A stretch of DNA of 64,000 nt, from positions 4,340,001 to 4,404,000 of the forward strand of contig JAGIQG010000024.1 of assembly GCA_024679065.1 (NCBI GenBank), read 5' to 3'. A program made the position numbers and the translations under genes. Positions 1 through 64,000 of this stretch are shown here, piece by piece. This stretch comes from Sphyrna mokarran. Its lineage: Eukaryota. How positions within the stretch are numbered: position 1 is the stretch's first letter; the number at the start of each line of letters is the position of its first letter. The notes beneath the pieces were generated by a model, which was not told the origin of the DNA, did not search any database, and saw nothing but the letters and a program-made list of their open reading frames with translations.

Positions 1-1240
1 CCCTTTGAGACCAGGCGGCATCTTTATGAACTTTCTTTGCACTCTTTCCAAAGCTTCCATGCATTTCTGGTAGTGTGGTGACCAGAACTGCACGCAATAC
101 TCCAAACGCAGCTGAACCAATGTTTTATATAGTTGCAACACGATTTGCCAACTTTTGTAACTCAGGGTCCCGGGTGGTGAAGGCAAGCATGCCATATGCT
201 TTCTTAATCACCTTAGCCAGCTGTGTTGCTGCTTTCAGGGAATTGTGGACCTGCATGCCAGCTCCCTCTATGTTGATGTTCCAAGGGTTCCGCCATTTAC
301 AGTATAATTTTGATCCTCCAAATGCATCACCTCGCATTTGTCCGGATTAAATTCCATCTGCCATTTCTGTGTCCAAATCTCCAATCTATCTATATTTTGT
401 TGTATTTTCTGACAATCCCCAGCATTGCCAGCAACGCCACCAATCTTCATGTCATCCGCAAACTTACTAATCTGACCACCCATATTTTCCTCCAGATCAT
501 TTATATTTACAAACAAACAACAGAAATCTCAGCACTGATCCTTATGGAACACCATGAGCTACAGATTTCTATTCTGGAAAACACCCTTCCACCAGTACCC
601 TCTGCCTTCTATGACTAAGCCAGTTTTGTATCCACCTAGCCAACTTATCCGAATCCCATGCAATTTTAGTTTTTGTACCAGTCTGCCATGTGGGATCTTG
701 TTAAACACCTTACTGAAGCCCATGTAAACTAAATCCACAGCCCTTCCCTCATCAATTATCTTCATCACCTCTTCAAGAAACTCGATCAAGTTGGTGAGAT
801 ATGACCATCCCCTTATAAAACCATGCTGCCTGTCACTAACAAGTCCATTTTCTTCCAAATGTGCATATATCCTGTCCCTCAGTATCTTCTCCAAAAGCTT
901 CCCCATCACTGATGTCAGGCTTACCGGCTTGTAATACCTGGGTTATCCCTGCTTCCTTTCCTAAACAAGGGAACAACATTGGCTATTTTCTAATCCTCTG
1001 GAACTTTGCCTGTGGTCAAAGAGGATATGAAGATATCTGTTTAGATCCCAACTATTTCTTCCATTTTTGGTGCATGTAACCTGGGATAGGTCCCATATGG
1101 TCCTAGGGACTTGTCTACCTTGATGTAATTTAGGATACTCAAAGCTTTCTCTTTCAATATACACGTTCATACACCTATCCCTCCCTGACTTCAATATCTG
1201 CCATATCCTTATCCTTGATGAATACTGATACAAATAACAA
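1..1240 (-). mobile_element. CR1-type LINE ORF2 (reverse transcriptase) fragment, decayed
   Basis: Minus-strand ORFs read QHGFIRGWSYLTNLIEF...DFSKAF-like, INDL...ISKFADD and KWQMEFNPDKCEVMH, split by frameshifts. Confidence 0.9.
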
Positions 1241-1261
1241 AGAAAATTACAGCACAGGAGC

Positions 1262-1510
1262 AGAGTTTGCACACTCTCGCCATGTCTGCATGGGTTTCTC
1301 TGGATGCTCCGGTTTCCTCCCATAGTTAGGTGGATTGGCCATGTTAAATTGCCTCTTAGTATCCAAAGATGTGTAACTTAAATGGATTGGCCATGGTAAA
1401 TGTACAGGATTATAGGCAGAGGAGAGGGCCTGGGTAAGATACACTGTCAGAGAATCAGTGCAGACTCGATGGGCTGAATTGCCTCACCTACGTTGTACGG
1501 ATTCTATGAC
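1262..1510 (+). mobile_element. HE1/V-type shark SINE, 5'-truncated
   Basis: GAGTTTGCAC...TGGGTTTCTCTGGATGCTCCGGTTTCCTCCCA core, with a CR1-like tail ending ATTCTATGA. Confidence 0.75.
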
Positions 1511-1519
1511 TCCTTGTTA

Positions 1520-2920
1520 ACCATGATTTCCTAGAATTCTTCTTCCTTACTGGGATATACATTTTTTGAGAGTTATAGAGTCAAGAACTATTTACATAAA
1601 TGTCTGCTATTGCTGATCAACCATCTGCTAAACTCCTTTCTCAGTCTACCCCCACCAACCCTGCTCTTGAACCTGAACCCTGGCACTGGGCAGAAACACA
1701 GCCATCTGGACCATGGCTTCTTGTGATAGAGAATCACCTTCCCTATACTGTCCCTTATTACTGCTACCTTCTTATGTACTCTCCTCTGGAATGGCTTCCT
1801 ATACCACAGTAATCATGGCCAGTCAACTCATCCACCCAGACCCCACTCTCATCACTCCTGCTCTCTGGATCCTCCTACCCACCTCTGCTGTAGTCATACC
1901 CTCCTGTTCCTGACCACTTTCCAAACCAGAAGACACTATCCTAAGAGGCGTGACCACCTCCTGAAACAAAGCATCCAGGTAACTCTCTCCTTGATGTGAG
2001 ACAGTGTCTGCAGCTCAGCCTCCAGCTCGGTGACTCTGAGCCAAAAGTTCTCCAGCTGCAAACACTTACTGCAGATGCGTTTGCCTTGGATCACCCTGGT
2101 ATTTAGGAACTCCCACACGCTGCAGCCTTGACACATCACCTATCCTGCCATCCTTATGAACTTCAAAGTAATTATTTAATTAGTTTATTGGATTATTAAT
2201 TTTCTTTTAGGTATTAATTAATCTGATCACAAACTGCAGGACAAGTTCAAACCTTTGGAAAATAGACCTTGACCATTTATCAGAAATTCGCTGATACTCA
2301 CCAACAGTTCACCTCATCTCCAAACCTGCACATTCTACCCAATGCCACACTTTAAATTCATGCCCCTGATCTCTCTGCCCTTTTCATTCATTCTATCCTG
2401 GCCCCTCATATATTTTTACATTTCAATTAAATATCCCCTCAGCATTCTCTGTTCCGAGAACAGGCCCAGCCTATCCAATCTTTCTTCATCGCTGCAATTT
2501 TCCAGTCCTGGTAACATCCTTGTGAATCTCCTCAGAACCCTCCCCAGTGTAACGACAGCATTTTGATAATGAGGTGACCAGATCTGCACACATAGTACTC
2601 AAGTTGTGGCCTAACTAAAGTATTATATGATTTCAGCACAGCCTCCCTGCTCTTACATTCTATGTCTTGGTTAATAAATGAAAGAATTCAATCATGTATG
2701 CATTTGTAACAAGATGATTGGCAAAATGTGAGTATTTATTCCAGGGTTTCTCACTTCCTCTACATCTCTCAGTATTTTTCCTTGTGTATCTTTTGTCTTG
2801 TCTGATCTCTTCAAATGCATCACCTCATACCTTTCTGGGTTGAATTCCATTTGCCATGCTTCTGCCCACCAATCAGTCCATTAAGATCTTCCTTCAGTGC
2901 ACAGATATCCTGTTGACTTT
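1520..2920 (-). mobile_element. CR1-type LINE fragments (ORF1 zinc-finger/leucine-zipper piece and RT 3' piece)
   Basis: ORF 1936-2139 reads CQGC...ICSKCLQLE...LRVTELEAELQTL, typical of CR1 ORF1. 2330-2920 resembles the RT C-terminal sequence seen in other copies. Confidence 0.7.
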
Positions 2921-2926
2921 GAACCA

Positions 2927-3045
2927 TGATGTGGAGACGTCAGTGTTGGACTGGGACAGTAAGAAGTCTCAGAATACCAGGTTAAAGTCCAACAGGTTTA
3001 TTTGGTAGCACAAGCTTTTGGAGTGTCACTCCTTCTTCAGATGGG
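2927..3045 (-). mobile_element. Penelope-derived terminal-repeat fragment
   Basis: GGTTAAAGTCCAACAGGTTTATTTGGTAGC block, shared with copies at 5.7, 6.2, 14.2, 25.6, 29.7, 30.2 and 46.4 kb. Confidence 0.65.
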
Positions 3046-4249
3046 AGCAATACTTCTTACTATCAACCGTGCAGTCACCTTCTTGATCATTCACCCTAAA
3101 TTTACAACCAAATCATGAGTGCAAACTATAGTGACTCCTACATGGTTCAGCCAACTATAGGAGACACATGTATCAGAAACAGCACCATAAGCACAAGTTT
3201 CAAGCAGTAGTTTAAAAAACAGCTAAAATTACTCAAATGGGTTAACCCCAAAGTCAATTGCAAGTGTGTACTGTCCCCTTCCTGTGCAACACAAGTGAGA
3301 ATGCGAGGCTCAGAATTTTCATGGCCAAATCTTGAAGCTGTTTTGATGAGCTTGTGCCAGGATATTATATCCAATTCATTCCAGATTTTGAAAGCATTCA
3401 GCCAAGCAGCAGCAGCCCCAGTATTATTGACTGATTAACTAAGGATTTTATACTTGATTCATTTTTCAAATTAATTTAAATTGCTAACCCATTCTTGGAG
3501 GCATTTCTGGTTAGCAGGCCTACAAAGACTGCCTCAGGCAATGAGAATTATAGCCAACAAATGCACATTGGAATAAGATTGTGCAGTAGTGAGTGGCAGT
3601 CAGGATTGAGAGCAGTACAGGGATAAATAAATATTATATTAAATAAGAAAAAGTCTGTACTATAGTATGGGATAAGAGGGACCACTTTAGATTGCTTTAA
3701 TCACTGCTTTGCTGTAATGAAGAAAAAAAATAAAACTTTGGGGGTTAAAGGAAAATTAATTTATTAATGCAAATGAACATATACCACAACTCAAAGGACA
3801 AAGGAAGGTATATCTTTCCAATTACGACAGATCAGAGTTTTGTCTTCTTTCAGAGCATAAAAATGTCTACATTTTATTTCAAAACTGTATTGCTTGCCAC
3901 TGTGCAGCTGTTTCTGAGAGACACCTGTGGTTTCTCTCTAGGCAAGGAATGTAAAAAAAAATTCTATTTTTAAAATCAAAACAATTTAAATTTGTGTTTT
4001 TCTTCCCAGAGTTCTCTAGTTTGATTGACAAGTTTATAAATTGTTACAGAGCCATAGAGGGGAGATTTTCATGTCCTGCACACGGAGGGAATCATAGTGG
4101 GCGAGGGGCAGACTTTGAAAGATCCATCGACCTTGGGCAGGATTTTCAAGTTTTGGGGGTGAGGATGGCTGGAAAATCCAACCCATTGAGCTTTACAACA
4201 CGGAAAAAGGCCCTTTGGCCGATCATATCTGCACTGGCCATCAGGCACT

Positions 4250-5660
4250 ATCTATTCTAATCCCACAATATTCCAGATGCAGTCTCACCAAAACCTTGTA
4301 GAATCATAGCAAGACTTATTGCTCTCTAATTTACTGCATTCCTGTACACAAGCATATGCAATTCTCATTGAGCATCAAGTTTCTTATCTTTTAAAAGAAT
4401 CCTGATGATCAAAATCGACAACTTCACATTTGCCTATATTATACGCCATCTTCCATTCTGTTGTCCGTTCACCTCTTGTATTTATGGGCCATATTTTTCG
4501 GCTCTCTGCGGTATGTTTTCTGGCAGGAGAGGCAGCTTGCCATTGGCTGTCGGTGGGATCTTTCAGTTTTGCGATGTTTACGACATTTTGTATGACTCAC
4601 CTGTCCCACCACCGGTGAACCTGCCATAGTATGTTGCCTTCTGCAGGACTAAAAGGTCCTGCTGGTGGGAAGGGCCAGAGAATCTCACTCTGTATCTCTT
4701 TGCAGCCTCTCTGTGTCCTCCCATCAAATTACCTTTCCATTTAGCTTTGTACCATCAGCAAAATTAGATACGTTACTCAATGACTCTCCGTCTAAGTCAT
4801 TGTAAATAGCTGAGGCCCCAATACATAATATTGCAACATTCCACTGTTCACTGCCAACCAACTTGAAAAAGTTCTGCTAATGCCAAATCTGCTTTTTATC
4901 TGTTAACCAATCCTCTAACCATGTTAATATATTGCCTTAACTTTTGCCTCAATCTTTTGTGCAGCACTTTATTGAATGACTTTTGGAAATCCAAGTATTC
5001 TACATCCACTGATTTACATCAGTTTACATTATCAAAAACACTAATATATTTATCAAAAGGGACATTCCTTTCTTGTGGCCGTTTGTGGTAATGTTGGGTG
5101 TGTTTTTGTTTCTTGCTGCTTAAGGCACATCAAAGATAGTTAGAAATCATCTCTTCTCTAAAGCAAGTAATCCCCGGCTACCAGACTAATTGTGGCTCTT
5201 GCAGGACATTTTGCTATCCCTTTAATACATCATGTTGACTTGTCCTAATAATACAATGATTTTCTCATTGCATTGTTACGATTTCCTTATTAAGAGCTTC
5301 CAGTCTTTCCGAAAAACTAATGTTAGATAACTAACTCTGCTTTTATACCCCCCTCATTTCTTCAAAAGTGGTGTAACATTTGTCAACTTCTAATCTAATG
5401 GGACCATTCCTGAACCTAAGGAATTTTGGAAAACCATAACGAGGGCACATATTTGGGTGGAGTTACCGCACTGTTTGGATGAAATCATAAGATCCTGCCC
5501 AAGGCCAATGGAGATTTCCATTGTGGGACCTTCACCTGCGCTGATTCTGGGGTGGGGAACGGGTAGAGTTTGGGCCACTATCTCTGCAGTTATCTCTTTT
5601 AGAATCCTAAGTTATAAGCCATCAGGTCTTGTGGGTTTGTTGGATTTTAATCCTTAATGT
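4250..5660 (-). mobile_element. Old CR1-type LINE fragment interrupted by later insertions
   Basis: Degenerate antisense RT sequence (e.g. TTTTGGAAATCCAAGTA; GCCATCAGGTCTTGTGGGTTTGT). Confidence 0.6.
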
Positions 5661-5691
5661 TTTTCCAATATCTGATATGATTTTAATTTAA

Positions 5692-6309
5692 TAAGAAGTT
5701 TCACAATACCAGGTTAAAACCCAACAGGTTTATTTGATAGCAAGTGCCACTAGCTTTCAGAGCGCTGCTCCTTCATCAGATGAGCAAGAATTCTGTTCAC
5801 AAACAGGGCATATAAAGACACGGACTCAATTTACAAAATAATGGTTAGCATGTGAGTCTTTACAGCTAATCAAGTCTTAAAGGTACAGACAATGCGAGTG
5901 AAGCTGGTGTTGGGCGCCAGGAAGGAGTGCTTCAACCAGCATCCTGGGTTCATGTCACACTATCTGTAACCCCCACGACTTGTCTGAGCTTACAAAATAT
6001 CACTAACTGTCCTTTCAGGAGACAATACACATCTCTTTAACCTATGCTTAATGTTATCTCCACTCACATTGTCTCCACCTTTAAGATTTGATTAGCTATA
6101 AAGACTCAAATTCTAATCAGTATTCTGTAAATTGAATGCGTGCTTTTATATACCCTGTTTGTGATCAGAACTCCCCACTCACCTGATAAAGAGCAGCGTT
6201 CCAAAAGCTAGTGGTGTTTGCTACCAGATAAACCTGTTGGACTTTAACCTGGTGTTGTGAGACTTCTTACTGTGTTTACCCCAGTCCAATGATGGCATAT
6301 CCCCATCAT
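5692..6309. mobile_element. Penelope-like non-autonomous element with inverted terminal repeats and hammerhead motifs
   Basis: 5692-5900 is the reverse complement of ~6055-6270. The centre carries CTGGGTTCATGTCACACTA (LGFMSHY-like ORF end). Hammerhead cores lie at 5748-5782 (-) and ~6180-6213 (+). Confidence 0.75.
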
Positions 6310-6571
6310 GATATTAATTTAAAGCATAAAGAACTGGCATGGGCCTGATGGTCTGAATTGCCTGTTTCAACTGTATACTTGGAAAGACACATGATGTGTC
6401 GTAATCTACAAGGCTCTGGAACAGGAACTGGAAAATGAGATTATGCTGGATAATACTTTTTTGGTTGGCAGAGACATAATGGGCTGAATAGCCTCCTTTG
6501 GTGTGAGGAGGGTTGCAAAGGTTAACATCAGAAGCACACATGATGCTCATGTAATAATGATGTCAGATCAT

Positions 6572-7170
6572 TCGATTTGATTTGATTTGATTTAATGTCA
6601 CATGTATTCGGATACAATGCAAAGTATTATTTCTTGTGACCCAAACAGAAAAAGCATACAGTTCATGGAGAAGGAAAGGAGACTATGCAGAATGTATTAT
6701 CACAATCATAGTTACAGTGTAGAGAAAGATCAATTTAATACGAGGCAAGTCCATTCAAAAGTCTGATGGCAGCACTTTATTTCTCACATTTGATGTGAAC
6801 AGTAGATTTTGGCAGTTGCCTCTAGATAACAAATCCAGATTGCTGACCACATTTATAATACCATTCAGTCATTGATTTGATTTGATTTGATTTATTGTTG
6901 TCACACGCATTTACAGTGAAAAGAATTGTTTCTGCGTGCTATACAGACAAAACATACCATTCATAGAGAAGGAGAGAGTGCAGAATGTGGTGTTATAGTC
7001 ATAGTTCGGGTGTAGAGAAAGATCAATTTAATGCAAGGTTGGTCCATTCAAAAGTCTGAAGCAGCAGGGAAGAAACTGTTCTTGAGTCGGTTGGTATGTG
7101 ACCTCAGACTTTTGTATCCTTTTCCCAAAGGAAAAAGGTGAGAGAGAGTGCATGAAGTCTTTAATTAGGT
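6572..7170 (-). mobile_element. Two tandem 3' ends of a LINE with (TCAAA)n tail
   Basis: (TTTGA)n at 6576 and 6872, each followed by a similar ~200-bp sequence ending CCATTCAAAAGTCTGA. Confidence 0.65.
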
Positions 7171-7379
7171 TATTATTGTTTCAATAGGTTGCTCTTTCAA
7201 ATTGCATCTGCTCCAGAAATCTTCCAGAAGCCAACGGCCAGAATCTTATCAACATTCATGCAGGCGAGATTTTCCCATTCTGCTGCGGTAAACAGAGATT
7301 TGGTTGGCTGCCAAATTCTCCGACTGAGCTGCAGCGGGGGGCATGGCAAGAATGACGGGTAAAATCACACCCAATGTCT

Positions 7380-8670
7380 CAAACTCTAGATGTCATAGTG
7401 ATGTGACATATGAATGACATTCTTAGACATGGCTCCATGAGGAAGAGCACCACCACACAGTCAGAGCAGTTCTCGTGAGTTTTGCAGAATGCAGTTCTGA
7501 AATTGAGTGAAATATGTGATTTCATCAAACCCATGATCAGGATTCTAGATCACATGGTACAAGCCATTGGAATCACAGTTGATCCGCAAAAAAAATGAAA
7601 GTTATCAGAGAATTTCCACAACTCAGGAACATAACTGAGTTTCAGAGATTCCTCAGGATGGTCAACTAAGTAGGCAAGTTCCTACCAAATTGAACAGAAT
7701 TCAGCTATGAGAAGTTGTTGAGACTGGGTCGACAATGATGCTGTCATGTGGACAAGCAAAATCTTTTGAAAGGATTAAATAACTTTTAATCTCTTCTGAA
7801 ATTATAGCACTTTGCAGTCCAGAATTTCGACCGTAATAGCAGCAAATAAATTATCTACAGATCTGAGGCAGTTTTATTTCAACTGCACAGAGATAGCAAG
7901 CATTGATAAACTCTACTATGCCTCAAAGTCACTAATAGAAACAGAATACTGATACACGACAATAGAGAAAGAAGCATTGACAGCAATGTCAATGCAAAGT
8001 TTTTTTTGGATATTGTACAGGGTCACATTTCAAAATCAAAATAGACCATAAGCTGCTAGTCATCTTTCTGAACATGAAATATATTGCTAAAATGTCACCC
8101 AGTATCCAGCAGTTTAAATTAACATTGACGAGAGATATCTCCACCACAAACTACGTGCAAGGGAAGTATCAAAAACTGGTGAAGGGACATTGTTCCATGG
8201 GAAAGAAGGAAGCAAAGGATGCACGTTTCATTGGGGTGTTGAAGTATGTCCCACCCTGAATCACTCAGCACTTAGCAGCTGCTGCACAAATGTTGCAGGA
8301 AATAAAACACACTCAGCAACAAGATAAAAAACGATTCCAAATCTGAGAATATTACCTGGAAAGATAGCATGACTATATCTCAATTAATTCAATACTACAA
8401 CAGTGCTTTAAATAGTGCAATCTCACAGTCATCAATAATTTACTCATCTTCAATGAGACAATATCAAGAGAAATTTAGCTTGATATTCTTCAAAGACATT
8501 AGGGTCATTCAGGGATAGCAAAATGTCCTGCAAGAGCCACAATTAGTCTGGTAGCCGGGGATTACTTGCTTTAGAGAAGAGATGATTTCTAACTATCTTT
8601 GTTGTGCCTTAAGCAGCAAGAAACAAAAACACACCCAACATTACCACAAACGGCCACAAGAAAGGAAACA
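7380..8670 (+). mobile_element. Decayed Ty3/Gypsy pol (RT, RNase H, integrase zinc-binding part)
   Basis: Broken translations: HMNDIL (xxDD motif decayed), NITEFQRFLRMVN*VGKFLPN, YYASKSLIETEY*YTTIEKEAL, IDHKLLV and GHSGIAKCPARA...VW*PG. Confidence 0.8.
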
Positions 8671-8864
8671 CAGAGTGAGCAAGAACAGAGAACCAACTAG
8701 ACTGTGAACTTTATTTACAGGCATAGAGCACGAGTTCCCAGTGCTGAAGCCTGGGGAGTGAGTTCATGTCCGAGACAGAATGAAGGCACAATAACTGAAA
8801 AATCTCCAAAATCAAAATCATACAGGATCGAGACAGACTGATTATCATAAGAAGCATTGATATC

Positions 8865-9158
8865 AAAGTTTACTTATTAGTCAGAATAGGCTTACATTCA
8901 CACTGCAATAAAGTTACTGTGAAAATCTCCTAGTAGCCACACTCTGGAGCCTGTTTGCATACACTAAGGGAGAATTAGCATGACCAACACACTTAAATAG
9001 CACATTTTTGGACTGTTGGAGGAAACCGGAGCACCCAGAGAAAGTTAACACAGACACAAGGAAAATGTGCAGACTCCACGTAGACAATTACCCAAGCTGA
9101 GAATCAAACCTGGAGCTGTGAGGCAGTAGTGCTAACCATTGCGCCACCGTGCCGCCAT
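8865..9158 (-). mobile_element. tRNA-derived V-type shark SINE
   Basis: Antisense head GGCGGCACGGTGGCGCAATGGTTAGCACTACTGCCTCACAGC and core GGAGGAAACCGGAGCACCC. Related copies at ~13400-13650, 47780-47940 and 60210-60450. Confidence 0.8.
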
Positions 9159-9573
9159 TGGAGAAAAAGCCAATTTTCTACTATGCCTTGACTTCTGGCA
9201 GTGTTGGGTTTTCCCATATCCAGTGCCTGAGAGTATGGTGGAGGCAGATTAACTGAAAAGAATGTGCAGGACAGTGGCACCAGCTGAATTGCCCATTGGA
9301 GAACCAGCACCGACGATGATAGGAAGAATATACTACAACTTTTTTCTGACTTTTAACCAATCAGTCATTCTTTAAAAAATTTATTGTAATTTTGTAAGAT
9401 GGGACAGGAATCTTGCAAAGTCGGAATGTCTTTTCTTCAAAAAAAACAATTATTTCAAGAGCAATAATTTCAAGACAGTTCTATACTGTAGGGTTTCTAT
9501 GATTTCATATTGCAAAATTACCCGTGGTGCCTGATGCCTATAAGATGTCTGCATTGCCCTAAAGCTTTACGTG

Positions 9574-12571
9574 AATGCCCTATTGCTCAAACTAGTTTCA
9601 ATGCCCCATTGCTCAGACTGGGTTCAACGCCCTATTGCTCACACTGGGTTCAATGCCCCATTGCTCAGACTGGGTTCAACGCCCCATTGCTCAGACTGGG
9701 TTCAATGCCCTATTGCTCAGACTGGGTTCAACGCCCTATTGCTCAGACTGGGTTCAACGCCCTATTGCTCACACTGGGTTCAATGCCCCATTGCTCAGAC
9801 TGGGTTCAACGCCCTATTGCTCACACTGGGTTCAACGCCCCATTGCTCAGACTGGGTTCAACGCCCCATTGCTCAGACTGGGTTCAATGCCCCATTGCTC
9901 ACACTGGGTTCAATGCCCTATTGCTCACACTGGGTTCAATATACCATTGCTCAGACTGGGTTCAACGCCCTATTGCTCAGACTGGGTTCAATGCCCCATT
10001 GCTCAGACTGGGTTCAATGCCCCATTGCTCTCACTGGGTTCAATGCCCTATTGCTCACACTGGGTTCAATATACCATTGCTCATACTGGGTTCAATGCCC
10101 CATTGCTCAGACTCGGTTCAACGCCCCATTGCTCAGACTGGGTTCAACGCCCCATTGCTCAGACTGGGTTCAACGCCCCATTGCTCAGACTGGGTTCAAT
10201 GCCCTATTGCTCACACTGGGTTCAATGCCCTATTGCTCAGACTGGGTTCAATGCCCTATTGCTCACACTGGGTTCAATGCCCCATTGCTCAGACTGGGTT
10301 CAATGCCCTATTGCTCAGACTGGGTTCAATGCCCTATTGCTCAGACTGGGTTCAATGCCCCATTGCTCAGACTGGGTTCAATGCCCTATTGCTCACACTG
10401 GGTCAATGCCCCATTGCTCACACTGGGTCAATGCCCTATTGCTCACACTGGGTTCAATGCCCCATTGCTCTCATGGGTTCAATGCCCATTGCTCACAGGG
10501 TTCATGCCTATTGCTCACACTGGGTTCAATGCCCTATTGCTCACACTGGGTTCAATGCCCATGCTCAGACTGGGTCAATGCCCATTGCTCAGACTGGGTT
10601 CAATGCCCCATTGCTCACACTCGGTTCAATGCCCCATTGCTCACATGGTTCATGCCCCATTGCTCAGACGGGTTCAATGCCCCATTGCTCAGACTGGGTC
10701 AATGCCCCATTGCTCACACTGGGTTCAATGCCCCATTGCTCACACTGGTTCAATCCCTGCTCAGCGGCAATGCCCCATGCTCACACTGGTTCAATGCCCC
10801 ATGCTCAGACTGGGTTAACGCCCCATTGCTCAGACTGGGTTCAATGCCCTATTGCTCACATGGGTTCAATGTGACTGGGTTCAATGCCTATTGTCAGACT
10901 GGGTTCAATGCCCTAGCTCACACTGGGTCAATGCCCCATTGCCACACTGGGTTCAATGCCCTATTGCTCACACTGGGTTGTCAATGCCCCATTGCTCAAC
11001 TGGGTTCAATGCCCCATTGCTCACGGTTCAATGCCATGCTCAGACTGGGTTCAATGCCCCTTGCTCCACTGGGTTCAATGCCCCATTGCTCAGAGGTTCA
11101 ATGCCCCATTGCTCACACTGGGTTCAATGCCCCATTGCTCACACTGGGTTCAATGCCCCATTGCTCACACTGGGTTCAATGCCCCATTGCTCACACTGGG
11201 TTCAATGCCCCATTGCTCACACTGGGTTCAATGCCCCATTGCTCACACTGGGTTCAATGCCCCATTGCTCACACTGGGTTCAATGCCCCATTGCTCACAC
11301 TGGGTTCAATGCCCCATTGCTCACACTGGGTTCAATGCCCCATTGCTCACACTGGGTTCAATGCCCCATTGCTCACACTGGGTTCAATGCCCCATTGCTC
11401 ACACTGGGTTCAATGCCCCATTGCTCACACTGGGTTCAATGCCCCATTGCTCAGACTGGGTTCAATGCCCCATTGCTCACACTGGGTTCAATGCCCCATT
11501 GCTCACACTGGGTTCAATGCCCCATTGCTCACACTGGGTTCAATGCCCCATTGCTCACACTGGGTTCAATGCCCCATTGCTCACACTGGGTTCAATGCCC
11601 CATTGCTCACACTGGGTTCAATGCCCCATTGCTCACACTGGGTTCAATGCCCATTGCTCAACGGTTAGCCCCATTGTCACACTGGTCAATGCCCATTCTC
11701 ACATTTCCCCATTGCTCACTGGGTTCAATCCCATTGCTCACGGGTTCATGCCCCATTGCTCAACTGGGTTCAATGCCCATTGCTCACTGGTCAATGCCCC
11801 ATTGCTCACATGGGTTCAATGCCCCATTCTCACACTGGTCAATGCCCCATTATCACACTGGGTTCAATGCCCATTCTCACACTGGCATGCCATTCACATG
11901 GGTTCAATGCCCCATTGTCCACTGGGTTCAATGCCCCATTTCAACTGGGTCAATGCCCCATTGCTCCATGGGTTCAATGCCCATTGCTCACACTGGGTTC
12001 AATGCCCCATTGCTCACACTGGGTTCAATGCCCCATTGCTCACACTGGGTTCAATGCCCCATGCTCACACTGGGTTCAAGCCCCATTCTCATGGGTCAAT
12101 GCCCCATTACTCACACTGGGTTCAATGCCCCATTGCTCACACTGGGTTCAATGCCCCATTGCTCACACTGGGTTCAATGCCCCATTGCTCACTGGGTTCA
12201 ATGCCCATTCTCACTGGGTTCATGCCCATTGCTCACACTGGGTTCAATGCCCCATTGCTCACACTGGGTTCAAGCCCCATTGCTCACACTGGGTCAATGC
12301 CCATTGTCACTGGGTTCAATGCCCCATTGCTCACACTGGGTTCAATGCCCCATTGCTCACACTGGGTTCAATGCCCCATTGCTCACACTGGGTTCAATGC
12401 CCCATTACTCACACTGGGTTCAATGCCCCATTACTCACACTGGGTTCAATGCCCCATTGCTCACACTCGGTTCAATGCCCCATTACTCACACTGGGTTCA
12501 ATGCCCCATTGCTCACACTCGGTTCAATGCCCCATTACTCACACTCGGTTCAATGCCCTATTGCTCAAACT
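9574..12571. repeat. 26-bp tandem repeat (minisatellite), ~115 copies
   Basis: Unit TTCAATGCCCCATTGCTCACACTGGG with period 26 (e.g. 11101 to 11127). Variants are CAC/CAG, AAT/AAC and CCCC/CCCT. Confidence 0.98.
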
Positions 12572-12764
12572 TAGTACATTTGCCCAATTTCTCTATCTTG
12601 GAGTGCGTAACTTTAGGATAGCACCAACATCCCCAGAGGCGAGTCATAAAGATTCAACAATAATAAACAGAGGGGCAATTTATATTTTATCATAGCTGTA
12701 ACTTCAGAGATAAATTACCTATTATTATAATTATAAAATGAAGTGAATTAAAATTAAACATTGT

Positions 12765-13270
12765 TTGCCGCCGAACACATTTATTTTTATCTCATTCCGC
12801 CCCCCATTTCTGCAATGGTTTAACCCGGGTGTCAGCTTTGTCCGTTACGTCACGGCCATTTGCGGAAATGACATCATTGGAGTGACAGTGGCTTTGACCA
12901 ATGGGATTGCAGGGCAGTGCTCCCCGCCGGAAATGGGGGCGGGCTGAGGCGTTGCTATGTCGGGCTGAGTGATGGCGGGCGGCGGCGGTGAGTTTCGAGG
13001 CCTGTGCGCGGCGATTTGACGGCATACGGTGACCGCGGCCTCCGCGTAGGATGCGAGTTTGACGCCGGGGAGTCAGCTCGAGCGGAGTTTCCGCTCTTTG
13101 AGGTGCGGGGGAGTTTTATTTCTGTGTTGTGTGCGGGGCTGAAAGGGCGGGACGGGGGCCGCTGCCAGATTGTGAGCCTGTGGGGCGAGGCTGGAGCCTC
13201 GTCCTGCCAAATAGTGAGCAATGCCACAGCAGCCTGGAGCCCGAGGGAGCAGCTTCCCTGAGTGGGACAG
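12765..13270 (+). promoter_or_regulatory. WASF2: CpG-island promoter and probable non-coding first exon of WASF2
   Basis: Clearest GC- and CpG-dense island in the window. CRE-like TTACGTCA 12845; GGAAATGACATCA 12864; ATTGG 12876 and CCAAT 12898; ETS-like CCGGAAAT 12927; GC box GGGGCGGG 12936; strong donor CG|GTGAGT at 12988. Confidence 0.8.
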
Positions 13271-16200
13271 GCACTACCCGTGTCCACAACATCACCAACA
13301 CTCAGCAACTCAGGCAGCATCTGTGTAGAGAGAGATTCCAATGTGCTGCTCAACTTTCTAATACTTGGTGCTGATTTTATATGTACGTTTTTAAAGGTTA
13401 TTTGTGTCATAAGTAGGCTTACGTTAACTTTTCAGTTGAAGTGTGAAAATCCCCTAGTCGTCACACGCTGGCACCTATTCGGGTACTTTGAGGGAGAACA
13501 TGGCTAATGCACGTAACCACATCTTTAGGATTTTGGGAGGAAACCCATGCAGCCATGGGGAGAATGTGCAGACTCCACATTAGTGGCCCAAGGCTGGATA
13601 TTGAACCTGGTGCTGTGAGATGTTAGTGCTGACTGCTGTGCTGCCTTGTGTTGTCTCCTTGATAAATTGGAGCCTGAGGTACTCTTGTGAAATTGGAATG
13701 TCATAAGACATCTATTGAATGTATGCAAAGTTATTTCCAAAATCAGTTAATCCCAAGTTATTAGTCTGTGGGTTAATTATCAACATTCAGGATTGATTGA
13801 TATTGGTATTCATTGATGGATGCAGGTATGTCTGTCTGTTGGAGAGAGCAAACCTGACATGGTGGAATCTGTGTGGGGATCTGCATGTTCTCTATGTCTG
13901 TGTGGATTTCCTCCAGGCACTCTGGTTTTTTCCATAGTTTGAAAAGTGAGCTGGTTAGGTGTATTGGCCCTGTCTCCCTCAGTGTATCCAAACAGGTGTT
14001 GAAATATAATCCCTGGGCAAAGTCTGGAGGCTGGTTTCCATTACCACAGCTGGTATAGGTATTGTGCCTGTGCTATTGGCATTTTTCTGTATCATGCACT
14101 AACCATCCAGCCAACTGAGTTAACTAACCCAATAATGATGTAGAGTTGCTGACGTTGGACTAGAGTAGGCATGGTGAGAAATCTCTCAATGTCAGGTTAA
14201 AGTCCAACAGGTTTATTTGGTAGCATGAGTGCTGCTCCTTCATTAGGTGAATGCTACAAATAAACTTGTTGGACTTTAACCTGATGTTGTGAGACTTCTT
14301 ACTGTGCCTACGCAATGGAAGATATCTTAAGCCAAAAGAAGGAATGTTTCACTTTGTTATATTGAAAAGTGGACTTGTTTGATTGGGTGTTGAATGTGTT
14401 TTTGCAGCAATACCTGGTTTCTTTATTGTATTTTGTTACGCGCATCACATTAGGAGATGGGAAGGAATTTTGCTAAAATATTTCAGCTTAAGACAAGTCT
14501 GCATGATCAACCACTGTGGCCATTTAAACTTTCATTTTGAGGAAGGGGAAATGCTTTGTTCCGGATTATGATGAATTGAAACAACCCCAGTCCTTGTTTT
14601 GAGGGCGACATTGAGACTTTCGTACCTTGGTTCTCAAATATGAATTAGCAGACTATTTTTGAAGTAAATTACTTTGAACTGTGTAGTTTCTCTATTGCAC
14701 ATTTTCTTAAGCAAATGTATTGTGCTATCCTGGCTTTAAGTGTGGTGTTTAAAAACTGTTATGGCAACTTGCTGTCCGATATGACTATCTCACTTCCCCA
14801 TTTTTGGTTAAAAAGAAGCACTTGTTAATCAAATTGGAACCTGGTGTGCTGTTGTAAAATTGGAATGTCATAAATCATCTGTTGAATGTGTGCAAAGCCA
14901 TTCCAATCATTGAGTCAGACTTGGGTGTGTACTTAACTATTCTTGTCTTCCCACAAGTCGTTGCTTATGCATATAATGAGTTGAGGGAAGACGTTTGAAT
15001 CTGACTAAAGTTTTGAGTAGTATATTTTTATTTTCAAAACAAGCTTTTTTAATGTCAAAAGTTATATTTAACCTACGTGACCTAAATTTTAGAGATTTTT
15101 AAAATAACTGCAATTGGTTGAAATTGGATATCCCTGGAGTATATTGCAAATTGTTAACAGGTGGGAAAATAGATTGGCAATTCAGTTAATAGACCTTTCA
15201 GCAGATCTAAGTTGTTTCCAGATAATTCAGTTATCCAGAATGAAAATATTACTTCGGAGGTGAGTAAGAAAGATGTGGGAGGCTGCAGATCTGCAACTTC
15301 TACTGTGTACTTCCAAACAAAGTTGCGTGCTAAATTATATCTTTATTCCCTTCATTCACAATGAGGTGGAATTATATACCAGTGTCTGAAATTTTAAAAA
15401 TATTGTCTTGAGGCGGCATTATCTCATTAGTCTTTGTATTGTTACACTCTGTAATGATAAAATGCCCCTCTGATTTCTTGCTGGAATTTTCTCAGTTCTA
15501 ACGTTAAGAAAGTGTTTTGTCTTGCCCTAAAATCTGACATGGAACACCTAATTATATATAGCCTATTCCTGATTTATTAACTTTTAAGGTTCTGCTTTGT
15601 GGTGGCATTTGCTAATGTGATTAACACCACAGGTCTAATTGATCCTGAGTTATGTGATTCAACATCAATGCATGTTTAGTAGCACTGGTAGAGTGGTCCT
15701 GAACTTTGATTGCACTAGAAAGTGAACATGTTTACTAGTAGTGGATTAAGGGTTTGAGGAAAAAAAATAAAATATTACGCTGTCCATTACAATCTATTGT
15801 AGTCTGCCAAGACACACACTCAGTCCACTCTCAGCTGAGGAACATGAAGATGGAATAGAGAAAGACATGCGTTTTTGTAGTACTTTTCGTAACTATTTGA
15901 CATCTCGAATAGTTTACAGCCAATAGAATATTTTTGAAGTATAGTCACTATTGTGTCACCTTTCAGCCCGGGTTGTTTGGAGAAAAGGAGGTAGGAAATC
16001 TAGTATTATCATTCTGCCAACCCTGCCTCTTCTGCTCATGTTAGGCTTTTAGGGAGGTAGATCAAACTTCTGTCTTCCCCAGCAAGTATTATCTGCATCA
16101 TCTTTGAAGTGTGGGCTCAGTGTTTGAGTCTATTTTTTAAACTATTTTAACTTCATCTGTGAAGATAGCTGAAAAATCATTTTAAAAGAGTTAAAGATTG

Positions 16201-17859
16201 CGTTGGCAAATTAGGAATATAGAATATTATATAATATTTCCGTTTAATAATGCCATAGTGCTGTAAATATTCAGTTGGATAAATTGTTGCAGCAATGTGA
16301 AATATTTTAAAATTGTTTTGTTTTTAAGTATGTACATTGTATTGCTTGAAAATTAACTTCTGAGTAAGTTTTGGCAAATTACAGCACTGGAATCATGTCA
16401 GTCATTTTGGCTATATTGCTGTCTGGGCCTAGAGGTTACATTTATGAATAGATGAATATCCTTATGCTTTTTGTGTTGCTTTCCAATGAAGTGGTGTTGA
16501 ACTAAAGGAGTGTGTTTTTGTGACAAACCATAGCCTTCAAAAACTTTGCAAATGGTGGGCTTTAATAAATGTAACTAACATGGAGAATCACTTCACGCTC
16601 TTATCGTCCCAAGTAATCACTATTTAAATTGACCCAACTGTTTTCCTGAAGTATTTAGCTGGGTGTGGTTGAGCTATCTTGGCTTTCTAGGTTAGATTAA
16701 AAGGTTGGATAAAGAGCAAGGAATAGCATGGTGAATGTAACATATCTACAATTTATGTGGAGGGTGAACACTGCATTTATTTGTTGGGTTAAATGGTCCA
16801 CATCCTGATTGCAACATGTAAGGGAGACAAATAATTTTCCTGATTTATTTATTTGTGAGTGTAAGAAGTTTGGTCTAGTTTGGAGAACAGCCTTTGCATG
16901 ATATTTTATCAACAGTTAATGAACTTTACTCATATGTTTTAAAAATTGTGAACCTTCTTGATAATCTTTAAACTTGTTTTTAGTGGAACTTCTGGTTGTC
17001 CTGTGACTCATGCTGGACTGTCCCCTGGTGACTTTTGACTGTGCAGTTAGAACAGGAACTAAGGCTCATCTTGTTATTTCATCTTTTTCTAAGCTGTCCT
17101 TATCCTCATTGCAGCCTGTACTGTGCACTTTGTGTACAGCGCCAACAAACTGCTTTTATTTCATTGAGTTGGATTATAACATAACTTTTCAATTGTTGTG
17201 ATTGTAAAAAATTATAGTCTTATCATCTCTGATCTCTGTGGCAAAAATTGCCATCTTGTAAAACATATGGCAAAACACTTATAATGCTAGGGAAAAAATC
17301 TTAATTTCAAAAGTACAAAATTTTCCTCTGAAAGCTGGTGACAAAGGGGGTAGACAGCTAACATTGAAGAGCCAGATTTTCTTTCTTTCTTCGGTGTTTG
17401 TTCATCACATGTTAAAAAAGCTAATTTCATTTACAGTAATTGATATTCTCCAATAGGATGTTTCACCAAAGTGCATTCCAAGCTAGTTGTTAATCTTACT
17501 TTTGTTGATTGCATGTTTTTAAATTGTGACAAATGACAATAGTTGTCATGTTTTTTGGGTATATTTGCTGGATAATGTCCAAAGAATGTGTAGGGTTAGG
17601 TGGATTTGCTGGAGTACATGTGCAGGGTTTGGGGATAGGATGGGGGGTGTCCTGGGTAAGATGCTCCTTCGAAGAGTCAGTACAGAAAAGTTGATAGGTT
17701 AAATGGTCTCCTTTTGAATTATAGGGGTTCTATCGATAACTTGGATTTAATATCCTGCAAACAGGTCATGGGTTCCTATGATTTTATTCTAATTTTCTGT
17801 GGACTAGACAAACAGCATTACAATCCAAAGATTGTAACATATCAGAGAGGCCTAGTAAC

Positions 17860-18875
17860 ATTTAAGTCAATGTCTCCATTGGTTGGAGTCATACTTGACC
17901 CAAAGGAGGATTGTGTTTATTGAAGGCCAGTCATCTCATTTTAAGGGCATAAATACAGGATTTCCATATGGCTGTATCCTAGACCCAGCCATCTTCAGCT
18001 TCATCAATGACCTTCCTGCCATCAGATTGGAGGTGGAATATTCAACATTGATTCTAGAATTGAGTTTTATTTGTTTCTCAGGTAATGAAGCAATCTCTGT
18101 TTGCTTGAAGCAAGACCTGAAAAACACTCAGACTTGTGCTGATCACTGAAAGTAATGTTTGTGCTACACAAATGCTAGGTAATGTCCATCTCCAACAGGA
18201 CAGAATCTAACCACTTCTCGTCAACTTTCAATGAAATGGCATTGCTGTCGCAGAATCCTCCATTGGAAAAGTTAGCATTGACGAGAAACCTAGCTGAACT
18301 GGCCATGTAAATACTGTGGTGATAAGAACAAATCAGAAGATGGGGGTTCTGTAGTGAGTATCTCACCACCTAACTTCCCAGAGCCAATCAACCATCTGCA
18401 AGGTAAATGTCAAGAATGTGATAGAATACTCTCCACTTGCCTAGATGAGTGCGGCTCCAACAACACTTGAAGCTTGACACCATCTAGGACAATTTGATTG
18501 GCACCGTATCCACTATTTGAAACATTCACTCCCTTGAACTTGTGGCAGACATTGGCAGCAGTACCAATATTGCAGCAACTCTCCGCCATGGCTTATTCGC
18601 CATTTTTGTGACTTCAGTCACCTAAATGAACAAGGCCAGAGGGCACAAAGGGATGCTACCATCTGCAAGTTCCTCTCAAGATACTTTCCATTTTAACTTG
18701 GAACTATATCGTTACTCCTTCGCTGTCATTGTCAAAATCCGGTCCCTCCCTTTAGGCTCAGTGGGTGTACCTGCACCATACAAACCGCACTATTTTAAGA
18801 TGATGACCCAGGTCAGTTAGGGATTGGCAATAAATGATAGGTTTGCCGTTGATGTCCAGATGCCATTAATAAATA
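17860..18875 (+). mobile_element. CR1/L2-clade LINE 3' portion (second family)
   Basis: Reads GFPYGCILDPAIFSFINDLP (a GVPQGSVLGP remnant) and ends in the tail TTAGGGATTGGCAATAAATG, shared with 27760-28075 and 31400-32230. Confidence 0.75.
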
Positions 18876-19989
18876 AGAAGCAAAGAGCCTTCCTTCTGTA
18901 GCTTGGTTGCAGGACTGTATAAAATCCTCTGATGTGAATTTTTTTTATGAATTGCAGTTTGGGGAAAAACACTTTAACCAATCACACAATTTGAACAATA
19001 AATTATTTTACTAAGCTAAAATTTAGAAGGACCAGACATTGTTTAACATGATGTGATATAAAGAACAGGGGACTTGTAACCTTTCCAACTCCATATCCAT
19101 TTAAAGTGACTTCCAACTACCTTAGCACTGCTTGTCTGCTACTGAGGAACTTTACCCTACCTATCCTAGCATCTGGCAGGAGTTCCAAAGCCACTCACCT
19201 TTTCTCCTGACTGCTTTGACTGTCATTTCATCTCAGAGATGACATCTAAAGTGTGCAGTATTCATTTAATCAGTATAGTATAGAACATTACAGCGCAGAA
19301 CAGGCCCTTCGGCCTTTGATGTTGCGCCAACCAATTATGAAAAAAGCAATGACCCTCCAAACTAAACCATTCCCTTCTCTTCCATAAACTTATCAACTAA
19401 CCTCTTAAATGCCACCAAACTTGGCGCATCTACAACTGCTGCAGGCAGGGCATTCCACTCCCTAACCACCCTCTGGGTAAAGATGTTTTACCCAGAGGGT
19501 AAAACATCTTTACAAGTATGTTTCTTATACTTTCAGACCAGTATGAAGATTCCACTCTGAATCCATGAAACATTGGCTGGATTTCCTCTGACTCAGGAGT
19601 GCTTTAAAAATTACATGCTGTACAAGTTCTGGGATCACAAACTCATTCCAGCAGTTTTGGATTTTTGGGAGTGCCTTTTGAGGCTGTAAGTTGGTTCTGG
19701 GCTCATGAAGTGGCACCTTATGCTCCTTACTTTAGACTACATTGCAAATATAAACATGTACTCCACAATTTTCATGGAGTAGGCCAACTCATTAAAAGCA
19801 TTATGATTTACAGCACCATAAGATGTCAGAACCATGGTCTGTATGAGGGAACCTTTTGAAAAGTAAGCTGAGAAGGTTCTCATGCCAAGTTGTGGCACTT
19901 CCATGTCCATTTATACACTATATAGAAGCAATTAACCCTATATTGACAGTGGGGTATGTATATTAGAAAAGCTTTTACTGTAACCCAGT

Positions 19990-20880
19990 AAAAGTGTCAA
20001 TCATCCAGACCCTTTAAAATATCACTAGCAGCAGCTGCAAGTGCCAAGCTATTGGAAGTGTTGGCAAACTTAAGACAGGCCTTCAGGCTGGATGAATTGT
20101 GTCCTAGACTGCTGTGGGAGACAAGGGAAGAAATTGTAGGCTTTCAGACCCAAAATTCCCCTCTTGTCACAGAGGAGATGCCAGAGGACTGGAGACTAGC
20201 TAATGTTCTGTTATTTAAGGATTGTAGAGATGAGCCAGGAAACTACAGACTAGTGAGTCTCATGTCAAAGGGAGAAAATTGATCACCACGTGAAGAGGCA
20301 AGGTTTGGTCCGGAATAGTCAACGTGGTTTTGTCATGCATAACAAATTCAGTTGGATTTTTTGAGATGACCAGGTGTGCAGATGAAAGTAGTACGGTTGA
20401 TGTAAAATATGGATTTCAGCATGGCTTTTCCCAAAGTCCCATGTGGAAGTCAATGAAGAGGCAAATACACATGGAATGCAGGGTAATTTGATAAAGTGAA
20501 TTGAAAATTGTCTTAATTGTGGGAGACAGGGTGATGATGACAGAAGGTTCTTTAGTGACTGGAAGCCAGTAGCATATCAGGAATTTGTGCCAGGTCACCT
20601 ATTATTTGGCATGTACATAAACAACATAGATGCTTATGTGGGGGGGTAGAATTATTAAGTTTGCAGATGATACAAAGATTGGCTGAGTGGTTAAGTGAAG
20701 TTGAGTGTCTTGGGCTACAGGAAGGTATAGATGGAACGGTGAAATGGGCATGTAAGTGGCAGATGGAAGTTAACACTGAAAAGTGTGAAGTGATACACTT
20801 TGGAAGGAGTAATTTGACAAGGAAGTACTCAATGACCAGTGGGATAGTAGGAAGATGTAAGGAACAAAGGGATCGTGGTA
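19990..20880 (+). mobile_element. CR1 LINE RT fragment
   Basis: ORFs read PEDWRLANV...PGNYRLVSL and WACKWQMEVNTEKCEVIHFGRSN. Confidence 0.85.
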
Positions 20881-21399
20881 TGTTTGTTTGGTATAGTGGG
20901 TTTTCTCCGGGTGCTCTGGTTTCCTCCCACTCCCCAAAGATGTGTTCTTAGGCTGATTGGCAAAACAAATTCTCTCTAAATTGTCTCACTAATTTGGATC
21001 CAGTGCAGATTTCTATACCAATGCAGGTTTCTATCAACATAGTCAGGGATCATGGGTGGAAGTGGGAAAGTCGAGGTGGCGACACAGGCTCGTTGGGCTG
21101 AAGGGCCTGTTCCCATGCTGTTTTGTTTTTTGTCCTTTTATATGTTTGTGTCCATAAGCTTTCTACAATTAACTGCATTGATCAGAGAGCCAGAACTATT
21201 AGTTAAGCAGTGTTTTCCCTGGGGCTCAGGTGTTCCAGTAGGCTAATGGATTCCTGAGATTTCAGCCTGTTGAAATGCCTGAACCCTAGAGACAACATTG
21301 CTTTATTGATGGCTCTGGATCTCTGATCTGTGCTATCAATTTCACAATGTTTGTTTAAAAAGATAGAGATTTCAAATGCTTCTGGTTTCTACAATTAGA

Positions 21400-22780
21400 G
21401 GACAAAAACAAGAAAAGTACAGAACAGGAACAGGCCCTTTAGCCCTCCAAGCTCATGCTGACCATGATGCCCTTAAACTAAAAAAAAACCTTTTGCCCTT
21501 ACTTGATGCATATTTTTCTATTCCCTCCCAATCTATGTGCCTGTCCAAATGCCTCTGAAATATTGCTAATGTGCTTGCTTTCACTACCATCTCTGGTAAC
21601 GCATTCCAGGCACCCATCACATTTTGCATGAAAAATTCCCCTGCACATCTCCCTTATACTTTCCTTCTCTCTCATCTTGAACCTATGTCCCCTTGTAATT
21701 AATGCTTATATTCTGGGAAAAAACCTCTGACTATCCACCCTGTCTATGCCTCTCATAATTTTGTAGACCTTTATCAGATCTCCCCTTAGCAACCATTTTT
21801 CCAGTGAAAACAGTCCCAGTTTATTCAATCTCTCCTCATCGCCTATCACTCTTGAGACTAGGCAATATTCTAGTGAACCTTTTTTTGCACTCTCCAAAAC
21901 TTCCATGTCCTTCTAGTGGTGTGGTGACCAGAACAGCATGTAGTACTCCAAATGCTGCCTAACCAAGATTTTATATAGCTGCAACATGATTGTCGTTAGT
22001 GCTCTGGCTGATGAAGGCAAGCATGCCATATGTTTTCTTAGTCACCTTGTGTCCAGCTGTGCTGCCAGTTTTAGGGAACTGTGGACCTACATGCCCAGAT
22101 CCCTCTGTATATTAATGTTCCCAAGGGTTCTGCCATTTACAGTATAATTCAAACTTAAATTTGATCCTTCAAAATGCATCATCTCACATTGTCCGGATTA
22201 AACTCCATCTGCCATTTTTGTTCCCAAGTCTGCATTCTATCTATATCCTCTTGTATCCTCTGGCAATCCCTGGCACCGTTAGAAACTGTACCAATCTTCA
22301 TGGCATCTGCAAACTTATTAATCAGACCATCCATATTTTCTTCCAGATTATTTGTATACACTAGAAACAACTAAAGTCCCAGCACTGAGTCCTGTGGAAC
22401 ATCCCTAACTACAGATCTCCATTCTGAAAAGCACCTTTCCATTGCTGCAATCTGTCTTCTGTGACCAAGTCAATTCTGTATTCATCTGCCAGTCTACACT
22501 GAATCAAATCTGATTTAAGTTTTTATATCAGTCTGCCATGTGGGATCTTGTCAAATATCTTCCTAAAGTCTATGTATGCTATATCCACAGCCCTTCACTC
22601 AATTAATTATCTTTGGCACCTCTTCAAAAAAAATTTAAGTCAAAATGGTGAGACATGATCTCTCTCCTGTACAAAACCATGCCCACTGTCACTAAACTAC
22701 TCCATTTTCTTCCAAATGTGTGCATATCCTGTCCTTCAATATCTTCTCCAAAAGCTTCCCCACCACAGGCGAAGGCTCAT
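21400..22780 (-). mobile_element. CR1 LINE RT fragment including 3' end
   Basis: ORFs read ERLNKLGLFSLEKWLLRGDLIKVYKIMRGIDRVD and INKFADA...KWQMEFNPD. Confidence 0.88.
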
Positions 22781-24399
22781 TGACACAGTAAAGAGTCTGA
22801 ATGATTGCCACAATGCTGTTTTTTTGACATCCTTACAATCTCAATGAACAATTGGATCTGAAGCTTTTTAAACACTTCCTGCTGTCATAATAAGCTAAGT
22901 TCTTTCTGTATAGTGTTAATGTGTGAATAGGTGTGGAACTGCCATAGCTTGGTTTGGGATCATGAGGGGCCATCAGGTTCTTTGTGGGTGGGGAGGATGT
23001 GGGTGTGACCTGGTGGAAGGACTGCGGGCCGTTATGTCTACGCACCCAGGAACCCCTGTGATTCCCTCCAAACATTTTCCGGGGTCAGCTAGCCTGAAGG
23101 CATCTCGCATCCGCTTCTCACCCCTTCCTCAGTGGGAGTGCCATCCTTGTGGTTACTTTCTCCTGGGACAGCTGGACAAGCCAGGATTTTCCCCAACTCC
23201 TACCAGCCTGTGTTTTCACCATTGATAATATTTCCAAGCAAAAACAATGTTTGCTGCTTGATTGCAAAACAGGTGGTATTGCTAAGTTGCTGAACAGTGA
23301 CACAAACATGCTGCAGTGCAACCATAGTCAGTGGGTGGGGCAAATAATAAACTGACAGAAGTCATCCAACAGGAAATGTACTTGTGGTTTGAGATCAAAA
23401 GCCTGGGGGGAGGGGGAAGGAGCCTATTCCTCATCAGCTATCAACTATGTATATATTAGGGGGAAATTAAGATAATTTATAACCGAGGATTCACATTAAA
23501 TTGCAATCTGTGAACTAATTGAAACACAAGCAGTTTGGGCAGATCTCCTAAAATGGTTTGTTTTCAAATCCATTTCGGTGCTTCTCGTTTCATAAACTGG
23601 TTTAGTAGATTTTTTTAGGGGAAAAAGGGAGGAAACATATCTGAAAAGTGGCACAGCTGACAAATTGTGAAGTAGCTGATATTAAGGAAACTTCTCAAGT
23701 TTGCAGATGTCTGTAGGAAATGGCACTGTGTCATGTAACTGGCGTGCAACCGCTATGTGGCTATTTTTGACACATTGTTAGGGGAACAAATATCAATCAC
23801 ATTAGCTCAAGTCTTCGCAGTTTCAACTTGTCAAGCTTGTTTTGAATGAAGCCAGCAGTGATATTTATTAGTGTTCAAACTGATCGTTCTGGGATTTTTA
23901 TCAATTTCAAAGGATTCTGTATTTTTACAGAAACGTGTGGACTGTATGAATGAATGCAGCACCAAATTGTTCTTATCCCAGTTGCTTTGCTGTATGATAG
24001 CTTGGTATATACTGTAATTGTATTCATTGCACAACCATCCACTAGTGGAGATCACATCATTTGTGCTTAATCCAGTGTCACTTGTAGGCCTATGCATCTC
24101 AGAGATCTGCTGGTTCGTATGTCTACAGGCCTTAATTCATTCAATAACCAGTCACTCAACAGAGAGCTCAGGAAAGACAGTCACCAGGTTTGGTTGATTA
24201 ATAAAACAGAGCATGGGAAAACAGGACCAAGATACTTATCTCTAAGGCTTGTGTCCTTAGCACTTTGCTATATGGCAGCGAGGCCTGGACAATTTACACC
24301 TCAATAGCTTGCATCTCCTGTGTGTTTTATACATCTTTGGCATGGTCCTCATATAAATCAATGATAGGGATTTTGACCTTTGCCTTTTGTGGAATGACA

Positions 24400-24762
24400 T
24401 TGTAGTGACAATGTCACTGAACTAGTAATCCATGTAGGCTAATGGGACATGGGTTCGATTCCAACATGATAGCTGGTGGATTTTAAATTCAATTAATAAG
24501 TTTAGAAATATAAAGCTGCCTCAGTGATGGTGACTGTGAAACTATCATCAGTTATTGTAAAAACTCATCTAGTTCACTAATATCCTTCAGAGGAAGAAAT
24601 CTACCTTTCTTATTTGGTTTGGCCCAAATATGATTACATACTAATAGCAATGTGGTTGCCTCTTTCCCTCCTTGAATGGCCCTGCAAGCCAAGGGCAATT
24701 AGGGATGGGCAACAAATGCTGGCCTTGCCAGTGATGCTCACATCCCATGAAAAATAAATAAA
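24400..24762 (+). mobile_element. tRNA-derived SINE sharing its 3' tail with the second LINE family
   Basis: B-box GGTTCGATTCC at ~24452; tail GGGCAATTAGGGATGGGCAACAAATGCTGGCCTTGCCAG followed by an A-rich end. An antisense relative lies at ~61240-61585. Confidence 0.7.
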
Positions 24763-26179
24763 GCAAATCACATGGAGAGAGTCACCAATGAAGCATTCCC
24801 TGTAGGACATGTGCTAACACATGTTAGCACTAATCAAGTAAAGGTGGCCCATGCTAAGTAACTGGGTGCTCAAAATTCTGATCTAAGGATCTGTCGAAAG
24901 GAATATGAAAGCCATCAGCATCAATCATGAAAAGTGGGAAACTCTAGCAAATTGATGCAAATGGTGACACCAGCTGTGAGCAGGAATTCATCATTCTGGT
25001 GACATTTGGTGACAAGTGCCAAAGCAGACGTCAATCCTGTAAGCAAGGCATCAGCAGAAATCATCTTGCACCAGTAGGCAAGGGGTAACTTTGTATTTGA
25101 TCCTGCTGGCAGGCTTTGCCTTTCCCAAATCACCTTGTTCAGCCAATAAAAGAAGTGCAGCAAATGATGTAATCCAACAGGACGAATTCTGAGACTGCAC
25201 TCACATTACCCTTCCCAATTACAACCTCAGTACGTGGCACTCTTCGTTTAAATTCTCAGATGTGGGTGCCACTGGCAAAATTGGAATTTATTTCTCATTA
25301 CTCATTCCCCTCAGAAAATGGAGCGATAGAACTTAATGATGTGTTGGACCATTTGTGGATGGTAGCGAAGAGATCACTTAATTGGAGTGGAGTTTGAATC
25401 ACAGATGTCAGGCCAGTTTTGGATTTTATTACAGTCTGGTAGTTTCATCATCAGTTTAACCAATGCCAATTTCCCAGATTTAAAAGAAAAAATTGAAATC
25501 TTACTAATATAGTGGGAGTTTATACTGCTATTTTCTGGTTTATTAGCTCAAGATGTGGAGACGCCAGCGTTGGATTGGGGTAAACACAGTCAGAAGTCTC
25601 ACAACACTAGGTTAAAATCCAACAGGTTTATTTTGCAGCAAAAGCCACTAGCTTTCGGAGCACTCAAGCCATTAGTTAACGTGGTAGCTTTAGCATGTTG
25701 CTGAAGCTGGATTCACTGAAGGAGAGGAGAAAAATTACATTAAGGGTTTATCCTTGTGATTGGTCCTTCGTTAAGTCAATGGTAGGGATTTTGATCCTTG
25801 CTCCCGATTGTTGTTTTTTTATCTGTCTTTGTTTCGAGGGTTGACTTCATTACAAACTATCTTTCTCACTGTCTTTTCTTCTATGTCACGGAAAGGCCAG
25901 TCCACATTCTGATATCCATTCATACCATCTCTCTCATGGCCTTTTTTCCTTGCATTACCTCTTTTTCCAAAAACTCCTTTCTGTTCACTTCACATATCCA
26001 AAATATGTGAACTTCCTTAATATCACTGCCTCGGGCAAGTTTCTCGAGCACCTTGGCAATATTACAATACCTGTCTGAATCCCTTCATTTCAAATTCTGT
26101 TATTCAATCTTTGTCACTCTTCTTGATAATCCAGTTTCACAATCATACATTGTCACTGACCAAACAAGTAGTTTCCTTT

Positions 26180-26530
26180 GGGGGGGCATGGTGGCATAAT
26201 AGTTAGCACTGCTGCCTCATAGCTCCAGGGACCTGGGTTTGATTCCCAGCTTGGATCACACTCTGTGTGGAGTTTCCACGTTCTCCTCGTACCTGCATGG
26301 GTTTCTTCTGGGTGCTGCGGTTTCCTCTTACAGTCCAAAGATGTGCTGGTTAAGTTGACTGGCCATGCTAAATTGCCCATTGTGTCCCAGGATGCATGGG
26401 TTAGAGGGATTAGCGGGCTAAATGTGAGTGGTTGTAGTGATGGGGCTTGGGTTGGGATTGTTGTAGGTGCACACTTGATAGGCCAAATGACGACCTCCTG
26501 CACTATAGAATTTCCATGATTCTATAGACT
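26180..26530 (+). mobile_element. Near full-length HE1-like SINE
   Basis: A box GGTGGCATAATAGTT, B box GGTTTGATTCC, V-type core, and a CR1-like tail ending TTCCATGATTCTA. Confidence 0.85.
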
Positions 26531-28669
26531 ATGTAATATCAATTTTAATTGCCTTTGATTTCTCTTAGCAAATTATTTTTAAATTTAGGTGTTTTGACAG
26601 TATTTTTGATCTTAGTTGGTCTGTTGAGGGAAGTGTTGGGTGAAAGCTGACCATCTCCTTCAGTTTGAATAAATCGAAGGTAATCTTCTGACAGTAACTA
26701 ATTTTTTAAAGGAAACAGTTTTAAGTTTAAAGTACTTTTTAAATTTTAAATTGAGGAGAGCTATTTACTATATGTCATGTACTTCTCAGCTGCAAGGTGA
26801 CAGAACTGTCTTTAATGTACTCATTGCTAATGCCACCTTTGTTTATTTGATGCCGTTAGGTATAATATGTGGCTGTCGTATTACCTAATGCTGCAGAATT
26901 AACCCTATTTATATTGATGGATGTATCTTGGAGCACTCCTCACAATGCAGCAACAGTGATTATGCATTTGTGCTCATGAGTGAATTGCAATTTTTGTTCG
27001 AGACCATAAACCTTCAGTGATAGTTGAAAGTTCTGTCTGAGTGGGATGAATGCTGAGCACTCGCCAGTCAAACAAGCTATTATTTTATTAGCTTCCGGTC
27101 ATTCAGGTTACCATACACACAAGCACAAAAAGTAATCTTGAAAGGGCAATAGGATGTTGCCCTTAGCTCAAGAATGGTGGAGTACAACAGCTAGAACGCA
27201 ATGTTGCAGTTGTGCAGTACTGCCTTTAGCTTTTGGCACTGGACCCCAGGAAGAGTATACTGACCTTGAAAGAAGTATAATTCATCTTCACTGTACTTGA
27301 AAGGACTGAATTATGAAGTCTGTTGCACGAACCTGGTTTCTATTCCTTTGAGTTTAGAAGGTTGACATCTAGACTCAACGTTCGTTCTATTCTCTTTGCA
27401 GATGCTTTCAGATCTGTTGAGATTTTCCAGCATTTTCTGTTTTGTCTCAGATTCCAGCATTACATTTATCTTAGTACCTCCTGTTCCATTGGATTGGATA
27501 CATACAATAAGTCTGGTATCTGATAAGTTGATCCCATTGCCCTGCCCATGTCACCAGAGGAAAATAAACCATAGTTATGCAACTGTCATGTGATAGAATC
27601 AGATTGAGATAATTCTGGGGAAGAATGTGTTTCATTTTGTGGTGATGGTGAGAATGGGGCAGCTGCTTGGAGCAAGAAACATGGGTTTTCCGCAACTGAT
27701 CCCGTAGCATTGTATTTATGTGTCACCTATCAGCAGACCATCTTTATACAAAATGCATTGCAGCATTCGGCAAAACTTATTTGATAGCACCTCTTCGGAC
27801 ATCTACCACTAGTAGGACAAGAACAGCAGACACGTGAACAGCACTACCTGCATATTCTCCTCCAAGCTATATACCATTTTGATTTGAAACTATATCGCTG
27901 TTCCTTTGCTGTCACTGGATCAAAATCCTGGAACTCCCTCCCTAACAGCATTGTGGGTGCACCAGATGGACTGCAACGATTCAAGACAGCTTGCTACTTC
28001 CTTAAGGGCAATTTGGGGTGGGCAACAAATCCTAGTCTTGCCAGTGATGCTCACATCCCATCAAAGAATTTTTAAAAATCATCTTGATTTTTCAGAGTTG
28101 AGTACTTTTCATCAGTAGTACCCTCCCTCCTAAACGTCAACCCATTTTAGGCCTGTTGAACTTGTCAGTGCTTCTGTTACCATAGAAGCCCACAGGGCAT
28201 TTGGGAATTGCACCCCCTCCCTTCACCCTCCCTGCAACAATGCAGTCAGTTTGGCACCATTTGCTACTTTCTCTTGCCATACATTTCTCGTGAGAGAAAC
28301 CTGATCTATCCAACATAGTTGCAAAATGTTAATTTTCTAAATAGTGGAATCATAGAATCCATATAGTGCAGAAGGAGATCATTTGCCCCATTGAGTCTGC
28401 ATCGACAATAGTCCTACCTCCCAACCCTGCATATTTATCTGCTAATCCCCCTGACACTAAGGAACTTCATGATGAAATAATATCTCGCTCTAATAGCTAG
28501 TGCTATCAGAAGTGTAAACAATTAAGATAGTCACACAACAGCCCCTCAATTTCTGTTGATTTGTTTGATTTATGAATGTGGCTATTGGATTTGTGGAACT
28601 TGTCACATGTAAATCCATTAACAGTTAACTAAGTGATATTAATCAAGACTTCTGCCCCAGCCTCAACAC

Positions 28670-29285
28670 ATCAGCATATGGCATGCTTGCCTTCATGTAG
28701 AGATGCCGGCATTTAGCTGGGGTATTGAGTTTAAAAATTGGCAACTCATGTTGCAGTTTGATAGAACCTTGGTTAGACTGCACTTGGAATATGGTGTTCA
28801 AGTCTGGTCGCCACACTATCAGAAGGATGTGGAGACTTTCGAGAAGGTACAGAAAAGATTTACCAGGATGTTGCCTGGTATGGAAGGCATTGACTCGATT
28901 TGCTCTCACTGGAGCAATGGATGTTGAGGGGCGACCTGATAGAAATCTGAGATCATGAGAAGCATGGATTGAGTGGAAAGTCTGAAGCTTTTTCCCAGCA
29001 TGGAAGAGTCAGTTACTGGGGGGCATAGGTTTAAGGTGCGAGGGGCAAGGTTTAAAGGAAATGTGCAAGGCAGATTTTTCACACAGTGAGCAGTGAATGC
29101 CTTGAACTTGTTGCTGGGGGATGTAGTGGAAATAGATAAGATAGTGACTTTTAAGGAGCATTGTGACAAATACATGAATAAGATGGGAGTAGAGGGATAT
29201 GGTCCCAGAAGGATGGGGGTTTTAGTTAAGTTGGGTAGCATGGTTGAAGGGCCTATTCATGTGCTGTAATTTTCTTTATTCTTTG
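28670..29285 (+). mobile_element. CR1 LINE 3' end
   Basis: ORF reads LVRLHLEYGVQVWSPHYQKDVETFEKVQKRFTRMLPG; 3' tail TTTTCTTTATTCTTTG. Confidence 0.88.
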
Positions 29286-29663
29286 TCTGAGTGGATTTCC
29301 AGCTGCTCCAGTATCCTTCCACAATCCAAAGATGTTGCATGTAACATGCTGTCTCGCTGGAGAGTCAGTGCAATTCAGTGGGGCTCAGTGGCCTTCTGCA
29401 CTGTAGGGATTTTATGAGTACTTTATACTGGAACAATATGCCAGGCAACAAATAGTAATGACTGAAATTATTTAAACTGTTTAAGTTCTACTAGTACAGT
29501 CAGTTCATTTATGAAATGCCATGCATCACTTAAAGAAACCTTGAAATCTGTACAATGAATCTTATTGGGAATCATCATTTCTCTTAGTTGAACTCAGCTT
29601 ATTGAACTCTGATTATTCAGTTTTTAGCCTTTCTATAAATGAATACCATTAATGGTGAAAATC

Positions 29664-30208
29664 TGATATGGAGTTGCTGGCATTGGATTGGAGTGAGAAC
29701 AATAAATAGTCTGACAACACCAGGTTAAAGTCCAACAGGTTTATTTAGTAGCACATGCTTTTGGAGTGTGGCCCCTTCATCATGCAGGGTTTGGCTCACA
29801 AAAAGAGCTTTAAGACACACAACACAGAATTGCTGAGCAGAAACTGATAGCCAAGTTCCACACGAGGACAGCCTCAACCAGGATCTTGGGTTCATGTCAC
29901 ACTGGCTGTAAATTCCACAATTTGCCTGTGCTTGCAAAACCTCACTAACCATCCCGGCTGGAGACAATTTACGTCTTTAAAATGTGTTTAACCCTCTCTC
30001 CACTCGTATTGTCTGCACCTGTAAAGACATGCATTCCAACCATTATCTTGTAATTGAGTTTGTGTCTGTACTGTTGGGTTTCTATGATTTCTATGATATG
30101 CCCTATTTGTAAAATAAATCCTGCACCCACCTGATGAAGGGGCAGCACTCCAAAAGCTCATGCTTCCAAATAAACCTATTGGACTTTAACCTGATATTGA
30201 GAGACTAT
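29664..30208. mobile_element. Penelope-like element with inverted terminal repeats and a C-terminal ORF remnant
   Basis: Inverted GGTTAAAGTCCAACAGG arms. The centre translates QHRIAEQKLIAKFH / EDSLNQDLGFMSHWL*, resembling the end of a Penelope GIY-YIG domain. Hammerhead-like CTGATGA...AAAAGCTC at 30131. Confidence 0.75.
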
Positions 30209-31399
30209 TTGGTAAAAATCTAGACACTTTTTCAAAAATTAATTTTTAATATAAAATATGCCTTTCAAGGTCTGTTATCCATTGCAGCATGTGTACATTT
30301 TTTCCTGTAAATTTAAATTGATGAGGTAACAAGTATTTTTAGAATTGTGAACTATTTGGCTGAAAACGGATAAAGCAGTCAAGAGTGTCAGCCAATGGTG
30401 GAGAGTGATGTGTTATAAATTAAATGGACAGTTGCCAGCAAAAGTTTTGAACAAATTTGGAATGCGGACCTGCCATTCTGAGATTGGTGCTTATCTGGGA
30501 TGAGCTTGACTGCCTTTTGCTAGTCAGCCTGTAGCTGTTTCAACTTGCAGTTTGAGCTGTAATGTTTTCGATAGAAACTCTTCAGCCAATGAACTGAATA
30601 AAGCTTTTGCATAAGTTTAATATCCCACCACATTTTAGAGAACTAAATAAGTTGGACAATTTGTTGAATTATAATGGGTTAGTAGTCTGATAGTTCTTAA
30701 CTTGACAAGATTTGCAGTTATATTAGTGAATTATCATAATTACATAATTAAAATGTGTTAATTTCAAAATTTATCTAATTGTTTTTGTAAGTTGATGTGA
30801 TTGGTAGATTTTGTTTTAATTTGTTTTGTACCAGAAAAATGAAGTTATCAGTATCTTGCATGCACTGATTTTTATTTAAAATTAAAATGGTTATCTTAAA
30901 TGAGAACTCTGGGAAAATATTTGCTCCACATTCTTTGGATCTTTGTCACTCGGGAGCAATCTCAGCAATCTGTAGCAACTATTTGTCATTGCATTTGAAA
31001 GGAGCAGCACTGAATGTTCTAAATTGGAAGTAGCATTTTTTAATGACATTTCTATTTCATAGAATCCCTACAGAGCAGGAGGTGGTTATTTGGCCCATCA
31101 GCACTGACTGTCCCAAGAGGACATCCCACCAGGCCCTATCCCCATAGCCTCATGTATTTACCCTGTTAATCGCCCTAATGACACATCATGGGACTGCACA
31201 TCTTTGGGATGAAACCCAAGCACTGAAGGAGTCAATGCAGACATGGGGAGAACATGCTAACTCCACACAGTCACCCAAGGCATTGAACCCAGGTCCTTGG
31301 CCCAGACAGCAGTGCTCACCACTCTGCCATCATCCCAACCTGATGACTATTTACATAGTTGTTATTATTAGAATTTTCCTCAGACTGTGCAGTACTGAG

Positions 31400-32230
31400 A
31401 CACCCCATGTCCAAATGTAACAAGATTTGAACAACATCCAGGCTTGGGCTGATGATTTGCAAGTAACATTTGCACCACACAAGTGCCAGATAATGACCTT
31501 CTCCAACAAGAGAGGATCTAACCGTTGTCTCTTAACAACTCTTAACATAGTGGGGATTCAGAGATGGCAGCCATCTCTGAATCCCCACTATAAACATCCT
31601 GGAGTTATCATTGACGAACTAAAGTGGACTGGCCATATGAATACTATGGTAATGAGCAGATCAGAAGCTAGGAATCCTGTAGCGAGTAACTAGCCTCCTG
31701 ACACTCCAAAACATGTCCACCATCTACAAGGTACAAGTTGGGAGTATGATTAAATACTTTCCACTTGCCTGGATGCGTATAGCTGCAACAATACAAACTC
31801 AGCACCATCCAGGACAAAGCATCTCGCTTGATTGGTACCCCTTTCATAAGCACTCAATTCCTTTACAACTGATAAACAGGCAGTCATGGTGAAGATTGAT
31901 TGCAGGAACTCCCCAAAGTCCCTTAGGCAGCAACTTTCAAATCCACGACCACCACAGTCTAGAAGGACAAGGGCAACAGATACCTGGGAAAACCATCCGG
32001 AGGTTCCCCTCCAAGTCACTCATCAAGCTGACTTGGAAATATATCATCATTCCTTCACTGTCATTGCGTCAAAATCCAGAATCATCTCCCTAATATCACT
32101 GAGTGTATCTACACATTGCATTTCAGTGCCTGAAGAAGGCAGCTCACCACTACCATGTCCAGGGCAATTGGGATGAACAATAAATGCTGGTCTTGTCAGT
32201 GACAGCCACATTCCATAGATGAGTTTTAAA
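31400..32230 (+). mobile_element. CR1/L2-clade LINE 3' portion
   Basis: ORF reads NNIQAWADDLQVTFAPHKCQIMTFSNKR; tail GGGCAATTGGGATGAACAATAAATGCTGG. Confidence 0.8.
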
Positions 32231-33332
32231 AAAATTAATAAATTCCAATATGTTAATAGCTTTAAATCTTTAATCAAGATCAGTAAATTATCATGCTTAA
32301 TATTTTTCAGACTGCTCAGTTACTTTAGATTTAAACATTAACTACAAACAATGTTCCAAATCTTTCACAACATTGACCTTGGTGTCTGGAAGGGCATTCT
32401 GATGTGATGTATAATCAATCAAACGATACTAGTTCAACAGGTTATAGAAGTTTAAATTGAAGTTAAACTCTGAACAGGCATGAGAATTCTAATAGCATCA
32501 TTCTAGAGTGAGTTTCACAGACATTGCTCCAGATTTTTTGATGCAGAATATTGCGGCTCTCGAAGTGCTTCACTTCCTGGTTTAAATATCAGGAACTCTT
32601 ATATTGTTCATCCAGTTGTTCATTTTGACTACAACTCAAGTGTTGCAGAGGATGGCCACTGGCATGTGTTAGATCATCCTCATTGAATCCTGCATATGGT
32701 GAACCCATATTGAGTTCAATAGCAGGAGATTGGTTTTCTCTGTCACTTGACAAGAGATGGGTTGAACGGTTACAAATTTTAATGTGTTGGCTTTAATATG
32801 ATGCAATTTTTAAGGGGATGGTTATCTTAAATCTCTGGTATGCAAAAGGTGTTTTGGTAAACCAGATAATTGAAGGGAAGAATTCTGAAAATCAAATGAA
32901 AGAAATCAGTTCAGAATTTCCCATTACTTCCTCAAATACGGAATATTCTCATTTGCCTTCTCTTTCTCATCCATATTTTAAATAGAAAGAAGCTCCATTA
33001 ATGGTTTTGCATAATTACACCATGAGTAAGATCATTTTAGCTTCTGAAATCTATAATAGAGATGTGGTTTTATCAGAAGTATTTATTTTCTGGGAATCAG
33101 TTAGGATGGAGACCAGGTGTGGTGTATTTCTGGCTTTGTAAAGAATTTGAAGCCTTTGTTTTATCAGACTAAATATGTTTTGTAGTGATCAGTTCCTTAA
33201 AAATCATGGCTGAAGCTTCCGTGCTTTCTTCCATGAATGCTAAATTGTATTACACTTAAGATTTTCACATTTTTTTTGTTTTAATGTTTGTATTTCCAGA
33301 TTTTTTAATCTTGCAATAGCTTTTGAACTACA

Positions 33333-33465
33333 ATGCCTTTAGTGACGAGGAACATTGAACCGAGGCATCTATGCCACCAACCTCTGCCTAATATTGTTCA
33401 AAGTGAATTGGAATGTGTAACGAATGTTACACTTTCAAATGTCATCCGGCAGCTTGGCAGTCTGA
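33333..33465 (+). CDS. WASF2: WASF2/WAVE2 first coding exon (WHD/SHD domain N-terminus)
   Basis: Translates [44 protein letters not shown], the WAVE2-type N-terminus. Upstream acceptor tttccag ends at 33299; donor gtaagt at 33466, phase 1. Confidence 0.97.
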
Positions 33466-34534
33466 GTAAGTATTATGGTCCGTCTTTGTCTCATTTGTTC
33501 ACCTTTTTAAAGAATTTCAAAAATTCTACTTAGTCTCTCCATCTCAGATTATTTTTGATGCAAAAATAACTAACATTCAAAGCTTAAACTCATGTCTACT
33601 TTTGAGTCCCTTTTCTTTGCTGCAACCTGCTGCTCACTTTGATAAAAATCTCAATGAAACGTGAGGCTGCCACATTCAATTGTCTGTCATCGAAAGGTCA
33701 AGTTTTATTTAGCCTTCTGCAAGCCCCGTGTTGCACTGTGCAACAATGAAGAAGCTAAAGTCTGAGCTTTATTTGCCTCTATAAAGCTTTTGATTTTTGT
33801 GATGGTGTTTTGTTCTCTTTGCCACCAACTATTCAGAGCCTCTCTTTTGCTGACAATGCCTGTGTCATAGTATTTAGGTTATTTTACTCATCAGAATGCT
33901 TTTCAAATAAAGGGAAGTATATAAAAGGAAATAGTGCAACATCTGTTCTCTTTGCACTCCAAAATGAAGGAAGTGTCTCAGATGGGTACTTAGAAATCTG
34001 CTTGTCTGCCTTGTAGATAGGAACAAATGTGAATGAAGGCTATCTTTACTTCTGTACGTTAATTGAGGGAATGTTAAACTACTTGTTCCAGTATTTTTAA
34101 AAAGAAAATGCATTGATGTACTGTCCAAAATTGAAATTTGGATGCAAGTGAGCCTAGCTCGTATAAATATTTTGCTTGAAATTATTAAATTCAAACTTTT
34201 ATTTTAATAGCATGTCTTGTGCTTTGATGGAACCTTTGAATATTGACTCTCTCATTATTATTCTTCCTTTCTGAACAGCTTATAAACCAGTGAATCCAAT
34301 TAAACTATTCCCTAAATCATGTTACTGCTATATTAATCTGTCTTTGACTCCATTTCCCATTTAATCCCCCCTCCCCCCATGCAATTTGAATCTCAATCTC
34401 ACTTTTTACATTCAGAACACTTAGTGCATTTATGTTGGTGCCTTTAATCCCCTTTTTTGCAAGTTTTATTTAACCATGGACTGGATATGATGCAGTTCAG
34501 AAAGTGCTACCATGTGTTTGCAAGCACACTGAAA

Positions 34535-35960
34535 TAGAGTCATTGAGATTTACAGCATGAAAGCAGGCCCTTCAGCCCAACTTGTCTATGTCAACCCTTT
34601 TTTATTTAATCCTGAAGCTAGTCCCAATTGCTTGCGTTTGGTCCATATTCCTCTATACCCATGTTACCCATGTAACTGTCTGAATGCTTTTCAAAAGACA
34701 AAATTGTACCTGCCTCTACTAATATCTCTGGCAGTTTGTTACAGACACTCACCACCCTCTTGAAAAAAATGCCGCTCTGTACATTTTTATATCTCTCCCC
34801 TTTCTCCTTAAACCTATGCCCTCTAGTTTTAGAGTCCCCTACCTTTGGGAAACGATGTTGACTATCTAACTGATCTGTGCCCTTCATTATTTTACAACCT
34901 CTATAAGATCACCCCAAGCTCCTATGCTTCAGAGAAAAAGTCCCAGTCTATTCAGCGTCCTTATAACTCAAATCCGGTTGTGTCCTAGTACATCTTTTCT
35001 GCACTCTTTTTAGTTTAATAATATTGTTTCTATAATAGGGTGACCAGAATTGCACACAACATTTCAAGTGTGGCCATACTAATGCATCCTAACCTCTATT
35101 TTCAATGTTCTGAGCAATGAAACCAGGCATGCCAAATGGCTCCTTCACCACTTTGTTCGCCTGTGACTCCACTTTCAGGGAGCTATGAACATTGCACTTA
35201 GATCTATTTACTTTATAATTCTCCCCAGTGCTCTACTATTAACTGAGTAAGTCCTGCCCTGGTTTGATTGACCAAAATGCATCACCTTGCATTTATCTAA
35301 ATTAAACTCCATCTGCTATTTGTCAGCCCACTGGCCCAATTAATCAAGATCTCTAGAAGGACTTCTAGATAACCTTCACTGTCCACTATGTCACCAATCT
35401 TGATGTGATCTGCAAACTTATTAACCACGCCTACTAAATTCTCCTCCAAATTATTAATATAAATGACAAATAACAGTGGACCCAGCATTCATTCATGAAG
35501 TACACCGCTGGTCACAAGCCTCCAGTTTGAAAATAACCCTCTACAATGACTGTTTGCTTTCTGTCATCAAGCCAATTTTGTATCCACTTGGCTGCATCAC
35601 CCTGTGAGATTTAATCTTATTCAACAATCTACCATGTAGAACCTTGTATCAACTGCATTGCCCTTATCTGCCGCCTTGGTTACCCCTTCAAAAATCTGAA
35701 TCAAATTTGTGAGACATGATTTTCCACTCAAAGCATATGACTGTCCCTAATTAGTCCTTGCATCTCTAAATGCCTGTAGATCCTATTTCTCAAAATACTT
35801 CCTAATAACTTAGTACAGATGTGAGACTCACTGGCCTGTAGTTCCCAGGCTTTTTCCTGCAGCCCTTAAACAAAGGCACAACATTTGCTACCTTCCAATC
35901 TTTAGGCACCTCATCTGTGATTAGTGATAATTCAAATATCTCTACTAGGGGACTCGCAGG
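34535..35960 (-). mobile_element. CR1 LINE RT fragment with 3' end
   Basis: ORFs read VPKDWKVANVVPLFKG...PGNYRPVSLTSV, LGPLLFVIYINNL...KFADH and SKTRGHRFK. Confidence 0.9.
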
Positions 35961-36065
35961 TAGCTGAAGAAGTCCAATAATATTGCAGAGTTTCAAGCTT
36001 AGCATTTTTAAATGTGAAATATTATAATTCTTGGTTGTTAATCTGCTGTCTTTAATCCTTGTCAG

Positions 36066-36200
36066 GTAAATATGCTGAGGACATCTTTGGTGAGCTATTT
36101 AGAGAAGCAGTCAGTTTTGCTGTTCGAGTAAATAGCCTTGGAGAGCGGATTGACCGTTTGCAGGTTAAAGTCACGCAACTTGACCCCAAAGTAGAAGATG
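36066..36200 (+). CDS. WASF2: WASF2 coding exon 2
   Basis: cag acceptor; (S)[44 protein letters not shown]; donor gtaaga at 36201; 135 nt, phase 1/1. Confidence 0.97.
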
Positions 36201-37276
36201 GTAAGAACGACTTGGTGGTGCTATTTGTGTTTGTTGGTGGTTGTGCAAACCTCTCCATTCTGTGCTTTCAGCTCTGTTCGTGTCTTAACTTAGAAGCACT
36301 TAAGTTGTTACCCTGTTCCACTTTCAGACCAGCAGTCACTTTGCTGGCTAGTGTTTCTTTTTAAGTTTTGTTATTGAATTTTGCATTTAATGGAAGACAT
36401 GTTAATGCTAGTCATCAGAGCAATGTCTTAAGCACCCATAGTCAATGTCAAGCATTCTCTGGTCAAACACAACTTGAATTAAAACCAGAAAATACTGGCA
36501 TGAAATGCTGTTGTTTTAATATGCATTAAGACTCATTGTATCAGTGTACTTTGTCACGGACAGGAAAGTAGAGAAACAGTTAATGCAGCAAGCAAATGAT
36601 AGGTCAGTGTTGCACTTGCCAACAGAATGGAGCTGTACAATAAAATGGTCTCCCATTTAAAATGGTTAGAGGGCACTGCATAATATGCAGCATACACTAG
36701 CTTGGAAAAGATACAAGTAAATTGCTACTTTACCCAAACTTTTAATTAGTCAGCCAGGAGGAAGTGAAAGGACAACTCGTGCATATCCTGCGTTTACAAG
36801 GGAAGAGTGAAATCCCAGCTGAGACAAAAGGACATTTCTGAAAAACAGTATGTCATCCTCTTTGTGCATATGTCATCTTGAATTTGGGAAACAAAAAAAA
36901 AAATGAAGGATCAGTAATAAAGATAAAATGTAGTAATAGGGCTGGAAGAAGAAGACATTAACTGGTTTTGCATCATGTAAATGCACTGTGTGGTATATTG
37001 ACATAGCCTGGGAGAGTCCAGTTTTTTTTTGACTGTGCTAAGCTGATGTCACCTGAGGTAGTGATGGAGTGTTGCAATTTGTTTTGATATTTCTTGGCTA
37101 ATGAAATTAAATAGCAACTCAATATGTACATTAGGAAGGGGTGGAGTGGGGAGGGTGCTCCTTAAATGGAGAGCCTAGCCAATTTGACACATGAATGCAG
37201 TGTGGCCTCTTGGGCAAGGTAATGAAAAACATGCATGAGGGCTATTGAAGTTTTAAGCAAATCTATTTATTTTCAG

Positions 37277-37430
37277 TTTCACTGCAAACTATCAACCTGA
37301 GGAAAGCCTTCAAAAGCTGCACAAACCAGGATCAGCAGTTGTTTTGTCGATCATCTCTGCCAGTTCCTATTGATGATACGTACAATACATGTGACAAGCC
37401 ACCACCCCTTCATATTCTAACTCCATATAG
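37277..37430 (+). CDS. WASF2: WASF2 coding exon 3
   Basis: tttcag acceptor; (V)[50 protein letters not shown](R); donor gtatga; 154 nt, phase 1/2. Confidence 0.97.
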
Positions 37431-38678
37431 GTATGAGATGCTAACCATCATGTGGCATTCTTATTTATACATTTTAAAATTTTGTTCACTTGTACTTTGG
37501 AAAGTAAAGCAAGCAGAGCTGACTATTTTTAACTCATTTTATATAAAGTGGATCGTAGTTGTATTCTAATAGGGGACATTGCATTTTCAGTGATGGAGGG
37601 AGAAGTGTTTCTGTTACCTCTGCCCCATTTATTAAAATCCTTGTACCAGGCAGAATGGTCACAAACTTGGTGAAATCTTGTCTGAATGAAATACCTGACA
37701 TAATTTCATGAATTTTCAACGTTTTAAATAATTATAAAGATTTCATGCGTCATATCATCAAATAAGTTGCAAGGCACATAACCTGAATTACTGACTTGTA
37801 GCTCCAGTTCAGTTACTTTGGGAGCAGTCATTTACAGATTGCTGTCTGAAACTTCTGCATTGGAAACTTCTTTAATTTTATTAACTGCCTGCAGCCTTGG
37901 TTCTTTGGGAAGCTACTCAAACAGTTGTTCTTTTTGTCCTCAGATGGAAAGCTATTGATTGCTAATGTTTCAATTTCAGTGATCAATGAATTTAATCTTC
38001 ATATTATATATAATATAAAATCACTTTACAGAACTGTCTTTTAAAAAACCTCCTCTTTACAGCCATTAAAGGAAGTACAAGATGTTCAAATAGAATTTTT
38101 ACAAATAATATGCATTGCCATAAACCAGAATCTGTAGGTGATTATGGAACACCTTTATTCACCCTCAAATTATCCCTAAAGTCTTGATTTCCAAATGAAC
38201 TCAGTTGTACTGTAGATAAATGTGGCAACTAATATGTGCACAGCAAGTTGCAAAAACAACAAATGATTTGAATAATCCGTTAAACAGTTAATTTGGTGGT
38301 GAAGCTTGTTAGCTGGAACATGAACAGAAGTCTGTGTGTCTTTGAATTGTGCCATTGTTTTTTTTAATATGGCTAAAACAGACAGGATTCAAGTTCAAAG
38401 CCCATCCAAAAAATTGCATCTCCCAGAATACAGCAGATCCTCAGTCTTCTATTGAAGTGAAACTTTTGTGTACAACCTTTTGACTGATAGGCAGGCTGCT
38501 ATCAACAAAGTTAGCTGCTTAGGGAAATGAAATATTTTTCAGACTTGGACACAAAGACATTAATAGAAACTGTCACTATTGGATTTTTTGATAAATGGTT
38601 CATCATTGCCTTAGTTGCTATGTCTTAAAAGTTAAGTCTTTCAACATTTATGTTGATGGTGATTTCCTTCTGTTGCAG

Positions 38679-38796
38679 AGAGGATGGAAAAGACAGCCTT
38701 AAGTTTTACACTGACCCTTCCTATTTCTTTGATCTTTGGAAAGAAAAAATGCTGCAAGACACCAAGGAGATAATGAAAGAGAAAAGGAAACACAGG
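38679..38796 (+). CDS. WASF2: WASF2 coding exon 4 (end of WHD, start of basic region)
   Basis: ttgcag acceptor; [39 protein letters not shown]; donor gtattg; 118 nt, phase 2/0. Confidence 0.97.
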
Positions 38797-39512
38797 GTAT
38801 TGCTTTATATTTTAGTCTTGAATAATGGTGAATGGATGGTTCAAAGCTGAAATTGAATGGAATGTGATTCTCTTCATTTATGAATTGCATTTCCTTTTTG
38901 TTGTTTCACCCTAGCAAGTGGGTACTGGCAATTAAAAATAACAGGAACTTGGCATTCTAAACTGTGCTGAATTTATACCAGCAAGACAAGTGTAAATTGT
39001 ATGCAAGAGAAAAAGTTCCAGGCAGCCGCAATGACTTCAAATTTTGAAACCTACAGCAATGCCAACGTGCTTTCTATCTTCTGTGTATTTTATATTCAAT
39101 CACCTGATTATACAGAATCGGTCATTGGATAGTGACTTGTACAGTAGCTGTAGGCAAAGCCGCCTTCAATTTTGGCCGGCAAGTACAATCAGAATAGTGA
39201 TTTACGCACCATTATCTGAAATGCAGAGTGCAAAATTATGATGCGAGTCTCTAAATGACACTTAATTGGCTATGGAGAAATGATCTGTTGATGCTGTCTC
39301 CAGTGTTAATACATTATTGATTGAAAAGAGTTATGTGGATTAATTTAATTGTGAAGTCAAAGATCTGTAAGAAAGATGTAAAAAAAAAATGGAGAAGTGA
39401 ATTGGAGCCAGACTTGGTTAGTGGGGAAGAAAAACTGAAGGACAAAGAAAAACTAATTAGTACTTCATTCATACTGCATCCTCTACCTACATTTCAAGTT
39501 CTCTTCTATTCT

Positions 39513-40854
39513 TGAGAGACACTCAGGAGAGTGTCTTATCCGAGTTTTATTGTTGCTCGTCGACACGTGTCATGCACTTCTGATCGGAATCAGAGTGACT
39601 TCCACCAGATGTTATCACAGCCCTTAGGCATTGGCGGAAACGGGAAATTGATCTTGGAATGATGCAGCCACAACCACAATTGCAAGCAAGCGGATTGAGT
39701 CACACCTCTGGGAGCGTCTGTCGTGCATGTTAGTTTTTGCTCGTTTGCTCCGAGCTGTTTACCCATAAATCATCATTTGATTACAAAGTGATTTTTATTA
39801 AGTAACAGACACAACCATACAACAAACAACCCAACAATACCGAAAAAGCGACCGTGGCATGAAACGCGCTTGCACAACCCGGGAGCTGCACCCATTGCTG
39901 TCAACCACACCCAACCCGTCGGGGCATGGAAGACATGTCTATTTCTGTTACTTTTCGTCATCATCTGGCCAGCAATCATCAGGAACGAGCCGGGACAGCA
40001 CAGTCCATTCACTGCGTCACACCAGGTACAGGTCTGTTTGTCTTTCCTCAAAGTCGTGTGGGCTGGAGGTCTCGGTGGGGCTTCTGCTACCTTGATAGGC
40101 GTGATCGCATCCGTCACATGCAGATCACCAACTATCCCCGGGACTGGACGGGACCTGTCAAGACAAAATTTCTTTCACGATTACCAGGTTTAAAGGTACA
40201 GAAGCATGTTGGCAGTTCTTGGCCAGTCAGATTCCCTTCAGGACCATCACCTACCAGTTTGAAGGCCTGAAACCCTGCGGGACCTCTGCTAGGTTTGACT
40301 CACTGTGGTCTACAATGCAAAGAGTACCACAGTTATGCGAAACATACCAAAGACTATTCCAACAATACCACTCCTGGCTGGCAGTCCAGTGATAGTGATC
40401 ATTGTCTAGGCATGAGTGTCACCCGCTATTAGTTTCTCGGCCAGTCGTGGAATACCATCTCCTGTGCCCATGGAGATGATACCAGGTGGCTCCCGCTGAA
40501 GGGATTGACTCACTGTGCGCTAGAAACCAGAAGATTCACACAGCTACTTGAGATAGGCAATTTTTAAATGGAGCCTTCTTACGCAAGAATGGATAAAAGC
40601 CAATCTCAATCCACCTGTTTGTAATTGCAGTCTGATTGGGTACAGACGTGCAACTACATCCGCATTTTGCTTCTTGGACAGTTGCTTTAGCCATCGCCGC
40701 TTGGTCGAATAGCGGCGATGTTGCCTGGCAGGACCATTGAGGAGGTGCAACTCACTGTGTTATAGAAGCGATAAAATTCACACAGCTACTGTAACCATGA
40801 CTCTCCCACTCGAGAGTAAGAGAGTCATAGTTACTCCTGCCTGAAATTAAGCCA
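39513..40854 (-). mobile_element. Unclassified CpG-rich, structured non-coding insertion (antisense, inside a WASF2 intron)
   Basis: Abrupt rise in CpG relative to the flanks. Three tandem structured units at the minus-strand 5' end; minus-strand AATAAA at 39794-39799 and 39546-39551; terminal hairpin 39517-39536; TG...CA ends with imperfect flanking repeat TATTCT/TTTTCT. Confidence 0.55.
40680..40842 (-). ncRNA. HDV-like (delta-type) self-cleaving ribozyme fold, unit A
   Basis: Minus strand: P1 (A)GGCAGG/CCUGCC(A); P2 AGUUGC/GCAACU; P3 ACC/GGU with L3 UCCUCAAU; GG for P1.1; P4 CAUCGCCGCU/AGCGGCGAUG; J4/2 G-CUAAA. This closely parallels the HDV antigenomic core ACC-UCCUCGC-GGU-CCGACCU-GG...GAUGG-CUAAG. 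Confidence 0.72.
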
Positions 40855-40864
40855 TTTTCTATGT

Positions 40865-41860
40865 GTAAGCTCTTCAGTCCAGTCATGAATTGAAAATTTA
40901 ACAGGAAGAGGTGAATCCACAACTAGCCCGCTCCTCAATGATGGAGAAGTCAGAACTTCAGTGCGAAGTACAATTAAGGCTGAAGCAATTTAAGACATCT
41001 TCAACCTGAAGTAGAGTGGATGATCCATTTCAACGTACTCTTGAGGTGCCCAACATCATAGATGCCAGTTCTTCAGCTAATTTGGTTCACTCTACATGAT
41101 ATCAGGAAGCAGTTGAAGACGTAGATACTTCAAAGGCTATGGCCCTGACAACATTTTGGCAATGGTACTGAAAAATTATGCTCCAGAACTAGCTGACAAA
41201 GGTTCGTCTATACTCAACGTCAGCTCTATTCTTACCACAAATGCTGTCAGACCTGCTGGGATTTTCCAGCATTTTCTGTTTTTGCACCCTTAGCCATGCT
41301 GTTACAGTACAGCTACAGCACTGGCATCTACCTGGCAATGTGAAAAATTGCTCAGGGATGTCCTGTCACACAAAGATCTAACCCTGCCAATTACTGCCCC
41401 ATAAGCCTATTCCCAATATCAGCAGTGATGGGAGCTGTCATTAACAGTGCTATCACATGGCATTTATTCAGCAAATATCTGCTTACTGACACTCAGTTTG
41501 GGTTCTGCCAGGATCACTTGCTTCCTGATCTCATTATGACCTTGTTCTAAACAGTGACAAAAAAGTGAGGTTAGTGTGATTGCCCTTGATAGCAAATCAA
41601 CATTTAGAATATGGCGTCAAGGAGTCTTAGCAAAACTGGTCACTGGGAATCAGAAATAGGAGGAAAATCTTCATTGATTGGAGTGATAGTTCTCAAAGGA
41701 AGATGTTCGCAGTTGTTGGTCAATCGGTCCCAAGACATTGCTGCGGGAGTTTGTCAGGTTGGTGTCCTAGACTAAACTATCTTTAAGTGCTTCAGCAATG
41801 ATCTTTCCCTCCTTAAGGTCAGAAGTGTGGATGTTCACACATGATTACTTAATATTCTAC
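40865..41860 (+). mobile_element. CR1/L2-clade LINE ORF2 fragment with a nested short Penelope-type repeat (~41190-41285)
   Basis: KAM(G)PDN-like, ANYCPISL and QFGFCQ remnants of an RT domain. Confidence 0.7.
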
Positions 41861-41989
41861 TCAGTGTGACTTTTTTCCTCTTTTTATGAGGTTTGAGATA
41901 TCTCGTATCTCTCGAACATTTTCTGTATTGAGTCACTACTACCTCTCCACATAGTCCAGTTGCAGAATATTCAGTAGCCATGAATGGGT

Positions 41990-43600
41990 CATAGCATCAT
42001 AGGGGTTTACAGGCTCTTCGACTTGTTCATACTGTCCCTTTTTATTAATCACTAAGCTAGTCCCAATTGCCCATGTTTGGCCCATATCCCTCTACAGCCA
42101 CTTTGCTCATGTGACTATCTAAACACTTTTTAAAGGACAAAATTGTACTGCCTCTACTACTACCTCTGGCAGCTTGTTCCAGACAGTCACCACCCTCTGA
42201 AAAAATTGCCTCTTGACCCTTATGTTTCTTCCCTCTCACCTTAAACCTAAACCCTCTAGTTTTAGACTTCCTTATCTTTGGGAAAAGATTGACTATCTAA
42301 TTGATGTTATTTTAAACACCTCTATAAGATCACCTCTAAACTTCTTAAGCTCCAGAGGAAAATGTCCCTGCCTATCCAGCCTCTCCTCCTTGCTCAAACA
42401 ATCAAGTTTCAATATCATCCTAGTAAATCTTCTCTGCATTCTTTCTACTTCAATAACATCCTTTCTATAATAGGGTGACCAGAGCTGAACACAGTATTCT
42501 AAGTGTGGCCTTACAAACATCTTGTACAATTTCAACAAGACATCCCAAATCCTGTTTTCAGTGTTCTGACCAATGAAACAAGCATGCCAAGTGCCTCCTT
42601 CACCACCCTGTCCATTTGTGTCTCTACTTTCAAGGAGCAATGAACCTGTACCCTACACCACTTTGTTCTATAACTCTCCCCAGTGCCCTACCATTAACTG
42701 AGTAAGTCCTACCCTGGTTTGACCTACCAAAATGTATTACCTCGCATTTATCTAAATTAAACTCCACCTGCCATTCATCAGCCCACGAGCCCAATTGATT
42801 AAGATCCTGTTGCAATCCGAGATGACCTTCTTCACTGTCCATTATGCCAGCAATCTTGGTGTCATCTGCAAACTTACTAACCTTGCCTCCTATTCTCGTC
42901 CAAATCACTAATATAAATGTCCAGTAACAGTGGACGCAGCAGTGATCTCCGGGGCATTGAGCACTCTCAAAGTCATGCTGATTGTCCCTATACGTGAACT
43001 ACGGGGATTCAAGAAGGTAGCATACCATCATCGGACCTGAGCATTGTCCCATGAGCAACTATAAAATTTTGAACTTGTGTTAGTATTTCATCCATTAGCT
43101 CATTGTAGTTTATTGATTTAGGGTACCTGATTGTTCATAAATATCATCACTTGTTGAAATCATTTATTATCTAGGGTGCGTAGCAGGGTTACTTTGGCTT
43201 ACATTATCGACTTCCCTTAACCTTAAATGGCAGATTCCACGAAGCCAACATTTCAGATTCCACAGGCCTCTAATTTGAAAAAACACCCCCCTACAACTAC
43301 CTTCTGTCTTATGTCATCAAGCCAATTTTGTATCCTATTGGCTCCTTCACTTGGATCCATTGAGATTTAACTTTATGTAACAACCCACCATGTGGTGCCT
43401 TGTCAAAGATCATGTAAACAACTTTAACCGCATTGCCTGCATCTACCTTCTTGGTTACCCCCCTTCAGAAAACTCGGTGAAATTTGAGAGATATAATTTT
43501 CCACTTTCAAAGTCATGCTGACTGTCCCTAATCAGCCCTTCCCCCTCTCAATGCCTGTAAACATGTCTTTCAGAATATCTTCTAACAACTTACTGTCGAC
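41990..43600 (-). mobile_element. CR1 LINE RT fragment with 3' end, interrupted at 42962-43264
   Basis: ORFs read VRPHLEYCVQLWSPYYRKD and VSKFADDTKI...WQVEFNLDKCEVIHFG. Confidence 0.9.
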
Positions 43601-45598
43601 AACGCGTGAACTATTGGGATTCAAGAAGGTAGCAAACCATCATCTGGCCTGCTCCTTCTGTTCTTGTATTCTTGTTCTCCAGTGCAAGTCGGGATGGGCA
43701 ATTAAATGCTGGTCTCGCCAGCAATGCCCATGTCCCAAAAGCAACTTTTGAACTTGTGTTAGCATTTCACCTGTTGGCTCCTTGTAGTTTATTGATTTAG
43801 AGTACCTGATTGTTCATAAATATGATCACTTGTTGAAATCATTTGGCATTATCTAGGATGCATAGCAGAGTTTCTTTGGTGGCTTACATTATCAACTTTC
43901 CTGAAGCATAGGAACTTTAAATAGCAGATTTCATGAAGCCAACGTTTCAGATTCCACATCAACTAATTAATTATATGAAGGTGAATTTAATTACTGGCTT
44001 CCTTGATATTAAAATAAATACTGGGTGAAATATTTTACAATGACATCCAATAAAAATGTATAATAAATGTGGAATGTTGCTAGTCAGATTTTAAGTATCA
44101 ACAGAATTATTTAGGTCAGTGCTGAATAAAGCATGCTATAGAAAGTTACCAGAGAACCTTGAAATGCCACAGCTCATTGTCGCGGGAGCAATTACTTGGA
44201 AACAGACTAACCTGTGAAATTAATCACGAATACGTTGACATCTCAAACCAAAATGTGAACATTTTAGCAATTACTGAATAATTCAGTTTGTTTATCAAAC
44301 TGGTGTACGAAATTACAATTGTTGCTTTAAAGTTCTGTGTGTCTTGTCCCAAGAACATTACCAAATGAGAATATTAGAAAATGGATACGAACATTACAAA
44401 GGGATACTGAATGATATTGAGAGTGAGTGAATAGGCAAGATTGGCAAGTGGATTTCAATGTAGTCAAATGTGAGGTCATCCACTTTCGACTTCAAAAGGA
44501 TGGAACAAAGTCCTACTTAAATAGTGAAAAGAAAGAAATGATGGCGGGAAGGTGGGTTTAAATACATAACTAAAGATTAATGGAATTCTTTATATCTGGA
44601 GCACTAGAACAGAAGGAGGTAAAAGTTATGTTTCAGTTGTCCAATGCCTTGGTTAAACCATAGGGCATCATACCTTGAGAAGGGTGGGAAGACTTTGGAG
44701 TGAGTGCAACATCAGTTTATTGGAATGATGCTGTGCTTCAAGTGTTAAATTGTGAAGAGAGATTGCATAAAATAGATTGTATTCCCTGAAATTTGGATGG
44801 TTAGAAGGGTATTTGGTCAAAATAGATTAATGTACAGCTGAAAAGAAACTATTTTTGCTGGTTGGGAATAGAGGACGCGGGACACAAATCTGGCTCAATT
44901 TTTCTGATTTTCTCTTGAAAACACTTTACAAAGGTGATAAAAGTTTGGAATTCTTTTATAGATGGCAATTGGTACTATATCAATTGTAAATTTTAGATGT
45001 GAAATTGATTTTTATGGATACGGGCAAATATAGAATTGGATCATAAATCAGCCATGATCTTATTGAATGGCAGAGCAAGCTTGGAGGGTTGAAAGGACAT
45101 CTCCTACTTGAGTCTTCGTTTTCAGAGTTGATGTGGGATAATAGGCACTTTTGATAAAATAATTAAAAGCAAAATACTGCAGATGCTAGAAATCTGAAAC
45201 AAAATAGAAAATGCTGGATAGACTTAAGCCTGGCAGCATCTGTGGAGAGAGAAACCAAAATGTAGCAGCATCAGATGGACTCAACATCTTAACTGTTTTC
45301 TTCTTCACATGTGCTGCCAGATCGAATCAGCTTATTCAGTTTTTGTTTTACCATTATTTTGTGTAATAGTATACTGCTTGTATACCTTGGATGAGTTGCA
45401 GCGCAAAATAAGAATGTCGTGCTGTAAACACTGAGGTCAAGGAGAACCTGTGGAGAGAAAACGAATAGCATTTCGGATCAACAAACTTTCATCAGAACTG
45501 CAATGTGAATGCACTTTAATTTTTCTATTTTGTTTCAAATCACAAAACTCTTACAAAACACACTGAAATATATTGGTTGCTATTCTGTCTTTATCTAG

Positions 45599-45729
45599 AA
45601 AGAGAAAAGGGATGTTTCAAATAGAGGAAATCTCAATCCACGGAAAATAAGAACTCGGAAAGAAGAATGGGAGAGGTTGAAGATGGGCAAGGAATTTGTG
45701 GAAGCAAAGTCTGTGACAGAAGAATCCAC
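45599..45729 (+). CDS. WASF2: WASF2 coding exon 5 (basic region)
   Basis: tctag acceptor; [43 protein letters not shown]; donor gtaaat; 131 nt, phase 0/2. Confidence 0.95.
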
Positions 45730-47028
45730 GTAAATTTTACTATTTTTATGATTTAATAAATTATGCAAATAGTTGCTTGTGTTGCTGAATAAAAAAGTCA
45801 GAGCTTTTCATGCACTCAGTATTATGCAAGAATACAAATGAGGGAAAAACAATTTATACTGAATGAAAACAGAGCGCTAAGCGATTGGTAATGGGCTATA
45901 ATAGATGTTATATTACATGGAGAATGTGCCAGTTGATGGTGACTGGCAGTTAACTGCCAAGTGTTGCTTGAAATTTAAATCCAACATCTTGCCTCCCCTT
46001 GCCCCTTATTCATGAATTCAGTGGTTATCAGTGAGAATAGTACCAAGGAATCCAGCGCTTCATTCATGTGGGAAAACTAGAAAAGCTGGGGCTCTTAAAA
46101 TGGAGGAAGTTATGGAGATATTTAGCAGAGTTATTCAGAATCTTGAGTTTTTAGTGTAAATAAGGAGAAATATTCCAGTGACAGAAGGGCTCGTAAACAG
46201 GTGACACAGCTTTATGATAATTTGCAATGGAATCAGGGCTGGGTTACGTGAAGAACCTTCACACAGTCAGCTTTGATGATGTGGGATTGCACTTCTTGAA
46301 ATGGTGGTGGAAGCAGATTCAATAATCTCTTTCAAAACTAAGTAGTCTCACAACACTAGGTTAAAGTCCAACAGGTTTGTTTGACAGCATGTGCTTTTGG
46401 AGTGCTGCCCCTTTGTCACCCGATGAACTACTTATTGTGCCCACTCCAGTTCAACACTGGCATCTCCACATCATGGTTACCTCTGTCAAAAGAGAATTGG
46501 ATGAATACTTGAAGGAAAAACTGCACTGTAATTCGGAAAGAGCAGGGGAATGGGACTAATTTGATTGCTGTTTCAGAGAGGCAGAACACGTAAAATAGCT
46601 GAATAGCTTTGTATCTTTCTGATTCAAGAAAACCTTTAGATCAGGGCTGTTCAATTTGTAACCACAAATTAGCCATATTTTGCCTTGGGCGCAATACTAA
46701 AATGAGGAATTTTTACACCCAAATGAAACACATTCCTTTATGTGTAGCAACAAAGGACAAGCATGTAAATAACAAGTGTTAGGTCTAAAATCTTTGATGA
46801 AAAAGCAATATACGTTCCTGGCCCAAAATCCTTGTCCTAACAGTCAAGAGCCTCAAAGCTATCCGTACTCACCATCTACCCACCAGTTCATGCTCCGGTT
46901 GCCAGATATAGTGCAAAGTGAATTATTGATTGTGATGTCTGTAAATCTTGATCTAAATTAAAAGATTCTGACTGCTGAGAAACAAATTTTTAGATTGCTT
47001 GTTTTATAGATAATTTGTATGTTTTCAG

Positions 47029-47184
47029 ATCCAGTCACAATGAGATCTGTCCTAACGGAAGCATAGGTTCTGATGGAAATGAAGATCTTGTTTATAGAAC
47101 CCATGGAACATACCGTGATTCAATCATTCCGCCTCCTCCAGCATCCCCAGGGGCTGATTTACCTCCACCACCACCTGATTTTGA
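47029..47184 (+). CDS. WASF2: WASF2 coding exon 6
   Basis: ttttcag acceptor; SSHNEICPNGSIGSDGNEDLVYRTHGTYRDSIIPPPPASPGADLPPPPPDF (NGSIG and LPPPP motifs as in WAVE2); donor gtaagt; 156 nt, phase 2/2. Confidence 0.92.
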
Positions 47185-48054
47185 GTAAGTTAAATTAAAA
47201 GTATATGAATAAGCATAATGTTAATGAATATTCTGAAACTTTTTAACGTTGAGCAGTGCAACTACGTTTTAATTTGTGGAAAAAAAAATTAAATGAAGTT
47301 GTACAAGATTTAAATCCTTCACACACTGATTCTTCACAAGCTACTGTGAGCAGTGATATCCCAATCAGCAGAGTATAGAGTTTAACATCAGTAGGATTTT
47401 AGTGCAACTGATTAATTATTCTTTATGGAATGAGCAGGCATTTTATTGAAATGGTGAAATCTTTGGATTTCGTAAACATAGATAAGGATTGTGGGTGGAA
47501 GTGGGAACATCGAGGTGGCAGCGCGGGCTTGTTGGGCTAAAGGGCCTGTTTCCCGTGCTGTTTTGTTCTTTGTTCAAATTTAAAGGAACTGACTTGTGCC
47601 TAACCTCCATGGGGACTTGTGTTACTGCATTATTACTTAGAGGAAACCCTGTTGTGAAGAGGGAAACAAAGTTAACATTTCAGATCAATAATCTTTCTTT
47701 AGAACCTGATCATCAATCTGAAACATTAACTCTCTTCTCAACAGATATTGCCAGATGTGCTGAATAGTTTAGTTTCATTATGAATGTCACACAAGCTTAC
47801 ATTAACATTACAATGAAGTTACTGTGAAAATCCCATTATTGCCACATTCTAACACCTGTTTGGGTACACTGAAGGAGGAAACTGGAGTGCCCAAAGGAAA
47901 CCCATGCAGACACGGGGAATATGCAAGCTCTGCACAGTCATGTTTCCAGTGTTTTTTGATTTTAATAATTTTGTTTTCATTCATAGTTTGCTACTTTCAT
48001 AGAAACTAGAAGCGGAAGTAAACCATTTGGCCCTTTGAATATACTCTGCCATTC

Positions 48055-49595
48055 AAAGAACAAAGAAAATTATAGCACAGGAACAAGCCCTTCGGCCCTC
48101 CAAGCCTGCAGCAAATATGCTTCCTGACATAACTAAAACCCTCTTCTTCTGGAGACCATATCCCTCTATTCCATCTCATTCATGTACTTGTCAAGACGTC
48201 CCTTAAAAATCACTACCATATCTGCTTCCACTACTTTCCCCAACAACAAATTCCAAGTTTCTACCGCTCTGTGTATAAAAAAAAAATCTGCCTTGTACAT
48301 CTGTTTTAAACCTTGGCCTTTGTACCTTAAAACTATGCTCCCTAGTAATTGACTCTTCCACCCTGGCAAAAAGCTTCTGCCTACCCACTGTGTCCATGTT
48401 TCTCATAATCTTGTAGACTTCTATCAGGTCTCCCCTCTACCTCTTTCGCTCTAGTGAGAGCAAACCCAAGTTTTTCCAACCCGTCCTCATAGCTAATGCC
48501 TTCCATACTAAGCAACATTCTAGTAAATCTTTTCTGTACCCTCTCCAAAGTCTCCACATCCTTCTGATAGTGTGGTGACCAGAATTGAGCACTGTATTGC
48601 TAGTGTGGCCTGACTAAGGCTCTATAAAGCTGCAACATGACTTGCCAGTTTTTAAACTCAGTACCCTGGCTGATGAAAGCAAATATGCCATATGCTGCCT
48701 TGACTATCTTTTTCCACCTGCATTACCACTTTCAGTGACCTATGTTCCTGTACCCCCAGATCCCTTTGCCTATCAATACTTATAAACGTTCTGCAATTTA
48801 TTGTATACTTCCTATCTATATTAGACCTTCCAGAATGCATTACCTCACATTTATCTGGATTAAACTCCATCTGCCATCTCTCATCCCACATCTCCAACTG
48901 ATCTATTTGCTGCTGTATCCTCTGATGGTCCTCGTCGCTATTCACACATCCACCAATCTTTGTGTTGTCTGCAAACTTAGTAATCAGTTTAGTTCCATTT
49001 TCCTCCAAATCATTTATATATATTACAAATAGCAAAGGTCTCAGCATTGATCCTTGAGAACACTATTTGTCACAGTCCTCCATTCAGAAACTCACCCTTC
49101 AACTGCTACCCTCTGTCTTTGACTGAGCCAGTATTGTATCCACCTTGCCAGCTCACCTCTGATCCCATAAGACTTCACCTTCTGCACCAGTCTGCCATGA
49201 CGGTCTTTGTCAGTGACCTTACTGAAGTCCATGTAGACAACATCCACATCCCTACCCTCATCAATCATCTTTGTGACTTCCTTGAAAAACTCGATCAGGT
49301 TTGTAAGACATGACCTTCCCTTCGCTAATAGGTGCACTTATTTCCAAGTGGGAATAAGTCTCAAAGAATCCTCTTCAATAATTTTCCTACCACTGATGTA
49401 AGGCTCACTGACCTGTAATTACCTGAATTATTCTTGTTTTCCTTCTTAAACAAAGGAACGACATTGACTATTCACCAATCCCCTGTAGCCAGTGAGGATA
49501 CAAAGGTTTGTATCAAGGCCCAGAAATTTCCTTCCTTGCCTCTCTCAGTATTCTGGGGTATATCCTATGAGGCCCTGGAGACTTGTCTACCTTAC
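48055..49595 (-). mobile_element. CR1 LINE RT fragment nested in an older CR1 3' end
   Basis: ORFs read GRSCLTNLIEFFKEVT...VYMDFSK and LFVIYINDL...KFADNTKIGG. Flanks 47995-48055 and 49600-49860 appear to belong to another CR1 tail. Confidence 0.9.
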
Positions 49596-50923
49596 TTTGA
49601 TCATAACTGATCATCAAATTCAATATCTTAATCCCCCTTTCCTCCCATATCCCTTGATTGCCTTAACCCCAAAGGCTATATGTAATTTTTTCCTGAAACC
49701 TGACATCATTGTGGCCTACTTTCTGTGGTAGTGAATTCCACATACTCATCAGCCTCTGGGTGAAGGAATTTCCCCTTGCCTCTTTTCTAAAAGGTTTACC
49801 CCTTATCCTCAAACTATGATTCCTAGTTCTGGACTCCCTCACCATTGCATCTCTACCTGAAATCATGTCCTTGTACAAAGAAACTTAAACACTGGATTAT
49901 GCACTAAACTGGAATCTCTGGAGCATACATCTAGATTAGGAGAGGTTTGATTGCCATTTCGCTAAATGCAATTTATTCTAGAATTGTTATACTCGAAGCA
50001 ACCACTAAGTCTTGAGAACAAACTGTTCTTCAGTAAAACAGCATCTTGTTTTTAATGTTTCCCAGGCCAAATAAAAAAGCAACAGTATTATGATTTAAAC
50101 TTAATGGATTTAGTGGAGTTTCCACAGAAACCAAATCATTTTAAACTTGTAATTGAGAGTAATAATGAGATTTTTACTCTTCAGACAAGTGTTAAGTATT
50201 TATATAGGTTTATAAATTGCAGAAAAGCAGAATTCTGTGAATGTAGAATAATATTCCTATTCTTTCATGTGAAACAGCTAAACTGCTTTCTGTTGTATAG
50301 TAAAGCCCTTGTTTAGCATTGATCATTTAATGTTTCATTTTAACGTCAGTAAGTTAATGGGGTCTGTAATTTTGTTGAGCATCATGAGATTCATTTTAAC
50401 CTAGTTTCCGTCATGATCCAGTTGGGACAGTTTGGAGTGGCCCCTGCCTGAGTGGTACTCTCTTCCCACATGCTGCTCCCAGTGTGGAGGCCTCTTTCCC
50501 CTTACTACTGTCCGATGTGAGACTTTTTTTTGGTGTTTGCCGACTTACGGACCTAGAGAGGGGGAGTGGAATCAATACCAAGCAGGAGGATCAGGAAGTG
50601 GGAGGTTCAGAAAGCAGCAGGAACAAAGTAAAATATTCCAATTCTCTTTTAATATTTCTAAACTTATTACAAAAATTACCTCTTACCAGTGTCAGAATTT
50701 CACAATGTAAAATATTTCAACTTGGAAGGTATAATATTTTAATATTTGTTTGCTTTCTGATAAGGAAGTTCCTGCAGAATCTCAATTTTAGCAGTGATGC
50801 CAATTGGAATCAGGGTTTCACTTCAAGTTGTGTTTTTCAAAGACAAAACCAGAATTTGAAGTGAGGACTTGCTGTGTGTGCATGTGAATTGTAATTTTGT
50901 GCTAATTTTTACTTCTGTTACAG

Positions 50924-51426
50924 TTATGCCATGGATGTGCAAAAGGATTCTTCAACCCATAAAAGGATTAGTCCTGGCAGCCCGACTATTCCTCCTCCAG
51001 CACCACCACCTGGCCCGCCAATGGGAGGTGGGCCTGCTCCACCACCAGCTCCCCCTCCTCCTCCACCACCATTCATGGGAGCTGAGGGACATGCGCCTCC
51101 TGTCGCTCCACCGCCGCCTCCTCCTTCAATGCCTCCCATGCAGTTTAATCAAAACTTCCATGGTATTGAAGCTCCATCAGTCCCCCCTCCTCCTCCTCCA
51201 ACTGATCAGTTCCCTGCTGCTCCTGCACTATCTTCTGCAGGAGGAGCTGGGCCTCCACCACCCCCTCCTCCTCCTCCCCCTCCTGGCCCACCACCTCCAA
51301 ACCCACCACCATTATCTTTTAACAATGCCCCAGCTCCACCATCTCTATCTTCAGAGCCAAAACCCAAAGCCTCTTTGCCACCAGTGACTGATGCTCGGAC
51401 CGACTTGCTATCAGCCATTCGACAAG
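50924..51426 (+). CDS. WASF2: WASF2 coding exon 7 (proline-rich region and start of WH2/V domain)
   Basis: ttacag acceptor; YAMDVQKD...poly-Pro...[22 protein letters not shown](G); donor gtaaag; 503 nt, phase 2/1. Confidence 0.96.
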
Positions 51427-53309
51427 GTAAAGCTGGTTTTGCACTAACATTTAGTGGCACAGAAGAAGCCTAATACAGTTTGCTTTTTGTCCAATTGAAT
51501 GCAGATGGTAACAAAATGTATTTGATTGAACTGTAATGGCTATTTCTCACAGATCAGTTGCTTTCTCCGTACAACAATCTAGCAAATGACTGTTCAGATT
51601 GCTTTTACATTTTGAACACCAGCATAACTGAAGAATTATTGATCGTTTTGATTCACAGATTACTTTTTAATACATATAAGAGGCACATTTTGATAGTATC
51701 TACAAATACTTCAGTTTTAACCAGTTGAGTAAGGATAAAGCATCCGATGGCTCATTTACCTTTGGAATCAATTTGACACTGAATACCTTTGATATACAAT
51801 GCTGATGAAATCCACAGTACATCAGTAGCATAATAGTGAAGAAGGGAACTTTATGAAGAATAACTCTTATTTAAGAAGACTGAGATGTTACATTTTCAGT
51901 TGCAATTTTCTTCAAAGGTAACAACTGCTAGTGCTCACCAAATAATCGTAGGGTTGCACTATACATACAAGGAATGACTGTGAATAAAGACTGAATCAGT
52001 TGATTTTCATCAGAGCATTAAAAAAAGTGGTCCAGTTGTCTAAAGTGCCCCTGAAGAGAAGCAGAATTCGTTGTTTAATATTGCCTTGGTATCTACTGGA
52101 AAATGTTTGTGTGTTAGGTGGAGTTATTGGTATGGGTATCAACCTGTGTCCATGGAAATAAACCTGGAGTTACCTGTGAGAAGGGAGATTCGATCCTGGA
52201 GTTTAGAACTGCTTCAGTGCAGCTGCAGGATGTTCTCCCAAGGAGGGTGAACTGTCGGAGATTGTGATCCACTTCAGTAACAATGACTTGGGTAGGAAAG
52301 GGGGATTTGGTCTTGAAAGCATTATTTAAGGAGCTAGGAAGGAGATTGAAAAGCAGGCCTTCTAAGGAGTAAACTCAGGATTACTCCAAGTCCCCACAGA
52401 AATAGAAAGATTGAATGTCTAGCTGGAGAACTGGTATAAGAGAGTACATCAGATTTCTGAGGCATAGAAATTGGTTCTGGGGCACAAGATGATCAGGCTT
52501 AGCAGGACTTGAAACTAACATACTGGCAAGGAGATTGGCCAGTGCTGTCGGGAAGGGTTGAAAATAGATTGGGAAGGAGCTGGGAAAGTGAGAGGGAGTC
52601 AGAGTCAAAGGTTGCAAAAAAGGAATAGAAAGCAAAAAGACACGGATGAAATATAGAAAAGCATCAAATGCGATAAGAACAGAATAATGTTAAAATTAAA
52701 AGCTTTTTATCCGAATGCATGTAGCATTCACAAAATGATTTGAATGATCAAACTGAGGTAAATGAGTATGATTTAATTTTTTAAATTAACTTCTGGGATG
52801 TTGGTGTCACTGGCTAAGCCAACATTTATTGCCCTTGAGAAGGCGGTGATGCCTTCTTGAGCTGTTACAATCCTGTGGTATAGATACACCCACAATACTG
52901 CTAGAGAGTGTTCCAGGATTTTGACCCAGTGAAGGAATGGCACTGCATTTGCCTGACGAAGACGAAAGTTGAAAGCTTGCAGATTTACTATCAAATAAAT
53001 TGGTTGGATTTAAAATTGGTGTTGCCAGACCTCTTACTGATTATATTTTCAAGTCAGGATGGTGTATACATGGAGAGGAACTTTTAGATGGGAGTATTCT
53101 CATGTATCCACTGCCCTTGCTAGTGGCCATGGCTTGGGAAGATGCTGCCTTCTGAGATGCATTTTCACCTTCTTGAGGTACACACTGCTGCCATTATTCA
53201 TCAACAGTGGAAGGTTTGTCAGTCAAGCGGGCTGCTTTGTCCTGGATGGTTTTGAGCTTTTTGAGCGTTTCTTGGAACTGCGCTCATGCAAGCAACACGT
53301 GAGCATACT

Positions 53310-55710
53310 TGGGAGAAGTTATGCTAATTATTTTTGTTATATTCTATGTTTAATAATTTTGTTTGATGAAAGCTTCGTAGTGGGTCACTTGAACCATTCC
53401 TGGGGTAACATACCTTATGCTCACCAATGCCAAAATCAAATGTAAAACTAACAGTCAAGTCTTGATTCACAAAACACATTAGAATTTCTGACCTGGGCAT
53501 TGGGGGCTCTTTGTGAGATTAAAATCTATATCCCTTGTCTGTTTTGGGATTAGTGGATTCAAAGCCTGAGTGGTCAATGTATTTGTGTTTTCTATTCAGG
53601 TGTTGCATTCAATTTAAGTAGGTAGTGCCTTATGGAATAAAGGCTCTTTCAGTGGCTAAAAATTTCCTGCATGTGGAAGAGGTCACTTAGGGTGGTTTAC
53701 AAAACGTGGCGAAAGTAAACCTTTTTGTAATTGGCGAATAAGCTGCAGTTATTAACTGAGGGGACGAGGAAGGTGGAAATAATTGCAGTGATAGCTCAGC
53801 ATTTGAAATTGCCAGAAACATGCTGGAATCATTGGAAATAGCTAAAATTCAATTACAAATGTAACAGCTTGAATTAGAAGCAAAAAAAGAGGGAGGGAGG
53901 AAAAAAGAAAATAAAATTAAAACAGCTTGAACATGTAAGGGAAGTAAAACAGTTTGAATTGTGATTAAAAACACAGGAGAGAAAAGAGAGTGAATAGCCG
54001 TGGCAGATCAAAAAGAGAAAGACAGTATAACTATGGCAAAGGAAAGAGTTAAGAGAGCTTTAGCACAAGAAGAAGAGAGAGTGAATTTGAACTCCGGAAA
54101 TTGGAACTGAAACTTGAAATGCAGAGATAAAGATTAAAGTTGGGAATAGTGATGAGGACCGAGGAAGAACGAAGACGTTATTATCAAAGACCTGATAGGG
54201 ATCTATTTAAATACGTGCAGGCATTGCCAAGGTTTGATGCGAAGGATGTTTGAAGCCTTTTTTTATTCTATTTGAGAAAGTAGTTGAACAGGTGAAATGG
54301 CCATCTGGGTATTATTGATTCAAAATTGGTAGGTAGAGCAATTTTGCATCATTATCTGAGGTGGTGTCTAGGGATTATGATATAAAAAAGCCATCTTATG
54401 TGCATGTGAACTAGTGCCAGAAACCTGCCGATGGTTTAGAAATTGAAGGAAAGAACCTGGTCAAAATACGTAGAATTTAAAGGATCAAACAAAGTAATTT
54501 TAATAAGTGGATAAGGGCCTTGAAAATAGGCCGGACGTATAATGCACTTCGAGAGAGTTATTTTGGAGGAACTTAAAAATTCATTTCCTGACTTAGTGAG
54601 AACACATGGAAGAGGGTTTAAACTGCAAGGTTAGCAGCAGAAATGGCAAATAATTATGAATTGATTCATAAATCAAAGTTTGGTTTCTGACATCAGTTTC
54701 AGCTTATGAGGGATAAAAACTGGGCAAGAGAGAAATACTCGGATGTTAAAGGCAAAGGAGATCTTGTGGAAGATAATAAAGACTCAGGTTAAGAGGGAAG
54801 CTCATGAGGATAGAAGAGAAATAAAAAGTCTGGGATGTTTTCACTGTGAGACTTTGCATGGCCTACTTTATTAATGTTAGCATTTAAGAAAAGCACTGGG
54901 AAGGCCAATGTGATAAAACAGGATAAGTTAATGGGAATTATTATAGTGATAAAGGAAACTCCCATTTAAAGCTAAAGAATGTACAACCTGGTCAGATTGG
55001 TTGATAAAGTTTACTTGTGTGTACCAGGAGGAGTAGGTGAAGAAATCAAAATTTTAAATATAGAGGCAAGTCAGATTTTGGTAAGAAATGAGAAGTTACA
55101 TAGTTTAGAAGGAATATTGCCGTAAAATGTGGAATTCAGGTTGAGAGAAGTAGTGTTTCCTTATAAAGATGAGGGTGGCCCAGTAAAAAGTGAATTGATA
55201 GTAGGAATAATAGAGAAATGATCTTATCTTGGAATGCAGTTTATGTTGGGTGATGATACAGCTGCATCACTTGTGGAAGTGCTGGCTTCTGTGGTTAAAA
55301 AGTAGGTGGGAAACGAAATCACCAATCTGTTAAAGGATGTTCTGGGATTTTTCCTGATTGTTTGGTAATAAAGTCACAAAGCCATACGTTACAACAAGAG
55401 GAGAAATCAAAGAGTGAAGATAAAGAAGTTCAATTGTCAGAAACCATTTTTGATCAGATAGTTGGAAAGGATCAAGATTAGATGGAAAAAGATGAAGTGG
55501 ATATTCTTAGTTTGGGGAAGTTGGCAGAATTAAACCAGAAGGTGTAGAGGTAAAACAGTTATATCAGAAAGCATACATGGAAAAAGAATGGATTTGTAGC
55601 GGAACTTAAAAATGTCTTAATGAGGAAATGAAGGCCTTTACATGAAAAATGGGCAGAAATTCATCAAATGGTATTGCCAGTGGGCTGTAAAATCAAGTTA
55701 TTGTGGATAG
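53310..55710 (+). mobile_element. Decayed Gypsy-type LTR retrotransposon: LTR end, PBS and gag/pol remnant
   Basis: CA at 53498-53499, then TGGGGGCTC (tRNA-Pro-type PBS core). A purine-rich coiled-coil region follows, then a gag motif DLFKYVQALPRFDAKDV...FEKVVEQVKWP and CFHC, with many stops and frameshifts. Confidence 0.72.
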
Positions 55711-56353
55711 CATCAGGATCTGGGTAACTTCATATAACACCTTGGCTTGGTTTCTGGCTTGGGCCTTAAAATTGTTCCTGCCTTGAAAGAGACCTCCTTT
55801 CAGCCGAATGGCTTTGGTTCTCGTGTATTTTAATATGAAGACATACCTCTGAGGGTGCCACTGTGTTGAGGTATCTTTGTGGTGTTTAACCTATCTCAAT
55901 GGCATCCACCTCTGATGCCCCCTCATTGAGCTGGCAACATCAGGAACCTGTTCCTGTGCACAGCAAAGATGGAAATGACCAACTGGGAGGCTGTCACTGG
56001 TGAGATTATGCTAGAAGAGCTGCTACCAACGTGTGACACCCCAGCCTCATCCTGTGTTTATTACTATTGCTAGCTAGTGGGATCTTATTAGAGATTTTTG
56101 AATGCCATTTTAATTTTCTCTAGTGTCATAGCAACAGCTCTTGTTATACAATAGCAAAAAGGCTGAGAGCAGAAATGTTAATGTAATCTGCCCTTAGTTC
56201 GATTTAAGGATGCTGATATCTTAGTGTCCAACATTAGAAAGCTGTTGCATTCAGTGTTTGATCTAAAAGCTGGAACCAGGATTCAGCCAGATGAGCTATT
56301 TTTAATATGAAGGGTAAACCTTGCATTTCAAACCTGTTTTGTTTATTCACTAG

Positions 56354-56508
56354 GCTTCCAGCTTCGTAAAGTTGAGGAGCAACGAGAGCAAGAGGAAAAA
56401 CGGGACCGGGTCGGGAATGACGTGGCGACAATCCTGTCCAGACGTATTGCAGTTGAATACAGTGATTCTGAAGAATCAGAATTTGATGATGAAGAGTGGT
56501 CTGATTAA
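56354..56508 (+). CDS. WASF2: WASF2 last coding exon (WH2-central-acidic VCA end)
   Basis: cactag acceptor; (G)[50 protein letters not shown]; TAA at 56506-56508. The summed CDS is 1485 nt = 494 aa. Confidence 0.97.
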
Positions 56509-57860
56509 GCTGAGCTATGCTGACACACACACATCACCAGCTGCCAGTATTCTCCTGTTTGAAACGCCAAACCTTTTCCAACAATGCCTTCACACATAGA
56601 TGTAGTACTCTAATGTATTATTTGCACAGTCTGTGAATCTGTTGGAAAGATGCAAGTCAGACAAGAAAACACTTGGCATTATTATGGAGGGCTTATAATA
56701 TATGAAGTGCCACATTTATAAAGCAATAAAATAGACTTGCCCTTGTGGGAGTTACCATATGCACTGCATGTACACACATTTCAACAAGGAGGATAAATGT
56801 GCTAAAAAAACCACTGGATTCTTAACATTAAAACATCTTGCTGTCTTGTTTCAAACAGTAAATGCAGTGCACATGATCATTCAACAATGAAATTATATTT
56901 ATCAGCCAATGTTTTCTTCTATATAAATTAATGGTATTCTGCCTTTTAATCACATACTGTAGTTAGAATGATGGAATTCTGTAATCTTATAAATCAGCGG
57001 TATAAAAATATATACGCAGATATAGTTTAGAGTCCATATTCACACTTGCTAGTGCTAATCAGATTTAAATAAACCATATGTTCTTATTGATTTAAATCAT
57101 GCCAACTTGTCTTTTGTGAAATTTGTAATGTCACCAAAGTGCTTTACTGAGCAAAGTTTTAAAGGGAACGTGTAAAATGTCTATTGTAGGAATCTTTAGG
57201 CCCTAGTAGTTTTATAATATGGCAACATGTTCCTGTAATGAGGTACCAACTTCTTGTGTTAATTGCCTACAGGTATACACAGGTAATTGTCTGGAAGGAA
57301 GCATTTAATGATAGACCAAAAAAAAGGACTCTAAACTTATGAGGGAACTGCAATTTAATCTTTGCTTTGTTTACATCATTTGTAAGTGTTTCTACATCTT
57401 GCTTAAGCAATCATTCAGTGAGTGGATGTGAGGAGAGCGCTTCACTGACAAACTATGCAAATTTAGTGCTCGTCAAAGCTAACATTATGGAATATTATGT
57501 ACAATAAAATTAAAGTGTTCAAAATTATCTTGATTTAAATTTAACAGATTATTTTCCTAGTGTTTTCAGGTAGATTTTGTAATTATACAGTATCCAAATC
57601 AGGTAGCTGGGTTAATTCAATTCTATAATTTCCTCCCTTCTGTTGTTCTGTCCCTAGTGTGGGCAGTTCTATTTGTTTTCTGGAGTTACTTCTAAGTAAT
57701 TACAATAGAACTTATCAAGACTTAACTGTAGTGGGGTGCTCACGAGAATATATTTAATTAGAATTTTATGTAACTAAAGATCATGTGTGGAATTTGCTAT
57801 GGATCTCCTGAAGACTGTTAAAATAAATAATTACCAAAATTGTTGTGTTTGATTGGGCTT
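56509..57860 (+). other. WASF2: WASF2 3' UTR with several candidate polyadenylation signals
   Basis: AT-rich stretch with no recognisable repeats after the stop codon. AATAAA at 56725, 57068, 57503 (preceded by TGTA) and 57822 (followed by a GT-rich tract from 57841). Confidence 0.7.
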
Positions 57861-58204
57861 GATTTATTTTAACGTGTGCATTATTAAATATTTCTCCTTT
57901 CATTCGAGTCATGACAAAACCATTGATTTAGACGTCACTTTTGAAATTTGATTTTGGAAAGTGAAGCTGCATCCAGCGTGCTCTTGTAGATGAAAAATGC
58001 AGCAAGTGCACAAAACATCTTCATTAATTTACAGTTCAGTACAACATGGCAAATATAGGTGACAAGCAGTGGAAGTTCTCCAAGCAGATGTGCATCAATG
58101 CAAGGAAAGGGCAATGCCCATCAATTTCCAAAGTAGAAAGTGAGGAAAGAAAGAGAAAAGGTCGTCTAAGTGTTTGGAGCATATTGTGTTTCGTTTCTGT
58201 AAAA

Positions 58205-58490
58205 AGTAGCCTGACACCCAGTGTATTGCTGAGGGAGTGCTGTGCTGTCAAAACTACTTTTGAATGAGAGATTGGATAGAGGCTTTGTATGCTGGTATTA
58301 TTTGATGAGTAGCAAAATACCTGTCACATTGAGCTGGCTAATTTTCTTATACTTGAATCAATTGATCTAAGGCAGATTGTTGTTTGTTGGACCTTATACA
58401 CAAATTGCTTGTTCCTACGTTGTGATAGATTACCTCTGAAAAGTACTTTGTTAGTTGTAAAGCACTCTGGGACATTGTGTTTATATAAAG
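58205..58490 (+). mobile_element. Ancient DeuSINE-like (SacSINE1/AmnSINE1-related) fragment
   Basis: CTGACACCCAGTGTATTGCTGAGGGAGTGCTGTGCTGTC head and TGTAAAGCACTCTGGGAC tail. An antisense relative lies at ~38330-38520. Confidence 0.55.
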
Positions 58491-58739
58491 CATGATCTTT
58501 TATCAGAAAATGGGGTTTATTGAAATGGTTTAATTGAAACTGGTAATCTGGGAGATAGCATTGAAATTATTCCACAAATTAGATGTATAAAGGTAGTATT
58601 AAAATGAAGATATGAGGCAGGCTGGGGTTGAGAGAAAAGATAAGTGTTGGCTGAAATTTTAGTAGATTTCCAGAATAATATGCATCTGATTCAATCAGTT
58701 AAACTAAACATAGAAAATGACCCGAGGATTCTTTGTTAC

Positions 58740-60210
58740 ATCATAAAACATAGGAGCAGAATTGGGCCACTCAGCCCATTGCGTCTGCTCCACCATTCAA
58801 TCATGGCAGCTTTTTTCTCATCCCTGTTCTGCCCTTTCCCCATAACTTCTGATCCCCTTATTAATCAGGAACTTATCTATTTCTGTCTTAGACACTCAAT
58901 GACCTGGTCTCCATAGTCTTGTGTGGCAAAGAATTCCACAGATTTACCACTTTCTGGCTGAAGAAATTCCTCCTCATCTCTGTTTTAGAAAATTGTCCCT
59001 TTCATCTGAGATTGTGCCCTATGGTTCTAGTTTTACCTACTAGTAGAAACATCTTTGCCACATGCACTCTTTCGAAGCCTCGCAGTATCCTGTAAGTTTC
59101 AATAAAATCCTCCCTCATTCTTCTGAACTCCAATGAGTACAGATCCAGAGTTCTCAAACATTCCTGGTGTAATTAGAAAGTTAAGCTCATTGGAAGTGTA
59201 ACTGGCATATAATGCATTAATATTTGGAACTACACTAGTTGGTAAGGTTTGATAAGTGCTGATGTACGAGTTAGAAGGAATACTTTTTGAAACTCAACTT
59301 GTAGTAACATTGATATTAACTTGTTAAATGCTGGCTTCCACTAGGTTTTTTGCTTGAGATGCAATAGTAACTTGGCAGCAGCTTCCATATTCTGTATAAA
59401 ACAGGTATAGGCCATTGACATTTTCCTGAATTCCTGTTGGTAATAAGAAAAGCAAATTTCAGCATGTTCTGTGCTCAGAATCTTTTAATGGATTGCTCCA
59501 ACTACAGTCTGCAGTGCTGCACCTCATAAAACACGTGACGCACATAGCATTATTTGAACAATTTGAGTGCAAGTTTAAAATGTTGTCCTTCTTGAATTCA
59601 CTCCCATGATTAACAATGTCCAAAAATTTTTAAAAATTTATTCATTAGTCACAAGTAGGTTTAAGAACAAAGAAAATTCCAGCACAAGAACAGGCCCTTC
59701 AGCCCTCCAAGCCTGCACCCTCCATGCTGCCAACTTAGCTAAAATCCCACACCCTTCTGGGGGCCATATCCCTCTAATACAGATTAGACAGTACAGTGGG
59801 ATGTGGACAGTAAAGTGGTTAGCATTAACTGTCCAGTGAGAACAAACCAAGTTTGTCCAACCTCTGCTCATAGCTAATACCCTCCATATCAGGCAATACC
59901 TTGGTAAATCTTTTCTGTACCCTCTCTGAAGCCTGCACATCCTTCTGGTAGTGTGGCGACCAGAATTGGACACTATATTCCAAGTGCAGCCTAAGGTTCT
60001 ATAAAGTTGCAACATGACTTGCCAATTTTTAAACTCGATGCCCTGACCGATGAATGCAAGCATGCTGTATGCCTTCTTGACTCCCTTCTCCACCTGCATT
60101 GCCATTTTCAGTGACCTGTGTACCTATACACCCACATCCCTCTGCCTATCAATACTCTTAAGTATTTTGCTATTTTCAGTATATTTCCTATCTATATTAG
60201 ATCTTCCAAA
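58740..60210 (-). mobile_element. Two CR1 3' fragments (58740-59165 and 59665-60210)
   Basis: Antisense CR1 tails; one ORF reads VKKAYSMLAFIGQGIEFKNWQVMLQLYRTL. Confidence 0.8.
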
Positions 60211-62179
60211 ACATTACATTAACATTGTGATGAGGTGGTTATTAAAAAAAACCCTAATCACCATTCTCCAGCACCCATTCAGGTACGTTGAGAGAGAATT
60301 TAGCATAAACAATGCACTTAACTGGCATATCTTTTGGACTGTCTTCCAACCTGAGCACTTGGAAGGAGCCTACGCAGACAGTGATCCAAACCAGGAATGG
60401 AATCTGGGTCCCTGGAGCTGTGAGGTAGCATTACTAACCACTGTGCTATCCATATGCAGATTAGGTGGATTGCCATGCTGAACTATCCCATAGTGTCCAA
60501 TGATGTGTAGGTTAGGAGGATTAAATGGAGTAAATATGTGGGGTAATCGTGATAGGGCCTGGGTGAGATGCTCTGTCAAACAGTCGGTGCAGACTCTGGG
60601 CTGAATGGCCTCCTGCACTGCCGGGATTCCATTCTATAATCCTAAGATTAATTTTCAAAAGTTCAGGCCCAAACATTGTATTGTTGCCCTTTAATTGTTG
60701 TTTATCTTGTACTGTTAAATTCCTTACATATAATTAATAACAATTAACTATCTAGGCCTTTAATTATTCTGCATTGCAACAAATTATTCTGGTGTTCCTG
60801 GTTTTAAGAATTTAGTTTGTGCCAATGTGTTATCCTGTAATTGTGCCTTCTGCCTCTGGAGGGCAGTGGTGCAGCATAAAATTGATTTGACAGATGTGCT
60901 GCTAAAGTTTGAAGCAGGAAGGTTTAAGTAAAACTGAAAGTACTTGATTTCCGTTCCAGACCACAGAAGGAACTTTTAAATGAACCTTTTGGTAAAAACT
61001 GGAATAATTGTTTGGAAAAGGTGACAAGAAAAGTGCATGAACTATAGAGCCATAGAATTCTTATAGTGTGGAAGGAGACCATTTGGCCTATCGATTTTGC
61101 ACAGACTCTGAAAGAGCATCTTACCGGGGCTCATGCCCTGCCTATTCCTGTAACTCTGTGTATTTGCTATAGTTAATCCACCCAGCCTTTGGACACTAAA
61201 GGGAAATTTAGTATAACCAATCCAGCTGTTATTTACTCATTTGTAGAACATGGGTGCCGCTGGCTGGCCAGTATTTATTGCCCATCCCTAGTTGTCCCTT
61301 GAGGGCAGCTGAAAGTCAACCACATTGCTGTGGCTCTGGAATCATATGTAGGTTAGACCGGGTAAGGACAGCAGATTTCCTTCCCTAAAGAACATTAGTG
61401 AACCAGATGGCTTTTTCTGATAATGGTTTCATAGTCATCAGTAGACTGTTATTTCCAGATATTTTGTGTTGAATTCAAATTCCATCATCTGCCATGGCAG
61501 GATTCAAACCTGGATCCCCAGAACATTCGTTGTATTTCTGGATCAATAGTCTAACAATTGTACCATTGGACCATCACCTTCCCTAAACACCTAACCTGCA
61601 CATGTTTAGACTGAGTTTGATTTTTAGCAAACGGTTGTAAATACTAAAATGTTGGGTTTGGACAACACTAACTGATAATAAATAGATTATAATAACACTT
61701 CTGTGTAAATTTTAAGCCTTAATATGCATGTGTCTGATTTGTTGGAAATGAGAACTTTGCTTTGAGAGTTTCATCAATCTGATATTGAAAGAGAGAGATT
61801 TCAGAGCCTTTTATAAGGAACAGTTGGAACTGTGGTTTACTTCTCCAATAAGATCCAGCATGCTGGTACACCCATCAAGACTATGCCATGGTTGGAATAT
61901 CTCTCCCACCACAGCTGTTCAAGGCAAAAAAATTGGTAAACATTACCTTGCCCATCAAACAACTTTCTAGGGTAAAAAATCATTTCGACACACTATTATC
62001 TGATACTTTATTTCATGTGACAAAACTCTAATTCTCTGATTTAGAGGTTGTGTTATGATAGACCAGAAGGCCAAAGTGTAGCCAGGAGAATATATTGTTA
62101 TTGAAACTTTCACTGACCCTCCTGGGAAGATGGAGAGCTCAGTGTCAGATTTTAACCATTAGGAGCTCAGCTAGATAAA

Positions 62180-64000
62180 GCAGTCACAGAACAAAGTTAG
62201 CATGTAGGTGCAGTGAGTCATTAGGAAGGCAAATTGAATGTTGGCTTTATTGCACAAGGAATGGCATATAAAAGTAGAGAAAGAGTGGCTTTGTAACTGT
62301 CCTGGACACCATCTGAAATACTGTGTATAGTTTTGGTTTCTTTCAGGAGGTACTTGAATTCAGCAAGTTTCCTGAAATGAATTGGTTTTCTTCCGAGGAA
62401 TACAGAGTGGCTGCATCTTCGTTGGAGTTTAGAAGAATCAGGTAATCTTATTGGAATATAAGATTCCAAAGATGCTTAATAGGATGGATGCTGAGAGGAT
62501 GCTTCATTCTGGGAAGGGGGCAATGTTTCAAAATCAGAGGCCATCTATTTAAGACTGAGATAATGAATTTTCTTTGAAGGCTGATTGTCTTTGGAATTCT
62601 TTTCCACAAGAGAAAATTGCAGCATGCTGCTGTGCAGAGGGACCTGGGTGCCCTTGTGCAAGAATTACAATGAGTTAGTTTGCAGGTGCAGCAGGTAATT
62701 AAGAAGGCAAATGGAATTTTGTCCTTTATTGTTAGAGGGATGGAATTTAAAAACAGGTTATTGTTGTAGCTGTATAGGGTGCTGGTGAGGCCACATCTGG
62801 AATACTGTGTACAGTTTTGGCCTCCTTAATTGAGAAAGGATATACTGGCACTGGAGGGGATGCAGATGAGATTCACTAGGTTGATCCTGGAGTTGAGAGG
62901 TTTGATTTATGAGGATGGAATGAGTAGACTGGGCTATGCCTGGAATTTAGAAGAATGAGATAAGATCTTATAGAAACAAAGGAAATTGTGGAGGGAATCG
63001 GTAAAATAGAAGCAGAGAAGTTGTTTCCACTGGTGGGTGAAACTAGAACTAGGGGGCATGACCTCAAAATAAGGGGGAGCAGATTCAGGACTGATTTGAT
63101 GAGGAACTTCTTCACACAAAGGGTTGTGAATCTATGGAAATCGCTGACCAGTGAAGCAGTTGAATGTTTTTAAGGTAAGGATAAACTTTTGAACAGTAAA
63201 GGAATTAAATTTTATGGTGAGCGTGTGGGTAAGTGGAGCTGATCTTATTGAATGGTGGAGCAGGCTTGAGAGGCCAGATGGTCTACTCCTGCTCCTTGTT
63301 TTTATGAGATTAATGGAGACTTGGACATTGAGTATATTTAAGGCTGAGTTGGGCAGATTTTTGATGAATAAGTGAATCAATGGTTATGGGAGACTGGCAG
63401 GAAAGTGGAATTAATATCGTGCCTTTTCTAGACTTACAATTATAACTTTGAAGAATTACAGAATTGTTACAGTTCAGAGGGAGGCCAATGGGCCCATTAT
63501 ATCAGCACCTCTCTCCAAATGAACATTATGACTTTATATCGTTCTCCCACCTATTCCCTGTATGCTTGCACATTATTTTTATTTAAATAATTTAATGTCC
63601 TCTTGAATGCCTTGATTGAATCTGCTTTCACTCCACTTCCAGGCAGTGTGTTCCAGACCCAAACCGCTCACTGGGTGAAAAAGTATTTTCTCGCATCATA
63701 TCTGCTTCTTTTGCAAATCACTTTAAATTTGTGCCCTCTTGTTCATTCTACAAGTAGGAACAATTTCTTTCTAGCTATTCTGTCTAGCCCCCTCATGACT
63801 TTAAGCATCTCTGTCAAATTTGCTTTTGGCTTTCTCCCCAAGGAGAACAGTCCCAACTTTTCCAATCTATCCTCATAACTGAAGTTTCTCATTCCTGGAT
63901 ACATTTTTGTAAATCACTTCTGTTACCCTCCCCATCTCTCCTATAGTATAGCACCCAGAAAGTATACAATATTTAATCTAAGATCTAACATGTCCTGCTT
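62180..64000. mobile_element. Cluster of CR1 3' fragments (+ strand 62180-63410, - strand 63450-64000)
   Basis: ORF reads EKLFPLVGETRTRGHDLKIRGSRFRTDLMRNFFTQRVVNLWKSL; a VRPHLEYCVQFW remnant lies near 62785. Confidence 0.85.

Follow-up and report, generated by a model that had tools for sequence, protein, structure and literature searches.

R2 is the textbook site-specific retrotransposon and forms the basis of RNA-templated gene insertion tools. A 2026 survey describes its target specificity as conserved (PMC13188248), and according to PMC3774820 R2 cleavage is found most often at position −28 of 28S rRNA. Non-coding elements moved in trans, the R2 SIDEs and R2/R1 hybrid SIDEs of Drosophila (Eickbush and Eickbush 2012, PMC3414825), combine an R2 ribozyme at the 5′ end with an R2-like 3′ end and an unrelated middle; that study reports them in 28S genes, with one ribozyme and a length of 529 bp for the R2 SIDE. 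The flatworm R2NS elements (the R2D and R2C families, called non-specific) belong to the R2 clade and have young copies outside rDNA. SIDER2 of Leishmania and Trypanosoma (PMC4035085, PMC5509151), a short retroposon found dispersed, carries hallmarks in tandem at its 5′ end: one, placed first, is an HDV-like ribozyme, while the second does not fold as such, yet is the most conserved part.

The element described here lies in a stretch of 64,000 nucleotides from Sphyrna mokarran (the window) and is very probably a decayed R2 SIDE, with a 28S head built into a predicted HDV-like ribozyme, that was likely inserted by R2 acting in trans at a site with a loose similarity to the 28S target. It has three marks of an R2 SIDE, namely an R2-type 5′ ribozyme, an R2-like 3′ end and no coding capacity. 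In contrast to the Drosophila SIDEs, it occurs in a vertebrate, measures 1.3–1.7 kb, is present in hundreds of copies outside rDNA, and carries a 28S-derived head and three ribozyme-like modules. Unlike the flatworm R2D and R2C families, the R2 of this genome, which has three zinc fingers, retains rDNA copies and a target preference that is degenerate, and non-autonomous elements likely depend on it. SIDER2, which differs by its L1Tc/ingi clade, two modules, promoter activity and domestication in 3′ UTRs, is a parallel of the present element and not a homologue. Each part has a precedent in R2 ribozymes, Drosophila SIDEs, flatworm R2NS or SIDER2; the vertebrate combination was not found in the literature searched, where neither dispersed vertebrate R2 SIDEs nor tripled R2 ribozymes are reported, and since Repbase, Dfam and supplements lie outside that literature, such elements may already be catalogued.

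The element, its copies and the host intron

The element and its surroundings comprise the following features.

38679..38796, + strand: host WASF exon upstream of the intron, from its translation
39504..39508, − strand: target DNA past the 3′ junction, TAGAA, a 3/5 match to 28S TAGCC
39509..39615, − strand: 3′-terminal part, homologous to that of autonomous R2 and closing with a hairpin and a short run of A; likely a recognition site for the R2 protein (putative)
39509..40841, − strand: the complete R2-derived element of 1,333 bp, non-autonomous and belonging to subfamily A, without R2-like coding sequence
40817..40841, − strand: head derived from 28S rRNA, ~25 nt, 28S −28 to about −4 of the R2 site
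45599..45710, + strand: WASF exon of the host that follows the intron, with an approximate end

The original prediction of a retroelement with an HDV-like fold at its 5′ end, antisense in a WASF intron (38797–45598), was confirmed. The exon neighbouring that at 38679..38796 matches WAVE1 in the PDB (E 1.6e-17); the PDB and Atlas place the host gene in the WASF family, within which it is putatively WASF2. By itself, this single intronic copy is ordinary and probably dead.

A DNA search of the animal's own genome returned 518 candidates, 40 of which were scored and found to be 83–92% identical, the window itself aside. Exact patterns of the inner modules 2 and 3 (described below) matched the genome 296 and 384 times, respectively, with reversed controls at 0; at least 384 copies of the element are present. 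The same 3′ end (within ~15 nt) is used by 27/29 other copies, the 5′ end is common to most, and 21 of the 30 copies retrieved by their 3′ end are full length. There are at least four subfamilies: A1 and A2, which are ~7% diverged and of the type seen in the window, together with B1 and B2 (1.5–1.7 kb, ~2%). The R2 protein found no tblastn match in seven other representative copies, the longest ATG frames in seven copies encode 70–166 residues, and no convincing target-site duplication was seen in 30 copies. A SINE (pol III) identity was rejected, the head being 28S rRNA and not tRNA, 7SL or 5S, with no such Rfam match over the element. In two DNA runs the contig depth of the element is far above that of its 3′ flank, a figure that yields no copy number. 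Elsewhere in the window, positions 9574–12571 hold a minisatellite with a 26-bp unit in ~118 copies.

The 28S-derived head and the ribozyme fold of module 1

The element's 5′ end folds as module 1, all parts of which are on the minus strand.

40680..40841, − strand: module 1, with the fold of an HDV-like ribozyme, a cut predicted 5′ of G40841 and the catalytic C equivalent at 40690
40841-40836 (GGCAGG) with 40732-40727 (CCUGCC), − strand: P1, a perfect 6-bp helix
40791..40834, − strand: J1/2 hairpin a, in which the 28S-derived strand pairs with element sequence
40755..40785, − strand: J1/2 hairpin b, which recurs in all three modules
40752-40747 with 40685-40680, − strand: P2
40746-40744 with 40735-40733, − strand: P3
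40743-40736, − strand: L3
40720-40711 with 40701-40692, − strand: P4

The segments originally listed are all found on this strand in the order claimed, which is the nested double-pseudoknot order P1-P2-P3-P1.1-P4-J4/2 with 94% of family cells paired, and the catalytic-C equivalent is indeed at 40690. The proposed register needed correction. The cut had been set 5′ of 40842, one nucleotide too far, next to a supposed A-A mismatch at position 1 of P1 and some 12 nt from the edge of the element; the first pair of P1 is G-C (G40841), the predicted cut falls 5′ of that G, and per-position 28S identity places the edge at 40841 itself. Since A40842 is flanking DNA, P1 contains no A-A mismatch. The suggested "P1 repair", A40726U, aims at the wrong helix, as A40726 is the first position of the P1.1 GG, where 19/24 aligned sequences have G.

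A near-canonical HDV descriptor matched once (40841-40680) in the 128 kb that the window's two strands make up, and never in 111 dinucleotide-shuffled 32-kb pieces (3.55 Mb), so that the expected descriptor match was obtained in this version, and not in the strict one requiring the L3 G and the P1.1 GG, which had no match in the window. A relaxed architecture descriptor was set aside as uninformative, with five window matches, 100 in the 3.55 Mb of shuffles and neither module 2 nor module 3 of the window among its matches. The stretch of module 1 folds far more stably than shuffles (z −6.05). The Rfam HDV-like models, which had also been expected to match, gave no hit in the window at the gathering score; module 1 scored 25.5 and 26.3 bits, both below the cut-off of 50, the former being the alignment of HDV_ribozyme to its core (E 0.53). 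The autonomous R2 ribozyme gave no Rfam hit whatever, which indicates that the library does not cover this ribozyme type. The HDV ribozyme of RF00094 can be aligned with module 1 in the L3/P3/P1.1/J4-2 core sequence, whereas the long J1/2, the retroelement rather than viral context and the score below cut-off set module 1 apart.

A close counterpart is the R2 ribozyme, to which module 1 aligns with scores of 44–66 in 4/4 copies (0/500 shuffles). As described in PMC3774820, R2 HDV-like ribozymes likewise take the 5′ strand of P1 from 28S starting at −28, and P2, P3, L3, P1.1, P4, the catalytic C and head duplications at junctions are also common to both; P1 has ~7 bp there and 6 bp here, where the fold is a predicted one, and the window copy has lost the L3 G and one P1.1 G.

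The first six nucleotides of the head constitute the 5′ strand of P1. The head sequence as a whole also closes the 28S contig of this genome (L048, recognized by Rfam LSU) and matches the 28S text in Table 3 of PMC4370867, with the start 28 nt upstream of the R2 site. Identity to 28S amounts to 63–100% at +1 to +24 versus 12–37% at −14 to −1 in 43 of 54 copies collected independently of the head, positions +6 to +22 having served as anchor and +1 to +5 not, and over the first 24 nt of the head the commonest base is in every case that of 28S. Searches with inner or 3′ patterns yielded 66 distinct copies; the head is reached in 50 of these, and the start falls precisely on G1 in 25 and no more than 9 nt from it in 41. 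Exact head matches number 63, and the 28 distinct places read correspond to 27 element copies and one rDNA locus. A further subfamily (L240, L251, L115) has a head cut to ~8 nt of 28S and is without hairpin a.

In agreement with the expectation that other copies would preserve P1, P2 and P3, module 1 is paired in 94.2% of cells across 24 aligned sequences, against 29–55% in slid controls. Cells with a double-sided change number 17 versus 7.3 in shuffles (0/500); counted as pairs, such changes are no more frequent than in shuffles (5 versus 5.0, 312/500). Between subfamilies, U-A becomes C-G in P2 and A-U becomes G-C in P4, and an A-U pair in P1 can be accounted for by two CpG decays. The catalytic C of J4/2 followed by N-A-A is present in 24/24 at the alignment columns, one row (L107) being misaligned at the catalytic-C column. 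In 81 parsed copies, a set enriched for exact heads, the catalytic C is kept in 81, the L3 G in 69 and the P1.1 GG in 66, while all seven scored core features occur together in 26, including only 1/32 type-A copies. Self-cleavage by module 1 is predicted, with indirect agreement from the 25/66 copies whose start coincides with the predicted site.

That the window copy is weakened was judged probable, by another route than the one first proposed: it has A at 40738 in L3, where 18/24 aligned sequences have G, in addition to A40726. Both positions are in a CpG context, and just one P1.1 pair is retained. Compared with the column majority of 31 relatives, the copy differs at 80/1,293 positions, 32 of them CpG transitions. 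In Nasonia R2 a G-to-A change in L3 abolished cleavage (PMC3774820), and for this reason the ribozyme of the window copy probably cuts poorly or not at all; the copy is probably a decayed dead end, impaired by CpG decay.

Modules 2 and 3

Two further units follow module 1 within the element.

40443..40616, − strand: module 2, a diverged duplicate with HDV-like helix order, no C-N-A-A in J4/2
40510-40482, − strand: module 2 core, the most conserved stretch across subfamilies
40225..40427, − strand: module 3, a second duplicate, with A-A at the first position of P1, L3 without UCC and no catalytic C

The three modules are mutually homologous (0/500 shuffles in 3/3 correctly parsed copies, module 3 being counted on three of four copies with L029 left out), and modules 2 and 3 repeat the order hairpin b, P2, P3, L3, P1′, GG, P4, P2′ of module 1. 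The P1 and P3 sequences differ between modules yet pair in each, and 95.7% of cells are paired in module 2 and 92.7% in module 3. No such extra units were seen after the ribozyme of autonomous R2, which has a single one. Modules 2 and 3 do not qualify as HDV-like ribozymes: the catalytic signature and the L3 sequence are wanting, and of 66 copies none begins 10 nt or less from either predicted cut site. From their sequence, both are likely non-cutting.

Their conservation is nevertheless pronounced. Across four subfamilies, 1/39 columns vary in the module 2 core and 81/251 in the body (Fisher p 3e-5), compared with 6/41 in the module 3 core (p 0.026) and 7/41 in that of module 1 (p 0.065); copies were anchored on module 2, but the A copies from the search of the animal's own genome and the B copies from the exact head matches had been collected without it. 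Covariation within the family is not above shuffles in either module, because the columns hardly vary.

A putative use of modules 2 and 3, which we favour tentatively and hold to be possible, would be that of stable folds shielding the uncapped RNA from 5′ decay. It is preferred because R2 templates work better when an HDV fold at their 5′ end is stable (PMC11331408, PMC12222951), the stability of this fold raising insertion efficiency (PMC11331408). The duplicated folds share their neighbourhood with another structure, a strong hairpin at 40679-40618 that joins modules 1 and 2 and at which several truncated copies end. In 4/14 truncated copies, a small number from a set anchored on modules 2/3 and for that reason given no weight, the end lies 17–47 nt before module 2.

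It is doubtful that module 2 owes its preservation instead to binding, whether of the R2 protein or of a host factor to the RNA, or to promoter or enhancer activity at the DNA level. Such a role accords with the near-invariance of its sequence, as opposed to covarying pairs, and with the presence in module 2 and in module 3 of TGAGTCA, presumably an AP-1 consensus; this motif, however, is not enriched in the window (9 versus 13.4 in shuffles) and doubles as a P2 strand whose partner is kept. The trypanosomatid Pr77 hallmark acts as a promoter as well as a ribozyme, and in SIDER2 the second signature is both the most conserved part and a cleavage site, where cleavage is thought to require protein factors (PMC4035085, PMC5509151), whereas DNA cleavage by R2Tg is independent of its 5′ UTR (PMC12222951). 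Neutral duplication relics without present function are unlikely: covariation no higher than in shuffles and the full-length copies still produced by autonomous R2 with a single ribozyme would suit them, but not the near-invariant module 2 core or the 6/41 variable columns of the module 3 core. Active non-canonical ribozymes are highly improbable in either module, for although the helix order is HDV-like, 93–96% of cells are paired and conservation is strong, J4/2 is without C-N-A-A, module 3 opens P1 with A-A and has no UCC in L3, and no copy in 66 starts within 10 nt of either predicted site.

A likely partner R2, target sites and proposed mobilization

A full-length R2 of ~5 kb lies between two 28S halves (L107). 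Together with L127 it shows what defines R2, a single ORF with the expected domains and a 28S target; the ORF of L107 contains three zinc fingers, a Myb-like stretch, an RT and a C-terminal nuclease region, the zinc fingers and Myb being read by eye from the translation and Pfam confirming the RT with weak C2H2 hits. The top PDB hits of the protein are R2 proteins (E 1e-161) and its top database hits come from sharks. Its RT half was scored at 63 places on 26 scaffolds, and ten R2 copies have stop-free frames of 1,289–1,358 residues. As 19/20 R2 3′ junctions have no extended 28S, and the 5′ regions, 20 in number and mostly selected for their long frames, include 15 that extend to a 28S-type head and none with upstream 28S, R2 itself is dispersed. 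It is also present in true rDNA, contig C1614 (L112) beginning with the last 15 nt of R2, after which comes the 28S 3′ half. The dispersed copies (L122-L161) form two age groups, with ~97–99% and 82–90% DNA identity to the ends of L107.

Subfamily A, that of the window, is related to the R2 3′ end over ~110 nt (local alignment score 62 versus a shuffled maximum of 38 in 500). Two B/C copies have 550–645 nt in common with the R2 3′ region at 73–77%, and two others two shorter blocks. Because subfamily A shares only those last ~110 nt with the R2 found, its partner may differ, and could, judging from the alignments, be another or an extinct R2; 30 copies retrieved by their 3′ end did not reveal a partner of subfamily A's own. 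A fragment common to subfamily B and the R2 3′ UTR (L044 ~1000–1105 and L107 ~4810–4900) also matches many unrelated loci and seems to be a captured piece of another common repeat.

Element and R2 copies have the same target signature. In 50/70 cases the 3′ flank matches 28S TAGCC at 4–5/5 letters, versus 1.6% of control positions. Empty-site relatives in other repeats were obtained for 10/60 copies, nine of them credible (the doubtful pair of L170, with a gap of −12, was left out of the count), and establish that the TAGCC-like letters belong to the target DNA. At the nine sites ~0–9 bp of target were lost without duplication, and two of them lack AAGG, the same four letters as at the 28S site. 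CR1-like repeats harbour many of the insertions. One CR1-like hot spot is occupied in L015, L017, L061, L188, L199, L218 and L220 and a second in L009, L018, L163, L165 and L187; these were hit independently by different subfamilies and by R2 (L131, L140).

Nearly all of the examined copies are outside rDNA; one (L108) lies between both 28S flanks. No long assembled rDNA unit with a SIDE inside was seen, and the R2 site is where each of the two true 28S contigs breaks off. Exact 28S-downstream sites number 15, and in 11 the sequence in front is the end of an R2 or a SIDE (three being identical noisy copies). Scattered copies carry 38–357 nt of downstream 28S, three of them (L109, L115, L119; 79–357 nt) without upstream 28S, as expected of 5′-cut read-through transcripts re-inserted elsewhere; such tails suggest source elements inside rDNA. 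The three identical copies (L110, L111, L118) are error-rich, of B type and with a 28S tail on C741 and C949, and possibly represent an assembly artefact. In L114 and L121 the 3′ ends of more distant R2-like lineages (70–82% to L107) are followed by 28S tails.

These observations suggest a path of mobilization in which source SIDE copies, likely residing in 28S rDNA, would be co-transcribed with it. Module 1 would cut the transcript at 28S −28, right before G40841, where 5′ ends are observed, and the R2-like 3′ end of the SIDE RNA would be where the R2 protein binds. Reverse transcription would start at a nick before TAGCC-like DNA, a preference seen in the copies and attributed here to the R2 enzyme. 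With R2 specificity relaxed, copies would land genome-wide, usually with 0–9 bp of target lost and no duplication. Modules 2 and 3, by their homology, would stem from duplication of the ribozyme.

An improbable alternative holds that the scattered copies are themselves the sources, as in L1Tc-type elements, and that they have become independent of rDNA. As the 5′ strand of P1 is contained in every full-length copy, host transcription and self-cleavage could release RNA anywhere; 26/81 parsed copies (the set enriched for exact heads) keep all seven core features, 21/30 found by 3′ end are full length and the young subfamilies are merely ~2% diverged. However, the head consensus equals 28S at 24 positions and R2 heads agree, as expected if rDNA re-supplies the head, and 28S read-through tails and head duplications occur. 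Movement by a CR1/L2-type LINE, or a chance resemblance to R2, can practically be discounted, since the insertions within CR1-like repeats and the subfamily A 3′ body without match to the found R2 are outweighed by the R2-like terminal 110 nt, the 28S head, the lack of target duplication and, above all, the TAGCC-type targets common to R2 copies, which largely refute it.

Returning to rDNA-resident sources mobilized by R2, a wider reading, to which we give somewhat less than even credence, is that of a shark-lineage R2 that breeds in rDNA and is massively off-target, with long-lived passengers bearing one cutting ribozyme and two catalytically dead folds that selection maintains as armour for the RNA or docks for protein. 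If true, hundreds of R2 off-target sites would be naturally recorded in the copies, and the passengers would be naturally optimized donor RNAs to use in R2-based gene insertion. With dozens of young intact non-rDNA copies and hundreds of passengers, a vertebrate R2 offers a natural map of relaxed specificity, and the SIDE passengers natural trans-acting templates. Conserved, apparently non-cutting HDV folds would make fold and catalysis separable, a question raised by engineering work (PMC11331408). R2-like proteins of other sharks (P0002, P0004, P0015) are encoded on contigs of 255–808 kb, which hints at R2 dispersal beyond the S. mokarran genome.

Follow-up and report, generated by a model that had tools for sequence, protein, structure and literature searches.

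R2 is a model among retrotransposons with site-specific insertion, and RNA-templated gene insertion builds on it. In Drosophila, R2 SIDEs are non-coding, promoterless elements at the R2 site that combine the 5' HDV-like ribozyme of R2 with an unrelated middle and the 3' end of R2 (passages of PMC3414825). They are short (R2Dwi_SIDE is 529 bp long), lie in rDNA and carry one ribozyme, which cuts at the junction. The commonest cut site of R2 ribozymes is position -28. Ribozymes of this -28 class take the 5' strand of P1 from 28S rRNA, have a long J1/2, a conserved L3 and a catalytic C, and can be preceded by 28S duplications at the 5' junction that contain the 28S P1 strand only (passages of PMC3774820). 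Two flatworm families, R2NS-1_SMed and R2NS-1_CSi, form an R2 lineage with young copies outside rDNA (passages of PMC5035012). Retrozymes are also non-autonomous retroelements with self-cleaving ribozymes. Excerpts of the literature describe them as hammerhead-based, as LTR-flanked or tandem monomers, and as forming circular RNA.

R2s of cartilaginous fish have recently been catalogued (PMC13188248). The passages of this catalogue that we drew on do not mention non-autonomous partners, and neither do those of a review (PMC13580325). In our paper searches we found no vertebrate R2 SIDE and no multi-ribozyme R2 head, and Repbase, Dfam, subscription papers or the supplements of PMC13188248 and PMC5035012 may hold such a family. 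Here we describe a candidate from the shark Sphyrna mokarran.

The locus lies in a 64,000-nucleotide stretch of contig JAGIQG010000024.1 (the window, whose positions we use throughout). A preliminary description had noticed three delta-ribozyme-like units (A, B and C) at 40225..40842 on the minus strand. The feature extends beyond this region, on to 39509: the three units are the 5' half of a 1.33-kb dispersed element at 39509..40841 (minus strand). In alignments of its copies the homology spans about 40841 to about 39506 and stops abruptly at either edge. A DNA search of the shark's own genome (2.77 Gb) returned 41 matches with 84-100% identity from the best 40 scored of 539 candidates; in this set the other copies are 84-91% identical to the window copy. 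An exact 16-mer from unit C has 418 matches genome-wide, compared to 3 for a reversed control. Counted by these exact matches, the copy number is at least 418.

The copies fall into subfamilies of very different age. Among 139 heads compared, they range from old (about 91% identity within the subfamily, including that of the window copy) to young. One young subfamily (23 copies) has a mean identity of 98.1%, and its motif has 120 exact matches. The most distant subfamilies are 74% alike in an earlier set of 103 heads. The window copy belongs to subfamily I and is old (88% identical to the nearest relatives compared). It has no long open reading frame; the longest ATG frames are 68 aa in sense and 114 aa in antisense. 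Pfam searches with the 11 long frames of the window found nothing in the element, with weak matches only in frames of a 26-bp minisatellite. A tRNA search of the window found none, and the head is made of 28S and ribozyme sequence rather than being tRNA-like, as in a tRNA-derived SINE. Sampled words of the element occur at a fraction of 0.35 in one doubtful RNA run and of 0.13 in another, which is no evidence of expression.

Downstream of the three units the element has a simple structure, all on the minus strand. A middle region (39960..40214) is common to all subfamilies and has no match to the R2 ORF or 28S. It is followed by a tail (39570..39950) specific to subfamily I, which, apart from the last 46 nt of the element, matches neither 28S nor any of three R2 copies; other subfamilies have a tail with pieces of the R2 3' UTR instead. 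The R2-type 3' terminus (39509..39564) consists of a terminal hairpin and a short A run and is 74-80% identical to the ends of R2 and subfamily II. The 3' junction carries TAG (39506..39508), resembling the start of the 28S sequence that lies downstream of the R2 site.

The element's 5' end comes from 28S rRNA. Its first 25 nt (40817..40841, minus strand) match 28S just upstream of the R2 site, starting at -28, and they match the 28S flank of a full-length R2 in locus L054. In unit A this head forms the 5' strand of P1 and the 5' arm of the first hairpin. The preliminary description missed the 28S origin of this P1 strand, as well as the fact that the region heads what looks like an R2-dependent retroposon with hundreds of copies. 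Of its options, a multi-ribozyme leader was the right kind of reading.

By fold and core, unit A (40680..40841, minus strand) is an HDV-like ribozyme of the R2 type, with a predicted cut 5' of G40841, one base inside the start first proposed. It contains P1 (40841-36/40732-27), P2 (40752-47/40685-80), P3 (40746-44/40735-33), P4 (40720-11/40701-692) and a potential P1.1 in nested double-pseudoknot order, with GCUAAA as J4/2 (40691-86). The core is conserved: among 103 copies the catalytic C40690 is present in 102 and the conserved A40687 in all, and L3 retains U in 102 and G in 85. We think that A very probably cleaved itself in the source copies, and its predicted cut defines the element's 5' end. 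The window copy has a G>A change in L3 (40738). The same L3 G change abolished cleavage in a Nasonia R2 ribozyme (passages of PMC3774820). Because it lost this G, unit A is likely impaired here and the window copy likely dead. Rfam found no family at gathering score in the window; its HDV_ribozyme model, which lacks the long J1/2, gives unit A 25.5 bits (E 1.6), below the cut-off of 50.

The same genome contains an autonomous R2 with an intact 1355-aa frame. Full R2s at L054 and L139 encode zinc fingers and a reverse transcriptase, and their best PDB matches are R2 proteins (E about 1e-160). This R2 is dispersed: 151 matches were obtained from the best 150 scored of 605 candidates, many of them 95-99% identical. 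Full-length copies start at the same 28S head and end before TAGC-like flanks. They carry a single ribozyme with the layout of A (28S P1, first hairpin, CUGUG/CACAG hairpin, P2, P3, P4, GCUAAA), which matches A with z scores of 4.6-6.4. No match to B or C was found in the autonomous R2, which has this one ribozyme only.

Some observations concern this R2 in its own right. The family of L139:858-4925 and L054:3590-8565 is young, lies on many contigs and has some intact 1355-aa frames and two N-terminal zinc-finger matches. With copies that are 97-99% identical and relaxed TAGC-like sites, it is of interest as a vertebrate R2 with loosened specificity. L182 is a simple R2 with an internal deletion that leaves one ribozyme, the 3' tail and about 450 nt of the 5' region; it is a separate, single-module SIDE-like copy. 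Part of the R2 3' UTR (L054:8090-8230), like the tails of subfamilies II and III, matches a common dispersed repeat elsewhere; this segment presumably recalls the conserved core of fish SINEs.

The 3' ends connect the element to R2 as well. The tail of a young copy matches the R2 3' UTR over 72 nt at 90% and over 171 nt at 78% identity, and subfamilies II and III end in pieces of this UTR. For the subfamily of the window copy the match is weak and confined to roughly the last 46 nt (74%, E 0.095). A motif from 28S downstream of the R2 site has 15 genomic matches. In 11 of them the preceding sequence is an R2-type 3' end, and in the other 4 it is upstream 28S. Among the 11 are one true LSU rDNA (L052, 1105 bits), several triple-head elements and one full-length R2 (L054). 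Copies abut 38-357 nt of downstream 28S, while most lie at TAGCC-like sites outside rDNA. Among the 51 young copies with a readable 3' end (60 minus 9), the five flanking bases are T in 47, A in 37, G in 36, C in 35 and C in 33. For 41 copies of subfamily I, picked by a 3' motif, the numbers are 37, 31, 31, 17 and 25; none of the 41 runs into an R2 frame. Insertion hot spots recur in another repeat. We saw no triple-head copy inside an intact rDNA unit among the copies read. L036, L037 and L041 carry the same noisy triple-head copy with a 28S flank; they lie on two contigs and may be assembly duplicates or sequence of low quality.

The element is almost certainly a non-autonomous, SIDE-like partner of R2, because it has a 28S head at -28, its 3' end is of the R2 type, its targets are TAGCC-like, and the genome also contains an R2 whose ribozyme has the same layout. 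Mobilisation by the R2 protein is likely because ends and target sites are shared with R2. Like the Drosophila SIDEs, the element has an R2-type 5' ribozyme, an R2-homologous 3' end and no coding capacity (passages of PMC3414825); the 3' homology is strong in subfamilies II and III and weak in that of the window copy. In contrast to the SIDEs it is 1.3-1.7 kb long, has three modules, starts with 28S from -28 and is present in more than 400 copies over many contigs. Unit A shares the 28S-derived P1 strand, long J1/2, L3 and catalytic C of the -28 class, and young subfamilies likewise have a duplicated head (passages of PMC3774820). However, the shark element has multiplied whole ribozyme bodies, each with its own P1. 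The shark R2 resembles the R2NS families in having young copies outside rDNA, but it keeps the -28 head, a TAGC-like preference, a presence in 28S (L052) and a non-autonomous partner (passages of PMC5035012).

All non-R2 heads that we read are triple. An 18-mer of the head has 240 matches, and the 68 places that we read comprise 60 triple-head elements and 8 R2-type heads, a share of 60/68 that is overstated because probable R2 heads were skipped in the second batch. This batch took 40 of the next 54 listed matches and left out 8 probable R2 heads, 4 duplicates of earlier copies and 2 tandem duplicates. No head of this family with one or two modules occurs among the 68 places. In young subfamilies (L161 and relatives, first 140 nt) the 28S head and the first hairpin are duplicated, and 5 of 60 young copies align from the second of the duplicated heads.

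All helices that the preliminary description had listed for the three units are found where it placed them, in a shared delta-like layout on the minus strand. Apart from the start of A, only details change. C's Watson-Crick P1 begins at 40426, UCCC/GGGA with a 6-nt loop describes B's P3 better than UCC/GGA does, and a hairpin in the A-B linker (40620..40658, minus strand) has to be added. The 646-nt region folds at z = -6.3, and 0 of 20 shuffles did as well, so the region is more structured than shuffled controls. A relaxed delta-topology descriptor matches A and C in the region and misses B; on 1000 dinucleotide shuffles it found no match in 994, one in 6 and two in none. Its one extra match in the whole window, at 7294, was judged to be chance.

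Judged by their scores, B and C are paralogues of A. A-B comparisons reach z 10-15 in three of four cases (0.4 in the fourth), B-C comparisons 7-15 and A-C comparisons 2-10. The stem changes between A, B and C that had been presented as covariation are real pairings. They are differences between paralogues, though, and give no independent support for three active enzymes. One of them is better explained by decay: A's P1 in the window copy (GGCAGG/CCUGCC) looks like two CpG decays of the family form GGCGGG/CCCGCC rather than a compensatory change. Over 30 copies the pair 40838:40730 is GC in 13, AT in 5, AC in 4, GT in 3 and something else in 5.

Unit B (40443..40617, minus strand) has P1 (40617-11/40489-83), the hairpins, P2 (40510-06/40447-43), P3 (40504-01/40494-91) with its 6-nt L3, and P4 (40481-72/40462-53). 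Its helix topology is paired in 94% of cells, compared to 37-46% when slid, and RNAalifold recovers P1, the second hairpin, P3 and P4. The window copy has a private change in B's P2 (C at 40447, where 27 of 30 copies have U). Unit C (40225..40426, minus strand) has P1 (40426-22/40281-77), P2 (40300-295/40230-25), P3 (40294-92/40284-82) and a long branched J1/2 hairpin. Its predicted delta topology is 87% paired (core helices 86-97%) and matches the descriptor, whereas RNAalifold prefers a non-delta fold. C's J1/2 hairpin and P4 change between subfamilies while still paired. In several subfamilies P4 has been rebuilt with a different sequence, pairing retained (a check limited to B and C, with 19 of 22 copies for each).

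In a canonical J4/2 the catalytic C lies three bases before the conserved A, by HDV numbering. B does not have this arrangement: its J4/2 is UUCCA (as in the window copy) or UUCCG in all 10 subfamilies of at least three copies (tables on 103 heads, leaving out singletons and pairs). The last base is A in 65 of 103 copies, G in 37 and U in 1. C has GGGAAU as J4/2, with G at the catalytic place (40235) in 99 of 103 copies, A in 4 and C in none. Both units have a predicted delta fold and lack the canonical catalytic strand, in agreement with the first impression that they look catalytically dead or re-purposed. We are fairly sure that B and C do not cleave, if not quite as sure as of cleavage by A.

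The starting points of the copies tell the same story. Because random truncations insert readily, numerous copies starting at B or C would be expected if these units cut efficiently. Starts in the 100 copies picked by the C motif lie at A's head in 84, elsewhere in A or in the linker in 9, at B's P1 in 1 (L313), within B in 4 and within C in 2. The 41 subfamily I copies, which overlap with this set, start in the 28S head (29), further inside A (5) or deeper (7), and never at the P1 of B or C. A further 60 young copies contribute 46 starts in the head and 14 truncated ones; no start falls at B's P1, and one (L377) lies within 6 nt of C's. These numbers do not support the suggested cassette with release at B and C. 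A barrier could not be confirmed either. Within 40 nt upstream of B lay 7 of 16 truncations in the first sample, but a test set in advance on the new sample failed (2 of 14, p 0.33). A broader excess upstream of B recurs in both samples (10 of 14, p 0.009; 10 of 16, p 0.03). It was noticed post hoc, however, and drop-off of the reverse transcriptase in A would fit it too.

To look for selection we built a tree of 138 copies with 16 supported internal branches, after dropping the noisy copy L047. Changes on internal branches belong to source lineages; changes on terminal branches mostly occurred after insertion. The ratio of internal to terminal changes is 18:346 for the A core, 8:208 for the B core and 19:239 for the C core, compared to 554:3521 in a reference class of hairpin regions, linkers and middle. 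The odds ratios are 0.33 for A, 0.24 for B (p 3.6e-6) and 0.51 for C (p 0.003). Without CpG sites the B core is still depleted (2:144, OR 0.08, p 1.5e-7), and the C core is no longer significant (17:147, OR 0.68, p 0.16). A compact subfamily of 10 copies (L274, L286, L291, L295, L298, L303, L304, L309, L315 and L033), whose 28S head is reduced to about 8 nt, no longer has the first hairpin in A or in B, while the 5' strand of P1 is still present in each.

Covariation was examined in 26 chosen copies, with shuffles that ignore relatedness. In C, 10 of 48 pairs have changed on both sides, a number reached by 1 of 500 shuffles; most of these pairs belong to the J1/2 hairpin, which was drawn with a register slip in three of its pairs. 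The corresponding result for B is weak (6 of 39 pairs, 29 of 500 shuffles). The core helices of B and C are nearly invariant and can give no covariation because they hardly vary. Pair-keeping and pair-breaking changes in B and C do not differ between and within subfamilies (9:12 vs 133:223, p 0.65), some of the breaks being alignment slips in C's P4. Nevertheless, the proposal of past selection on the RNA fold holds up: B's core is constrained in source lineages, P1 strands are kept in the compact subfamily and pairs in C covary. Statistically, B and, less clearly, C stayed under purifying selection, and we consider it probable that B itself was selected.

Our proposed life cycle follows the SIDE model of PMC3414825 (in the passages available), from read-through via cleavage by A and binding of the R2 protein to target-primed reverse transcription, and its biochemistry is inferred. 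A copy would be transcribed by read-through from rDNA or a host transcript; we saw no promoter or tRNA head. Unit A would then cut 5' of the first G and free the RNA, to judge from its fold, its conserved C and A and the 5' ends of the copies. The R2 protein would bind the 3' end and prime reverse transcription at a TAGCC-like site. The insertions themselves are seen at relaxed, non-rDNA sites, like those of this genome's R2.

The element's head is itself a target because it carries the upstream half of the R2 site. Three copies lie within the head of another copy, and in one case a second head comes immediately after a copy (L330, L363, L201 and L236, 3' junctions). Such nested insertions into the 28S-like head offer a possible route to triplication. 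Loss of the inner body after nesting would put a new ribozyme ahead of the older one, and only heads with non-cutting inner modules would be inherited whole. Such an origin would account for the dead state of B and C, but it leaves the conservation of B unexplained.

What, then, keeps B and C in the element? We tentatively favour protection of the uncapped RNA, at somewhat less than even odds. A 5' HDV-like fold has been proposed to protect R2 template RNA, and yet, as a 5' module, a mutant with A for the catalytic C was severely inhibitory (passages of PMC11331408), which argues against a simple model in which a dead fold protects. Instead of blocking nucleases, B and C could bind the R2 protein or a host factor, helping the RNA compete for the protein in trans or stimulating second-strand steps. 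The conservation of B and C suits such binding equally well, and in Bombyx second-strand nicking is promoted by a 5' RNA region to which the R2 protein binds (passages of PMC11331408). However, the R2 protein does not need B or C, because the autonomous R2 has one ribozyme and no match to either; we regard binding as unlikely. Slightly less likely still is that B and C are functionless relics in the same R2 partner, which only had to be non-cleaving and were conserved by hitchhiking in a few source copies. Any multi-module head needs dead inner modules for whole inheritance, and hitchhiking would be in line with the null result on kept and broken pairs, the C core without CpG sites and the failed barrier test. 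Relics do not, however, account for a B core as constrained as that of A, for B's P1 strand being kept where its hairpin was deleted (also in L230), for stems of C re-paired with new sequence, or for three modules in all 60 non-R2 heads among the 68 places read.

B or C might also be slow or conditional ribozymes with a non-canonical J4/2 that release structured RNAs of about 200 nt. B keeps P1, P2, P3, the U and G of L3, the GG after P1 and two C in J4/2, one of which (C40450) is present in 102 of 103 copies; L313 and L377 start at or near the expected places, and R2 ribozymes tolerate much variation (passages of PMC3774820). Slow cleavage is nonetheless improbable: the conserved A is missing from B in 38 of 103 copies, those of the youngest subfamilies among them, the catalytic position of C is occupied by G, and products cut at B or C are rare even though random truncations insert readily (16 of 100 and 14 of 60). 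The last possibility, a delta-type analogue of retrozymes spreading via circular RNA monomers, had been among the original suggestions and draws on the multiple ribozyme-like motifs in a non-coding mobile element. It is very improbable. The element has no terminal repeats, no arrays of a 200-nt unit, no hammerheads by Rfam and none of the features that set retrozymes apart; its head is fixed 28S sequence, its 3' end is that of an R2, its targets are TAGCC, and its copies show the kind of 5' truncation that is typical of target-primed reverse transcription. The nature of the two ends was also the reason to drop DIRS-, LTR- and retrozyme-type readings. Overall, the delta-like folds, the non-canonical catalytic strand of B and C, the selection on the fold and the leader option survive from the preliminary description, and the cassette and the retrozyme do not. 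With a probability of about 0.7, we therefore read the region as the head of an R2-dependent retroposon in which A likely cuts at 28S -28, and B and C are likely non-cleaving folds kept by selection, most likely protecting uncapped RNA.

A CUGAUGA...GAAA stretch near 39981 looks hammerhead-like by eye; it is not kept in other subfamilies, has no Rfam match and was rejected. Elsewhere in the window, a 26-bp minisatellite (about 118 copies) occupies 9574-12571 and causes the long open frames and weak Pfam matches there. Decayed LINE-like sequence at 42000-43960, which we take to be CR1-type, contains a local duplication with a spacing of about 680 bp. Decayed copies of an abundant short repeat lie at 41184-41284 and 45190-45520, without an Rfam match at gathering score; we assume a resemblance to hammerhead-bearing elements of cartilaginous fish.

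The efficiency of R2-based RNA-templated gene insertion is limited by the 5' ribozyme module (passages of PMC11331408). With this element the shark genome contains a naturally occurring R2 passenger RNA in high copy number, whose 5' module is three-fold. Its subfamilies, 74% to 98% identical, show which parts matter, alongside a young, intact R2 with relaxed targeting. B and C may be natural pseudo-ribozymes, a view to which we give slightly less than an even chance: they would have given up catalysis, been kept for a new job (RNA shielding or recruitment of the R2 protein) and been stacked by self-insertion into a 28S-like head, in a recently active vertebrate R2 system that escaped from rDNA. 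If B and C are functional without cleaving, they would be a natural case of a ribozyme fold that is re-used minus its catalysis.
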